NCBI GenBank assembly: GCA_013416795.1
Contig: RQSC01000004.1
Span: forward strand, 500,854 to 564,853
DNA length: 64,000 nt
DNA from: Prasinococcaceae sp. CCMP 1430
Lineage: Eukaryota > Plantae > Prasinodermophyta
Direction of reading: 5' to 3'
Each line of letters begins with the position of its first letter. The first letter of the stretch is position 1. This document shows, in pieces, positions 1 through 64,000 of this stretch. The position numbers and the translations under genes were made by a program. Below the pieces are notes generated by a model. It was not told the DNA's origin. It saw nothing but the letters and a program-made list of their open reading frames with translations, and did not search any database.

Positions 1-320
1 GGCGGAACCCGCCGCGCGGGCGCCGCGAGCGCGCCCTGCGCCGCCACGGCACGCCATGCGCGCGAAGCGGAACCCCGAGCGCGGAACCCATCCCCTCCGG
101 CCCGCGCCGCCGTCGGTGTCCGCCACCGGGACCGCGCTGCACGCAGGCCGCCTCCCCCCCAGCCTGCCTCTTCCCTTCCCCCCGCCCCCCCTCACATCCG
201 ATCGAGGCACGGCGGTGTGCTGCGCGACAGGGCACACGCACACGCACACCTCACCGCCCCCTCCCCCACCCCGTCAGTCAGTCAGGCAGGCAGGCAGGCG
301 GAGTCGACGCATGCCCCACC

Positions 321-388
321 AAACCCTAACATGAACACGCGGACGCATCACATGACACTACACTACTGTATGTAGATCTCAAACCCTA
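321..388 (+). promoter_or_regulatory. Two telo-boxes (AAACCCTA) upstream of the NSUN2-like gene
   Basis: aaaccctaa at 321 and aaacccta at 381; A/T tracts at ~575-630. Confidence 0.6.
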
Positions 389-739
389 CCCTTACTGCGT
401 GCGCGCGCCGCGGCGCCACAGCGCGCCGCGGCGCCAGCCCGGCCGCGCCTTTCTGCGGATCGTTTCGCCATTGCGGGTCGTCCCGCGCCCTGCCCCCGCG
501 GCGAAGCCCCGCTCGCCCGCGGCCCCGGCCGAGACCGGATCGCGCGCCGCCGACGACGCGATCCTTTTTCCCCGGCGCAATTTTCATCGGATTTTGCGTC
601 CTGAAAAGAATTTATTTTTTTTCCTTTTTCGTCCTCCTTCGGTCGGTGGGTCGGTCGGGTCCACGTGGACCTGGCGGCCCGCCCACGCGACGCGCTCTGG
701 GCACCGTGGCGGCACGCTGCCGACGACGTCACCGCAGAC

Positions 740-3791
<3,052 letters not shown>

Positions 3792-4056
3792 GCGGCGACC
3801 CCTTGGTGGGTGCCACTCACTGCAGCGCGCGCGTACATTAAAACAAGGTGAAGCGGAACACTCGTCATTCAATACTCGTCGCCGCGGGGGGTGGGGCGCG
3901 GAGCACGCAGCGGAGCACACGGCGCGCGGAGGTAGGGCAGCGCGCGCCCGCGCGCGCAAAATTGTACAGGCGCACGCGCGCAGCACACGCCGCGCACGTG
4001 CGTGAAGGTCGATGAGCTCTGGCCCGCGCCACTGCGCGCGACGCGCGCCTGGGCGA

Positions 4057-5200
4057 TCATAGCGCCTGAGCGTCCATCCAAGCGCCGAGCTCTCGTGAAA
4101 AGTCGCCAGCAGCGAGGTCGAGCATGACGTCGTGCCCGCCCTCAAGCCACACGGGCGCGCCGGCGCCGTAGAAGGACGCGGCCTCGTCCACGCCCTCTTC
4201 ATCTACGATCGCATCGCCGCGCGCACCCACCACGAGCACGCGGGCGCCGGCGGGCACCGGCGGGCCGATTGGAAGGCTCTCCTTCTGCGCGGGCGCAGTG
4301 GCAAGCGCGGATTTGAGCGCGTGCGTTCGTGCGGTGCGCGCGTGCGTCAGTGCGCTGCCGTAGCTCATGCCTCTCGCTGGGTTGCTCGTTGGCTCAAGCA
4401 AGTGTGCGGATGGGTTGGGAGGCGTGGAGAAAGAGAGTGTGCGTGCGTGGCCGCGCTTGAGCCGAGGGGGAAGCGCGCGCGGATCGCACGCGCGCGCATC
4501 CCATGCGAGGCGCACCTCGAGGCGCTTGAGGTCGAGCAGCGGGCCATTGCTCCCCTCGGCCATGCGCGCCATCGCCGCCTGCACGACTTCGTCTGGCGTG
4601 GCGCCGCTGAAGAACGTCGAGCGGCAGAGCGCCGCGTCGCGCCGCGCGGCGCCCGCGGCAAACGCCCACGTGAGGCGCACCGACGCCAACGGATCCCGCC
4701 GGAAGAAGCGGCCTATCATCGCCCTGTTCCCGGAGGGCGGCACCGATGCCGCGAGGACGAATGCCGCCGCGGCCGGCGGCGCAACCACACCTGACGCGTA
4801 CTGCTGCACGACCAGCCCGCCGAAGGAGTGGCCTACGACCACCGGCGCGGCGCCACCACACTCGGCACTCACTTGTTTCACCACGGCCGCGAGGTCGGCA
4901 GTATGCTCCTCGAGGGCAGGCGCGTAGTCTACGCCACCTGGCGCATCGCTTCCGCCTTGCCCCCTGAGCGAGTAGGCGACCACGCGTCGTCCGCCGGCGG
5001 CGAGCTCCTGCAGCACGCCGCCGTCGGCCCAGCACCACGCGGCGTGGAATGAGCCGTGCACGAGCACGACGGGAGCGCGCGCATCGTGCGTGCCCGCAGC
5101 GAGCGCCTCGAGCGCGGGCGACGTGTGCGGCGCGCCGGTGTAAAGCACGTGCTCGACCGCAGCCGCGCCGCCACTCGCGGCCTCGGCGGTCGGCGGCGGC
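4057..5200 (-). CDS. Alpha/beta-fold hydrolase; intron 4515-4285; 5' end uncertain
   Basis: VVLVHGSFHAAWCW, YSLRGQGGS, nucleophile elbow GHSFGG, acid GDAIVD, His in GGHDVMLD. 231-nt GT..AG intron with CTGAC branch point gives LKRLE|KESLP. Confidence 0.9.
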
Positions 5201-5577
5201 GGCGGCGGCAGTGGCGGCGGCAGTGGAGCGCGCGCGGGCGGGCGCGCGCCGCCGCGAGTGAGTAAGCGAGCAAGTAGGTGCGGCCGTGTGCCGTGGGCAC
5301 GCAAATTGCATCGCGCAGTGCCCACAGCCAGCCGCGTGCGCTCTGTGGCACGCGAAAGCGCGCGAGCGCGGTCTGTGCGTGGTCTGTGCCGGAGTGGACA
5401 AAAACAGACCTCGCGTGTCTAGCCACGCTACGCCTCTGGCGTGCAGACGTGCGAACAAGCACGGCTGTCGCACGCGAGCATACACGAGCGGGTGTAGTAT
5501 GCCAACACAGGCACGCGTGCGCACGCGCGCACAGGAGCGTGTGTGATGCATACGCGGGGTCCTGCGAGCAGGTGGCG

Positions 5578-7092
5578 TTACTGCTCGTGCGCTCGCACAT
5601 CGTCGCCGATGGCGCCCTCGCCCTGCTCGCTCTCGCCCTCGTCCTCGCCCGCGCCCTCGCCCCCGACCACGGCCTCGACCTTGGCCTCACGCGGCCCGTC
5701 GACCTCGGCCTCGGCCGTGACCTCTGTGCCCTCTCTGTTCTCTCTGCTCTCGCTGCCCTCTCTGCTCTCTCTGCCGTCTGTGGCTTGTGTGCCTCGCTCG
5801 CTGGTGTCTCTCCCGACCGCATCGGAGCGGTCTGTGACCGCGCTCGTGGTGCTCACAGGCGAGCCCGAGCCATCCTCAAGCGCATAGGAGCCGTCCGCGA
5901 AGAGCCCCGCGACGAAGTCGTACATGGGATCGCCCGGGCCGGCGGGGGGCTGCGGCGGCGGGTATGGGTCGGGCGCGCCCGTGCGGCGCGCGCGCCAGCG
6001 TCGATAGCGTCTGCGCGCGCGCTCGGTTATGCCCACGCGCTCCTTGAAGGGGTGCTTGCTGTCGTGCATCTGTGGGCGGGACAGCGAGCGGGCGGGCGGG
6101 AGCACGCGCGCGTGCGTGTACGAGTGCGTTCGGGCGCGCCGGCGGGTCAGCACGCGCGGCGTGCACCGCGCGGTGTGCGTTCACACGCGCAGCCGGCGCG
6201 CCCCGCGCACGCGCACTCACCCATCGACCAGGCACGATTCTGCAGAACGAGGCAAGCAGGTAGCGATCCAGAGCCGACTCGCGCTCTTGGACGTAGCGCA
6301 GGTAAGCCACGCCCATCTGGAGAGAGACGGCTCGCCGGCGGCGACGCAGCTGCGCTTCCGGCGACTCGGGCGCAGAGCGCTCGGGCGCATGAAAGCTGCC
6401 TGTGTGCGCATGGCGTAGCACGGGCCCATTGGCGCGGGAATTGGATGCGAGCGCACGAGTCACGTGTGAGGAGGCGCATCAGCACACGCACGTGGCTCGT
6501 CGCTGCAGCGAGGCAGTCGCGTCCTCGCGAGCGCGGGCCGTACACGCATGGACCCATACACGCGCACAACCACTCGCAAACGCATGCGCGGCTGTATTCG
6601 CACTCGCGTGCACGTGCATGCGCGCAAGCGAGCACGGACCCTGAAGCGTTTGCTTGCAGACCTCGCAAGCGAGCGGGTTGCCGAGCGCAGCGGTGAGCGC
6701 CTCTGGCCGCGTGTCGATCCACTGCACGTCATTGCGCGCGCAATGTGAGCGCGTAGAGCATGCCACACACGCGATGCGCCGGAAATGTGAGCCAACGCGC
6801 TCTGTGTCAGTGCGCGCGCACATGTGAGCGCAAGCGCGAGCGTGCGCGCGAGCGCCCTCGCTCATGTACGCGTGCACATGTGTGCGCGCTCGCTCGTGCG
6901 CGTGTGCGTGTGCACCCGCGCGCAACGGCCGAGTCGTGCGGCGCCCGCGCGTCCGCGCACCTTCTGCATGCACTTCACATGGACGTGCGCGAGGTGGCCC
7001 GCGCACCCGCACGGCGTGACGAGCGGTGAGGTGTCATCCTCCTCTGCGGTCATCCCGCAGATGCGGCACTCGGGCGCGTCCACCTCGTCCAT
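5578..7092 (-). CDS. RING-CH (RINGv/MARCH-type) E3 ubiquitin ligase; exons 7092-6961, 6721-6640, 6399-6221, 6069-5578
   Basis: Exon 1 ECRICGMTAEEDDTSPLVTPCGCAGHLAHVHVKCMQK joins in phase to WIDTRP..ACEVCKQ, giving the C4HC3 pattern; all four exons have phase-compatible GT/AG sites; acidic low-complexity tail. Confidence 0.85.
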
Positions 7093-7505
7093 CTCGCCGC
7101 CGCCGCGCCACGGCGCGCGCGCGCGCCGTGGCATCGCCGGCCAGTTCCCCGAAGACGCCCCCGGCCTCTGGAGACGAACCCGGCCGTGACGACAATGCGG
7201 CCCGCCACACACGCACAGTATACATTTAAAATAAACATTTCAAATAGCCACGGGAGAGCACCACTGCCTGAGACATGCGGGTTGCGTTCCCCTACTCGCA
7301 CTGGCGAGAGGCGAGCGAAGCACGTGCTGCCGCGCGAGAACGCGGCGGGGCGGGCGGGCAAGCGCAGCTGCGCCGCGGCGCGCCACACGCAGGCCCGGCG
7401 CGCCGCGGGGCCTGGTGAGCTTGTCCAAGCGAGCGCCGAGGGGCCGGGCGGCGTCGGCCGGTGGCGGTGGCGGAAGCAGGCCACGGAAAAGTGCGGGCGG
7501 GCGGC

Positions 7506-9791
7506 ATGCGGCGCCGGTGGCCGGCGCGGGTGTGGGCCCAGCCGTGGCCACCGCCGCCTGCGGTGCGGCTACAGGCGGAGTCACCCGGGCTGCTGCCCGC
7601 GGTCCCCCTCCTGCTCCTCTTGCTGCTGCTGCTCGGCGCGGCCAGCGGGCGCGCCGACGCGCCAGATGCCAGCACTGGCGCTGGTTCCGGAGCGCACGCC
7701 CGCAACACTGGCGTTCCCTCCTTGGAGCCCGTCCCGGGCATCACGCGCGCGTGGTCGTACGACGCGTCGGCCGACACGTGCGCGCGCGTGGCTGCCTCGG
7801 AGCTCACCGCCGAGCGCTATGCGGCCGAGTTTGCCGCGCCGATGAAGCCGCTCATTATTGAGGGCCTCGCCAGCTCGTGGCCTGCGGCGAAGTGGGGCGA
7901 CCCCTCATATCTCTCCGCCGCGCCATGGGGTCCGACTACGCCGGGCAACGGTGTCTCCAGTATGGGGGACGGGTCAGAGCGCGTTCACCAGTGCTTTTGG
8001 GCCACCAAGCGCATACACGAGGTCGAGGCTAAGCTTAAGGTGGGGGAGGGGGGCGACGACGCAAGGCTCGAGCGCGCGTCGCTCTATGAGGCTTTCAAGC
8101 GGATGCTTGTGGCTAACTGTACCGCTCGCGCGAGGGCGGTGCTACCACTGCCGAGCCAACAGCCCTTCACAGACGACTATCCAGACGGAACGCTGGGCGA
8201 TATGGTGCAGCACACGCTCGGCGACCCCGCGCGCAACAGCGAGCCGTGGATGCCACACTCTTCATACGGCCAGTATCTCACCCTGGAGAGCGACATCTTC
8301 GGCCATTTCCCGGAGCTGTGGGACGATCACGTCGGACCGTTGCCCGAGTACCTACGCCCAGAGGAGTTTTTGCGCTTCGAGAAGGACACAGTACGTGGTG
8401 GCAGACGCGGCCCGCCCGCCAACCGCTCACTGCTGCTAGGTGGAAAAGGCTCGCGATCAGCACTGCACCAGGACGGATATGGGTGGACGAGTTGGATCGC
8501 GGTTTTGAGCGGTAGCAAGCTTGCCAAGGTATGGCCGGGCAGCATCGATGCTGCTGCGACGTTTGGCAGCGGGGCAGAGGAGTTCGATCCCTTCAACGAG
8601 TATCCGCCCGAGGTCGACGAGGCGTGGGCGAGAGGAGGGCGATTCGGCGCACACGGCGACGGAGAGTTCGATGACGGCTGGCGCTCGGCCGCGAAGCCGC
8701 GCGCGCCAATGCTGCCAGCGGAGTGCTTGATCCGCGCGGGCGATGTGCTCATCACGCACAACTTCTGGCACACTGTCGTCAACCTCGAGCCGACCGTGGC
8801 CGTGACCTCTAATTTTGTGGACGAGGCCGCGGCAGCCCATTATCTGTGGAAGACTCTCTCGGCCAAGCGGGTCGAATCGGAAGATCTTCGAGACATCCTC
8901 GAGCGACTCCTGCGCTCGCGAAACACAGGTATTGCTGATCGCGTCGTTGAGCAATTCATCGGCTGGGCGAAGGCGCGCTGCGGCACGCATGAGCAGGAGC
9001 TGGTCGCGCGAGCTGCGGCCAATGCACAGACGTACTGGCTGCTCATCTCGAGCATTGCGAGCGCGGCACCAGCAAGCAAGACGCATGCAGTGCTCGCACT
9101 GTCTGCTCAGCTCGAACGCGCGTGCGAGGGGGGCGAGGGCGCGACAGCGATCGCGGCTGCTGCTGCTCAAGATGCTGCTGCTCTCGAGGTTGCGGGCAGG
9201 AAGGGCGAGAAGTACGCGGAGCCCAAGGACCAGTCGCAGCATCTGCTGAAGGGAGGGGGCGAAGACGACGTTCACGAGGTGACTCTGAAGGAGCAGATCG
9301 AGCTGTCTCGGGGAGCACAGATGCAACAGCCGAAGCTCCACGTCCCTAGCATCGGGGAGCAGAAGCGTGAGCACGAACGCGAGCGGCTGCGCGACGCACA
9401 GCAGGCGATGGCGCGCGCACGCGAGGACCCTCAGGGCGTGCCCGCGAACCAGCAATCGCATCCGGTTGGCCAGTTTCTCTCGGGAGCGCGAGCGGACACG
9501 GTCGGGTCCAAGGCGCACAGTGATCGTGAGGAAGCGGCCTACGAAGGGGTGACTCAAAAGGAAAAGGCGCATGGTACCAGTGGCGGGGCGCAGGCGTTCA
9601 CGCGTGTGCGCCCGCATGTGAGGGCAAGCCTCGATGGCAGCGAGACGCTACCGCTGTACGTAGCGCCAGCGGCAGCAGCGGTGCTGTTTGTGGCCGTACT
9701 TCTGCGCGGCACGATCGTGAGGCGACGGCGAGCAGCGACACGGAACATGAGGCTGCCACACACAGCCCCACGGGCACGAGGGCGCGCGTGA
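7506..9791 (+). CDS. JmjC (JMJD6/JMJD4/JMJD8-like) 2-oxoglutarate/Fe(II) dioxygenase with N-terminal signal-like hydrophobic stretch and C-terminal TM helix
   Basis: KPLIIEGLASSWPAAKW; LLLGGKGSRSALHQDGYGWTSWIAVLSGSKLAKVWP; GDVLITHNFWHTVVNLEPTVAVTSNFVD; poly-Leu at the N-terminus; AAAVLFVAVLL followed by RRRR at the C-terminus. Confidence 0.88.
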   Translation: MRRRWPARVWAQPWPPPPAVRLQAESPGLLPAVPLLLLLLLLLGAASGRADAPDASTGAGSGAHARNTGVPSLEPVPGITRAWSYDASADTCARVAASELTAERYAAEFAAPMKPLIIEGLASSWPAAKWGDPSYLSAAPWGPTTPGNGVSSMGDGSERVHQCFWATKRIHEVEAKLKVGEGGDDARLERASLYEAFKRMLVANCTARARAVLPLPSQQPFTDDYPDGTLGDMVQHTLGDPARNSEPWMPHSSYGQYLTLESDIFGHFPELWDDHVGPLPEYLRPEEFLRFEKDTVRGGRRGPPANRSLLLGGKGSRSALHQDGYGWTSWIAVLSGSKLAKVWPGSIDAAATFGSGAEEFDPFNEYPPEVDEAWARGGRFGAHGDGEFDDGWRSAAKPRAPMLPAECLIRAGDVLITHNFWHTVVNLEPTVAVTSNFVDEAAAAHYLWKTLSAKRVESEDLRDILERLLRSRNTGIADRVVEQFIGWAKARCGTHEQELVARAAANAQTYWLLISSIASAAPASKTHAVLALSAQLERACEGGEGATAIAAAAAQDAAALEVAGRKGEKYAEPKDQSQHLLKGGGEDDVHEVTLKEQIELSRGAQMQQPKLHVPSIGEQKREHERERLRDAQQAMARAREDPQGVPANQQSHPVGQFLSGARADTVGSKAHSDREEAAYEGVTQKEKAHGTSGGAQAFTRVRPHVRASLDGSETLPLYVAPAAAAVLFVAVLLRGTIVRRRRAATRNMRLPHTAPRARGRA

Positions 9792-10145
9792 CTGTGTAGG
9801 GGGCGTAATAAGTCACCAAATGAATGCCGCGAGTCGGGCTGCTGGCATGAATTCCAGAATGGCAGGGCAGGGCGCTGGCGCAAACGCACGGCACACGCAT
9901 GCATGCGCGCGAGTTGCGCACACCGTCATCGGGCCGAGCACATTGGCCTGTGACCGCGCTCCCAGCCTACGTACTGGTAGCCCGCGCGAGCGCTCCACCA
10001 CAGCTGCGACGCCGTTGGGCAGCAGCGCTCACCCCTGCGCTCGTGGCGTGCGCGTGGGGGCATGGCTTGGCGTTAGCGGCGCGCCCGCATCTCTGCGCAC
10101 ACTTTTGGACCACGCGCTACAGCGGTCGGCGAGGGTATCGCACAG

Positions 10146-11621
10146 TCATCTTCGGCCGCGCTCCCTTGCGCGAACGCACGCGCGAACGTGGGCGCACACG
10201 CACCGCTCTCCCTCTCCGCCAATCCCCAGCCTTTGGAAGAAATCCTCCCCGAGCAGCGGGTGACGCCAGAACGTCGCAGTGCGCCGCGATCGCCCGCCAA
10301 TCACGCGTGTCTCTCGCGCTCGCGTCGCCAGCAGGTAGCTAGCGTAGCTGTGTTGCGCGGCGAGGGCGCACGCGCTCAGCGGGTCAGCGCGTTGTACGTG
10401 AGCGCTTGTGGTCAAGCGTGCATGCGCGCACAGCCGCAGTTGGCTTCGGGCACACGCGCACACGCCTCGCCGGTGCACGTACGTCTGATACTCGGAGAAC
10501 CCAAGCCGCGGGTCTGTCGACGCGAGCGCTGCGTCTAGGATTCGCCACGCCCACGGAGAGTCAGAGCTCGCGGCCGGCACGTCGGCACCACGGAGCAGAT
10601 CGAGCTCCTCCCCCTCCCTGCCACCGCCGCCGCCTATTACTCCCAAGAGCTCCTGCGCGAACGGCGCCGAAGCAGGGCGCGCCCCCGCATCGCACGTCCA
10701 GGCAGCAGCGCGTCAGCGTGCTGGCACGGCGAGTCAGAGCGCAGCGGTATGCCAACACGCACGTACCTGCACGACATCTCTCCTAAACAGCATCGCGTTG
10801 GAGACATAGCTCGAGCCGTCCGGCGCATATGCGCTCGGCACGCGCGCGAGGCCTGCTACGGCCGCGTCATATGCGCGCACGGCGTTACCGCCGGCGTGCA
10901 GCAGCGTCACTTGCGCCCCCACGCTGCCGGGTGCATGCGAAAACGACTCAAACGACGGTGTCCGCAGCGCAATCATGTCCATGTCCCAGACGACGAATCT
11001 CGAGCTAAGGTCTTGCAGCTGTGGGTGGGGCGAGACCGCCGCGCCCAGCTTGAGCAGCTGCTGCATGTACCAACCACCGAGCGTGCGGCCCGAGTACACT
11101 GAAGCTGCGCCGTCGTCGCCACGACGCTTGTCGAAGTACGCGTCAAGCGCCGCGCGCGTGACACCCGGTAGGACGCTATCCTCAGATACGCAGCGCACAC
11201 GTAAGTGGGCCGCGTGCTCCGCTGCGAGGTCCGCGCATGCGGCCGCATCGGCAGCCAGCAGCACTACCGAGCGAGGACGCACGAACTTGGCCACGGAAAA
11301 CAGCACGGCGCGGGTCACGCAGGAGGGCGCGGCGAGCGTGCCGACGACGTCGGTGTCCGCATAGGGGCTATCGTGAGCGCCTGAGAAGACAGACGCGCCT
11401 TTGTCACTGCCGCTCCCGTTGCCTTGACCGCCCGCCCGTGGCAGTGCCCTCTCGCACCTGGCGTCCCGTTGCGCTGCGGTCGCGCATCGCGGCGGCGAAG
11501 CAGTGCGCCATGCGGCAAGCGCGAGCAGCGCGAGCGCCGCGAGCGGCGCTGCTGCTGCTGCCCGCCCTTGAAGACGTCGCACCAGCCGGGGGGTACGTCG
11601 CTCCGCGCCGGCGCGTGCCAT
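10146..11621 (-). CDS. Type II membrane glycosyltransferase-like protein (GWYxQQLLKL / WDxD family, DUF6492-like); introns 10766-10653 and 10482-10348; 3' end uncertain
   Basis: N-terminal TM (APLAALALLALAAW), GGWYMQQLLKLGAA, FVVWDMDMIAL, LGFSEYQT|YASY; phase-compatible splice sites. Confidence 0.7.
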
Positions 11622-12240
11622 CGCCCCGCGCCAGCGGCGGGGCGCGCCGTGTGGCGGCGGTTCGGTTGCCGTCACACGCGCCACCACTGGGGGCGCGCCC
11701 GGGGAACTGCCTCAAAAAAGGGGGTACAGGAGTGGGGGGCGAGGGCCAGCGGTGGCGAAGCTCGCGCGCCGCACCGCGTGCGGCAAGCAGCCGCGGCGGC
11801 CGCGGCTTCAAGACACGCGAGAGCACACGCAACGCACGCGCTCGCGTGGTAGCGCACGCAGCGCACGCCTGGCGCGACGTCACACGTGCATGCCCACAGC
11901 TCCTGACGCGCCAGCGCCTCGAATAGCCATACAACATTCACAAGGGATCCACAGAGCGACTGCGCGAGCCTCGCACGTGATGCACGCGCGCGCTAGGCGC
12001 ACAGGCGGCGACGCAACGCCCGTCGCGAGGGCTCCTGCCTGAAGCCACGCCGAGCAGAGGGCGTCCCAGTCGTTTCCATTCTTGCTCTAGAGTGCGTTTC
12101 CTGGCTGCTTCCTCTTTCTTCCAACACACCTCCGATGCAGCAGCAGTGCGGCCCGCCTCGCCACGCCGCGCGCGGGTAGTCGGCCACCCGCCGGTCAACC
12201 CCGCCGCGGGCATCGATCTGAGGTAGCACCTGCGTCGTAA

Positions 12241-14362
12241 TTAGGGAAATCCCGAGAACGCGCCGCGCCTGGTCTGTGGGGTCCCGGGCCTCTGCGCCAC
12301 TCCTCTGCCCTTGTCCGCCGGTTTGAGGATCTGGAAGCTGCACATGAGCGTCTCGTCGACTGACATCATCGCGCCCGCGTTGTCGAACTCGCCGCAGTAG
12401 TTTGGCGCCGAGAACACAGTCACCAGCTGTCGCTCAGCGAAGAACTCGTAGCCGTGCTCGACCACCTGGTGCGCCCGCACAACTAGGTCGAAGTTGAAAT
12501 GGTTGAGGAATTCCGTCACGACCTGCTTGCCAAAGACGTAGCTCACTCCTCTGTCGTTCTCGCCCCACCCCAGAATGTCTGGGTCTGGGTCAGCCCATAG
12601 GAAGTCGCACAACATGCCGTTGTCCGGGATGTCGGTAGGCCGCGGGATGTTTTGAATCTGCTCGAGGTTCTTCAGTTCGGGGCTCAGGCCGCCGTGGATG
12701 CAGAAGATGCGCTCGTCCACAACCGCAGCGAACGGCAGGCAGTTGAAGACGTCCATGAACATCTTCCAGGTCTTGATGTTGAACCTGCGCTTCACCTCGT
12801 CATAGAAGCCATAGATGCGGCTGATGGAGGCGCTTTCGTGGTTGCCGCGCAGCATGTGGAAGCAGTCGGGGTACTTGATCTTGTAACACAACAACAGCAT
12901 AGTCACCTCGACACCGTTGCGACCGCGGTCCACATAGTCGCCCAGGAAGAGGTACGAGGTGTTCGGCGGGTAGCCACCGTACTCAAATAGACGGAGCAGG
13001 TCGCTGAACTGGCCATGGATGTCTCCGCAGATTTTCACCGGCGCACTCAGCTCGAGCATACATGGCTGCTCGAGGAAGATCGCCCTACGGGTGTGCGCGC
13101 GATGGCGATGAGCGGGCGACCGAGCGACCGAGCGAGCGCGGGGTTGTCAGCAGTGCGATGACTTGCACAGCGTGCGGCGCCGCAATGCGCCGCGCTGCTG
13201 GTCTACTGCGCCTCCATGGTGCGCATCGCAGCGCGAGCTGAAGAGTCCGCAGATAGGAGGGGCGAAGGCCGCGCGACCTCTCTCCCGGCCGCAGGCCGAC
13301 GCGCTGCCGCCGCCCGCGATAACGCCCCCATGCGCCGAGACTGCCGCAACGTTCCCCTCCTTGCCACGGCACGCCGCACATGCCCGCGCAGGTGCCAGCG
13401 CCGCCCGCCCTAAGCGCACTCCTTCTCAAAAAAACGCTCGCAGGAGGGGCGCGGGGAAAAAAGTTGGTCGCGCGCTCACGGGAGCGCGCGCGAGACGCGC
13501 ACCAGCGCCCCTCCGCGCGCGCGCGTGGGGGGGCGCGCGCGCCTGCCCGCGCGCCCATGCTGACGGGCACACGCGTCTCTTTCGGTCGGAGATGGGCGCA
13601 GGGGGAGGGGCACGGGGGGCATGGGACACGGGCGCGCGCCAAAAGGATGCCGCGAGCTCGCGCGCGCACGGCGTGCCAATTTTTTTTCTCGCGGGCGATT
13701 TTTCCGAGCGAGTTTTTTCGCAGATGAACGCCCCGCGCCACCCCGCGCCGCGCCCCACCCCCCATCAGCGCCGCGCGTGGTCCTGGCTCACCCCACCCTC
13801 CGCCGCCGGCGCGTCCGATCGAGCGCGCGAGGTGCGCGGCGCGACGTACTTTGCCTTGGCGCACACGGTGCGGACCTCATCCTCGCTCAGCGGCACCGAC
13901 CGCTGTTGAAGCGCGTGCGCGCATTGGCGGGCGAGCCGCGGGCAGGGCGCGGGTCAGCGTCGCACCAACGCGTGCAAGCAGGGGGGAGATGAGGGGGTAA
14001 GGGGAGGCTCGAAAGGGGTGGGGTTGAGGAGCGGCATCTCGTTTACGCAACGCCCCGCGTGCGCATGCGCGGACGAGCGTGGTGCGAGTGGCCTTGGGGT
14101 GGGGGGTGGGGGGGGGTGCGCCGCGCCTGCGCTTGACCACCCCAAAGACGAGCACAGGAATTCGCCGGTGCGCGAGAAACGCCCTGCGACTGGGCGCGGC
14201 GCGCGCGGGGTGCGTGTCGGCGCGCGCGCGCGCGTCGCCCCGGCGTACCTGCGTCCTGTTGCCCCCAGCGCCAATGAGGCGGTTGATTAGGTCGTCGATG
14301 AGGTCGTCCCCCTTTGACGCCGTCGCGGCGCGGTCGGCCGCGCTCGCGCCCGACAGCGACAT
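12241..14362 (-). CDS. PP1: Serine/threonine protein phosphatase 1 catalytic subunit; exons 14362-14249, 13902-13850, 13084-12241
   Basis: [44 protein letters not shown]; exons join in phase as ..NRTQ|[18 protein letters not shown]|AIFLEQP. Confidence 0.97.
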
Positions 14363-14410
14363 AATAATTCTCTGTACCCCCCCCCCCCCCAAGCTGCCGC
14401 GTGCCGCCTT

Positions 14411-15682
14411 TTAGGCCGACGCGGGCGGCACGAAGACGTACATGTCCTTCCCCTCGGGCCCCGCCTTGGCGGGCTCCTTCTTGACGGCGATGCACTGGCG
14501 CGCGACGCGCCACATGGCCTTGTGCACGGGCGTGGGGTCGTAGAGGTAGTACTCCGGGAAGGTCGTCTTGAGCGCCTCGGTGGCCTTCTTGGCATGGTAG
14601 TGGGGGATGGTGCAGTCGACGTGGTGGGCGACGTGCGTCGAGCCGATGCGGTGGTGCAGGAAGTCGAAGACGGGGCCGTAGGGGCGATCGATGGTCATGA
14701 GAGCGCCCTTGATGAAGTTCCAGTCCTTCTGCTCGAAGTGCGGCACGTCGGTGTCGGTGTGCTGCAGCCACGTGTAGAGCACCAGCCAGACGTTGGTGAA
14801 GGTGAGTGGCAGCGCGTACACGCACAGCACCTTGGCGATGCCCGCCACCGACGCCCACTTGGCGAGCCCCAGCGCCATAGCGACGATGCCCACGTCGGAG
14901 AGCCACACCTTCTTCTTCCACTGCTTCGACTCGAAGAGCGCGTCCGAGAAGGGCCGCGTGGGGATGAAGTGGTTGGTGGTGCCGCGCGAGGTGCCGCCCG
15001 TGGCGCCCCACAGCAGGTACGCCGGCCAGCCGAACACCAGGTGCGAGAACAGCCTGAACACCGCGTAGGGCGCGCCCACCTTGCCCATGAGCTTCACCTT
15101 GCCCTCGCCCTTGGCGTCGTACTGGTAGGGCACGTGCGTCTCGCCGTCCACCGTGTGGTTCGTCTTGGAGTGGTGGATGGCGTGCGACCGCTGCCACGAG
15201 AAGTACGGCACGAGCAGCGCGGTGTGCAGGATGTACCCCACGGTGTCCTGCAGCTTGCGGTTGTTGGAGAAGGCGTTGTGGCCGCACTCGTGCGCGATCA
15301 CCCAGCAGCCGGTGGCCACCGTGCCCGTCACGGCGCCGTAGAGCAGCCACAGCGGCGCCGCCGCCCACGTCATCGGGATGAGGCCGCTCAGGCCCACCGC
15401 GCCGCACGCGAGCGTCATGGCGGTGGAGGTCGCCGCGTACGCCATCGAGCGCAGGGTGTCCTTCTCGAAGCACTCCTTGGGGATGGAGTCGATCACCTCC
15501 TTGCGCGAGGGGAACTCGGTCGCCGCCGCGCGGATCGCCTGGCCGTTCATCCCCGACATCAACACGGGCACGCCAGGGAGGACCTCCTCCACCGTCGGCA
15601 GGGCCGCCACCGCCGCGGCGGCGGCGGCGTCAGTGCCGGCCTCACCGCCCGCGACGGTAGGCAGGGTTTCCACGGCGACCTG
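14411..15682 (-). CDS. Membrane fatty acid desaturase, delta-12/omega-6 (FAD2-like); start exon not found
   Basis: His boxes HECGH, HAIHH, HVAHH; LVPYFSWQRSHAIHHSKTNH..GETHVP; TIDRPYG; LYDPTP. Begins at an acceptor-like ctcactcag| with no in-frame ATG upstream of the homologous N-terminus other than internal Met. Confidence 0.92.
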   Translation of the reverse strand, partial: QVAVETLPTVAGGEAGTDAAAAAAVAALPTVEEVLPGVPVLMSGMNGQAIRAAATEFPSRKEVIDSIPKECFEKDTLRSMAYAATSTAMTLACGAVGLSGLIPMTWAAAPLWLLYGAVTGTVATGCWVIAHECGHNAFSNNRKLQDTVGYILHTALLVPYFSWQRSHAIHHSKTNHTVDGETHVPYQYDAKGEGKVKLMGKVGAPYAVFRLFSHLVFGWPAYLLWGATGGTSRGTTNHFIPTRPFSDALFESKQWKKKVWLSDVGIVAMALGLAKWASVAGIAKVLCVYALPLTFTNVWLVLYTWLQHTDTDVPHFEQKDWNFIKGALMTIDRPYGPVFDFLHHRIGSTHVAHHVDCTIPHYHAKKATEALKTTFPEYYLYDPTPVHKAMWRVARQCIAVKKEPAKAGPEGKDMYVFVPPASA

Positions 15683-15687
15683 AGTGA

Positions 15688-18516
15688 GGACGAGCGCCGC
15701 GCGCTGGTGGCCTCGGCGGTGGGCGAGGGGGGAGTGGCCGCGGGCGCGGCCGCGGCCGCAGCGCGCGGCCGCTGGGCCGCACGGAGAAGGCCAAGGCGGC
15801 GCGCGAGCGAGAGCAGGAGGAAATCGCGCAGCTCGAGGCGGTGCTCTCTGGCACGGACCCTCACGACATCGTCGCGAGCCTGCGAGCGTCGGCTACCGCA
15901 CCTCGCGGCGGCGATGGGGAGAGCGCATCCATCACCGGACACGGCGCGTTCGCGGACCTGCCGCTGTCGGAGCGGACGCAGTCAGCACTCGCGGCAGCGG
16001 GCTTCGAGTCGCTCACCGCCATCCAGGCGGCGACGCTGCCGCTCGCGCTCGCCGGGCGCGACGTGCTCGGCGCGGCCAAGACGGGCTCGGGAAAGTCGCT
16101 GGCATTTCTGATTCCCGTGGTGGAGCGCCTGTACCGGCTGCGCTGGACGCGCCAGGACGGAGTGGGCGCGCTCGTGCTCTCGCCCACGCGCGAGCTCGCC
16201 AAGCAGATATTCGTCGAGCTGCGCAAGGTGGCCAACCAGCACACGTTGACCGCCGCCCTGCTCACCGGTGGCAAGGACGTGCTCATGGAGCGCCAGGCGG
16301 TCGCCAGCACCAACGTGGTGGTCGCGACGCCCGGCCGCCTGCTGCAACACATGGACGAGAGCCCCGAGTTCGACACGGGGCGAGTGGAGGTGCTCGTGCT
16401 CGACGAGGCTGACCGCTGCCTTGACATGGGCTTTGCTGCGGCGCTCGAGGCCATCCTGGAAAACATCCCGCGCGGGCGCCAGACGCTGCTCTTCTCGGCC
16501 ACGCAGACGAAGTCCGTCAAGAGCCTCGCGCGTCTCAGCCTGCGCTCGCCCGAGTACGTCTCCGTGCACGAGGCCGCCGCCGCGCCCACCCCCGTCAGCC
16601 TCAAGCAGGCGTACACCACGTGCAACCTCGAGCAAAAGGTGGAGGTGCTTCTGTCGTTCGTGCGCTCGCATCGGCAGGTCAAGACGGTGGTGTTCATGAC
16701 CAGTTGCAAGCAGGTGCAATTCATGACCGACCTGCTCAAGCGCCTGCGGCCGGGCGTGAGCGTGCAGTGCCTGCACGGGCGCATGAAGCAGCCGCGGCGC
16801 GCGGCCACGGTTGAAAAGTTCGCCAACGAGCCCGCGATGCTGCTGCTTGCGACAGATGTCGCCGCGCGTGGCCTCGACTTTCCGGCGGTCGACTGGGTGC
16901 TGCAGATGGATTGCCCCGAGGACGTGGACCAATACATCCACCGAGTGGGGCGCACTTCGCGAGCTGGGCGCGACGGCTCTGCGCTGCTTCTTCTCACCCC
17001 GCGCGAGGGCCCGCCCTTTCTGGAGCGCCTGCGCGCCCGCGGCGTGCCCATCCGGGGCACGAAGCTCAACCTGGCCCAGGCGCAGCCGGGCGCGGCCGCC
17101 CCGCTGGAGGGGCCGGACCACAAAGGCCGCAAGGCGTTCAACGCAGCGGGGAAGGTGGCGAGCGCGGTCGCGCAGGACGCGAAGCTCAAGGAGGGTGCCG
17201 CCAAGGCCTTTGGATCGTACCTCAAGAGCGTGACGCAGCTAGGCGACCCCGCCGTTTTCGAGCGAGACATCACCAAGTACCCTTTGGAGAAGTTCGCCTT
17301 GAGCCTTGGCATGCCCTCCGTGCCGAGGTCGCGCTTCCTCAAGGCGGCGCTGCGGGAGGCTGGGGGCGGCACGGGCGGCGTGGATGGCGAGGGCGCCGAC
17401 GGCGCCAATGGTGATGGCAGCGACGCTGACAGTGGCGACGAGCGCGAGCTTGAGCGCGGCGATGGCGCCGGCCTGTTCGACCGAGCCGGCGGCAGCGACG
17501 GAAGCGACGGGAGTGACGCCGAGGGCGAGGGCGGCGATGTGTTCGCGATGCGCCGCCGCGACGTGCAGGATGAGGACATCGACAAGGCGCTTGCGAGCGA
17601 GGGGCTTGTGCACGTCGCTGGACCGAAGAACGACAAGAAGCGCAAGCGCCAGCGCATAACGAACGATGGCAAGATCAAGTCGTTTGCGGGCACGAAGGTT
17701 GTGTTCAACGAGGAGGGCGACGCGCTCGATCCCCTTGCGCTCCTCTCGCAGACGGGCCTCGAGGAGGCCAAGGAAGAGGCTCGTGCCAAGCGTACGCGCG
17801 AGGAAACGCAGGGGGGGCTGGTCAACACTGCGCTGCTGCTGGGAGAAGAGAAAGAGGCTGAGGAGCGACGACAGATGCTGGCTGCGCGCGGTGCAGGTGG
17901 CAAGAAGAGCACCAAGATCACCTTCGACTACAGCGACGCCAGCGAAAGCGAGGGCGAGGGCGACGACAGGGACGGCTCCGACGATGACAACGTCAGCGAT
18001 GACAGCGAGGGCGAAGAAGCGCAGCCCATGGAGTACGAGAGCGAGGAGGAGGGAGACGAATTTGTGAAGGCGCGTGCTCGCCCAGCGCCAGCGGGCGTCG
18101 ACTCGGACAAGGTCTCCTCTCACTTCGCCGCCCTGCGCGCGCGCATAAAGGAGGCGGACGCCGAGGATGTGGCCACGCTCAAGGCCCGTCTCAAGGAGCA
18201 GCGCCTCAAGAAGAAGAACAAGCTCAAGGCCCTTGCGGGCGACGAGCCAGCGCAGGCCATGCTGGCCGACGAGGACGGTGGAATGGTCACGCTCGGCGGC
18301 GCGGAGTACTCTGACGAGAGCAGCGAGTCTGAAGGCGATGACAGTGATCGTGAGCGCAGCGGTGGCGAGGGTGGGCGCAGCTCCGACTCCAGCAGTGAAG
18401 ACGACAGCGAGGACGAGGAGGACACGCGCTTCGGCGCACGGCAGCGCCGCGCGGCTGCCGCGGCTGCGAGCATCCAAGACCAGGAGGCGCTGGCACTCAA
18501 GATGCTGCGCCGCTGA
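15688..18516 (+). CDS. DDX10: DEAD-box RNA helicase DDX10/Dbp4 (18S rRNA biogenesis); start codon not visible
   Basis: Q motif FADLPLS, GAAKTGSGKSLAF, SPTRELA, VLDEADRCLDMGF, FSATQ, ATDVAARGLDFP, YIHRVGRTSR, ALSLGMPSVPR, acidic/basic C-terminus ending EALALKML. Reading frame open from the TGA at 15685 with no ATG in the N-terminal ~190 codons. Confidence 0.93.
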   Translation, partial: GRAPRAGGLGGGRGGSGRGRGRGRSARPLGRTEKAKAAREREQEEIAQLEAVLSGTDPHDIVASLRASATAPRGGDGESASITGHGAFADLPLSERTQSALAAAGFESLTAIQAATLPLALAGRDVLGAAKTGSGKSLAFLIPVVERLYRLRWTRQDGVGALVLSPTRELAKQIFVELRKVANQHTLTAALLTGGKDVLMERQAVASTNVVVATPGRLLQHMDESPEFDTGRVEVLVLDEADRCLDMGFAAALEAILENIPRGRQTLLFSATQTKSVKSLARLSLRSPEYVSVHEAAAAPTPVSLKQAYTTCNLEQKVEVLLSFVRSHRQVKTVVFMTSCKQVQFMTDLLKRLRPGVSVQCLHGRMKQPRRAATVEKFANEPAMLLLATDVAARGLDFPAVDWVLQMDCPEDVDQYIHRVGRTSRAGRDGSALLLLTPREGPPFLERLRARGVPIRGTKLNLAQAQPGAAAPLEGPDHKGRKAFNAAGKVASAVAQDAKLKEGAAKAFGSYLKSVTQLGDPAVFERDITKYPLEKFALSLGMPSVPRSRFLKAALREAGGGTGGVDGEGADGANGDGSDADSGDERELERGDGAGLFDRAGGSDGSDGSDAEGEGGDVFAMRRRDVQDEDIDKALASEGLVHVAGPKNDKKRKRQRITNDGKIKSFAGTKVVFNEEGDALDPLALLSQTGLEEAKEEARAKRTREETQGGLVNTALLLGEEKEAEERRQMLAARGAGGKKSTKITFDYSDASESEGEGDDRDGSDDDNVSDDSEGEEAQPMEYESEEEGDEFVKARARPAPAGVDSDKVSSHFAALRARIKEADAEDVATLKARLKEQRLKKKNKLKALAGDEPAQAMLADEDGGMVTLGGAEYSDESSESEGDDSDRERSGGEGGRSSDSSSEDDSEDEEDTRFGARQRRAAAAAASIQDQEALALKMLRR

Positions 18517-18613
18517 CGTGAGTAACATATGTTTGTGTGTACGCAGGACGTCGCGTCGGCGCGGCTCAGTAGCGTGGTGTATTATGGCAATGTGCACACC
18601 GCAGCACGCGCGC

Positions 18614-20374
18614 TCAGCCGCTCGCCTCGACGAGTCGCAATTTGCCGTCTTGGAGCGATACGCTGCTGCCACCGGTCGACGCGCGCTTTCCCTTTTTGCT
18701 CTTGGTCAGCTTCTTGACCAATGCGAGCCCCACGGCCTTGGCGTCGTAGCGCCTGCTCTTGTTCTTGCCAAGCGCCTTCCGAATTACTGCCGTGGCTAGG
18801 GCCTCGGGGCTCAGGCCGACGCCGCGGCCACCCTCCGCGAGCGCCTGCACCGCAAGCGCGCCGGCGTCGTGTTTCGAGGGAAGCTTGGTCTTGAGCTCCT
18901 TGCCGCTGCTTGCCGCGCGCTCGGCCGCCTTGGCCGCATGCTTTGCTGCGGCAGCTTCCGCCTTCGCGGCCGCCTTTGCAGCCCTCTTCGCCGCCTTCGC
19001 CTCGGCCTTCGACGCGCGCTTTGCTGCCTTGGCCTCAGCCTTCTCGGCCTTGGCCCCGGCCTTTCCCGGCGCCTTGGAATCCCTCTTTGCTCCTCCAGAG
19101 CCGCGGGCTGGCGCTGCGTCGAATTTGTCGACGTACTTCTTCGATGCTTCGATTGCCTCCCGGAAGTCGCGCTCGCGCTGCGCGCGCTGCTGTGCAAGCT
19201 TGGCGGCGACGGCGGCCTTCTTCGCACGCTTCGCTTCCTTCGCGGCCGTCTTGGCGGCCTTGTCCTTGGACTTGGCCTTCTTGGGCACGGGATTCTCCTC
19301 CGCAGCGGCTTCGTCCCCCTCGACCTCCTCGAAGACCACCTTGGTGCCCGTCCAGCGCAGCTCCTTGCCCACCTTGAGCGCGACATTCGCGCCGCAGCGC
19401 CCAAGGCCGTGTCGGCCGCCAGTGTTGGCGTCGTGTGCCGAGTTGAAGAGCGCCTCCTGGTCACCCTCGGTGAAACCGCGACCGTTGCGTGCCTTTGCCT
19501 GCTCGCCTGCGCCCAGCCCGCCCGCGCGCACGAAAATACGACGCCCCCACCAATCGTCCGGCAGTGGCGGGAACTTCATACCCATGCTCGCTGGCTCGGC
19601 GAGCTCCTCCCCGTCCTTAGAAACCCCTGCGCCCTTTTCTGCGTCCTTGCCTCCCTCAGCGTGAAGCTTCCTCCGCTTAGGTGCGGCATCGCCCGCCTCC
19701 GCCGCGGAGGGCGCCTGCGTGGCGGGCTGCCCGCCCCCGTCGCCGCTGACGCGAGGACCCTGCGCGGCCGAGCGCGCCTCTGCCTGCGCGGCCGCGCGCT
19801 CCTCCATCGCGCGGATGCGCGCCATCTTGCCCTCTCGTCCGCTGAAGCGTCCTATCCACGGCTGCTTGTCGGCGCGCAGCGCGCGGTTGATGGCGGCTTC
19901 CTCAGCGCTCATGGTCGCCGCGGTTCCGTCCGCATGCATGCCGGCGATGCGCGCGCCGTCGTCAGCGTCGCTGTCGCTGTCGCTGTCGCTGTCACTGTCG
20001 CTGTCAGAGGAGTCGTCATCGCTGTCGCTGTCACTGCCGGACGATTCGCTGTCGCTGCCATCGTCCGAGGAGTCGCTGCCGCTGCCACTGCTGGCCTTCT
20101 TCTTCTTCTTGGCTTTGATGCCCTTGGCGGCCGAGTTGAACACGCCCTCCCACCACTTGGCGCCCCAGTCGTACGCCTGCGCGTCGGTCCCTACGCCGCG
20201 CTGGTCCTCGCGCTTCTTCACGCGCAGCGCCTCGGCGATGCCCTGCTCGTCCTTGCCGAGGCCCTTTCCCTTGGCGTAGCCGAACTTGGCGAGGTAGGCG
20301 GCGCCGAAGCCCTTGTGCAGACCCTCGGTCGCCTTCCGCTCCGTCTCGAGCACGGTCGGCCCGCGCAGCTTCAT
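18614..20374 (-). CDS. G-patch domain protein, GPATCH4/PINX1-like (nucleolar), Ser/Asp- and Lys/Ala-rich
   Basis: FGAAYLAKFGYAKGKGLGKDEQGIAEALRVKKREDQRGVG then DWGAKWWEGVFNSAA. Confidence 0.85.
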   Translation of the reverse strand: MKLRGPTVLETERKATEGLHKGFGAAYLAKFGYAKGKGLGKDEQGIAEALRVKKREDQRGVGTDAQAYDWGAKWWEGVFNSAAKGIKAKKKKKASSGSGSDSSDDGSDSESSGSDSDSDDDSSDSDSDSDSDSDSDADDGARIAGMHADGTAATMSAEEAAINRALRADKQPWIGRFSGREGKMARIRAMEERAAAQAEARSAAQGPRVSGDGGGQPATQAPSAAEAGDAAPKRRKLHAEGGKDAEKGAGVSKDGEELAEPASMGMKFPPLPDDWWGRRIFVRAGGLGAGEQAKARNGRGFTEGDQEALFNSAHDANTGGRHGLGRCGANVALKVGKELRWTGTKVVFEEVEGDEAAAEENPVPKKAKSKDKAAKTAAKEAKRAKKAAVAAKLAQQRAQRERDFREAIEASKKYVDKFDAAPARGSGGAKRDSKAPGKAGAKAEKAEAKAAKRASKAEAKAAKRAAKAAAKAEAAAAKHAAKAAERAASSGKELKTKLPSKHDAGALAVQALAEGGRGVGLSPEALATAVIRKALGKNKSRRYDAKAVGLALVKKLTKSKKGKRASTGGSSVSLQDGKLRLVEASG

Positions 20375-20629
20375 CACGAGCGCTGCGGCCGCCAGGCGCC
20401 TCCCGCGCCTTCTCCCCCCCCCCCCTTCCCGCGTGCGGGAGCCTCTGAGCGGGCCGCGCCACCCAGGAGCGCGCGCTCCCTCCGCGCAGGCCTCTCGCGC
20501 GCCCTTCGGCGAGCCGCTGCGCCGGCCCAGGCGCGCGCGCTGTGGCGCCTCGCCGCGGCGCCGCGCCGGCCGCCAGCCGCCGCGCCCGGCGGCTCCAAAG
20601 TCGCGGAATACTCGAACGGGAAATCGACG

Positions 20630-20830
20630 TCTCTCGAAAACGAAAAAAACGGCGCCACGGATATGAAATGATGCAGCAAGCGTGGCCAAGCAAGAAATAC
20701 GTGAACCCTTTAAAATACCCCAAATAGTAACCCTAACTCTGGGGCACCGCACTCTCCTTCGGGTGTCGTTCGGCAACGCCCCTGCACAACGTGTGGGTGT
20801 TTGGGGCAGAAACTCAACCCAAACCTCATT
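20630..20830. promoter_or_regulatory. Divergent promoter between the GPATCH4-like and GS-like genes, with A-tracts and a telo-box
   Basis: cgaaaacgaaaaaaac at ~20635; aaccctaa at 20729; locally low GC. Confidence 0.55.
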
Positions 20831-21119
20831 GGGTGGGAGAGCGCGCGGTATTTGATTTCAAAGTGAGAGAGGAGCTGCGTTTGTTGGAGACCCTGATTTG
20901 TCCGGGCCGCACACGCGCGGGCGGGTAGCAGCAGTAACGACTGCGCGCGCTCGCGCGCTTCTGCCGCTCGATGTGCCACGCCGGGCGCCACATCGCTCGC
21001 CGCTCACCGCACGTCGCGCGGCGAGTGACTGAGAGCCGCGGGGCAGAGACCGCCCGGAGCCGAAGGACGAAGAGCCGCGCGCACGCGCGCGCGCCGGGGC
21101 GCTGCAGGGCGCGGCGGCG

Positions 21120-22866
21120 ATGGAGCGGCGCGGGAGCTCTGGCTCGGGCCGCTTTGGCGCGTCCCCATCGATGCGGCGGGAGGGTCCCGCGCTGTGGGAG
21201 GCAGCCGCGCGGCACATCTTCTCGCCGACGGCGGCGCCACTGCCGCCCGAGGTGTCGCGCGCTGAGTACATGCGATTCGAGAGCGCCGACTTCCACGGCA
21301 TCGGCCGCTCCAAGACGGTGCCCATGCGCAACGCGCACAAGCCCGTGTTCCTGTACAGCGGCGCGGCGGCCATGGGCCCGCGCAGCGCGCTCTCGACGCC
21401 GCCCGAGGTGAAGGCGCTCGGATGCCCGAACACGCAGATCATCCCCGACTGGAGCACCGCGCGGCTCGTCGAGCACGCGCCGGGGCGCCCCACGGCGCGC
21501 GTGCTGTGCGATCAGACGTGGACGGACGGGCGGCCCATGCCGAGCTGCCCGCGGCACGTCCTGCGCACCGCGCTCGAGTCGCTGGCAGCCACGGCGCCCG
21601 AAGGCGCGGAGAGCGAGGGTGCCAAGCTGCTTGCGGCGTGCGAGTACGAGTTCACGCTATGCGACGTGGCGCCCGCCAACGGCGACGATGACGGCGGCGG
21701 CCTGACGTTGACCCCCGCCTTCGGCGGCGTGGACATATTCAACACGATGCAGACTGCAAAGACGGCCGAGTTTCAACAGGAGCTCGACCGCTCGCTGCTC
21801 ACCATGGGTGTTGATCTGCAGACACTCAACGCGGAGTACGGCGTGGGACAGCTCGAGATCACCTACTCGCCCCACTTCGGCCTGGACGCTGGCGATGCCG
21901 CCTTCACCTTCAAGGGCGCGGTCAAGGAGATCGCGCAGAGCCACGGGCGCCGTGCGACGTTCATGACGCGGCCCTTCGCGGACGCCGATGGCGCCTCGAA
22001 CGGTGGCCATACGAACATGTCCGTGTGGTGCGGCGAGACCAACCTGTTGCAGGACGACGACGCGCCGGACGGCCTGAGCGAGTACGGGCGACACTTCCTG
22101 GCGGGCATGCTCGAACACGCGCGCGCGCTGCAGGCGCTGGCGGCGCCAACGGTCAACTGCTACCACCGCGTGCAGCTCGACTCTTGGGCTCCGGTGGTGG
22201 CCTCGTGGGGCTTTGACAACCGCACGTGCATGGTGCGCGTAAAGACGCCAAAGACATGCCCCGGCTGCGCATCGGCCTACTTCGAGTGGCGACAGCCGGG
22301 CTCGGCCGCCAATCCGTACATCGTGCTGGCCGGCGCTGTCGCCGCGGGCGTCGACGGCGTCCAGCGCAAGCTCGGGCCGAATCTCCCGCCGCCGGCCAGT
22401 GGCTACCACTACGACGCCGTGCGGGGCGATGCTGCGGCCAAGACGGAGCACGAGTGGATCCCCACGTCGCTGCGCGGGGCGCTCGACGCGTTCAAGCAGG
22501 TAAGCGCCGCGCGAGCCCGAGCGCGCGCACGTCGCTCCCGCGAGCACCCCGGTGCAGCCCGCTACCGCGGAGGCGCAGGCGTGCGCAAAGGCACACACGT
22601 ACACGCACATAGTGGCGCGAGCGCACGTGCAGGCACTGACGCCCGCGCGATTTGCCGCATGTGCCTAGGACGAGGTCCTGCAGCGCGCAATGGGCTCGGC
22701 CTTCTGCTCATGGTTCTGCCTGGTCAAGGAGGACGAGCTCGCTTCCTTCCCTGAGAAATTCATGCAGCAAGATCGGGACAAGGCGCAAGAGGTGCTCGTG
22801 GATAGTAGTTGCGGGGCGGACGAGCTCGCACAGCACTGCCGCAGACTCTATAGCGAGTACATATGA
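21120..22866 (+). CDS. Glutamine synthetase class I-like (lengsin/GlnA3-4/PuuA-like) ligase; intron 22500-22668
   Basis: RFESADFHGIGRSKTVP, CPRHVL, ACEYEF, NAEYGVGQLEI, TFMTRPF, SNGGH, PTVNCYHR, SWAP, WGFDNRTCMVR, FEWRQPGSAANPY, IPTSL; splice gives AFKQ|DEVLQRAMG. Confidence 0.92.
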
Positions 22867-23017
22867 TGCTGCCGCGCGCAGAGCGTGCGCGTCCCCGCGA
22901 GCGAGGCATTCGCCACGAGCTCCACGACCAACATATTACTTGCGTTTCATTAGTCCGCGGCGCGCCGCGCGCGCGCGGCGAGCGCGGCCATCCACCGCGC
23001 CCCTGTTTCCTCGCGCC

Positions 23018-25963
23018 TCAAGGCGCGCCGCTCGTGTCGGCGATCGCCGCGAGAAAGGTGTCCTTGTGCTGCGTCGGGACGAATTGCTCAAAGCCCGCCA
23101 GCAGCTGGGGAGTGCTGCGCAGCAACGCCACCACGCCCTGCAGCGTGCGCGCGGCCACGCCCGACGTCTCGCCCGCCCTGCCGCCGGCACCGGCACCGAT
23201 AGCTGCATCGCCACCAGAGCTGGCGCGATAGGCCTTCAGCAGACGCTTGAATTGCGCGTAGCCGTCCTTGGGCAGCGCGTCCTTGACACGAGCAATGTAC
23301 GCCACGCCGTCAGATGGCGCGCTCTGTGCCGCGACTTCTCCGGGGCCAGACCGCGCGGGCGCATCCGCCTCAGCTGCAGCTGCGCGCGCCGCCGCGAGCA
23401 GCCCACCCCCTCGTCGCGCCAGTTTGCTGGCGGGGGCACCGGCCGCGACTTGTGACGCCTGTCTGCGCGTGGCATCGCCGGACCCCTTCGCCAGCGCGCC
23501 GGCCAGCTTGTCGTACTCGGCCTGTAGGTTGAGCGCGTTCCCCGCCCTGGGCCCCAGTGGCCGTGCGGCACCTGCATCCCTGTCGCTGTACAGATCGGCG
23601 AGCGAGCCGCCGCCTATCCTCCGCTCGGGCGGCGCGGCGTACTCCCCCTGCTCCTGCCGGGCCTGCTGCTGTCGCATGAACGACGCCATGCCACTGAGAC
23701 CAGCGCCATTGCTCAGGCCGAGCGCCACAGGCGGTGGAGCGCGCGGGCGCGCCGCGACGGTCGCGCCGCTGAGCTGATGGGTCACACGTGCTGACTCGGC
23801 AGGCGCGGCCATGGCGGCCTTGCCCCGCGCTGCCCCGCGCGCCATCGCTTTGAAGAACTTGACCATTGCGCCTTGCGCCTCGCCAAAGGTGCCGAAGGTG
23901 TGCATGTGTGGGCGCAGCCATGCACTCATGTTGGCCTGCACCGCTGGCGAGCCGAAGCGCTCGTCCGCCAGGAGGATGGCGCCGTAGTCGTTTCGGTGGC
24001 GGATGACTCGGCCCACGGCCTGGTTGACGGCACGCATGGCCTGGTCGGAATACCACACGGCACCCGTCAGCCCTCCGCCTTTCCTGCCCGGCGCACTGCT
24101 TCCTCCGATCTCGCCCTTGCTCTTCTTGTCCAGGAAGTCCCGCTTGAGCTGAACCTTAGGGTCGACCTTCGGCGCGTAAGGTATGCCAGTGACCACGACA
24201 CAGCGTCCTGCACGGTCGGCGAAGTCGAGGCCCTCCGACACCTTGCCCCGGCACACAGCGAACATGACGGCACCGCCGCCCCCCGAGTCGAGGGCGGCGT
24301 TGAACTCCGCGAAGACCGCTCCCAGCTCCGACGTCTTTCTGGGCTCGACGAGAGCGTGCTTCTTGCTCGCGATGCGATCCCACTGCCCCCTCTCGCGCCA
24401 GTACTCCACGCAGCTTGCCAGCACGCCGTAGCTGGGAAAGAAAACCAGCATGCCGTCGGGTACCACGCGTGCAAGATTCACCAGGGCGTTGCCGAGCTCC
24501 TCCTTGTAGCTGGGCGTGTCGCGGCTCCTGAAAGAGGAGTTGAGGGGTACGCGCGAGGGGCCCGTAGGCAGCACGCCCACCATCACGTTGGCGGCGTCGA
24601 CCACGTGCGGGTTCTCCAAGCGGACCGGGAAGGGCAGGGCCAGCTCCTGTGCCGTCGACTCCATTGGTGCGAGCGTGCCCGAGGCGAGCACCACGCGGCT
24701 GAGGCCCAGCTCGAGTAGCGGCGCCAGCCCTGCCCCTGGGTTGAAGCACCAGTAGCTCACCACACGCTGCACCGTCACAGCGTCCCGCAGGCTGCCCCCG
24801 TCGCTGCCGCCCGCGCGTGGCATTTCATCGCGCACGTACAGCACGTAGTCGTGCGAGTCGCGCCGAGAGCGCTCGAGCGTGCGAATCGCGCGCGCGACGA
24901 TATCCATGCTGGGCGTTCCGCTGCCCACCGCCGACACGCCACCCAGGTTTGCGGCCTCGGCGGCCGCATCGGCGGCGCCCTCCATGCGCTCTATGAGCAT
25001 GGGCATATTGTCGCTGTCGATGCCAACGTCCACCAGCAAGCGATGCAGGTACACGCCGCGCTCGACGAGGCCCTTGGGGGAGGGTACAGTCAAGGCGGAC
25101 AGCGCGCGCTCAATCGCTTTCAGGACGACCACAAGCTGCTTCGCGTCCTCCGCCCCCGATCTGGCCATCGCGGCCTCCTCGGATGCGTCCGGTACGCCCA
25201 GCTGCTCGCCGTCGGCGGCTTGCTCCGCCGCCTGCGCGATGCGCTCTGCCTCCACGACGGCCGCGGCGAGTGTGGGCACCGGCAAGTCGAAGCTCGCCAC
25301 TTCCGCGCACACGCTCTCGATGTTATGTGCCTCGTCGAATATGACCACCGACGAGTGCCAGTCGATGCCCTTGAGCGCGCGCCTGTTGAGCGGGTCGAGC
25401 AGGTAATGGTATGGCAACAGTACCAGCTCGGCATCCTCGAGGCCCTCGCGGTTGACGAAGTACGGGCACGGCCCTTCCCTCTTGCCAAGCTCGACGAGTT
25501 CTTCGATGTCCATGGGCGGCATCTCGGGCGCCGTGCCCTCTGACTGTTGCGTGACCAGGTTGACGGCTGCACGGTGGTGGCGACACGCGCGCTGGTTCAC
25601 CATCGCCCTGCACGCGTTGTTGAGAGCGGCGCCGCGGAGTCGCCCCACGCTGCTGTGTATGCACGTGTGCTCGCGGCTCGACAGCACCACCGTGCGCGGT
25701 CTGTACCCCGTCTTGCGCAGCTCGCGCACGACCTGCGCGAGCTGCGAGTGCGTGCGGCTCGCGTACAGCACCTTGGTGCCGACCGGCCCACGCCCCTGCG
25801 CCGGCGCGGCGTCCGCCGGGGGGCGCACGTACACGTTTGCGCCCGCCTCCGCCTGCATCCGCTCGTGCGCGGCACGTGCCTGCGCGCGCGCGCGCTCGCG
25901 ACGGTGGCGCTGCCACGCGAGCGACGCGCACAGCAGGCAGAGCGTCTTGCCGGTGCCCGTCGG
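23018..25963 (-). CDS. RTEL1: RTEL1-like Fe-S DNA helicase (XPD family) with C-terminal harmonin-homology-like domain; native N-terminus replaced
   Basis: PTGTGKTLCLLCASLAW, YASRTHSQLAQVVREL, Fe-S cysteines (CIH..ACR..ACR..CPYF), VVIFDEAHNIE, LASGTLAPM, VFFPSY, AVCRGKVSEGLDFAD, NQAVGRVIRHRNDYG, YIARVKDALPKDGYAQFKRLL. Confidence 0.93.
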   Translation of the reverse strand, partial: PTGTGKTLCLLCASLAWQRHRRERARAQARAAHERMQAEAGANVYVRPPADAAPAQGRGPVGTKVLYASRTHSQLAQVVRELRKTGYRPRTVVLSSREHTCIHSSVGRLRGAALNNACRAMVNQRACRHHRAAVNLVTQQSEGTAPEMPPMDIEELVELGKREGPCPYFVNREGLEDAELVLLPYHYLLDPLNRRALKGIDWHSSVVIFDEAHNIESVCAEVASFDLPVPTLAAAVVEAERIAQAAEQAADGEQLGVPDASEEAAMARSGAEDAKQLVVVLKAIERALSALTVPSPKGLVERGVYLHRLLVDVGIDSDNMPMLIERMEGAADAAAEAANLGGVSAVGSGTPSMDIVARAIRTLERSRRDSHDYVLYVRDEMPRAGGSDGGSLRDAVTVQRVVSYWCFNPGAGLAPLLELGLSRVVLASGTLAPMESTAQELALPFPVRLENPHVVDAANVMVGVLPTGPSRVPLNSSFRSRDTPSYKEELGNALVNLARVVPDGMLVFFPSYGVLASCVEYWRERGQWDRIASKKHALVEPRKTSELGAVFAEFNAALDSGGGGAVMFAVCRGKVSEGLDFADRAGRCVVVTGIPYAPKVDPKVQLKRDFLDKKSKGEIGGSSAPGRKGGGLTGAVWYSDQAMRAVNQAVGRVIRHRNDYGAILLADERFGSPAVQANMSAWLRPHMHTFGTFGEAQGAMVKFFKAMARGAARGKAAMAAPAESARVTHQLSGATVAARPRAPPPVALGLSNGAGLSGMASFMRQQQARQEQGEYAAPPERRIGGGSLADLYSDRDAGAARPLGPRAGNALNLQAEYDKLAGALAKGSGDATRRQASQVAAGAPASKLARRGGGLLAAARAAAAEADAPARSGPGEVAAQSAPSDGVAYIARVKDALPKDGYAQFKRLLKAYRASSGGDAAIGAGAGGRAGETSGVAARTLQGVVALLRSTPQLLAGFEQFVPTQHKDTFLAAIADTSGAP

Positions 25964-26400
25964 GCCGTTGATCAGCACGGTGATGTCGGATGCGGCGACG
26001 CGCTCGGCCAGCGCGAGCAGTGCCAGGCTCTCGGGATCGGCGGCGACGGGCTCGTGCGGGCCGCGCAGCAGCGCGGTCGCGAAGCCGGCACCGACCGCGG
26101 CGTCGTCCGAGGTATAGGAAAGGCGGGCGGGGTTGCCGTCGCCGAACGCGATCGCCTGGCGGCCTTCGTCGCCGAGGATCAGCGTGCGCGCGGCGGCCGG
26201 GGGCACTTCGCCTTCCGCCACCAGGAACAGGTCATGCGCGCTCGCGCGGCCGTCCTCGCCCGCGCCGATCGCAAAGCCCTGGGCCCGCAGCGACGAGACG
26301 AGCGCATATTTCTGGCGAAGCACGGCGGCCGACGGAAGGATGGATCGCATTGTTACCCCCTGAGACACATCCCCTTTTGAGACTAATCTGGTTAACGACG
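25946..26400 (-). other. Bacterial (sphingomonad-like) fragment: 5' UTR and N-terminus of a flagellar sigma-54-dependent (FlrA/FleQ-type) activator, fused to RTEL1
   Basis: PVAADPESLALLALAERVAASDITVLINGPTGTGK is the start of a bacterial enhancer-binding AAA+ domain; ATG at 26350 is preceded at 5 nt by a Shine-Dalgarno-like AGGGGG; no intron signals. Confidence 0.8.
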
Positions 26401-26796
26401 CGTAAAATTGCCCATTTCGAGACCGCTTTGGTCCGGGCGCGTCTACGCGTGCGCACGTAGAGCCGAAATTTTTCGCTTAAGCTGCGCGCGCGCCGCGTGG
26501 CGCTCGCCCTCCCGCTCTCCCCCTCCCCCTCCCTCGCGCGCACTCGCATTCGCGCCTGCCGCCGCCACCGGAACGCCGGCGCGCGCGCGAATTCGTACGG
26601 CGGTCGGCGGCAGAGGGTGCGATATTTGGGGTTTATGTTTAGGGTTGTGAAAGTGCCCCTTTTACTGCAACGCGACCCGCGCGCGAATTGGGCGCGGGTT
26701 GGAAACTCGAATTGCGTTTGCTTTTCGAAACTGCGTTACCGGTACGCGTTTTTTTTTCTGTTGCGCACGGGCTGTTGTGGGTTCGGCGGGGCGGTG

Positions 26797-29700
26797 ATGG
26801 ACGCAGCGCGGCGGGGCGCGACGCGCGGCGACGCGGGGGGGACCACAGAGCGCGCGCGGGAGGGGGGGGGGCGCGCCGGCGGCCGGGCGCCGGGTGCCGA
26901 CCGCCCTCCTTCCGCGCGAAGCCGCGCGGAGCCCGCGGAGCCCACGCGCAAGCTCGGTCCGAAACGCGGCTTGACCGTTTCGAGCATGGCGTCCGGCGAG
27001 GAGATGAGCATCGGCTTCGACGGGATGAAGAAGCTGCGCAACCTGGGCCGCCGCTTGCGGAGCAAGCTGGACAGCGGCGCCGAAGGCGCCGAAGGCGGTG
27101 GCGGAGGGGGTGGAGGAGGTGGAGGAGGCGGAGGTGCGCGGGGTCACCCGCGCGGGCGGCCGTATACGGGCGGGGCGGGCGGCGGGACGAGCGGAGCGGC
27201 GCAGCGCAGCGCGGCGGCCATCGCGGCTGCCGCGTCCGCCGACGCAGCCGCCAGGGAGGACGAGCTCAAGCGCCTTCGAGCGCGTGTGGAGCAGCTCGCG
27301 ACGGCCAACGAGGCGCTCGAGCGATACGCCGCCGACACGCGCGCGGCAGCCACGGCGATGGCCGCCGACGCGGCAGCGGGTGCGCCAGGCGCTGGCGCGG
27401 GGCGCGGGGTGGGCAGCGACGAGTCCCTGCGGCGCGCGAAGCAAGCGCTCAAAGACCAGGAGGCCGAGCTGTGGCGCCAGGGCGAGGAGCTCGAGGAGCG
27501 TGAGGAGGCGCTCGACGCGCGCGAGCGCGAGCTTGCTGCGCGCGAGCGCGAGGTGAGGCAGGCGAAGGCGCAGGGCGCGCCTCCAGGCGCGGGCGGCGCG
27601 AACGGGGCCGGCGCCGGCGGCGGTGCCTCCGAGGACGTTCTCCAGAAGAAGATGGTGAAGCTCAAAGCCTTCGAAGCCGAACTTCGATCGCGGCAGGAGA
27701 AACAGCGCGCGGCGGACGCGGAGCTGAAGCGGCGCGCGGCCGCCGCCGCGGAGAGCGCGGCTGCGGAGGCGCGGCGCATTGAGTCCACGCGCGACCAGCT
27801 CGACGCGCGCGAGGCCGACCTCAGCGCGCGCGAGGAGGCCGCTGGCGTGGCGCATCGCGAGATCGGGGAGAGGAGCGCGGCTCTCGACGCGCGCGCGCGC
27901 ACGCTGGACGAGCGGCAGTCAGAGCTCGAGGTGGAGAGAACGACCATGACCGAAAGCACTCGCGGCCTGCGCAGTGACCTGCAGCAGCTGGATGAGCGCC
28001 TCGCCAGCGGGGCCGCCGAGGCGGAGCGCGCCGCTGACGCGGCTCGCGAGCGTGTTGAGGCGCTCGAGGCGCAACTCGCTCGCGCGCAAGCGGAAATCGA
28101 TGCACTTCGTGCAGAGCGCGCGTTGCGGGAGGCAGCGTCCGCTCGTGCCGCGGCACTCCCGACGCCCGAGGCGCAGTCCGAGGAAATGAACGAGCCGCAG
28201 GGCGACTGGGGCGACGGTGACGACGGCCTCGATGTGGCGCTGCTCGATGCCGAGGCCGCAGGCGCACCCGACGTCGTCGGCGGAGGATCCCACGAGGACC
28301 ACGCGCAAACGGCGCTGCAGCGCAAGGTCGACGAAGCGGAGGGCGAAGCCGCAGCGCTGCGCGCCCGCGTCGACGAGCTCGAGGCACAACTCGAGACTAT
28401 GCCCCTCGAGGGCTCGCAGCAGCAGGTCCAGGCCGAGGAGGAGCATATCGCACGCGTAGCCAAGCTGGAGGCGGAGCTGTCGAGCGCCGTCGCCGAGTCG
28501 AATGCGCGCGCGGAGCGCGTAGCGGCGCTCGAGAGGGAGCTCGCCGAGGCATCCGGTGCGTCGGACGCACGCGCGTCTGATCTCGAGGCAAAGCTAGCCG
28601 AGGCACTCCATGCGAACGGCGAACGTATCAGCGAGCTCGAGGGCGCGCTCGCGGGGGCGTCGGAGGGCAGCGCGGAGCGGAGCGAGCGCGTCACTGAGCT
28701 CGAAACAGCCCTTGAGTCGTCTCGCGCAGAGGCATCCCTGGAGCTCGCAGATCGCTCGCGCCAAATTGAGGAGCTCGAGGCAAAGCTTGCGGAGGCGTCC
28801 GAAGAGCTGGGGTCCACCGAGCAGTCCAAGCGCTCGCAGCACGCTCGCGTGGCTGAGCTTGAGACGCAGCTGGCGCAACTCCAGGCTTCAACAACAGAGG
28901 CTGGCGCCGAGAGCGTCGCGCGCGTCAGCGCGCTCGAGGCGCGGCTGCAGGCCGCGCTCGGCGAGACAGCAGAGCAAAGCGAGCGGGTCGGCGCACTGGA
29001 GACAGATCTTCGCCGCGCGATGGAGCGCGCAGACGAGCTCGAGGGGGAGGCGGCGGCCGCGAGCGAGCGAGCGCGCGAGGCGGAGCGTGCAGTCGCTGCG
29101 GCTCAGGAGCGCGCCGAGTCGGCCGAGAAGTCGACGTCCCAGGCAGAAGCGGCGCTCGCGAGCTCCGAGGCGGCGCTGACGAGCGCGCGCGCGGACATGG
29201 CGCGTGCCGCAGAGGCGGCGACGAGCTCTGTCAGTGCCGCTGACGAGCGCGCGCTGGAAGCAATCGCCAAGCGGCGGGACGCCGAGAGTGCCGCGGAAGG
29301 GGTGGCCGAGGCGCACGCCGAGGAGCTCCAGGCGCTGCGCGACGAGCTCGGCGCGGCTCGGGCGCAGGCTGCCGAGTCGGAGCGCACCCTACGGGCGGCG
29401 GCTGACGGCGAGCGCGCCGCCACGATCGAGGCGGCGGCGCGCGCCGACCGCGCGGAGGAGGCGCTGCGCGCCACTGAGGCGTCCCTGGCCGCGGAGCGCG
29501 AATCTGGCGCGCAGCGCGAGGAGAGCATTGCACGCGCCCTCGATGAGTCCGATCGCTTGCAGCGGGAGCTCGAGGGCGCCACGGCGCGCGCCGAGGCGCT
29601 CGAGGGCGAGCTTGCTGGGGAGCGGGCGCGCGCTGCCGAGCGGGGCGCGGAGCTTGAGGCAGCGCACGCCGCTGCCACCGAAGAAATAGCGACGCTCGAG

Positions 29701-30506
29701 GAGGCCTCGCTCAAGCGTCTGGCGGCGCAAAAGAACAAATTCCACCGCGAGAGGGACACGGCCGCGCAGGCCGCCGCCGCCGCCGCCGAGGAGGCGCGCG
29801 CCGCGCAGGCGACTGCCGACGAGGCGCGCCGCGCGGCGGAGACCGATTCCGCCATGCCATCGACGCGGCTGACAATGCCGCGCGCTTCGTAGATGGGCAG
29901 AATGGGCGCGGTCTTGCCGCGATATTCGGCCATGCGGGTGCGCACCGTCTCTTCGTTATCGTCGGGGCGCCGTTTGGGCAGAAACTCTTTTCCGCAATTA
30001 TCGCAGATCATCGGAAACTCACCTGTGAGCGTCTCCGGTGGACCAGCAATAACGACGGTCTCAATTTTAGGGCGCTTATGTTTGTCGTGATAGCCCTCCC
30101 CGCAATGAGGGCAGCTAAAGCGGCCGGTGATGCGGTCGACCAGCGCGTCCTCATCCACCTCCAGTTCGATGACATGGTCGAGCGTGCGGCCGCGCGCGCC
30201 GAGGCGGCAACGACGGTCGACGACGCAGGGGCGGAGGCGGCGAAGGCGCGCGCGGAGTGCACGCTCGCGCGCGAGGAGCTCGGGCGTGCGCTCGCCGAGG
30301 CAGAGAGCGCGCGCGCTGAGCGCGACGCAGCCGAGGCGCGCCTGCAGGACAAGGCGCGCGAGGCGGGCATCCTGGAGGACCTGCTGCACTCGGTGCGCAA
30401 GGAAGGCGCCATGAGGGAGGCCGCCGAGGCCGCCGCGATCCCCTCCCTGCCCTCTGCCCTCGCGAGCTATCTGCCCTCGGGATTTTTCTCCCCGTCGTCG
30501 TCTTAG
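26797..30506 (+). CDS. Long coiled-coil protein (golgin/myosin-tail-like), interrupted by a bacterial insert at ~29847-30194; start may be 26986
   Basis: About 1000 aa of E/A/R/L heptads (ELEAQL, RISELEGAL, ERVGALETDL); heptads resume after the insert (AKARAECTLAREELGRALAEAE..LEDLLHSVRKE). Confidence 0.75.
29847..30194 (-). other. adk: Bacterial (alphaproteobacterial) adenylate kinase internal fragment, LID domain and C-terminal half, antisense within the coiled-coil gene
   Basis: RGRTLDHVIELEVDEDALVDRITGRFSCPHCGEGYHD..CDNC..KRRPDDNEETVRTRMAEYRGKTAPILPIYEARGIVSRVDGMA; no start or stop of its own. Confidence 0.88.
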
Positions 30507-30858
30507 TGCGCGCACGTGGGTGGGCCGGTGCGGGAAAGGCCAGCGTGCTTGCGCGTGTGCGAGGCTGCGCCCTCGCCTGCGATGCGCCCTTGGCGGCGCC
30601 GGGTGGTGGGGAAATCTGACGCGACAATAAATACGTGGGAGAAGTTATGAAATACATACTACGGGCCCACGCAGCGTGGGCGGCTTGGGTCTTCTCGTGC
30701 GGCAGTGCAGCTTGGCGTGGGGTGCAGTAGATGCATGCGGTAGGCTATGACGGCATGCGCCCCCCTCGCTCTTCGTCGATTATCCCTCTTCGTTGTCGGG
30801 TTCTCGCGCGGACAAAGAAAGGTTTGGGCTCGCGCGTGTGCGAGGCGGTGCTTTTCCG

Positions 30859-33558
30859 TCACATCGGGCAGTGGCCAATCCATTCCTCCTCTGCGGTGCG
30901 CCCTGCGCAGTCCATGCAGCAGCAGTCCTTCGCGATGAGGCAGTGCTCGTCACAGTAGCACGTGACGCCTTTGTACTTCTGGCAGTGCGTGCACCCGGAT
31001 GGACACCACTCCTCGGGGATGGGCAAGGAATCCTCGTGGTTTGGGCAGTGCATCGCCGTGGGCTCGGATGCAGCCGCACTGTCGCGCGGGCTCGTCGGAG
31101 CGTCGGTAGGCACGAAGCGCCCGCCGGGCGCGTCGGTCGGAATCACGGGCGACTCGCTCGGCACGACGCGACCGCCGGGCGCGTCCGTCGGCGTGATCGG
31201 CGACTTGGTGGGCGGGACGACTGGTGCCTCGGTCTGGGGGTCAGTCGGGCGCCCTCCGGGCGCGTCTGTCGGAATCACGGGCGACTCGCTCGGCACGACG
31301 CGACCGCCGGGCGCGTCCGTCGGCGTGATCGGCGACTTGGTGGGCGGGACGACTGGTGCCTCGGTCTGGGGGTCAGTCGGGCGCCCTCCGGGCGCGTCTG
31401 TCGGAATCACGGGCGACTCGCTTGGCACGACGCGCCCGCCGGGCGCGTCCGTAGGCGTGATGGGCGACTTGGTTGGCGGCACGACTGGTGCTTCAGTTTG
31501 GCGGTCAGTCGGGCGCCCTCCGGGCGCGTCTGTTGGAGTAACGGGCGACTCGCTTGGCACGACGCGCCCGCCCGGCGCGTCCGTTGGTGCGGTGACGGGG
31601 GCGTCGCTCCGAGCAAGCGCAGTCGGCATGTGCGTGGGTGTGTCGATCGGAACGGGCGCCGTCGGAGCGGGCGTCGGTTTGACGAAGTCGTTTGCACCGA
31701 AAGACGTAGTTGGCCTGGGCGTGGTTGGCGCGGGCGTGGGCGCTGAGGTGATCTGGTCTTCCACGTCTGGCACTGCCTCGGGGCCCAGCGCGGGGATGCC
31801 GACGGATCCGAAATTGAGCAGATCCTCATCGATGGCGTCCAGGAAGATGTTCACCCCGTCCTCATCGCCCCCGGGCCCCGGCGCGGGCGCGGGCACGGCG
31901 GCGGCCTCCGATGGCGACTTCAGCTGTGCGTCGATGGACTCCACTGCGTGCACCGAGGCTGGAGTCGGCTCTCCCAATGCAGGGGCCGGCAGCGGCGACG
32001 GGCCTGGCGCCGGAGCGGGCAGCGGCGACGGGCCTGGCGCCGGAGCGGGCAGCGGCGACGGGCCTGGCGACGGTTGGCGACGGCGCGGGCAGCGGCGACG
32101 GGCCTGGCGCCGGCGCTGGCGCAGGCGCGGGCCCGGGCTGCGGCAGCGGCTCTCGCTCGGGCGCAGGTTGCGGGAGCGACGCGCTCGCGTCGCCCGTTCC
32201 GATCAGCGCTTCATCGATGGCGGACACCGCCTCACTTTGGTCGTCGTCGTCCGAGGCGTCGCACGTAACCGCGCACGCAGTCATTGCCGCCGCTGGCGTC
32301 GGCTGCACCGACGAATACTCGCCCGCGTCGCACTGTGGTTCCGCATCGAGGACGGGCACGAGCGACAGCATGAGCGGCTGCGTGCTCGTGCCGTACTCAA
32401 GGAAGGCGCCCGTGTCCGTTGCGATCTCCTCGCCTGCACTGTTGTCGGCCATGAACTGAAGCGCGAGCGTGTAGTTCGCGCCGTCCGAAAGCGTGACATA
32501 CGGCGCGGGCGCGAGCGCCTCGCCGATGGTGAGGCCATCCGCGCACGCGGCTGGCAGTCCCGGCATTTGCTTGTCGCCGAGCGGATTGCCGTAAGGGCAT
32601 CCGCGCGAGAAGCGGTTGGGGTCGTTCTCGGTCTCGTGGTGGGAGAGCGGGAAGATGTACGAGTAGCGCTGCGCGGGTTGGCCGTCCGCGTCGCCGGGCT
32701 GCGTGATCTCGAGCGTGACGTTGAGGGCCATGGCCACCAGCGTAGGCAGAGCCTCCGTGGGCCAGTTGGCCATGCTGATCGCGCCCATCGGCACTCGCCG
32801 CGTCTCGCGCGCGCAGTCGGCGCGCGAGCTGTGCGAGCGCGCCGAGGGGGCGCGAACGCCCGGCAGCGCCGTCTGCGCAGAGGCGTCCGCCACCACGCGA
32901 TACGTGTTGCGCATGGAGCTACCGGCGACGGGCTGCCCCCAGGTGAGCGACGTGGCCTCCTCAGCGTTGGGCTCGTACAGAGGCGGGCTGCTGGCAGCCA
33001 TCGACAGGGGCAGCTGCACGGCCCCTAAGATGTGCGCGGAGAGCACGCGCACCTCGCCCAGGCAGCACGCGCCAAAGAGGCTGTTGTAGCCTATGAGGTC
33101 GACGGAGCCGGTACCGCCCACCAGGTCCTCGTCGATGGAGCTGGCGGCCGCAATGTCGTTGTTGGCCGGCAACACTGTTTGTGGGTTAGTGAGGGGGGGG
33201 GGATGGGGTCATGCGCGATGGGATGCACGCGTCGCGGAAGCCTGGAGTCAGCGCGCGCGGAGCGTCCTTTCAGTCTGGCCAGGCAAAGCGCGCGACGCGA
33301 TGCCCGCGACAGAGTGCAGGGATTTTCGCCAGGGGTGAATGCACAACGAGTGGTGCGAAGACACGCAAGGAGCGCGCGACGAGTAAGTAGGTGCGCACCG
33401 TGCTCCTCGGCGACGACGACGAGGCCTCCGAAAGGCACCTGCGGGGCCGCACTTTCGGCCATCGCGCGCGGCGCTGCCAGCAGGATCGCGCACGACCCGC
33501 CGGCGGCCGCCAGTGCGAACCGCGCGAACGAGGGGGTGCCATTGCCGCGCGGCGCCAT
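30859..33558 (-). CDS. Secreted mucin-like Pro/Thr-rich protein with C-terminal somatomedin-B-like Cys cluster; exons 33558-33399 and 33174-30859; apparent +1 frameshift at ~32070-32087
   Basis: Signal-like FARFALAAAGGSCAILLAAPRAMA; phase-1 intron gives EEH|VLPANND; globular Cys-containing domain; PAPGPSPLPA and PTDAPGG repeats; CTHCQKYKGVTCYCDEHCLIAKDCCC. Confidence 0.75.
31110..31590 (-). repeat. Coding tandem repeat, 132-bp (44-aa) unit, ~3.5 copies
   Basis: Equivalent positions recur at 31141, 31273, 31405 and 31537; unit PTDAPGGRVVPSESPVIPTDAPGGRPTDPQTEAPVVPPTKSPIT. Confidence 0.95.
31988..32117 (-). repeat. Coding tandem repeat, 30-bp unit (PAPGPSPLPA), 4 copies, third copy 10 nt too long
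   Basis: ggcagcggcgacgggcctggcg starts at 31988, 32018, 32048 and 32088. Confidence 0.9.
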
Positions 33559-33792
33559 TGCCGCCGCCTCTCGCCCGTGTCCCTCCTGATGCTTCGACGC
33601 CCTCCTCCTCCGTGCGCGAGCGGAGGCGCCGCCGCCGTGCTCGTTCAATCGCTGCCGCCAACCGACGCAGTGTGTGGCGGCGCGCGCTGCCGCGCGCTGT
33701 CTGCCCGTCGCGCGCGGTGTGGCAGGGCGCGCGCCGCTCGGCACCCGGTGGCGGCGCGCAGCCCCATCCCCCTTTCCCACCCCGTCCCGTGC

Positions 33793-33964
33793 NNNNNNNN
33801 NNNNNNNNNNNNNNNNNNNNNNNNNNNNNNNNNNNNNNNNNNNNNNNNNNNNNNNNNNNNNNNNNNNNNNNNNNNNNNNNNNNNNNNNNNNNNNNNNNNN
33901 NNNNNNNNNNNNNNNNNNNNNNNNNNNNNNNNNNNNNNNNNNNNNNNNNNNNNNNNNNNNNNNN
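33793..33964. other. Assembly gap (N-run); other N-runs at ~53158-53727, ~55064-55211 and ~58462-58539 (followed by poly-G); single n at 1008, ~44243, ~50395 and 62347
   Basis: Direct reading of the sequence and X residues in the ORF track. Confidence 0.98.
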
Positions 33965-34834
33965 NGCCGGGCTGCCGCCGCGACTGCGGCCCGCTCCGCG
34001 CGGCGGGGGGAGGCGCCAACCCGTCCCCCGAGGCGCCCGGGGCCGCGCACACGCACGCGAATTTTGCGAATCGCGTCTGATTGTCTCCCGTGGTCAGATA
34101 TGACATCATTTCATAATAGGTTACGATGTGGTTGGCGGCGGTGGCGCCGGCGCGTCGTCGAAGGACTGAATCGGCGATTCGGGGCGAATCGGCGCGATCG
34201 AAGCACGGTCGTCCTCACACCACACAACCTCACCGACAATTTCTGATCCCGCTCCTCGGAGGAGTGTCCGGGCGCGCGGGGTTTGGAATGAGTGGCGTCG
34301 CAAAGAGGCGGACTCTTTTCCTGCGATGCGCTCGGATCGGACGCCCCCACGCCTCGAGAGCGCCTCGATCGAGCCGCTCGATCACAGCGCAGGCATCGAT
34401 GAATGCGTGCACACACGAGATCTGATAGTGCTGGTTGTGGAGTACTGTAATGTAATTGGACGCGACTGGTCCTGTGATTGGACACGTGTACGAACGTCGA
34501 GGCTTCCAGGTGGCACGCACGTGGATGCGCCTGCGGTCACTTCACCAATGCCTGGAACCCATTCTGGTGCCTACCATGGATATATACATATCACTCTAGA
34601 ACTACAGTACTTTTGAGTCCCTTATCACTTTGTGGGATGGGTAGTGCGGCGTCATCCCGTGGCCGGTGGGACCGCCGCTGGCCACTCGACGCAGGCACTC
34701 GTTTGGGAGGCCACGTGCCTGACTCGCGCCCTGCGGGGGTGGCGCGACTCTGCGTGCGACGAGCACCTGCCCACCGCCTGGCCGCCGCGGGGCGAGGCAC
34801 GGCGCCAGGCGAAGGGAGGGGGTGGCAGTGGGAG

Positions 34835-36245
34835 ATGGCATCCGCGGCGCAGACGCGCGGCGCGCCCCTCATGGCTGCGCTCGGCGCGCGGCGCCATGGA
34901 GGAGCCTCCCGCCGCGCATGGCGTGCCATGGCGAGGGCGGCGAAGACGCCGCACGCGGCCGTTCGGCGCGGGCCCGGCGGGGCTGGCCGCGGCGCTCGCG
35001 CTGCGGCGCGCGGGCCTCAGCGTGGCTGTGTACGAACGTGCCTCGCGTCTCGACAGGAGCGCCGGCACGGGCGTCGCGATCTGGCCCAACGGCACGAGGG
35101 CACTCACCCTGCTCGATGCACGCGCATCCGCGCAGCTCGAGCGCGACGGATGCGAGCTCACCGGCGTGCTCGCGCCAGGTATGGAGACTGTGCCTTTCCC
35201 GGTGCGCGCGATGCATGGTGGCGCCCCTGCTGTGATGGTGCAGTGGTCAGCGCTGCAGCGTCTGCTGTTGGAGCGCTGCAGTTGCGGCTCCGATGGAGGC
35301 GATGTTCGATCCCGGCCAGTGTCTGTGACGCTGGGCGCGGAGGTGGCAAGTATCGAAGCGCTCCCTGACGACAGCGTGGCCTTGCTAGGCGCGTCGGGTG
35401 ACTCGCTCGGCACCGCCGACATCGTCGTGGGCGCCGATGGGATCCGCTCGCGCGTGCGCGCGGCGGCGGGCTGTCATGCGGAGGTGCTTGACGGCGGGAG
35501 GAGGCTGGTGCGCTCTGTGGTACCGCGCGCGAAGCTCAGCGGCGCCGCTGCCAAGTTTCCGCGCGGGACCAGCGCCTTGTGGGGAGGCAAGGAGAGCGGC
35601 GCCACCTTATGTCTCATGGACGTCGGGCAAGACTGCTTTTACTGGGCCGCGGGCTTGCTCGATGGCTCAGACGTGTCAGCGGCGGCGAATGACGTGCGTG
35701 CCCTCGCTGAGAGCGTCGCATCTGAGGCGGAGGCATCTGGTGAGGGACTTGGGCCCATCATGGGTGAGATTGTGCGTGATGCTGTGGCCGCGACGCAGCA
35801 CGTTTACGACAACCGCAGCCTTAGCATCCCGCCTCAATTCGACTCGCCTTGGGAAGCGTCGGCCGGCGGCGCGATCACGCTCTGCGGCGATGCCATGCAC
35901 GCTGTGGTGCCCAGCGTCGGCCATGGCGCCTGTCTGGCCCTGGAGGACGCCGTGGTCCTCGGTCGCCATGTGGCTGTCGCCGTTAGGAACGGCGGCTCAG
36001 CGGCGGATTTAAGGGCGGCACTGCGTGCGTACGAATCGGCGCGTCTGCCGCGCACCGCACAGGCTCAGATACACAGCTGGAAGCAGGGCGAGAAGTCGTA
36101 TGGCCGTGCGGGAGACGAATTTGATTCGATGGCACGTGACCTAAGCGAGTATGGCCCGGGCCTTGAGGGTGTACAAAACTGGCTGCTGCAGTGGGACGGC
36201 CAGGGTGATGGCGAGCTCAGCAATGCTGCGTTTGGCGACGAGTGA
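34835..36245 (+). CDS. FAD-dependent monooxygenase (salicylate hydroxylase/zeaxanthin epoxidase-like superfamily), transit-peptide-like N-terminus, frameshift at ~34963
   Basis: HAAV then GAGPAGLAAALAL in a different frame; AVYERA, GVAIWPNG, VVGADGIRSRVR, LCGDAMHAVVPSVGHGACLALEDA, LRAYESAR. Confidence 0.85.
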
Positions 36246-36364
36246 TGCAGGCGTCACTTCGAAGTAGATGGAGCGCGCGACTTAATGGCGTCTAATGTGT
36301 GCTGTATGTGCACGCACGACTATGTCCACGATCCTCGTTCGTCCCCCCACGCGAGCGCGTGACG

Positions 36365-38548
36365 CTACGCGTCCTCGGCGCCGCTGCCGCTCGCGCCGCC
36401 CTCAGAGGCGTTGTCCGCTCCGTCCTCGGCACCGCTGCTCGCGCCGTCGTCCGAGTCGTCGTCGGGTCCGTACTGGATGTATCCCATGTCGATCAGGTGC
36501 TGGATGATCTGCCCGACCTCGATGCCTCCGCCTCCCGCCGGGCCGTCGCCGTCGCTGTCGCTCAGATCACCGTCGCCATAATCGCTGTCGCTTCGACCGC
36601 TGCTCTCAGCGTCGCCCGCGCCCGAATCCACGCCGAAGGCGCCGCACCAGTCGGGGACGCGCGCCCGCGTGAGCTCCCTGTACTCCCTTCGCCTGTCATT
36701 GGGCGTGTCGAGCGGCGCGAGCTCCGCCAGCATGGTGTCCCCCATCGCGCGCAGATCGTACGCCCAGCCGCCGAAGAGCACCAACCGGTGGCCGCCCAGG
36801 AGCGCGAGCGCCGGCGACAGGCGCGGGTGCACCGCCTGCGGGGCGGGCCGCTCGTCGTGAGGCGGCTCCTTGGCGAGCACGGCGTTCTCTACAGCGCACA
36901 CGCGGCAGGCGACCTCCAGTCCTTCGCCCACGCCAAGGGCGGCGCCGATTCGAAACTCGAGCACGTGCACGCGCCCGGACGATTCGAGGCCGCCGCCGAC
37001 GAGCAGCATGCGCGCGCGTTCGCCACCGTCGGGTTGTGCGCACGGCAGTTGCACGGCCGCGTGGCATCGCCCGCCGACACGAGGAGGCAGCTGGCGCTCG
37101 GCGTTCGGGCCAATACTGGCGGGGTGCCAGCGGCTCTCGGCCAGGTCAAAAAGCCACGCGTCGTGCAGGTCGCCGCCCTCGCGGAGCAGGTCGCCGCCGT
37201 TTCCCCCTCCCACCAATAATACCCGTCCCGAGGACGTCACGCACATGCTGTGGCCGAAGCGCGCAGGCGGGACCTCCCCGACCACCTCGCTGCCCGCGTC
37301 GCCCACCAGTCGCCTCCACTGCCACACGCCGCTCTCCGCCCCGACGTCCAGCGCCCACAGGTCGTTGCACGCGAGGCTCGCGCCCTCGGCGATGCCACCG
37401 CTCACGTACATGACCCTTCCGATGTCGTCGGCGCACGCGGCGTGGTAGCCGCGCGCCGGCGGCCAGCCGTGCACCTCGTCGGGACGCGCGCAGATCTCGA
37501 AGAACTCAAGCGGATAGTGCGACAGGGAGGCGTGCTGCCCACCTGCCGGCGGGGGTGGCGGGGCGTGGCTCTCCGTCGCCCAGCGCAGCGCTTCGAGGTC
37601 ATCGACCTCCCCCGAATACCCGCCGCCCCGCATGCCGCCGAATCGAACGACGACACTCGAGCCATCTGCGAGGCGCAGCGTCACGGCACTGTGGCCATAC
37701 ACGTTGCGCGGGGTGACGGCATTGGCATTGCCCCTCTGCGGTAGGGTCACTTGGTGCCACGCTCGCTCGAACTCCCGGTGCCTGCCTGGCGTGGGCGCAG
37801 CGCGGCGAAGGTCGAGGACGTGCACGTCCGCGCGGATGCCGAAGTCAGTGAAGCCGCCGAGAACGACGGCGACGCCGTCGAGATTCACGGCGGCGTGGCC
37901 CTCTCGCCGGGAAGGCGTCTGGCCGCCTGCCGCCCTCGCGCCGCTCTGGCAGGAGCGAGGGCGGTGCCAGCGCGCACGAATGCCGCCCGCGTCGCGCAGC
38001 GCGTCGCCGCGGCGGCACAGCTCGATCCACGGCGCGCTTTCGGCAGCGCTCTGGAATGCACCCCCTGCCTCGCCCTCGGGGCGTTCGGCGCCGCCTGCCT
38101 CCGCCACCGAGCGCGCGGCCGTGGCACGCATCTCCTCTGGAAGCCACGCGAACTGCAGGTCAGCGCAGCGCTCCCACAGCCGCGCGTCGCCCGCCGCGTC
38201 GCGCCCCCGCGTGCACGTCGCTGCGAACGCGCCCACGGTGCCGCGGTCGCGCGCGCCATCACCGCCGAAGCGCTCGCCCCCCTCCCTGGCGCCCTGGCTG
38301 GCTGGCGGGCGCCACTGTGGCGCCGTGCCGCACTGCGGCCCCCCCGAGCGCGCCGCCAACGCCAACGACACAACACCCAGCGCCCGGCAAAACAAAACCA
38401 AAGCCGCCAATCCAAGCGGTACGCACCACCGCACATCAAAATGAAAGCTTTCATCGCCCGCCGGGGGAGACACTACTGCTCTCCCGTTGGCGGGTTCCCT
38501 GCGCGACCAAAGGGGCGCCGAACGCGGAACAGCGCCCGGCGTCGGCAT
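36365..38548 (-). CDS. Kelch-repeat beta-propeller protein, possibly F-box-containing; 5' structure uncertain
   Basis: PSRREGHAAV..VVLGG, YGHSAV..VRFGG, PPARGYHAAC..YVSGG, PPARFGHSMC..LLVGG, LVLFGGW; weak F-box-like FAATC..DARLW. Confidence 0.8.
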   Translation of the reverse strand: MPTPGAVPRSAPLWSRREPANGRAVVSPPAGDESFHFDVRWCVPLGLAALVLFCRALGVVSLALAARSGGPQCGTAPQWRPPASQGAREGGERFGGDGARDRGTVGAFAATCTRGRDAAGDARLWERCADLQFAWLPEEMRATAARSVAEAGGAERPEGEAGGAFQSAAESAPWIELCRRGDALRDAGGIRARWHRPRSCQSGARAAGGQTPSRREGHAAVNLDGVAVVLGGFTDFGIRADVHVLDLRRAAPTPGRHREFERAWHQVTLPQRGNANAVTPRNVYGHSAVTLRLADGSSVVVRFGGMRGGGYSGEVDDLEALRWATESHAPPPPPAGGQHASLSHYPLEFFEICARPDEVHGWPPARGYHAACADDIGRVMYVSGGIAEGASLACNDLWALDVGAESGVWQWRRLVGDAGSEVVGEVPPARFGHSMCVTSSGRVLLVGGGNGGDLLREGGDLHDAWLFDLAESRWHPASIGPNAERQLPPRVGGRCHAAVQLPCAQPDGGERARMLLVGGGLESSGRVHVLEFRIGAALGVGEGLEVACRVCAVENAVLAKEPPHDERPAPQAVHPRLSPALALLGGHRLVLFGGWAYDLRAMGDTMLAELAPLDTPNDRRREYRELTRARVPDWCGAFGVDSGAGDAESSGRSDSDYGDGDLSDSDGDGPAGGGGIEVGQIIQHLIDMGYIQYGPDDDSDDGASSGAEDGADNASEGGASGSGAEDA

Positions 38549-38863
38549 CGAGCGGGCGCGTGCGGCGCAGCGGCGGGACGCGGCGGGGCGCTGCGCACTG
38601 ACCCCAAGGCGCGTGGGCGCCTCCGCCTAGAGCGCGCGCACGTCCGTAGGCGGGCGCACAAGTGCGCGAGCGAGCTCGCACACGAGTCGGCCCCGGGAGT
38701 CTCAGACATGGGTCCACTGTAGGTAGATATACAACTTGTGTCCTTTAGTACATACCACACTGCGTCTTCGGCGCCTTCCGCGGCGGTGCAGCGTTCTCGC
38801 GCGAGCCAATCACGGGCCGCCATACTCGAGCGTGCCGTGCAGCGACGCTCTCGCCCCGTCGGC

Positions 38864-41800
38864 CTACGTCGCGTCGCGCGCGCGGTCATCGTCGACGGCG
38901 GTGTCGCCGCCGGTCGTCGCACTCTCGGGCGAGGTGGCTTGACGCTGTGGCGTGCGCCCGGCGGAGGCGATGCGGACCACGCTGGTCAGCGCCGTGTCCC
39001 TCGCCTCGTGCAGGTCCAGTACCACTACGAAGGCCGACGCGCAGCCCTCCTGCGTGAGCGCGAGGGTCACCGCGCTCACGTCGAAGCCCTCAGCGGTGCC
39101 TGAGGCTCCTGCGCGAGCGAGGGAATCCGCCAAAGCGAGAGCGAGAACGCGCGCGCGCGGTCAGCACCAGCTCGCGCGAGCGGCACGTTAGGGGGGTGAA
39201 GGGGTGCAAGGGGGGAAAGGGGGTATAGCCTCATCGCGCGCCGCCCACCTGCGTCGGCTCGTCTCCTCTCGGCGAGTGCCTCATCCGCTTCCCTGGGCTC
39301 CTTGTCCCCGCCCTGCGCGGCGGCCGACGCTGCCTCGGAGAGCGCCCTCTCTTCAGCAGCCTTGAGCGCGTCCTGCGACGAGATGCTCCACACCGAGTCC
39401 ACGCACGCACTCTGATCTAGGTCTGATAGCACGAAGTCGCGTATGTGCTGCGCCGTCGCCAGCGAAAACACGCGCAGAGTTGGCGGCAACGTCTGCGGCG
39501 CGTAGACGAGGTAATCCGACCCCACGCCCATGAGCTGCTCGGTGACGCAGAACACAATCCGCGGCAGTGAGATCGAGTCTGCAGCGTGCTTGCCGCGGCC
39601 TAACTTGCCATGGCGCTTCTTGCCACCTCTCCCCGCCTTGCGCCCCTTCTCTGCAGCGCGCCTCTTCGCCGCCCCGAGCATCTGCGCGTCCGCCCTTAGC
39701 TCCGCCTTCGAGCGCAGCACGTCGATGCGCGGCAGGTCGCACCGAGCCCCGTCGGCGGTCACGGTCACCGAGATAAAGCTGACGTGCGGAAACGTGCCGT
39801 GGCCAAAGTCTGGCGGGCGCACCACCGCGCCCAGCACGAGCTCATGCCCAGAGGGAGTGAGGAGCGCGCTGCACACCGTCGTGTCACCTCCCACGCACTT
39901 GAAATGCTGCTGCATGACGGCCGTGATGATGCCGTGTTGGTCCTTGCGTATCAGGTGCAGGCGCTCACCCTCGGGGAGCAATCGTTCGCGCGCAGCGTTG
40001 GACGTGCGAGGATCCTCCTTGTCGGCCACCGTGAGCAAAGAGGGACCCGTGAGTGGCAGCACCACCGCCGTCTCAGCGCCTCCTCCCTCTGGGCGCACGA
40101 GCCACTTTGCGCCGGCGCGGTCCATCTCCCTGTACACTGCCAGCTCGCCCCCGCCGCTGCCGCCGCCCACGTCGCCTTCGCCCCCCGCACTGCCCGGGCC
40201 TCCGCGCCCGCGCCGACCTTTGTTGAAGAACCGCCCTTGGCGTCCGCCGGCGCCCGCCGCCAGGCTCTTCATGTTGGCAAAGCCATCGCGTGCTTCTAGC
40301 AGGCGTCGCTCGGCGTCCTGTGCGATTGTCCTTGCAGAGTCGAATGCGGCCTGCGCAGCTTTGAGCTCTGACTGCTCGCCTCCTTGGTCTGCCACGGCCT
40401 GCTCGTCTCGCGCGCTTGCCTTCCTCGCCGCCTTGAGCCTATTGCGCGCCTTCTTGAGCCTTCTCTCCGCCGCCCTGTGTTCTGCCTCCGCCACGTCGAT
40501 GTCAGACGCGGCGGCGACGTTGGGGTAGACGGTGCGAGGGGCATGCACAGGCGCGAGGGTTTCCAGCCGACGTGGTAAGCGCCACACGGCCGAGGGAGAG
40601 TACCATCCAAATCCAGTGCGCGCGGCGTCCCCCTGTGGCCATACGACCACCACGCCGTCCATGTCCACCGAGACCATGCACGCGCTGTCGGGTAGGAAGC
40701 CAATGTACACGACGTAGGCGTTGTGTGCGCGGTAGACGCTCGCAGCGTGCGCGGTGTCGTTGAGCTCAAGCGTCGGGAGCATGGTGTCCACCTCAGCCTG
40801 CGACAGGACCTTGCCCGCGCCGTGCCCGCTGCCGTGCGCGGCCAAGCTCCCGCGCATGAGATCAGTCTCGCGCTCCCGCTCACGCACGGCCTCTGCGTCC
40901 CCATCATGAATCTTGCCCAGCGCGTCGGTGAGCAGCTGTTCCGTGCCATCCTTTGCACCCACGCACAGGCGCACGATGTCGCCGTTGAGCGCCGCCACAA
41001 CGACGTACGGCTGCGTGGCGACCACGCTGAAGGATGGGTGGAAGCAAGGGGGCGTGCGCACGTACGAAATCGCACCGTGCAGCGCGCCTCTCACTTCGCC
41101 GTCAGCCCCCTCGTCCTCGCCGCCAAGCCGCCCCCTGCCCTCAGGAACCTCAGAGTACACGTCCGCCTCGTCGGCGATGCTCATCTCGTAGTCTGCCTCA
41201 TCAATTGCGTCTGGCAGGGCCTGATCGGGAGGCAGCGTGGTGGGGGGCGCAAGGCGCGTGGCGACGCCCATCGCGCTGCGCTTGCCGGTGACGCCGGTGG
41301 CCACGGAGAGTCCCGCGTCCGATGCGCCGTCTCCCACATGGCCGTCGGCGAGCGACCAGCCTGCTTCAGAGCGGCCGCTGGTCGGCACGGCGGCGGCGGC
41401 GGCGACCTTGTTGGCCTTCCTCGCCCGAAGGCCGCCGAAGAAGCCGCCCGAGGTTTTGGGCGCGGGTGGTTTCGGCGGCCTCCTCGCGCCCCCGCCCGCC
41501 TCTCGCCGTTCCCTCATTCTCTGTGCCTCTTTCGCCGCCTGAGCCGAGCTCTCGAACCTGCCCTTGATTCCAAAAGCATGCTTCATCTTCTTGAGCCGCT
41601 GCTCGATCTGCATCTGCTTGATCTCCCTCAGGCGCTGCTTGGCCGCGCCGTCCTTCACGGCCTCGACGATCTCGTTGGCGCCCTTGATGCCCGGCGATAT
41701 CGACGTCGAGGGGATCTGCGTGACGCGCACGGTGCTCGTGAGCGCCATGAGGCCGAGGGCATAGCTCTCGTCGCCGAAGTGTTCGGCCTTGGCGCCTTTG

Positions 41801-43480
41801 AATCGCCACACTCGCACGGTGCCCTCCACGTCCGTGGTGGCCAGCTGGCGCTGGTCGACGCTCCACGCCATGCCAACCACTGCACACGTGCCCGTACTCG
41901 GAGGCACCTCCCAACGCCGCTTCTTGCCCCACCACCAGCGCGCTCGCTCGTGCTCGCAGTGTCGGATGCGCGCTGGCGGAGAGCGCCGCAGGTCGTACAC
42001 GAGCACGTCGCCTTCGCTCGTCCCCACCGCCAGCAGGCGCCCAGTGGGAGAAGGACGCACGCAAGACACCTTGTGGCGCGAGCCAGCAGATATCGCAGAG
42101 GCGCCGCGCTTCCCGCGGTCCGTGGCGTAGAGCCGTACATTGGCCCAGAAGGCCCTTTCCGCCCCCTTCGCCACCTCCGTGTGCTTCTCCCTCGGCCAGT
42201 CAGGCGAGCGCAGCAGCGTGTCCTTCGAGTCAACGGCCATCGCGCCAAACATGCTGTGCCTGGCCGCTGAGCCATCACGCGCCGATTCGGTCGCGCCCTC
42301 CTCGCGCACGCGCTCCGCGTACCGGCGTCTGGCGCGCATCTCTGTCGCCATCGCAACCATGCCGCTGTGGAGCCGCTCGTGCACAATCACGCTCGCTTTG
42401 TCCTTGCGATCTCCGCGCGGCAGGCCCCCGAGCCCCCCGAGCTCCTCATCTGAGCTCTCCGACTCGCTGTCCTCGCTGTCGCTTTCGGATTCCTCCTCCG
42501 CAGTGAACAAGCTATCGTCCCACTGCTGGGCTCTCTCACGCGTGCGCGCACCGTCGAGCTCCATCGCGATCGCCAGCTCAAGGTCGCCCTCCACGTTCCC
42601 CTCCGAGGCAGCGGGAGCCGCCGCATCCGCGCCTGTGACGTCCGCACCTGCCACACCTCCTGCCCGCGCGAGCGTCCACATCTTCTCGGAGGCATCGCCT
42701 AAGGACGGGCCGGCCTCGAAGTTCGACAGCGCGGAGGCCGCCAGCAGGTTGACACCGAAGCTGACATGCGCCTGTGCGCCGGCGACTATCTCGGCGCGCG
42801 CGTTGCGCACAACCGTGATCACCTCCTCACGGATGAGCTCGTCGAGAAGCACGCCCGCCATGGCGTCGCGCCACTGATGCGCTCGCGCGCGCCAAGCCTT
42901 TCTGTCCTCGAGCGTTTGCTCCCGAGTGGGCTTCGCCTCGGAGACCTCCACCGCGCGGTCCACGATGCTCTCGAAAAGCACCGCCATGACGCGGGCGCGC
43001 ACGGGAAGCAGGTGCTCCGGGTAGGACTTGGGACCGAGCGAGCCGTCGTACGTCCGCTCTCGCGCCTCCACCGCGCGCTGGCGCCGTGCGGCCGTGAGAT
43101 CCGCGCGGCGGCGCGCGGCTTCGATCGCGCGCTCGTGCTCGTCCATTCCGCGTTGCAGGCTCGACACGTAGTGACCGATCTGCACGAGGTTCAGCGGGCC
43201 GTCGGGGAGCACCGGCGCGGGCGCGAGCAGCGCGCTGCTGTCTGCCTCACCCACGGGCGCGCCCGGCGCCACGTCCTCGTCCTCTTCGCTGTGCTGCGCC
43301 TGCCGCTCCTCGAGGTATTTCTTTTGCGTCTGCTGCCGCCTCAGCGAGCGGTGCCGCTTCTGCGTGCGCTTCGCGTTCCGCTGCATCGCCTCCATGACGG
43401 CGTCGCGTCGCGTCTCGAGCTCGAGGAGCGCGGCCTTTACGGCAGCCGAGGCGGATGCGCGCTCGGCGTCGCGCGCGCCA
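38864..43480 (-). CDS. Large WD40-containing protein with N-terminal coiled-coil/helical region; intron 39248-39109; 5' end uncertain
   Basis: VSCVRPSPTGRLLAVGTSEGDVLVYD, GMAWSVDQRQLATTDVEGTVRVWRF, YRAHNAYVVYIGFLPDSACMVSVDMDGVVVVW, SALLTPSGHELVLG; phase-1 splice gives DA|GASGTAEG. Confidence 0.75.
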
Positions 43481-43559
43481 ACGACGGACGCGACCACGCC
43501 CGCCGCGCCGTGGCCCGGCACGGCCCCCGCGGCCGCCACCGACCTCACGAAGCGCGCGC

Positions 43560-43890
43560 GCGGGGTGGTGCCCTGCAGCTGCCCCCGCGCCCGCCGCGCA
43601 GCCGCGCAGTCCCAGCTCGGCGAGGCACTCACCGAGCTCGTGCTGCGCCAGCTGTGCGTGCAGGGCGACATCTTCCTGTCGGAGGACTCGCGCCGCGCGT
43701 ACGCCGTCGCGCACCTGCAGGCCGTGCTCGCGTGGGCCTCGCCGCCCGCCGAGCTCGCGGCGGCGGCTGCCGCGAGCGCCCCAGGTGCCGAGGAAGAGCT
43801 GCGCTCGGCCACCGCGTGCCTGTGCGCGGCTGCTCGCCAGTGCGGGGCGGCGGCCGAGGCGGTTGACGCAGTGCTGGGCGCGGTCTTCCC

Positions 43891-43928
<38 letters not shown>

Positions 43929-44243
43929 GCGCGCTCGACGCGATGGCCGCGCTCGCTATAGAGTGCGCGCGTCACGGTGGCTGCGACTGGGAGCGCGAGG
44001 ACTGGTCGAGCGAGTGCTGCCAGGCGCTGCTCGAGGCGCTGGGCAACCTCGCGTCGCCGCCGCCGGTGCTCTTCGTGGGCATGCGCGGCGCGGGCGGCGG
44101 GGGCGGCGTCGCGTCGGCGCGCGCCAAGGCGGCCGCGTTCGCGGCGTTCGAGGGCTTCGTGGGCGCGAGCCTTGCGATGGCGGCGGCGGGTGCCGACGAG
44201 GATGAGGACGTGCACGAGGGCGCGGCCGCGCGCGTGGCCGCGN
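43560..44243 (+). other. Internal fragment of an exportin-4-like HEAT-repeat gene, no start or stop, ends at n
   Basis: LRQLCVQGDIF..HLQAVLAWASPP..EEELRSATACL, EDWSSECCQALLEA and FEGFVGASLAMAAAGADEDE follow the order of motifs I recall from plant exportin-4 (QFCSLTGTIF..LQWIDPP..ESEMLDGCRAL..ETWSWEARDILL); recognition from memory, not from a search. Confidence 0.55.
43891..43927 (+). repeat. (CAG)12 poly-Gln tract
   Basis: Direct reading; QQQQQQQQQQQQ in the exportin-like frame. Confidence 0.95.
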
Positions 44244-44341
44244 GGGGGTGGAGGGGGAGGAGGAAGAAGGGGGAGGAGGAAGGGGGGACCGCGTTGTTCC
44301 TCCGCAGGTTAAGGGAGCCGCGGCCCTCCCTCCCGCGAAGG

Positions 44342-47300
44342 ATGCGGCCGGTGATGGCAGCGCCGACGCGAGCGGGCGCCGCGGGCGGCGGCGGCGCCGC
44401 GATCGCCACCGAAGGCGCCCAAAGGGCGAGCACGTGGTCCGAGTACTTGGCGGCGCTCTGGCGCTCGAACTCGGCGCAGCTGTGCGTGCTGTCGGCGGGG
44501 GTGGCGTACGCGCTCACGTGGGCGTCGGACAGCGCGCTGCTGAACGCGCCTGTCGCGCTCGCCGCCACGGTCGCCGCGGCCAGGCTCGTGTCGCGGGCGG
44601 ACAAGGCAGAGGAGCAGCGCGCCGCCGCCGCGGCGCTCGTGCAGCGCGCCGAGAAGGGTCTGGTCGCCGCCGGCGACGGCGCCGGCCCGGGCGCCGCGGG
44701 CGGCAATGCGACCACCGCCGCGTGGCAGGAGCGCCTCGATCCCGTGGAGGCAGAGGAAATCGAGGCCCTGGTGCGCGCCGTGGTGGACGAGTTCATCCGC
44801 AAGCTCTGGTGGGAGCAGTGGATGCCCGACCGCGCGTTCCCGCGCGAGACCGAGCGGCTGCTAGGCGCCATCATCGCCGAGGTCGTCGTGCGCGCGCGCG
44901 AGGTGAACATGGCCGCGCTGCTGCTGCGCGACGCCGTCGCCGTGGCGGGCGCGCAGCTGGAGTCCTTCCGCCAGGCGCGCGACGTGGCGCTCGGCCCGGC
45001 CGACTCCGCGACGGCCGGGCGGCTCGGCCACGCCGAGCGCTCGCGGCGCATCGCGCGCGCGCTCGCCGCGGGGGGCTCGCTGCATGTCGCGTCGCGCTCC
45101 AAGCGCGCAGAGCACGCGTACTTCGCGCACATCAGCGACGCCATGGTCACGCGCGTGCTGCCCGCGCAAGAGGGGTCGGTGCGCGTCCTTCGCCTGCTCT
45201 CGCGCGAGCTGCTGGCGACGACCGTCCTCACGCCTGTGCTCGGGGCGTGCACGCCCGCGGCCTTCACCTCGCTCCTGGCGAACGTGATCGCGTCGCGCAA
45301 GGAGGCGGGCAAGGCGGGCGTGCCCGGCGAGAGCGGCGCAGGCTACGGGTCGGCGGCGGCTCGCAGCGCCGGCCCGAGCCGCGCGCGTCCGGGTCGCCAC
45401 CGCCGCACCGAGAGCGACCCCGCTTTCTTGCGCCGCCAAGACGCCGAGCAGATGGACCTCGGTACGATGAGCCTCAGCGCCGTGCTCGGCGACGCCGAGG
45501 CGGACGACAGATTGAGTGCGCGCAGCGCCGTCGGCGAGGCCGCTCAGCCGGCGGGCAGCAGCGAGGCGGGCGCGCCGAGGTCGCCCTCGAAGCGAACGCA
45601 CACGCGGGTGGGATCCAATGCCGACGTGGACGCGCTTGTGGCCCAGTCCTTGCCTGACCTCTCGCGCGAGGGCAGTGCGACCGACCGCAGGTCTTCCAAA
45701 GCTATGTCCAGCTCGGTGCCATCGCTGCCCGCCGAGGGCGTGCTCGAGGCTGAGTACGTAGTGGTCGACGAGGACGACGACCCGCTGCGCGGCAGTGGCG
45801 TCGGCGTCGGCGGCACAGAATCACCACAGTCTGCGTCGGGCGGTGGCGACGCCTCCGCGGCCTCGCAGGCAGCGAGCCCGTCGGGCGGTCAGGACGGAGG
45901 TGATGTCTCGTCCTCGCATTCGGCGCCCGACGAATGCGAGGGCGAGCCACTGGCTGCGCTCACGGAAGCGGACCTGCGCGACGCATTCGTGCGGTCGCAT
46001 GTGAGCGTGAGCATTACCAGCTCGGTGATGCGCGAGGAAACTGGCGTGCGCATGCTTCAAAAGCCCGAGTACGTGGCCTACATCCTCACCGTGGCTGCCG
46101 AGGGCGCGTCTTGGACCGTAGAGCGGCGCTTTCGGCAATTCGAAGCGCTACACAAACGCATGCGCGACGTGCCTGCGTACGAAGGCATGGAGCTCCCACC
46201 GAAACGACGCATTCCCGGTCTGGGCAACACGGGCAAGGCCATCATTGGCGCTCGAAGGTGCGATTCGCGTCTGCCACACCGCGCCAGTCCCTGCGCTCCG
46301 TCGCGCGGCCGCGCGCGCGCCGCGGCGCCTGGCTTGGCTCGCCTGGCTGACGCACCTTGGCCTTGGGCGCGGCGGAATCGCAACGGACGTGGATGCACGC
46401 TTGCAGGTACCTGCTTGAGGCATACCTGGTCGAGCTTGTGTCTTCGCCGCGGCTCAAAGTGCACCCTGCCGTGGCGGAGTTTTTGTTGCCGGGCACGTCG
46501 TACGACCCCAGCGGCGACGGCCGCGCGCTGGCGGCGGCAGTGGTGGGGGGGGGCGCGGGACTGTCGGGCGCTGCAGGCGGTGCAGGCGCATCATCGCGGC
46601 GCACGCGCGCGCACAGCGCAGCCACCGCTGCTCAACCCTCCGCGTCTCAGCCCGTTCTGGACGGGCGGGGCAGCCTTGGCGACCGGGATCGTTTCGCGAG
46701 ATCTGACTCGGTGAATTCGAGGCTCTCGGGCACGCCCGAGCACGAGTCCGAATTGAGCACGGCGGAGTCGGGTGCGGCGACGGCCACAGCGCGTTCAACG
46801 CGGCCGCCAATCGCCGCGCCCTTGTCGACGCCGGCGCAGAGCTTCACGGCAGGTGGACGCGGCACCAGGCGCGAGCAGGACGGACGCCTGGTGCAGCGCG
46901 CCGCATCCACGAGGCCGACGCACGGGGAGCCGCCCGACGAGGCCGCGATGGTTGTGTCCGCCTCGCGCCAGCTGGATCACCTGTTCGGGCTGAGCGAGGG
47001 GCTGTACGAGTTTGCCAGCATAGTCTTCAACCTACGCGAGCGTGGGTGGCTGCGCCGACAAGTGGTATGGATCGCCAAGCAGCTCGTCGAAGTGGTCGCG
47101 GGCGAGGCGATGGAGGACGCGCTCTCCAGCGGCATGGACGCGTTGGCGTCCGCGGGCACGCGCGCATATCTGGTCAAGCTCATCCGCGAGACGGTGTGGC
47201 CAGGCGGCGTGTGGTACACCCTCGTGCCCTCGTACAAGGAACGCCTAGAGGAGAACACCTTCGCCGCCGAGATGGTCGTGCGCAAGGCGCTCCTGGATGA

Positions 47301-47580
47301 CCCACAGGTGCCCGACGCCCTGGTGAACCTGATAGGCAAGAAGAGCTGCCGGGCGGGATTACGGGACATACACCAGGCGATATCGAGCGAAGCATTCACG
47401 CGCCAGTTCAGCTTGAGCCTGTTCGAGGTGCTGCTCTGCCACCTCTTTCCTGAGCTCGAGCTGGTTGTCGACGCAGCCAAGGACGAGGCTGCTGACGTGC
47501 TCCGGGCCGAACAGGCGGAGGAGCGGCGTGCTGCCGCCACCGCCTCGGTGGACGCGGACGCGCAGCGCGCGCGCGATTGA
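44342..47580 (+). CDS. PXA-PX-Nexin_C sorting nexin (SNX13/14/Mdm1-like); intron 46258-46406
   Basis: N-terminal hydrophobic helices; PXA (VVDEFIRKLWW..PDRAFP..LLSRELLATTVLTP); PX (YVAYILTV..WTVERRFRQFEALHKRM..LPPKR); splice GARR|YLLEAYL; Nexin_C (VFNLRERGWLRRQV..ETVWPGG..LIGKKSC..LFPEL). Confidence 0.9.
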
Positions 47581-47612
47581 GATCCTACAGTGAGGCGTTC
47601 ACTGCCTTATTA

Positions 47613-50444
47613 TTACACTTGATACCGCCCCCCCACGGCATGGCCCGGCAGGCTCTGCTTGGCCACCTCCTCCTCGATGCGGCGCTTGATGTCGCTGCGG
47701 CAACGCCTGACTGACATTTCGCTCTTGCCCTCGATGAGGATGTACAGTTTGCGCTCGCCAGGTGGCACCTTCAGGCCTGGCTTGACGTAGACACCCTTGG
47801 GCGTGAGCGACACCTCGTGGTTGCGCTCCATCTCCATGAAGGCTTGCTTGTTGGTCACCGCGTACCGCGCGGGCTGGCTGAAGTCGTTGATCTCAATCTC
47901 CGACTGGAAGTGCCCGCGCAGCGAGGGGGGCGCCGCGTGATTCTGCGGCCCGACGGCACCGCCGAGGCGCAGGCTGAGTGACTTGGCCGTTTCGCTCGCC
48001 TTGAGCACGATGGCGTTCTGCGTCCCGGCCACCACCAGTTGTTGCTTGGCCATGGCCTCGGCCGCAGCCTTGGCGGCCGCCTGCGCCGCGGCGCGCTGCG
48101 CGGCGGTCACGCCCGGCGCGTCGCCAGTCCCACTTCCGCCCGCCGTCGAGCTCGAGGGAGCAGCAACGGCGTCGCGCACGCCCAGGCCCGCCGCGATGGG
48201 CTTCAGCACCCCCTTCTCCTTGGCAGCCTTGGAGTTGGCCTCCGCCTTGGCGATGAGCATCTGGGCGTGCTGCTTGGCGCGGTCACGCGCGGCCTCCTCT
48301 GCCGTCTTGACCACGCCATCATCCTCCGAGTCCGACGAATCGCTGTCGGCGCCGTCGCCCGCACCGTCGCCAAACTGCTTGGCCTGCGCCTTGCGCTTCT
48401 TGCTGCCCTTGTCGGCCTCCTCCTTGTCGAAGCGGAAGCCCTTGCCACCGAAGCCAGAGCCCGCGGTGCTGGCCGTGCCCAGAAGCAGCCTCTGCTTCTG
48501 CTGGTAGTTGAGCGCGCGAAGGCCGAGCGGTATGTGCTGGCCACTCTGCTCGAGCGCCTTGATTATGTCGTTCGCGTAGTGCGACTCATCGGTGCCAATG
48601 AACGTGTACGCAGTGCCCTTGTTGCCCGCGCGGCCCGTCCGCCCGACGCGGTGCACGTAGTCCTCCATGTGCGACGGCGTGTCGTAATTGATGACCAGAC
48701 GGCATCCGGGCACGTCCAGGCCGCGGGCGCACACAGACGTGGCCACGATCATGTTGCACACGTCGCTCTTGAAGTCCGCGATGGTCGTGTCGCGGTCGGC
48801 CTGCTCCTGGCCGCCGTGCAGGCTGAGGCACGGGTAGCCCGCGCGCAGGAGGTCCTGGAAGAGCTTGGCACACCTGTCCTGGGAGTGCACAAAGATGATC
48901 ACCTTGCCCAGCTCGAACCACTCGCCGAGGAGCTCGAGTGTGCGCAGGAACCTGTCCTCCTCTGGCCGCACCTCTACGTGCTGGTCGATGTCGCGATTGA
49001 CCACGGACCTGCCGCCCACCAGAATCTCCAGCGGACTGCTGAGCGCCTCCTTGGCGAGCAGCTCGACCTGCCTGGGGAAAGTGGCGGAGAACATGACGGT
49101 CTGGCGGTCGGGGCGCGTGTTTTGTATGATCTTGGTGATCTGCGGCGCGAAACCCATGTCGAAGCACCTGTCTGCCTCGTCGAGAACCAGGAAGCTCACA
49201 CGGCCCAGGTTGGTGACCTTGCCGCCGCCGGCGGTGAGGATGTCGATGAAGCGCCCTGGCGTGGCCACGACGATCTCGCAGCCCGCCTTCATGGCAGAGA
49301 TCTGCGCACCGATTGGGCTGCCGCCGTACGCGGCCACCACGCGCAGGTTCACCGCGCGCGCGAAGCGCCGCGTGTCCTCGTAAATCTGCCGCGTGAGCTC
49401 GCGCGTGGGCGCCATCACCAGCCCCACCATGCCCTCGCCCTGCGCCAGCGGGCGCTGGTCCATCACGTGGCGCAGCATTGGGAGCACGAATGCCAGCGTC
49501 TTGCCCGAGCCCGTCTTCGCGATGCCTATGCAGTCGCGCCCGCTCATGATGGCGGGCAGTGCTTGCGCCTGGATGGCCGTCGGCTTCTCGAACGCCAGCT
49601 TTTTGAGGACACCGAGGATGCGGTCGCTGAGGCCGCACTGGTACCAGCTGCGGATGGGGCACGGCGCGCCCTTGCCGCGCACGCGGATCTCGAGCTCCTC
49701 CTTGAGCGCGGCGCGCGCCTCGGCGCCCATGCGCTTGAGCTCTGGCGCCTCGATGTACAGATCCTTCCGAATGGGCTCGTACGCGACCGCGGCGTGGTCG
49801 ACGCGCGCCATCCTGTCCGACTTGGAGCGCTGGGTGGTCAGCCGCTTCGCCCACTCGGCGTCGGTCTCCTCCTTGGCGGCGCGTCGCGCCGCCTCCTCGT
49901 CCTCGCTGTCTGAGTCCGCCCCGTCCCCGAATCGGCTCAGCGGAAGCTCACGCCCACCTGCGCCGCTCGCACCGCCGCCGCCCTTCCCCCCGCCCGTGCC
50001 GCTCGCACCGTTCGGGGGCGCACCCTCCTTCTCTCTGTCCTCCAGGCGCTGCACCTCGGGCATCACCTCAGCGGCCATGAAAGCGTCGAGCGGATCGACC
50101 TCGTCGTCGGCTGCGGGCTGCTGCTGCGCGGCTTCCGCGCCAGCGCCGGGCGCCGGGGCAGGCGCGCTGCCGCCGTCGTCGTCTGCGAACCCCGGCGGGA
50201 GGCGCTGCTTGGGCGCCTCCTCAGCGAACAACGACGCGGGCCTGCGCGCCCCTGCGCCGCTGCCGCCGCCGCTGCCACCGCCAGCAGCGCCCGCACCGCC
50301 GCCGCTCCCCCCCGCGGCGGCGCCGGCACCGCCGAACGCGAACGCCGGCGCGCCGAACTTAATCGGCGCCGGCTTGGCCTGCGATGGGGACGCCNGCTCG
50401 CGCCGCGCCCCACGGCGCCCCTCCTCGTCCCTCTCGGCCCCCAC
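47613..50444 (-). CDS. DDX46: DEAD-box RNA helicase DDX46/Prp5 (spliceosome assembly); N-terminus disrupted at an ambiguous base near 50395
   Basis: DEVDPLDAFM, RVDHAAVAYEPIRKDLYIE, AKTGSGKTLAF, APTRELTRQI, VLDEADRCFDMGFAPQI, YVHRVGRTGRAG, GFGGKGFRFD, KH-like C-terminus EIEINDFSQPARY..YILIEG. Confidence 0.95.
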   Translation of the reverse strand: MGAERDEEGRRGARREXASPSQAKPAPIKFGAPAFAFGGAGAAAGGSGGGAGAAGGGSGGGSGAGARRPASLFAEEAPKQRLPPGFADDDGGSAPAPAPGAGAEAAQQQPAADDEVDPLDAFMAAEVMPEVQRLEDREKEGAPPNGASGTGGGKGGGGASGAGGRELPLSRFGDGADSDSEDEEAARRAAKEETDAEWAKRLTTQRSKSDRMARVDHAAVAYEPIRKDLYIEAPELKRMGAEARAALKEELEIRVRGKGAPCPIRSWYQCGLSDRILGVLKKLAFEKPTAIQAQALPAIMSGRDCIGIAKTGSGKTLAFVLPMLRHVMDQRPLAQGEGMVGLVMAPTRELTRQIYEDTRRFARAVNLRVVAAYGGSPIGAQISAMKAGCEIVVATPGRFIDILTAGGGKVTNLGRVSFLVLDEADRCFDMGFAPQITKIIQNTRPDRQTVMFSATFPRQVELLAKEALSSPLEILVGGRSVVNRDIDQHVEVRPEEDRFLRTLELLGEWFELGKVIIFVHSQDRCAKLFQDLLRAGYPCLSLHGGQEQADRDTTIADFKSDVCNMIVATSVCARGLDVPGCRLVINYDTPSHMEDYVHRVGRTGRAGNKGTAYTFIGTDESHYANDIIKALEQSGQHIPLGLRALNYQQKQRLLLGTASTAGSGFGGKGFRFDKEEADKGSKKRKAQAKQFGDGAGDGADSDSSDSEDDGVVKTAEEAARDRAKQHAQMLIAKAEANSKAAKEKGVLKPIAAGLGVRDAVAAPSSSTAGGSGTGDAPGVTAAQRAAAQAAAKAAAEAMAKQQLVVAGTQNAIVLKASETAKSLSLRLGGAVGPQNHAAPPSLRGHFQSEIEINDFSQPARYAVTNKQAFMEMERNHEVSLTPKGVYVKPGLKVPPGERKLYILIEGKSEMSVRRCRSDIKRRIEEEVAKQSLPGHAVGGRYQV

Positions 50445-50862
50445 ACCCCGCCGCCCGCTCCGCGCGTCCCGGCGCGGGCTCTGGCGCGGGCGCCGCTAGC
50501 TAGGGCGCGCGCCTCCCGCCCGTGCCGCGGCACCGGCACATCAAAAACTGCCGCCGGCCCCTTTCCCCCCGCGACCGCCGTCGTCATCCCCAGTCTCATC
50601 CTCGGGCTGTCCCGGGTACCAGCGATGGTACCATGATGGTACTGGGACTGGTTGACAGGATTCAAACCCAAACGTGCCCTCCGCCAAAACTGGATGAAAA
50701 GTGCACTCTTCACCCAAAACTAGACCCTACAAACACTTTGATGACCGTAAATGCGCCATAACGCGGGGCTCCGGGAGGCGCCCCGGGGTCGCGGGCGGGG
50801 CCATGCAAGACAATCTGTTTTTTTTTTTTTTTACTGTGTGTGCGTGCAGGACGCCGAGCAGT

Positions 50863-52022
50863 TTACTGCGAGAGCGGGCGCGTTCGCGAGGGCGGTGGCA
50901 TGGCGCCGTCAGCCGGTGTCGAGCGCGACAGGCCCCATCGGTGGGCGCGCGGCGGCTCCGCGCCGGCGCAGTCTCGGGCGGGGCGCGGCACGCGCTCGCG
51001 TGCACGCTCGTGCACTCTCGCGCTCCAACGGCGCCGCGCGCCGCCCGATCACGTACCATTCCGTAGTCGTCGCCGAAGCAGTAGTCGTCCTCCGACTCGG
51101 ACTCCGGGAAGCACTTCTTGCTGCGCAGGTAGGTGAACGCGCCCGCAAGGCCGGTGTCCTTGAGCTTGATGGGGAAGGTGATGCCCGGCTTGCCCTTCAC
51201 GACGAAGGCGCCCTTGGTCTCGCAAATGCCCGGCAGCACCTCGGTGGCGTCCGGCTCGTTGATGAACGCCACCACGCTCTCAACCCACTCCTTGCAGTTG
51301 ATCTTCTCCACGAGCTCCTTGGGCACGTGCGCAACCACCGCCAGCTGATCGTTCGACGCGCTGAAGATCATCTTGCCGATGTGGCCCGAGCCGCCCTTGC
51401 GCTCCTCCGCGTCGGGCTCGACCTCGACGTTCATGGCGTCCATCGCCATCTGCAGCAGCTCGATGTCGCCCTCGGACTTCTCGAGGGTCGTGCAGAAGAA
51501 CTGGAATGGAGTGTGGCGGACGGGCGGATGGATGGGAGGGTCGGACGCGCGCGCCCGCGGCGATGTCAGCGGCGAGCGAGGGGCGCGCCAAGTGCGGTCC
51601 GCGGGCGGCGCGAGCGCGCTTGGGCGCCGGGCGCGCGCGCGCGCTCGGTACGCACCTCCATGCCCAGCGTCATCTCGGCCGCGCCCGCGATGTCGACGGC
51701 CTTCTTGCCGCCCTCCTTCTTCGCGTCCTTGACCTGCTTGGCGCGCTTCTCCTCAGCCGTGGGCTCCTTCTTCTCCTTCTTGGGGGGGGGCGCCTTCTTC
51801 TCCTTCTTCTCCTTCTTGGGCTGCTCCTTCTTGGGCTGCTCCTTCTTGCCGGCCGCGGCGGGCGCCGATGCGCCGGTCACGCCAGCGGGCGTGCCCGGGA
51901 AGGCCTTGGCAAGCAGCGCGGCGACGTGCGAGTACCAGCGCGCGGCGTTGGGCGTCGCCGACGCGTCGGGCGCGGCGCCGACGGCCACGAAGACGTCGAG
52001 GTCGTCCTGCGAGGCCTGGAAG
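50863..52022 (-). CDS. Uncharacterised fusion protein: eEF1B-type N-terminal GST-like segment + Lys-rich linker + C-Ala/DHHA1-like domain; exons 52022-51656, 51500-51057, 50865-50863; first exon not located
   Basis: FQASQDDLDVFVAVGAAPDASATPNAARWYSHVAALLAKAFPG; KKEQPKKEKKEKK; KEGGKKAVDIAGAAEMTLGME|FFCTTLEK..EERKGGSGHIGKMIFSA..LAVVAHVPKELVEKINCKEWVESVV; acidic end ESEDDYCFGDDYGM; strong codon bias. Confidence 0.8.
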
Positions 52023-52644
52023 CTGCGAGGACGTCGCGCCGCGGGGTGTTCGCGGCTCGCCTCGTCAGCGCTTGTGCGCGTGCTTGGCCGAGCGGGCGGG
52101 CCCGCAGGGCGGGAGAGGGTGGGCCGGGGGGGGTCCATGGCGGAGGTCAAGGCCGCCGGCAAGTACCGGCTGGAGTTACGCCCGCGCGCGCCGCGCGGGC
52201 GGCGTCCCCCGCCCTGCAGCGCCGCGGCGCCCTCGAGAGCGCCACCGCACACGCCGATGGCCGCGTCGATCGATGCCCTCGGGAGGTCTCTCTCTCTCTC
52301 GCCGCCTGCTCGCCGTCGGCCGGCGCCGGGCGCAAAGCGCCGCAGCCGCGGAGACGGCGGCTCGGCGGCGGCTGCTGCGACCCGCACAGGCCGCGGCGCC
52401 AAAAGGTGGGGGCATCAGTCGGTCAGATCAGATGATGGATGGCACTGGTACGCACGCACACGGCCGGGGGAGGTTGGGGTGGGGAAGGTCGGGGGGTGGG
52501 TGGGCACCCGACCGACGATCGGCGAGGGCCCTTCGGTCGGAAACCCTCTCTTCTCTCCGGGGCGGGTCGGCGCGTGGGGATGCCAGCGAAGAAACCTCTC
52601 CGCCGTGCGCGTTTCGATCGATCGATCGACTGTGAGGCGCGGAC

Positions 52645-52900
52645 GGCAGGGGGGGCACTTTTTTATTTATTGACGTACTTTCTCGCGAAAATCATCGGGC
52701 GGAGGGCCATCAATGCGCTTTGAAGTGGGATCGCTTTTTTCCTTTTCCCGGGGGGTAGCCGTGGGACGTCACCAAAATCCCTACCAAAAAGCTCTCGCGG
52801 CGCGAAAAGCGCAGGTGCGGGGCCCCCGCAGGGGATCCCAACCAAGCAGATGAAAGAGCGGACGAAATGCGGGTGTGCGGGGGTGGGTTTAGGGGACGAT
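52645..52900. promoter_or_regulatory. Divergent promoter between the eEF1B-N fusion gene and RPL36, with T/A tracts and a telomere-like heptamer
   Basis: ttttttatttattg, cgcgaaaa at ~52684 and ~52801, gggtttaggg at 52885. Confidence 0.5.
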
Positions 52901-54094
52901 ACTGCGAAACGGGTTCGCATTCGGTGGCCATCAATCAAAGGCCATCGATCGATGGATGCTCGTTCATCCGCTGCTCGCGCGGCATCCCCATCCATCCCCA
53001 TGTGGATTGGGGTTCCGCACCGCGTGGCGGCGCCCCGGCGCGCGCGCGCTTCGCGGCGGGCGGCCCCGGGATCGATGGGGGCGCGGGCGCACGGCGCTCC
53101 CGCCCTCGCGCGCTCGCCTGCCCGCTCCCCCCCCCCGCTCCTCCGCGCGCGCTCTCCNNNNNNNNNNNNNNNNNNNNNNNNNNNNNNNNNNNNNNNNNNN
53201 NNNNNNNNNNNNNNNNNNNNNNNNNNNNNNNNNNNNNNNNNNNNNNNNNNNNNNNNNNNNNNNNNNNNNNNNNNNNNNNNNNNNNNNNNNNNNNNNNNNN
53301 NNNNNNNNNNNNNNNNNNNNNNNNNNNNNNNNNNNNNNNNNNNNNNNNNNNNNNNNNNNNNNNNNNNNNNNNNNNNNNNNNNNNNNNNNNNNNNNNNNNN
53401 NNNNNNNNNNNNNNNNNNNNNNNNNNNNNNNNNNNNNNNNNNNNNNNNNNNNNNNNNNNNNNNNNNNNNNNNNNNNNNNNNNNNNNNNNNNNNNNNNNNN
53501 NNNNNNNNNNNNNNNNNNNNNNNNNNNNNNNNNNNNNNNNNNNNNNNNNNNNNNNNNNNNNNNNNNNNNNNNNNNNNNNNNNNNNNNNNNNNNNNNNNNN
53601 NNNNNNNNNNNNNNNNNNNNNNNNNNNNNNNNNNNNNNNNNNNNNNNNNNNNNNNNNNNNNNNNNNNNNNNNNNNNNNNNNNNNNNNNNNNNNNNNNNNN
53701 NNNNNNNNNNNNNNNNNNNNNNNNNNNTCGCTGGGGCGCAGGCCGCGCCTCTGGGGGTTGGGCGCGGCGGGGCAGCCGGACGCGCGCAAGGCGCGCAAGG
53801 CGCGCCGCGCCGTGCGCGCAGCTGCCACGATCGTGCTGGCGACTGCGGTGCTGCGCCGCCATGGCGCGGTTTCCCTCCTCGCAGAGGCTTCCGCCTTGCG
53901 CTCGGGCAGTGTGCCCTGGGGCAGACATGCTGCCGACCATCATCGCGAGTTGGGGAGGGAGGGAGGGGGAGGCGCACGCGCCGCGCCGCCACCCGGCGGG
54001 CTTAGGAGCGCAGCGTGCTGCGCCGCGCGGACTGATGAGCTGACGTCGACGCCCTCGCCCCCGGCGCACGCTCGCTCCCCTCTGCGCCCCACAG

Positions 54095-54307
54095 GTGAAG
54101 GGCAAGCGCGTGGCGTTCGTGCGCTCGCTCGTGCGCGAGGTGTGCGGCCTCGCCCCGTACGAGAAGCGCCTGTGTGAGATGCTCAAGGTCGGCCGCGACA
54201 AGCGCGCGCTGAAGCTCGCCAAGGCCAAGCTCGGCACGCACACACGCGCCAAGCGGAAGCGCGAGGAGATGCAGGCGTACATGCGCTCGCAGAAGCAGAA
54301 GAAGTAA
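54095..54307 (+). CDS. RPL36: 60S ribosomal protein eL36 (L36e), last exon; upstream exon(s) not visible, probably in the N-gap
   Basis: [56 protein letters not shown]; acceptor cccacag| at 54094 with a CTGAC branch point at ~54040. Confidence 0.96.
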
Positions 54308-55539
54308 GCAAACCGCAGGACGGCAGCGGAGCCCGACCTCACTCCTCGTCGCCGTCTCGCGCGCCGATCGCTGCCGCCGCGAGCTCCTCCCCCCCCCTTG
54401 CGTGCACGCGCGCACGCGCACGCGCGCACGCATCTCTCTCGTGACAGGACCGCGCCACTCTCGCCTGCCAGCGCGCCCCCTGCACGCGCCCTTCCCCGTC
54501 CAATTCCTCCCCCCCCCTCCCCTGCCCCCACCCACTCAGGGGTTCCGCCGCCGTGCCCGGGTTCCGCCTGGCCCGGCGGCGCGCCCCCGCTCGAGGCGGC
54601 CTGCGCGTTGACCTGGGCCGCCGGCCCGGAGCGGGAGGCTCCGCCGGCCGCCGCGCGGATCCGGAACCTCCTCTCCCTCTCCCGTCCGACCGAGCCGCAC
54701 GCGCCGCGGCAGCAGAAACCCTGGGACGCATGGACGTAGCGCCGCGCGCGCGCCGCGTCGCCGACAGGAGACGGAGTGGTCATGGCGGGAATTTGATCGA
54801 TTCGGACCGACCGCTGCCTCCTCCTCTGCATCTCTCGCAGCTTGCCACCTCCTCGCTCGTCGGTCAGTGTGGTCGGTGGGCGTCCGCGCGCGCGCGGCCT
54901 CGCGCCCATTTTCCTGTTTGTTTCGGGGGTCGGCGGCGCGCGCGTCGGTCGGAGCGCGCGCGTGCGCCTGGGGAGCGTTTGGGAGGCGCGCGCAGCAGTC
55001 ACTGCGCACTGCGCACCGTCCGTCGCACCGAGCGCGCGGTGCAGGTGGCGCCGGTGGCGCGGGNNNNNNNNNNNNNNNNNNNNNNNNNNNNNNNNNNNNN
55101 NNNNNNNNNNNNNNNNNNNNNNNNNNNNNNNNNNNNNNNNNNNNNNNNNNNNNNNNNNNNNNNNNNNNNNNNNNNNNNNNNNNNNNNNNNNNNNNNNNNN
55201 NNNNNNNNNNNCGCATCGGCGGGCCGCGGGTGAAGCCGAGCGCGCGCCCTCCACGGCGCGGCGGAGAGGGGCGGCGGGCGGCCCAGCGCACCACCAGGCG
55301 CAGCGGCAACCGACGCACCCGCAGCGAGGGGCAACCGCGGAGCACGAGCTCCGGCGAACCCCCGAACACCAGCAGCAGCAGGCGCGCGGCTTCGCTGCGA
55401 GCGCGCTGCCCGTCCTGCCGCCCGCGCGACCGCCCCCGCGCTAGCTAGAGGGGCGGGGCAGGCGCGCCGCCGTGCGACGGTGGATTTTTACGATTTTTTG
55501 CACATGTGCTCGAGCGCGCGCGCACGCCCACGTGCCTAC

Positions 55540-58386
55540 TCACTCCAGCAGCGCGGAGAGCGAGCCGTGTTTGCTGATCCTCTCGCACACGACCGCTATG
55601 TGCTTCTTGAGGCGCGCGGTGTCGCGCGGCAGCCCCGAGAGCGCCTGCACGGCGGCGCCCGCCTCGCGCGCGCCCCGCGCGAGCGCCGTCTTGAGCAGGT
55701 GCACCAGCGCCGCATCGGTGGTCTCCTCCCACCCCATTTCCATCGAGTCGAGCACCTCGGGCGTGAGGTATGCCTCGAGAGCGAGCGCCTCGGCATCCGA
55801 CAGCGCAAACTTGAGGCGCATGAGCAGAAGCAGCAGGCGCGTGCCCGCCGCCAGCCGCGCGCCGGCGCTGGCCGTCTCTCTCTGCGCGACCTCCACCTCG
55901 GTGCCCGTCTGAACGAGCCGCGAAAGGGTGTCCTCCAGCAGCGCGTCCAGATGGCCCAGGCTCGAGGGGTTTTTGTCGCGGAAGCGCACCAGCAGGCGGC
56001 GTTGCACGGCTCGCGCGGCCTCGGCGCGCCGCTCGAGCGCCTGCGCGCCGTCCTTGACGTGCGCGCGCCCGTCGTAGTGTGCGTCGACCAGCGCGAAGTA
56101 GTCCTGCAGCGGGAGCGGCTCGCTGAAGCCAATCCGAAAAGGGTCGGCCATGTCGGCGCCCCTCGCGCCACCAAAGTGCTCGAGCAGGCGGCGGGCCAGC
56201 TCTTGCGCCACAAGCGCGATCGCTTCGAAGGTGCGCGCCTGCACGCGGTAGCGCCCGGCGTTCTTGGACACCAGGATGGTGGCCTCGCCGCCGCTGGCGT
56301 ACCGCAGGGTGAGCACGTTGGCGCCGACGGGGCCGCCGCTCACCGCGGGCGAGACGGCCAGCACGTCGGGGAAGAGCTCGGGCAGCGTGGGCGGCGGGCG
56401 GTTGGTGTCGATCGTCACCTTGTACTCGGCCACCTTGACGGGCGGCACCGCCTCGGCCACCAGCGCCAGCGGCAGGGAGAAAGTCACCTTTGAGACCTGC
56501 GGCGCGGAGCCGCCCGGCACTTCGTAGCTGGCCACGACGGTGGCCGCGAGCGTGGCCGGCGGCGCGCCATCGGCGCCGCGCGCAGTGTGCGCGGGGTCCA
56601 CCTCGAACCCCACGGGCACAACCAGGGGCGTGCGCGCGCCGCCGCGCACGTTGCGCAGCTCGAGCGCCTCGCGGCACGGTCGAAGGGGCGCGCCGCAGCG
56701 CACCGTGAGCGTGACGAGCTCGATGGTGCCCACGCCCGCGTAGCTCACAAAGACCTGGGCGGTGGCGCTACGCGACGCGTCGCCGTCGGCGCCCCCCGCC
56801 GCCGCCCAGCCGTCGGCCCCCGCTGCGCCGCCCTCAATGCCCGAGGGCGCCTGCGCGCGCAGCTGCAGGAGCGGCGCGCCTCCCCCCTGCGCGCGCTCAC
56901 CGCCGCCGCCGCCGCCGCCGCCGGAATCGCTCTCGGACGCGCCCGACTCGCGAATTGCCTGCAGCAGCCCGCGGTGCTCCTCGTCCATCTCCTCGTAGTC
57001 CAACTCGCGCCCCTCCACCACCTGCGTGACTGTCTCCGGCGGCCGCGTGCCCAGCGCGCCCACCACGATGCGCCCGTCGCTGTCCATCGTGTAGAGCATG
57101 CCCGCGAGGCCGTCAGCCGGCGCCGCGCGCTCGCGCGCGTGCAGGTCGAATGCGCCCAGCGCCAGCGGCGGCGCGTCGCATTTGGCCGCCCAACACAGCG
57201 ACCCGCCGTGGTACACCATCACCGAGCCGGTGTCGGAGCCCACGACCACGTTGGCGAAGGACTTCCCCCCCGTGTGCGCAGGCACGCAGCGCACGAGCGC
57301 CATCGAGAGCGGCGCGTAGTCCAGCCGGCGCTGCGCGAGCATCGCGCCCGCGTCGCTCAGGAAGAAGAGCGTGCGCTCCCCGAGCACCACCACCACTGAC
57401 GCGTCGCCGACGTCGGCGTGCCCGGGCAGCGCGGCGCCCACCGCCAGCTCCATCACACCCTCGCCCACGTTGGTCGACCAGTCGGCCGTCACTTTCTTGG
57501 TGGATGCGATGCCGCTGTCGCCGCCGTTCGCGTCGGCCCCCACGGCGGTCTGGCCCTCGTCGGCCGACACTAGCTGCGCGTATCTGAAGCCCTGCACCTC
57601 GAACCGCGAGTTGGCAGTGACGAGCGTGTCCGTGCGCTGCGCGTACACGAGCGGCCCCGGCAGCAGGAAGTCGGGCAGGAAGCGGCGGAATGCCGCCACG
57701 TCGCACTCGAACACGCTGAGCTCGCCATCCATCGACTGCACGACGGTGCCATCAAAGTCGCCGCGGCCACCCAGCCGGCCAACGGCGAAGCAGCTAGCGG
57801 AGCGCTCCAGTCTGAGCGGGAGAGCGAGAGCGAGAGAAATGGCCATGGTGGTGGTGGTGTGTGTGTGGTGGTGGTGGGGGGGGGGGGCAAAGGGGTGCGG
57901 ATAGGTCAGGACCAGGCGCGGGCAAGGGCACGCTCTCCATGGCACGCGCGCGCGAACGGCGCGACCGTACCTGTGCTCGTACCGCTTCGTGAGTGTGTAG
58001 AACGCCGCATCGCCGGCGCCGTTGCCACCATCGGCGGGCGCGAGCGCGTACACGACCAGCGAGCGCGGGTGCAGCACGGCGAGCGTGTCGTCGTCCGCAC
58101 CGACAACGAAGCGCCCCGCCTCGAGCTGCAACACGGGGACGCCGAGATCGACCTCGAGCAGCATCTCCTCAACGCGAGTGGCGCCCTCCTCGCCGCTCGA
58201 GCTTGTTTCGAGGGCGCTCGCCGACGCGGGGCGCCACACGCGCAGCATGCCGTCCAGCGAGCCGGACGCGATGCACGCGCCGGCGCGCACGCCGGCGAGC
58301 GCGCCGCAGCAGAGAGCGCCGCACGCGAACTGCTCGCCGGCCGCCGCCGCCGCTGCCCATCGCTCGCGCACGCGGAAGAGGCTCAT
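55540..58386 (-). CDS. BBS9: BBSome core subunit BBS9/PTHB1; intron 57970-57812
   Basis: MSLFRVRERW, ASGSLDGMLRVWRP, LLEVDLGVPVLQLEAGRF, LAVLHPRSL, YEH|RLERSA, VQSMDGELSVFE, FLLPGPLVY, YKVTIDTNRPP, TILVSKNAGRYRVQ, QRRLLVRFRDKNP, MGWEE. Confidence 0.93.
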   Translation of the reverse strand: MSLFRVRERWAAAAAAGEQFACGALCCGALAGVRAGACIASGSLDGMLRVWRPASASALETSSSGEEGATRVEEMLLEVDLGVPVLQLEAGRFVVGADDDTLAVLHPRSLVVYALAPADGGNGAGDAAFYTLTKRYEHRYGRAVRARVPWRACPCPRLVLTYPHPFAPPPHHHHTHTTTTMAISLALALPLRLERSASCFAVGRLGGRGDFDGTVVQSMDGELSVFECDVAAFRRFLPDFLLPGPLVYAQRTDTLVTANSRFEVQGFRYAQLVSADEGQTAVGADANGGDSGIASTKKVTADWSTNVGEGVMELAVGAALPGHADVGDASVVVVLGERTLFFLSDAGAMLAQRRLDYAPLSMALVRCVPAHTGGKSFANVVVGSDTGSVMVYHGGSLCWAAKCDAPPLALGAFDLHARERAAPADGLAGMLYTMDSDGRIVVGALGTRPPETVTQVVEGRELDYEEMDEEHRGLLQAIRESGASESDSGGGGGGGGERAQGGGAPLLQLRAQAPSGIEGGAAGADGWAAAGGADGDASRSATAQVFVSYAGVGTIELVTLTVRCGAPLRPCREALELRNVRGGARTPLVVPVGFEVDPAHTARGADGAPPATLAATVVASYEVPGGSAPQVSKVTFSLPLALVAEAVPPVKVAEYKVTIDTNRPPPTLPELFPDVLAVSPAVSGGPVGANVLTLRYASGGEATILVSKNAGRYRVQARTFEAIALVAQELARRLLEHFGGARGADMADPFRIGFSEPLPLQDYFALVDAHYDGRAHVKDGAQALERRAEAARAVQRRLLVRFRDKNPSSLGHLDALLEDTLSRLVQTGTEVEVAQRETASAGARLAAGTRLLLLLMRLKFALSDAEALALEAYLTPEVLDSMEMGWEETTDAALVHLLKTALARGAREAGAAVQALSGLPRDTARLKKHIAVVCERISKHGSLSALLE

Positions 58387-58539
58387 CGAGCCCGCCCGCC
58401 CCACCTACGCCGCAGAGGGCGCTCCGCGCCGCGGATCGGCTGGCTGGTCGCTACCCGCCGGNNNNNNNNNNNNNNNNNNNNNNNNNNNNNNNNNNNNNNN
58501 NNNNNNNNNNNNNNNNNNNNNNNNNNNNNNNNNNNNNNN

Positions 58540-58611
<72 letters not shown>

Positions 58612-58840
58612 CTGCTGCGGTGGGTGGTGGTCGCGGTGGGTGGGGAAGATTGGAGGCCGCGCGTTTTGGTGGGTGATGTGTGTGGTGGCGGGTGCGCGCG
58701 CGCGTGGGGGGGAGGAGGAGGCGGGGCAGGGGTGAGAACGTGGCGCCGCGGCGGCACAACGCCGCAGCGGGCCGAGGCTGCCGCTGCACACGCACGCCTG
58801 CAGGCGGGCGGGCGGGCGGGCCTCCCCCGCCGGTCCGGTC

Positions 58841-61687
58841 ATGGGCAACGCGCTGTACGTTGAGCGCAGGGGCGCGCCGGCCGTGCGGCGCGCGCAGCTA
58901 GCGACTGGCGTGGCCGCGAAAGGCGGCGGGGACGCGGCTGCAGCGAACGGGGCGGCCGCGGGACTGCGCACGGTGCCGGCCGCCCCCGCGGGCCGGGGGG
59001 GCGCCGCCGCCGTCCCGGGCGCGCTGCTCAGGCTCTACGAGGTGCGCGCGGGCTCGGCTGGCATCACGCCCGAGCCGCTGCCACTCGCCGGGGGGGAGCC
59101 ACTCGCGCTCACTCCCACCTCGGCGTACGTCGCGATCGTGCTGCGCTCGGTGGCGCTCGCCGCTGCCGGCGCGGACGAGGCGGCCGGCGATGTGGTCCTG
59201 TGCGAGGAGCAGGTCGTCGAGGCGATCTCCCCGCGCGGGCTCGCGCGCTCGTTCGTGGGCCGGAGCGTAGTGGCGGCGGACGGGAGCGCCGCGGCGCTCT
59301 CGCCGGACGCGCCCCGTTGCGACTACCGCGTGTACGTGCTCAACGGCGTCCAGTCATCGCCCGTCGCGCGCGCGCTCGCGCTCACCGCGGCGCTGCAGGC
59401 CGAGCGGGAGCTCCTCGCAGCGGGCTCGGTGTGCGCGAGCCTGCTGGGCGTAGCGGGGGCGCCGAGTCTCGACCTCGTCCGGCTGCCCCAGGTCGCCCTG
59501 CATGGCGTCGACTCCATGCTTTGGGACCTCACCGAGCGCAGCGCCGACGCGGGCGCGGACGACCCGGAGGGGAGTGGGGCGGACGGAGGTGCGGCCGTCG
59601 ATATGGACACGGACGGCGAGGGCGCCGCAGGCGACTCGCGCGTCGCATCAGAGTTGGAATCCGCGTCCTCGCCGCACGCACACAGCTCCGGGCTGGCGAT
59701 CCCGCCTCCGAGCGCAGGCGTGCCGAGGCTCGGCCTCTCACTAGGCAGCACGGGCGACGGCGGCGCTCCGGGGCCGCCCTCGCAATCGTCCGCGCCAGCG
59801 GGGGACGACGCGGCGGCGGCGGAGGACGACGATGAGATGAGCGACAGTGCCGAGGACGACAGCGACGGCCTGAGCGACAGCGGCAGCGATGCCGGCGGGA
59901 GCGACCCCTTGCGCGGCGGCGATGCGGGCACCGCGCAGCAAACGGCGGGCGGCGGCCCCGCCGAGCCGCCGCTTGTGTCGAACCGCCCCCCTTCGCTCTC
60001 GCTCAGCCTGGGTCGCGCGGCGCCGCCTGCGCCGGTCCCGCTTGACCTCGGCTCTGTTGGTCGTGGCGGCGCGGAGAAGACCGAGGCGATGCGCAAGAAG
60101 GAGAAGATGGCGCACTTTGCCGGCCACTGCTCCCGCGTTGCCCCTGGACTGCACGTGTCGGGCGAAGCGGTCGCGCGCGACCGCGCTGCCCTCGACGCGT
60201 GCGGCATCACGCACGTGGTGAACTGCGTGGGTTTCGTGTGCCCAGAGTGCCACGCGCCCGACCTGCGATACAAGACCCTGTGGCTCCAGGACACGCCCGA
60301 TGAGGACATCTCGAGCCTCCTGTACGAAGTTTTCGACTTCATCGCGGAGGCGCACGCGGAGGGCGGCACGGTGCTCGTGCACTGCACGCACGGCGTGAGT
60401 CGCTCGGCGAGCTTCGCTATAGGTTATGAGATGTGGCGCACGGGCGCGTCATACGACGACCAATTCAGGGCCGTCAAGGAGCTGCGCGGCGTCGTCAACC
60501 CCAACGTGGGCTTCGCGTGCCAGCTGCTGCAGTGGGGCGGGCGGCGCGAGGGCAAGGAGCCTCCCAGCGCCGCGCGCGCGCGCGTGCTGCGCATCGCGCC
60601 GCACTCCGAGCACGACCCTTTGCTGCTAGTACCCAAAAGCGCAAAGGGCGACGGCACGCTCGACCCGCGTGGGGCGTTCGTGGTGCTCCCGCGGGGTGGC
60701 AGCGCGGTCTACGTGTGGGTTGGCGAGGGCTGCCCGCCGCAATTCGAGGAGGCGGCAGATCTCGCGGCCCAGAGGCTGGTCAAGTACGAGGGCTTGCCCG
60801 CGCCCACAAAGGTGCACCAGGGTGCGAACGAGTCCGAGGACCTCAAGGCGGCGCTGCGGGCGTGGGGCGGCGCGGGCGCCGAGGGCGCCGCGGGGGCAGA
60901 TGCAGCGGGCGCGCGCGCGCGCGCAGAGTGGGACACCGACTTCGAGCTCTTCCGGAAAGGCCTCGAGCGCGGCACGCCCGCCATGCCTGGCTGCGGTGGC
61001 GGCGCCGGCGCTCCGCCACCAAGTGAGGTGCCGCTGTACGCCATGCTCGCGAGCAGACAGCGCAGCGTGGGCAACATGACGGCAGCGGCGGCGGCGCGCG
61101 CGCACGCGCACGCCGGTGTGCCCGCGGCGGACGCGCCACCGGCGCTCGCGCGCACAACTTCTGAGGGCAGCGCCCTCCTGGGTGGTTCGGGCGGCCCGCA
61201 GACGGGCCTGCGCGACTCGGCTCAGCCGCCGTCCGCGCGCCGCAATCTCTCGCTGGGGCATCCGACGGTCTCGGCTGACGGCGGCGAGGGTGCCGTCGCC
61301 GATGGCCGCGCCCGGCGCTGGGGCGGGTCCGAGGCTGGGCCGGGCGCTGAGGAGGCGAGCGCGCCGCACTCGGCGCCCGCGGGCGCGCGCCTGTACACGT
61401 GGCCTGACATGGAGGAGCTCAAAATGTTCGACGGCGACGATCTCGAACCGGGCGGCGTCTTCTTGCTGGTCGCGCCGGTCGGCGGTGACGAAGACGAGGG
61501 TGGCGACGGCACACCGCTGTGCACGGTGTGGGTGGGCGGCGACGCCGACCCAGAGGAGGTCCCGGCAGCTTCGGAGGCCGCCGAGGCGTGCGCTCGCACG
61601 CTCGGCCTCGAACAGGTGCCACGCTCAAGGCTCGTGGAGGACGGGGACGAGCCTGATTCGTTCTGGGAGACCATCGACGGTGCCTGA
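58841..61687 (+). CDS. MKP1: Plant-type MAP kinase phosphatase MKP1 (dual-specificity phosphatase with gelsolin-like domains)
   Basis: GITHVVNCVGFVCP, LWLQDTPDEDI, LVHCTHGVSRS, VVNPNVGFACQLLQW, RIAPHSEHDPLLLVPK, LDPRGAFVV..VYVWVG, C-terminal LYTWP..FDGDDLEPGGVFLL..VWVG. Confidence 0.9.
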   Translation: MGNALYVERRGAPAVRRAQLATGVAAKGGGDAAAANGAAAGLRTVPAAPAGRGGAAAVPGALLRLYEVRAGSAGITPEPLPLAGGEPLALTPTSAYVAIVLRSVALAAAGADEAAGDVVLCEEQVVEAISPRGLARSFVGRSVVAADGSAAALSPDAPRCDYRVYVLNGVQSSPVARALALTAALQAERELLAAGSVCASLLGVAGAPSLDLVRLPQVALHGVDSMLWDLTERSADAGADDPEGSGADGGAAVDMDTDGEGAAGDSRVASELESASSPHAHSSGLAIPPPSAGVPRLGLSLGSTGDGGAPGPPSQSSAPAGDDAAAAEDDDEMSDSAEDDSDGLSDSGSDAGGSDPLRGGDAGTAQQTAGGGPAEPPLVSNRPPSLSLSLGRAAPPAPVPLDLGSVGRGGAEKTEAMRKKEKMAHFAGHCSRVAPGLHVSGEAVARDRAALDACGITHVVNCVGFVCPECHAPDLRYKTLWLQDTPDEDISSLLYEVFDFIAEAHAEGGTVLVHCTHGVSRSASFAIGYEMWRTGASYDDQFRAVKELRGVVNPNVGFACQLLQWGGRREGKEPPSAARARVLRIAPHSEHDPLLLVPKSAKGDGTLDPRGAFVVLPRGGSAVYVWVGEGCPPQFEEAADLAAQRLVKYEGLPAPTKVHQGANESEDLKAALRAWGGAGAEGAAGADAAGARARAEWDTDFELFRKGLERGTPAMPGCGGGAGAPPPSEVPLYAMLASRQRSVGNMTAAAAARAHAHAGVPAADAPPALARTTSEGSALLGGSGGPQTGLRDSAQPPSARRNLSLGHPTVSADGGEGAVADGRARRWGGSEAGPGAEEASAPHSAPAGARLYTWPDMEELKMFDGDDLEPGGVFLLVAPVGGDEDEGGDGTPLCTVWVGGDADPEEVPAASEAAEACARTLGLEQVPRSRLVEDGDEPDSFWETIDGA

Positions 61688-61857
61688 GCGCGAATGCCGC
61701 GAACAGGAGCGCGAGCGCGCGAGCGTGCGCGAGCGTGCGCGTGCGCGAGCCCGGGCGAGCGAGCGGGCGGCGCGGGTGCCTTCCCTGGCTCGGGCGCCGA
61801 TGCGTGGCGCTGGGCGGCGGGATGCCTATTCACCCTATAAAATTACAAACAGTCGAC

Positions 61858-62346
61858 TCATCGCGACGGCACCTTCACGTCGCACGCGCCGATTCCGTCC
61901 GCCATGTCGGTGTGGCTCTTCTGGCCCGCCGCGCGCATCCACTCGAGCTTGACGTCCACTGTGGCGTTCACGCCACACATGTCGAGCTCGACCAGGCCAC
62001 TGCCCTTGAGGTCGCCGTCCTCCCCGACCAGCGCAAACACCTGCGTGAGAATCCCTAGGCAGCCACTGTACGGCCCGCCCGTCACCACCACGACGTCGTC
62101 GACCGAGAAGGGCCGGCGCTTCGGCGGCACGTGCTCGGGAGCCAAAGACGAGAAATCGTGGGAGCGGTACGGGCCGTTGATGACGACGTCTGTGGGATGT
62201 GGGCCGGGAGCGCGTGCCCCTCCCGCGTCGTCATCGCACCCGCCTCCCGGTGCCGCCTCCCCAGCACCCGCCTCCTGCCCAGGCTGCCGATCCCTGGCCT
62301 CGAATCGTCCAGGCACCGCCAGCTCGATGAGCTGCGGCGCGACGTG
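61858..62346 (-). CDS. KOW-motif protein, NusG-like C-terminal domain (possibly pTAC13-like); 5' part lost at the n at 62347
   Basis: PFSVDDVVVVTGGPYSGCLGIL..LVELDMCGVNATVDVKLEW resembles the NusG KOW domain (F.VG..V.V..GPF..F.G.V); frame open up to the n. Confidence 0.6.
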   Translation of the reverse strand, partial: HVAPQLIELAVPGRFEARDRQPGQEAGAGEAAPGGGCDDDAGGARAPGPHPTDVVINGPYRSHDFSSLAPEHVPPKRRPFSVDDVVVVTGGPYSGCLGILTQVFALVGEDGDLKGSGLVELDMCGVNATVDVKLEWMRAAGQKSHTDMADGIGACDVKVPSR

Positions 62347-62347
62347 N

Positions 62348-63496
62348 GAGCAGCAGCGCCGATGCAGCGCCGGGCGGCACCGACGTCACGGCGGATGACA
62401 ATGCGAGAGAGCAGGGTACGTGCTAGCGTGCGCTTCTCTCGGGCTAGTCGCGACGATGAAGGGCGCGTGCGCAAACAGCGGCGATCCTCTCTCTCTCTTG
62501 CTTGCTTGCTTGCGCGCGCGCGCGCGCGCGGATTTGTGTGGTAAGGCTGTCGGCAGGTTTGAATGGCCTGTGCGCATACACTGACCTTGGGCTGAATGGC
62601 CCGCACGCGCGCACTCGCTCGCTCGCTCGCACGTACGCACGCTCGCACGCACGCTTCCTTCGCTCTCTCCCCCTCTGCCAGAGGCCGTGGGCGACGCGCT
62701 TAATGCGCTGTTCGACGGCTGCGAGCGCGTGATCGTCTTCGACGCGAGCGGCGAGGTGCTTGGTACGGGCGGGCAAGGCACGGGCAGCGTGACGCGCGAC
62801 GAGCTGCGCGCGACAGCGGCAGTATTTGAGGACCGCGACGCGGCCATGTCGAGCGGTGTGGTGCTCGAAGGTCAGCGCTACGAGGTCCATCGCTGGCATC
62901 CGCCATGTGTGTACGGTCGCACGACGACGGAGCGATCGGAGGACTCGGTTGGCTTCGCAGTCTGCCGTGTGGCAAGCCGATCGTGCGAACCCGCGCGCCT
63001 CGTGTTGGCGACGTACGCGTTCCCACGACTGAGCGCGCGGGTCGTGCCTGAGCTCGTTGAGTTTGCTCAGCATTTCCTCGGTTTGCCAGAGCCCGTTTGG
63101 GAGGCGGGGCGCGGCGGCCAGGGCGTGTTGGCCCGGGCGTGGGCGCGGGTGGGGGACGGGGCGCATGCGCACGCGGGCACGACGCCAAAAAGCGCGACGG
63201 CAAAGAGCACAGCCGGGTCGGAGCGGCGCCGAAACACCCCACCGCAACGCAACGCAACGCAGCGACGGCGACGCGATGCGGCGCGACGGCGGCACGACGC
63301 GACGGCGGCGCGGAAGGGGGGGGGGCAGCGGATGGAGGCGAGCGCGCGAAAGAGAGAGAGAGAGAGAGCGCCGCCATGCAGACCGACCCACGGACGAAAG
63401 CAACAAGCCGGGAGGAGAGGGGGGGGGGGCGCGGCGAGAGCTCGGGAAGGGGATTGGGAGGGAGAGCTCGGGTGTGAGGAGGGGAAGTGGGGGTAG
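62348..63496 (+). CDS. Profilin-like protein; exon 62348-62415, intron, exon from 62682; 5' end lost at the n, 3' end uncertain
   Basis: VIVFDASGEVL..VTRDELRA..GVVLEGQRYEVHR..VYGR..GFAVCRV..LVLATY..VVPELVEFA follows the profilin fold pattern; phase-1 splice g|gtacg ... gccag|ag. Confidence 0.6.
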
Positions 63497-63676
63497 GAGC
63501 TCCTACCAAAGTTACCTTGACTAACTAGCTATTGAAGAGGGAGATCTGCCGGCCGACCAGGACCAACCAAGGATGGCGAAGAGGGACAGCCATAACGGTG
63601 CACCTCACGCGCCAGCCGGCCCCGGACCGGCCGAGGCACGCCCAACCAGGCGGGCGTGCTCGCCCGCAGCCACAGC

Positions 63677-64000
63677 TCACGCGCCCCCTCCCGTGCGCCT
63701 CCACCTGGCCATGAAGAAACCGTCCGTGTGGTGCACGTGCGGCAGCATCTGCCGCGCGTGCGCCAACGCCCCCTCCAGCGCCCCCTCGGTGCCCGCAGGG
63801 AAGTCCCACGCCTCGAAGGCGGCGCCCTCCGCCGAGGCCTCGAAGGCCCGCACGACCTCCTCGTTCTCCACCGCCATGATCGAGCACGTCGCGTACACCA
63901 GCCGACCGCCGGGGGCCACCGCGCGCGCGGCCCTGCGCGCGAGCTCCGCCTGCAGCACCGAAATGATGCGCCCGCGGTGGGTGTAGTGCTCCTCGAGCAG
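63677..64000 (-). CDS. RsmB/NOL1/NOP2/Sun m5C methyltransferase, C-terminal part, runs off the window
   Basis: LQAEL..APGGRLVYATCSIMAVENEEVV..MLPHVHHTDGFFMARW; motif VI cysteine intact. Confidence 0.88.
   Translation of the reverse strand: MLEEHYTHRGRIISVLQAELARRAARAVAPGGRLVYATCSIMAVENEEVVRAFEASAEGAAFEAWDFPAGTEGALEGALAHARQMLPHVHHTDGFFMARWRRTGGGA

What the first reader, a model, noticed from the sequence alone, without database searches (positions are those of the whole stretch)
50863..52022. Abundant-looking protein fusing an eEF1B-type GST-like domain, a Lys-rich linker and a C-Ala/DHHA1-like domain: candidate Arc1p/AIMP-like translation scaffold
Seen: one continuous spliced ORF with codon bias as strong as KARI and RPL36. 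The N-part (ASQDD..PNAARWYSHVAALLAKAFPG) matches the N-terminal domain of plant eEF1B subunits, but the eEF1B GEF domain is absent. Instead a KKEQPKKEKKEKK linker leads to a domain whose core LAVVAHVPKELVEKINCKEWVESVV resembles the eukaryotic AlaRS C-Ala segment (CLCQVPQ..KASEWVQQV). Established: yeast Arc1p and metazoan AIMP1 use a GST-like docking domain, a Lys-rich linker and a tRNA-binding module to tether synthetases. Inference: this may be an analogous, undescribed tRNA-channelling cofactor that docks on eEF1Bgamma or synthetases. It shares a telomere-repeat-containing divergent promoter with RPL36.
Basis: partly seen in the sequence, partly recalled or inferred. Interest (0 to 1): 0.72.

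Follow-up and report, generated by a model that had tools for sequence, protein, structure and literature searches.

The report
eEF1B-beta head, C-Ala-like tail protein
This green-alga gene encodes an abundant translation-machinery protein that keeps the docking head of elongation factor 1B but carries a diverged copy of the alanyl-tRNA synthetase tail domain in place of the exchange domain; it belongs to a large undescribed family whose named members all come from lineages that use the alternative elongation factor EFL.

Summary
Transcript contigs from two studies join the N-part and the C-part into one spliced mRNA (introns 51655-51501 and 51056-50866, stop 50865-50863). About 100 further bases, ending ...YLADKSYITG, come from an exon 1 that is absent from the window's letters and probably lies in the N gap 53158-53727.

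- **N-part:** an eEF1B-alpha-type N-domain. The family profile hits human eEF1B-beta chain 5DQS_D at E 3.7e-18. No GEF domain is present.
- **C-part:** a diverged paralogue of the AlaRS C-Ala domain. The ortholog model matches human C-Ala at Z 15.3, rmsd 2.3 Å over 132 residues. hhalign against a canonical C-Ala gives E 3e-6. Pfam has no model for it.
- **What differs from C-Ala:** the GGKGGGK tRNA-contact motif is reduced to GG, an invariant EERKGGSGHIGK loop is inserted, the domain is acidic, and it ends in an acidic FGDD tail.
- **Family:** at least 949 clusters. The module is almost always C-terminal, behind a Lys-rich linker. Partners include eEF1B-alpha heads, eEF1B-gamma-like GSTs, WHEP and several aaRSs, and also unrelated enzymes.
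- **Taxa:** nearly all named carriers belong to EFL-using lineages, which are reported to lack the eEF1B-alpha GEF.

The function (Arc1p-like tRNA adaptor, EFL partner or assembly tag) is inferred, not shown. I found no paper describing the family.

The parts
51887..52022 (-). Second half of the eEF1B-alpha-type N-domain (QASQDDLDVF...PNAARWYSHVAALLAKAFPG). The first half lies in the missing exon 1.
   Evidence: Translation. PDB hit 5DQS_D at E 0.09 for this piece alone and E 3.7e-18 for the family profile A4. Transcript contigs continue upstream with ...YLADKSYITG.
51740..51886 (-). Lys-rich, low-complexity linker (net charge +8, pI 9.9). Its length appears to differ between the window and the transcript contigs.
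   Evidence: The contigs show 15- and 30-nt gaps at 51764-51837. A comparable Lys-rich linker precedes the module in the fusion proteins I read.
51656..51739 (-). Start of the C-Ala-like module. It is the helical part carrying the near-invariant KEGGK+G..I.GAA.M motif (here KKEGGKKAVDIAGAAEM).
   Evidence: Alignment A2. Helix 70-96 in the ortholog model. It aligns to the helical subdomain of a canonical C-Ala.
51501..51655 (-). Intron, 155 nt, GTGCGT...CAG. It splits the module.
   Evidence: Skipped by transcript contigs X1 record 1 and X2 record 4 (table 5). Splice sites.
51108..51500 (-). Globular (DHHA1/C-Ala-like) subdomain of the module.
   Evidence: The window's own model (pLDDT 74) has human C-Ala 5T5S as top Foldseek hit (E 4e-3, prob 1.00, rmsd 2.9 over 119 columns). 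Ortholog model: Z 15.3.
51372..51407 (-). Family-specific invariant loop EERKGGSGHIGK, an insertion relative to the canonical C-Ala it was aligned with. Candidate functional site.
   Evidence: Invariant columns in A2/A3. It falls in an 11-residue gap of the hhalign alignment to a canonical C-Ala.
51057..51107 (-). Acidic C-terminal tail with the conserved [FY]GDD motif (here ...SESEDDYCFGDDYGM, net -7).
   Evidence: The module ends within 10 residues of the protein's C-terminus in 270 of 293 family members.
50866..51056 (-). Last intron, 191 nt, GTACGT...CAG. It lies between the last sense codon and the stop codon.
   Evidence: X2 record 4 joins 50865 to 51057 (table 8). In X1 the loose end after 51057 reads TAAACTG.... 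Splice sites.
50848..50865 (-). Stop codon TAA (50865-50863) and the start of the 3' UTR.
52023..53157 (-). Sequenced part of intron 1 (acceptor AG at 52024-52023). Exon 1 is not in it.
   Evidence: Transcript contigs break at 52023. The next 30 transcript bases have no match in the window.
53158..53727 (.). Assembly gap (570 N). Probable location of exon 1, of the promoter, and of the 5' exons of RPL36.
   Evidence: This is an inference.

Best explanation
The gene encodes a roughly 300-residue, highly expressed, non-catalytic adaptor of the translation machinery. It is a counterpart of eEF1B-alpha in which the nucleotide-exchange domain has been replaced.

Shown:
- One spliced mRNA encodes an eEF1B-alpha-type N-domain, a Lys-rich linker, a diverged paralogue of the AlaRS C-Ala domain (helical plus DHHA1-like globular part), and an acidic C-terminal FGDD tail.
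- The same linker-module-tail cassette sits at the C-terminus of eEF1B-gamma-like GST proteins, WHEP proteins and several aminoacyl-tRNA synthetases in other protists.

Inferred mechanism:
- The N-domain docks on the GST-like domain of eEF1B-gamma-type proteins, as human eEF1B-beta does in PDB 5DQS.
- The basic linker together with the C-Ala-derived module holds tRNA, Arc1p-like.
- Synthetases and eEF1B-type scaffolds carrying the cassette are thereby tied to one pool of tRNA and the elongation factor.
For: - One mRNA with both introns confirmed.
- N-domain profile against human eEF1B-beta N-domain, chain D of the eEF1B-gamma complex 5DQS: E 3.7e-18. Weaker hits to the MSC scaffolds AIMP3 and p43.
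- C-module of ortholog P0013 (50% identical over exon 3; model pLDDT 82): Foldseek 5T5S E 2e-7; VIA Z 15.3, rmsd 2.3 Å over 132 residues to human C-Ala 5T76 and 6NLY. RecJ-type DHHA1 domains score Z 12.5 or less.
- The window's own exon-3 model gives the same top hit. The independent ESM Atlas model of the Pycnococcus ortholog also matches AlaRS C-termini.
- hhalign against the canonical C-Ala of an AlaRS fragment: probability 88%, E 3e-6.
- C-Ala is described as the major tRNA-elbow-binding module of AlaRS (PMC10036535, PMC10485164).
- Partners of the module: eEF1B-alpha heads in 69 of 484 fetched members; GST/Arc1p_N-like in 34 of 138 long N-extensions; WHEP; class II aaRS cores; an AlaRS fragment that keeps its own DHHA1 domain; a class I anticodon-binding domain.
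- Codon bias equals that of RPL36.
Against: - No binding was measured.
- The GGKGGGK motif, whose lysine contacts tRNA G18 in C. elegans C-Ala (PMC10485164), is reduced to GG.
- The globular core is acidic (median net -5, pI about 4.95) and the tail strongly so. That is not the usual look of a tRNA-binding surface.
- The cassette is also fused to a kinase, a molybdopterin enzyme, PNP, HMA, ankyrin, Alba, RING and other domains. This argues for a more general role.
- Docking on eEF1B-gamma is by analogy only.
Confidence: 0.4

Rival explanations
1. EFL partner. The C-Ala-derived module with its acidic FGDD tail binds the elongation GTPase EFL, as a recruitment or hand-off site or even as a non-homologous exchange factor. 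It would replace the eEF1A-specific GEF domain of eEF1B-alpha and the C-domain of eEF1B-gamma in lineages that switched from eEF1A to EFL. Synthetases carrying it would hand aminoacyl-tRNA directly to EFL.
For: - Nearly every named carrier belongs to a lineage reported to use EFL: dinoflagellates (Alexandrium, Zooxanthella), haptophytes (Prymnesium, Chrysotila, Haptolina, Calcidiscus), chlorophytes and prasinodermophytes (Pycnococcus, Prasinococcus, this window), the chlorarachniophyte Amorphochlora, the cryptophyte Rhodomonas, the red alga Timspurckia, and the fungi Spizellomyces, Thoreauomyces, Catenaria, Blastocladiella and Zoopagomycota.
- No land plant or animal appears in any list, and the only Dikarya are three Aspergillus species.
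- The literature reports that EFL lineages lack eEF1B-alpha and leaves a non-homologous GEF open (PMC3938643). EFL is the dominant factor in Spizellomyces (PMC3699394).
- In a haptophyte protein that UniRef names 'EF-1-gamma', the module replaces the EF1G domain.
- The module is acidic, as a partner of a basic GTPase would be.
Against: - This is correlation only. Only the best 120-150 hits of each search are listed, and few carry names.
- EFL lineages dominate marine transcriptomes, so the protist part of the pattern is weakly informative.
- The EFL status of Prasinoderma itself was not checked.
- Three Aspergillus species carry degenerate copies.
- The module has no similarity to any known GEF fold.
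- It is also fused to unrelated enzymes.
Confidence: 0.3
2. Generic assembly tag. The module is a self-associating or hetero-associating C-terminal domain; C-Ala is the dimerisation domain of archaeal AlaRS. It clusters whatever it is fused to and has no tRNA or EFL specificity. The translation partners would reflect only that such proteins are abundant and already modular.
For: - A. fulgidus C-Ala (2ZVF, the 'C-terminal dimerization domain') is among the structural matches.
- The partners are very promiscuous, including metabolic enzymes with many cluster members.
- Tandem arrays of two or three modules occur in dinoflagellate-type sequences.
- The module is strictly C-terminal.
Against: - The invariant EERKGGSGHIGK loop and the FGDD tail look like ligand-contact motifs rather than a dimer interface.
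- Only one long helix of the helix-loop-helix zipper is left.
- The largest identifiable partner classes are eEF1B-type and GST docking domains.
Confidence: 0.2
3. Artefact. The N- and C-parts belong to different genes, or the ORF is a chance product of 70% GC DNA.
For: High-GC DNA gives many long spurious ORFs on both strands here.
Against: - Transcript contigs from an isolate run and from marine metatranscriptomes carry both parts with both introns removed.
- Hundreds of homologues have the same architecture.
Confidence: 0.01

Closest known systems
C-Ala domain of alanyl-tRNA synthetase (human cytoplasmic 5T76/5T5S, human mitochondrial 6NLY/6NOW, Aquifex 3G98, Archaeoglobus 2ZVF; Pfam DHHA1 PF02272)
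   Same: - Same two-part fold, an N-terminal helix plus a DHHA1-like alpha/beta globule (Z 15.3, rmsd 2.3 Å over 132 residues).
- Profile-level sequence similarity to a protist AlaRS C-Ala (E 3e-6).
- The conserved strand-strand-helix core (..FSAG..LAVVAYVP....EW...V..GG) matches the canonical ..LLLS..GKLAVLASVP....AW..VV..IGG.
   Different: - Not attached to an AlaRS editing domain.
- Not recognised by PF02272.
- GGKGGGK is reduced to GG.
- It has an 11-residue invariant loop (EERKGGSGHIGK) that is an insertion, an acidic surface, and an acidic FGDD C-terminal tail.
- The helical subdomain is shortened to one helix.
- One AlaRS fragment (P0129) carries its own DHHA1 domain and this module behind it, so the two are paralogues, not the same domain.
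eEF1B-alpha / eEF1B-beta (EEF1B2; PDB 5DQS chain D with eEF1B-gamma)
   Same: N-terminal domain, with motifs L..KSYI.G...SQ.D..VF and ..RWY.H. This domain binds the GST-like domain of eEF1B-gamma in human.
   Different: No EF1_GNE exchange domain (PF00736) and no central acidic EF-1_beta_acid motif. A Lys-rich linker and a C-Ala-like module take their place.
Yeast Arc1p and metazoan AIMP1/p43
   Same: The same design logic: a helical GST-C-like docking head, a Lys-rich linker, and a C-terminal module taken from a tRNA-binding family. It is non-catalytic and abundant.
   Different: The head is of eEF1B-alpha type. The C-module has the DHHA1/C-Ala fold, not the OB-fold TRBD/EMAPII. tRNA binding is untested.
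AlaXp type II (free-standing editing protein with a C-Ala domain)
   Same: It shows that C-Ala-type domains can leave AlaRS (PMC10485164).
   Different: AlaXp-II keeps the editing domain. Here the module stands alone or on unrelated partners.

Membership tests
eEF1B-alpha/beta (EF-1-beta) | N-terminal eEF1B-gamma-binding domain | tested here: met
   Family profile A4 against PDB gives 5DQS_D at E 3.7e-18. The window's own partial piece gives E 0.09. The transcript supplies the missing ...YLADKSYITG.
eEF1B-alpha/beta (EF-1-beta) | C-terminal guanine-nucleotide exchange domain (Pfam EF1_GNE PF00736) | tested here: not met
   No Pfam hit at E up to 10 for either exon, and none in the full-length ortholog P0358. 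The C-part folds as C-Ala/DHHA1.
C-Ala / DHHA1 | Helical plus DHHA1-like globular fold | tested here: met
   Foldseek E 2e-7, VIA Z 15.3, rmsd 2.3 Å over 132 residues to human C-Ala. The window's exon-3 model gives the same top hit. Atlas models agree.
C-Ala / DHHA1 | Sequence match to the family model (PF02272) | tested here: not met
   No PF02272 hit in the window's exons or in orthologs. In P0129, PF02272 marks residues 288-385 only, not the module at 427-604. The PDB profile search finds no AlaRS. Only hhalign against one canonical C-Ala region reaches E 3e-6, probability 88%.
C-Ala / DHHA1 | GG-rich motif GGKGGGK with tRNA-contacting lysines | tested here: not met
   In the hhalign alignment the canonical GGKGG lines up with GGxV of the module. 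The motif's role is taken from PMC10485164.
C-Ala / DHHA1 | Tethered behind the AlaRS (or AlaXp-II) editing domain | tested here: not met
   The window's protein has an eEF1B head instead. In 484 fetched members, AlaRS is a rare partner.
C-Ala / DHHA1 | Binds the tRNA elbow | not testable with these tools
   Needs EMSA or a structure.
Arc1p / AIMP1-type aaRS cofactors | GST-like docking head | tested here: inconclusive
   The head is eEF1B-alpha-like. The same profile also hits AIMP3 (E 1e-6), p43 (E 4e-5) and Arc1p (E 0.05) more weakly.
Arc1p / AIMP1-type aaRS cofactors | OB-fold tRNA-binding domain (TRBD/EMAPII) | tested here: not met
   No Pfam hit. The fold is DHHA1-like.
Arc1p / AIMP1-type aaRS cofactors | Lys-rich linker between head and C-module | tested here: met
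   49 residues, net +8, pI 9.9.

The most novel reading that the evidence does not exclude
The linker-module-tail cassette is the missing EFL-side partner. In lineages that replaced eEF1A by EFL, both eEF1B-alpha and eEF1B-gamma kept their docking heads but swapped their C-terminal domains for a C-Ala-derived module that binds EFL, for exchange, recruitment or direct hand-off of aminoacyl-tRNA. Several synthetases acquired the same module. This would be a remodelled eEF1B complex specific to EFL eukaryotes.
Probability: 0.3. Interest if true: 0.9.

Novelty: new variant of a known kind. Interest (0 to 1): 0.75.

Why it matters
- **A standing open question becomes testable.** It has been reported since 2014 that eukaryotes using EFL instead of eEF1A lack the exchange factor eEF1B-alpha, and the question of whether EFL recharges alone or uses another factor was left open (PMC3938643). 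This family shows that the eEF1B-alpha head, and in haptophytes the eEF1B-gamma head, survive in such lineages on a different C-terminal domain. That gives a concrete protein to test against EFL and tRNA.
- **A new role for C-Ala.** The family makes the C-Ala fold a mobile appended domain of the eukaryotic translation apparatus, comparable to WHEP, GST-like and EMAPII modules. It is very abundant in marine algae yet has no Pfam model.

Tried and rejected
- **Pfam on both exons at E up to 10:** nothing relevant.
- **phmmer of the C-exon, and hmmsearch of the module profile, against PDB sequences:** only chance hits (KDPG aldolase, Atg16). Sequence alone does not reach AlaRS structures.
- **Exon 1:** I looked for it by eye in 52024-52700, including the in-frame ATG at 52138. 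I rejected that reading because transcripts splice at 52023 to sequence not in the window.
- **The plus-strand ATG at 52138 as a start of RPL36 or another gene:** it turned out to be a 43-nt fragment matching another mRNA.
- **Ferredoxin-like, eEF1B-GEF-like fold for the C-part:** I considered it from the pattern 'strand, acidic loop, helix'. The models rejected it.
- **Giant viruses as carriers:** none found in IMG/VR.
- **Earlier scan notes on EFL or eEF1A in this genome:** none.
- **Literature:** searches on EFL/eEF1B, on C-Ala and on aaRS appended domains in algae, plus one on Prasinoderma and EFL, found no description of this family. This is not proof that none exists.
- **Supplement table of PMC3938643, with per-species EFL status:** not held.
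Full report
**1. What is in the window**

Read from the sequence, the structure is:
- An exon at 52022-51656. Its first base completes a codon, and 122 in-frame codons follow.
- A 155-nt intron at 51655-51501 (GTGCGT...CAG).
- An exon at 51500-51057 (148 codons).
- A 191-nt intron at 51056-50866 (GTACGT...CAG).
- The stop codon TAA at 50865-50863, so the last intron separates the last sense codon from the stop.

**2. Transcript evidence**

A 927-nt contig of an isolate run (X1, organism A) and a 947-nt contig of a marine metatranscriptome (X2) each cover both exons and skip the 155-nt intron. X2 also joins 51057 to 50865.

Both contigs continue 102-104 nt upstream of 52023. The first 30 of those bases read ...YLADKSYITG, then G|FQASQDD across the junction. 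That is the expected first half of an eEF1B-type N-domain. The 30-mer has no match in the window at up to 3 mismatches.

Exon 1 is therefore absent from the sequenced letters. The 570-N gap at 53158-53727 is its likely place. By comparison with orthologs, about 28 codons are missing, which gives a protein of about 300 residues.

The contigs show 15- and 30-nt gaps inside the Lys-rich repeat. This is either a length polymorphism or an alignment effect in a repeat.

**3. Expression proxies**

GC3 is 0.96 and Nc about 27 for the two exons. The RPL36 last exon (54095-54307, plus strand) has GC3 0.97, and the adjacent DEAD-box ORF has GC3 0.89 and Nc 34. The codon-bias claim holds. For the pooled figure I concatenated the two exons inside a script, for codon counting only.

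The 'telomere-repeat promoter shared with RPL36' reduces to one TTTAGGG at 52888-52894. The window holds 3 such heptamers against 0.7 expected. It lies in what is now intron 1, and the real promoter is hidden by the gap.

**4. The N-part**

Alone, the 45 residues in the window hit the human eEF1B-beta N-domain (5DQS chain D) only at E 0.09. A profile of 17 family N-termini that includes the window's piece (A4) hits the same chain at E 3.7e-18. The next best hits are AIMP3/eEF1E1 and delta-class GSTs at about 1e-6, p43 at 4e-5 and Arc1p at 0.05.

5DQS is the complex of this domain with the GST-like domain of eEF1B-gamma. That is the basis for the inferred docking. No exchange domain follows.

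**5. The C-part**

Pfam and PDB sequence searches are blank. Instead I folded a natural full-length ortholog with the same architecture (P0013, 252 aa, 50% identical to the window's exon 3) using 54 aligned sequences. The model has pLDDT 82.4.

Matches of that model:
- Foldseek puts human cytoplasmic C-Ala first (5T5S E 2e-7, 5T76 E 6e-7). Human mitochondrial C-Ala, Aquifex C-Ala and the Archaeoglobus AlaRS dimerisation domain follow.
- VIA-align gives Z 15.3, rmsd 2.3 Å over 132 residues to 5T76, and Z 15.3 to 6NLY. RecJ/Cdc45/GdpP-type DHHA1 domains score Z 8-12.5.
- The aligned range, 69-230, covers the long helix and the globule.

The window's own exon 3, folded alone (pLDDT 74), gives the same top hit (5T5S, E 4e-3, prob 1.00, rmsd 2.9 over 119 columns). 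Searches of the ESM Atlas, both with my model and with the Atlas's own model of the Pycnococcus ortholog, put AlaRS C-termini (PF02272) right after the family's own clusters.

At sequence level, hhalign of the module profile against the canonical C-Ala region of an AlaRS fragment (P0129:200-426) gives probability 88%, E 3e-6. That alignment shows three things:
- The helix and the strand-strand-helix core are shared.
- The canonical GGKGG lines up with a bare GG.
- The family's most conserved element, EERKGGSGHIGK, is an 11-residue insertion.

P0129 itself has tRNA_SAD, then its own DHHA1 domain (288-385), then this module (427-604), which PF02272 does not recognise. So the module is a paralogue of C-Ala, not C-Ala itself.

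**6. The family**

A word-indexed search with the C-domain found 306 proteins. The exhaustive profile search found 949 clusters at 50% identity with E up to 1e-3, of which 626 have E up to 1e-10.

Properties of the module:
- It is about 174 residues long and very uniform in length.
- It ends within 10 residues of the C-terminus in 270 of 293 complete cases.
- It is preceded by a Lys-rich linker in the architectures I read.
- It is acidic, with a median pI of 4.6. The globular core has median net -5 and the last 22 residues net -10.

Architectures seen:
- Stand-alone module.
- Tandem arrays of two or three modules.
- Behind eEF1B-alpha-type heads (69 of 484 fetched members, including Pycnococcus, Prasinococcus and Prymnesium).
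- Behind eEF1B-gamma-like GST domains (Arc1p_N_like or GST families in about 34 of 138 long N-extensions). These include a Chrysotila protein that UniRef names 'Elongation factor 1-gamma', which has no EF1G domain.
- Behind WHEP repeats.
- Behind class II aaRS cores of the D/K/N and G/H/P/S/T types, behind an AlaRS fragment, and behind a class I anticodon-binding domain, which I read as ValRS-like.
- Also behind a protein kinase, a molybdopterin enzyme, PNP_UDP, AP_endonuc_2, HMA, ankyrin, Alba, RING, C2 and cyclophilin domains.

The GST and eEF1B-head fusions are backed by many cluster members and by genomic contigs. Some single-member aaRS fusions from metatranscriptomes could be assembly chimeras at the low-complexity linker.

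**7. Taxa**

Few hits carry names. Those that do are:
- Dinoflagellates: Alexandrium, Zooxanthella.
- Haptophytes: Prymnesium, Chrysotila, Haptolina, Calcidiscus.
- Green algae: Pycnococcus, Prasinococcus and this window.
- Amorphochlora (chlorarachniophyte), Rhodomonas (cryptophyte) and Timspurckia (red alga).
- Fungi: Spizellomyces, Thoreauomyces, Catenaria, Blastocladiella.
- Degenerate copies in three Aspergillus species of section Flavi.
- Atlas clusters labelled Chlorophyta, Haptophyta and Zoopagomycota.

Apart from Aspergillus, all are lineages reported to use EFL:
- Dinophyceae and Rhodophyta 'all EFL encoding', and Bigelowiella: PMC3938643.
- Chlorophyta: PMC2652445.
- Spizellomyces with EFL dominant: PMC3699394.
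- Haptophytes, cryptophytes, Blastocladiomycota and Zoopagomycota: from my own knowledge of the EFL literature.

No land plant or animal appears in any list, and the only Dikarya are those three Aspergillus species, although these groups dominate the named databases. PMC3938643 reports that EFL lineages lack eEF1B-alpha and explicitly leaves open a non-homologous GEF.

Caveats: only the top 120-150 hits of each search are visible; EFL lineages dominate marine data; and I could not check EFL in Prasinoderma itself.

**8. Function**

Shown: the gene structure, the domain identities, the family size and the architectures.

Inferred: docking on eEF1B-gamma-type GST domains, by homology with 5DQS, and a client contact made by linker, module and tail.

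I rank three clients:
- **tRNA, Arc1p-like (0.4).** For it: C-Ala ancestry, the basic linker and the aaRS partners. Against it: the lost GG-motif lysines and the acidity.
- **EFL (0.3).** For it: the phyletic pattern, the replacement of exactly the eEF1A-directed domains, and the acidity. The FGDD tail reminds me of the acidic FG motifs of eEF1B-alpha and of the P-stalk tail; that is recalled from memory and was not tested.
- **A general assembly tag (0.2).** For it: the promiscuous partners, the tandem arrays, and the fact that archaeal C-Ala dimerises.

These readings are not mutually exclusive.

**9. Novelty**

The module has no Pfam model. I found no paper describing it. Databases call members 'uncharacterized', 'EF-1-beta', 'EF-1-gamma', 'alanyl-tRNA synthetase' or 'flagellar associated protein'.

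It is a new variant of known kinds: a C-Ala paralogue used as a mobile appended domain, and an eEF1B-alpha without its GEF domain. Interest is high because it touches the open EFL/eEF1B question.

Noticed in passing
window 52133-52175 (+): A 43-nt stretch inside intron 1 matches, with one mismatch, part of other well-covered transcripts in three runs. It reads ..AEVKAAGKYRLE there and continues GKSYVVKDGD, which is OLA1/YchF-like by my reading. It has no splice signals at its edges. It looks like a small captured fragment of another gene's mRNA. It also explains the misleading in-frame ATG at 52138.
   Followed up: partly
window 53158-53727 and 54095-54307 (+): A 570-N gap hides exon 1 of this gene and, presumably, the 5' exons of RPL36. 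The last exon of RPL36 (VKGKRVAF...QKQKK*) lies at 54095-54307. The divergent-promoter arrangement cannot be checked in this assembly.
   Followed up: partly
window 51764-51837 (-): Transcript contigs from the isolate run and from seawater differ from the window by 15- and 30-nt gaps in the KKEQP/KKEKK-coding repeat. This may be a length polymorphism of the Lys-rich linker between strains, or an alignment effect in a repeat.
   Followed up: no
P0129 (AlaRS fragment, 604 aa): An AlaRS C-terminal fragment that carries its own DHHA1/C-Ala domain (288-385) and, behind a Lys-rich linker, a second module of the new type (427-604). That is two C-Ala-type domains in tandem.
   Followed up: partly
P0004-P0008, P0032, P0121: Dinoflagellate-type sequences hold two or three complete modules head to tail, each with its own linker and FGDDDFPS end. 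They resemble the polyprotein-style transcripts of abundant dinoflagellate proteins.
   Followed up: no
P0218, P0398, P0399 (Aspergillus caelatus, A. pseudocaelatus, A. bombycis): Stand-alone, partly degenerate copies of the module (GGSRH in place of GGSGH in P0218, which also has no FGDD tail) in three Aspergillus species of section Flavi. These are the only Dikarya seen. They could be horizontal acquisition, a relic or contamination.
   Followed up: no
P0034, P0114 (N-terminal about 110 aa): Another recurring partner of the module is a domain with no Pfam match (..REWRCKW.., ..VQRVVCGGCLDFKVVTKL..).
   Followed up: no
window 47613-50444 (-): A long ORF just downstream, on the same strand, with DEAD-box helicase motifs (..VLDEADRCFDMGF..) and a Gly/Ala-rich N-terminus. 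It holds one N at 50395.
   Followed up: no
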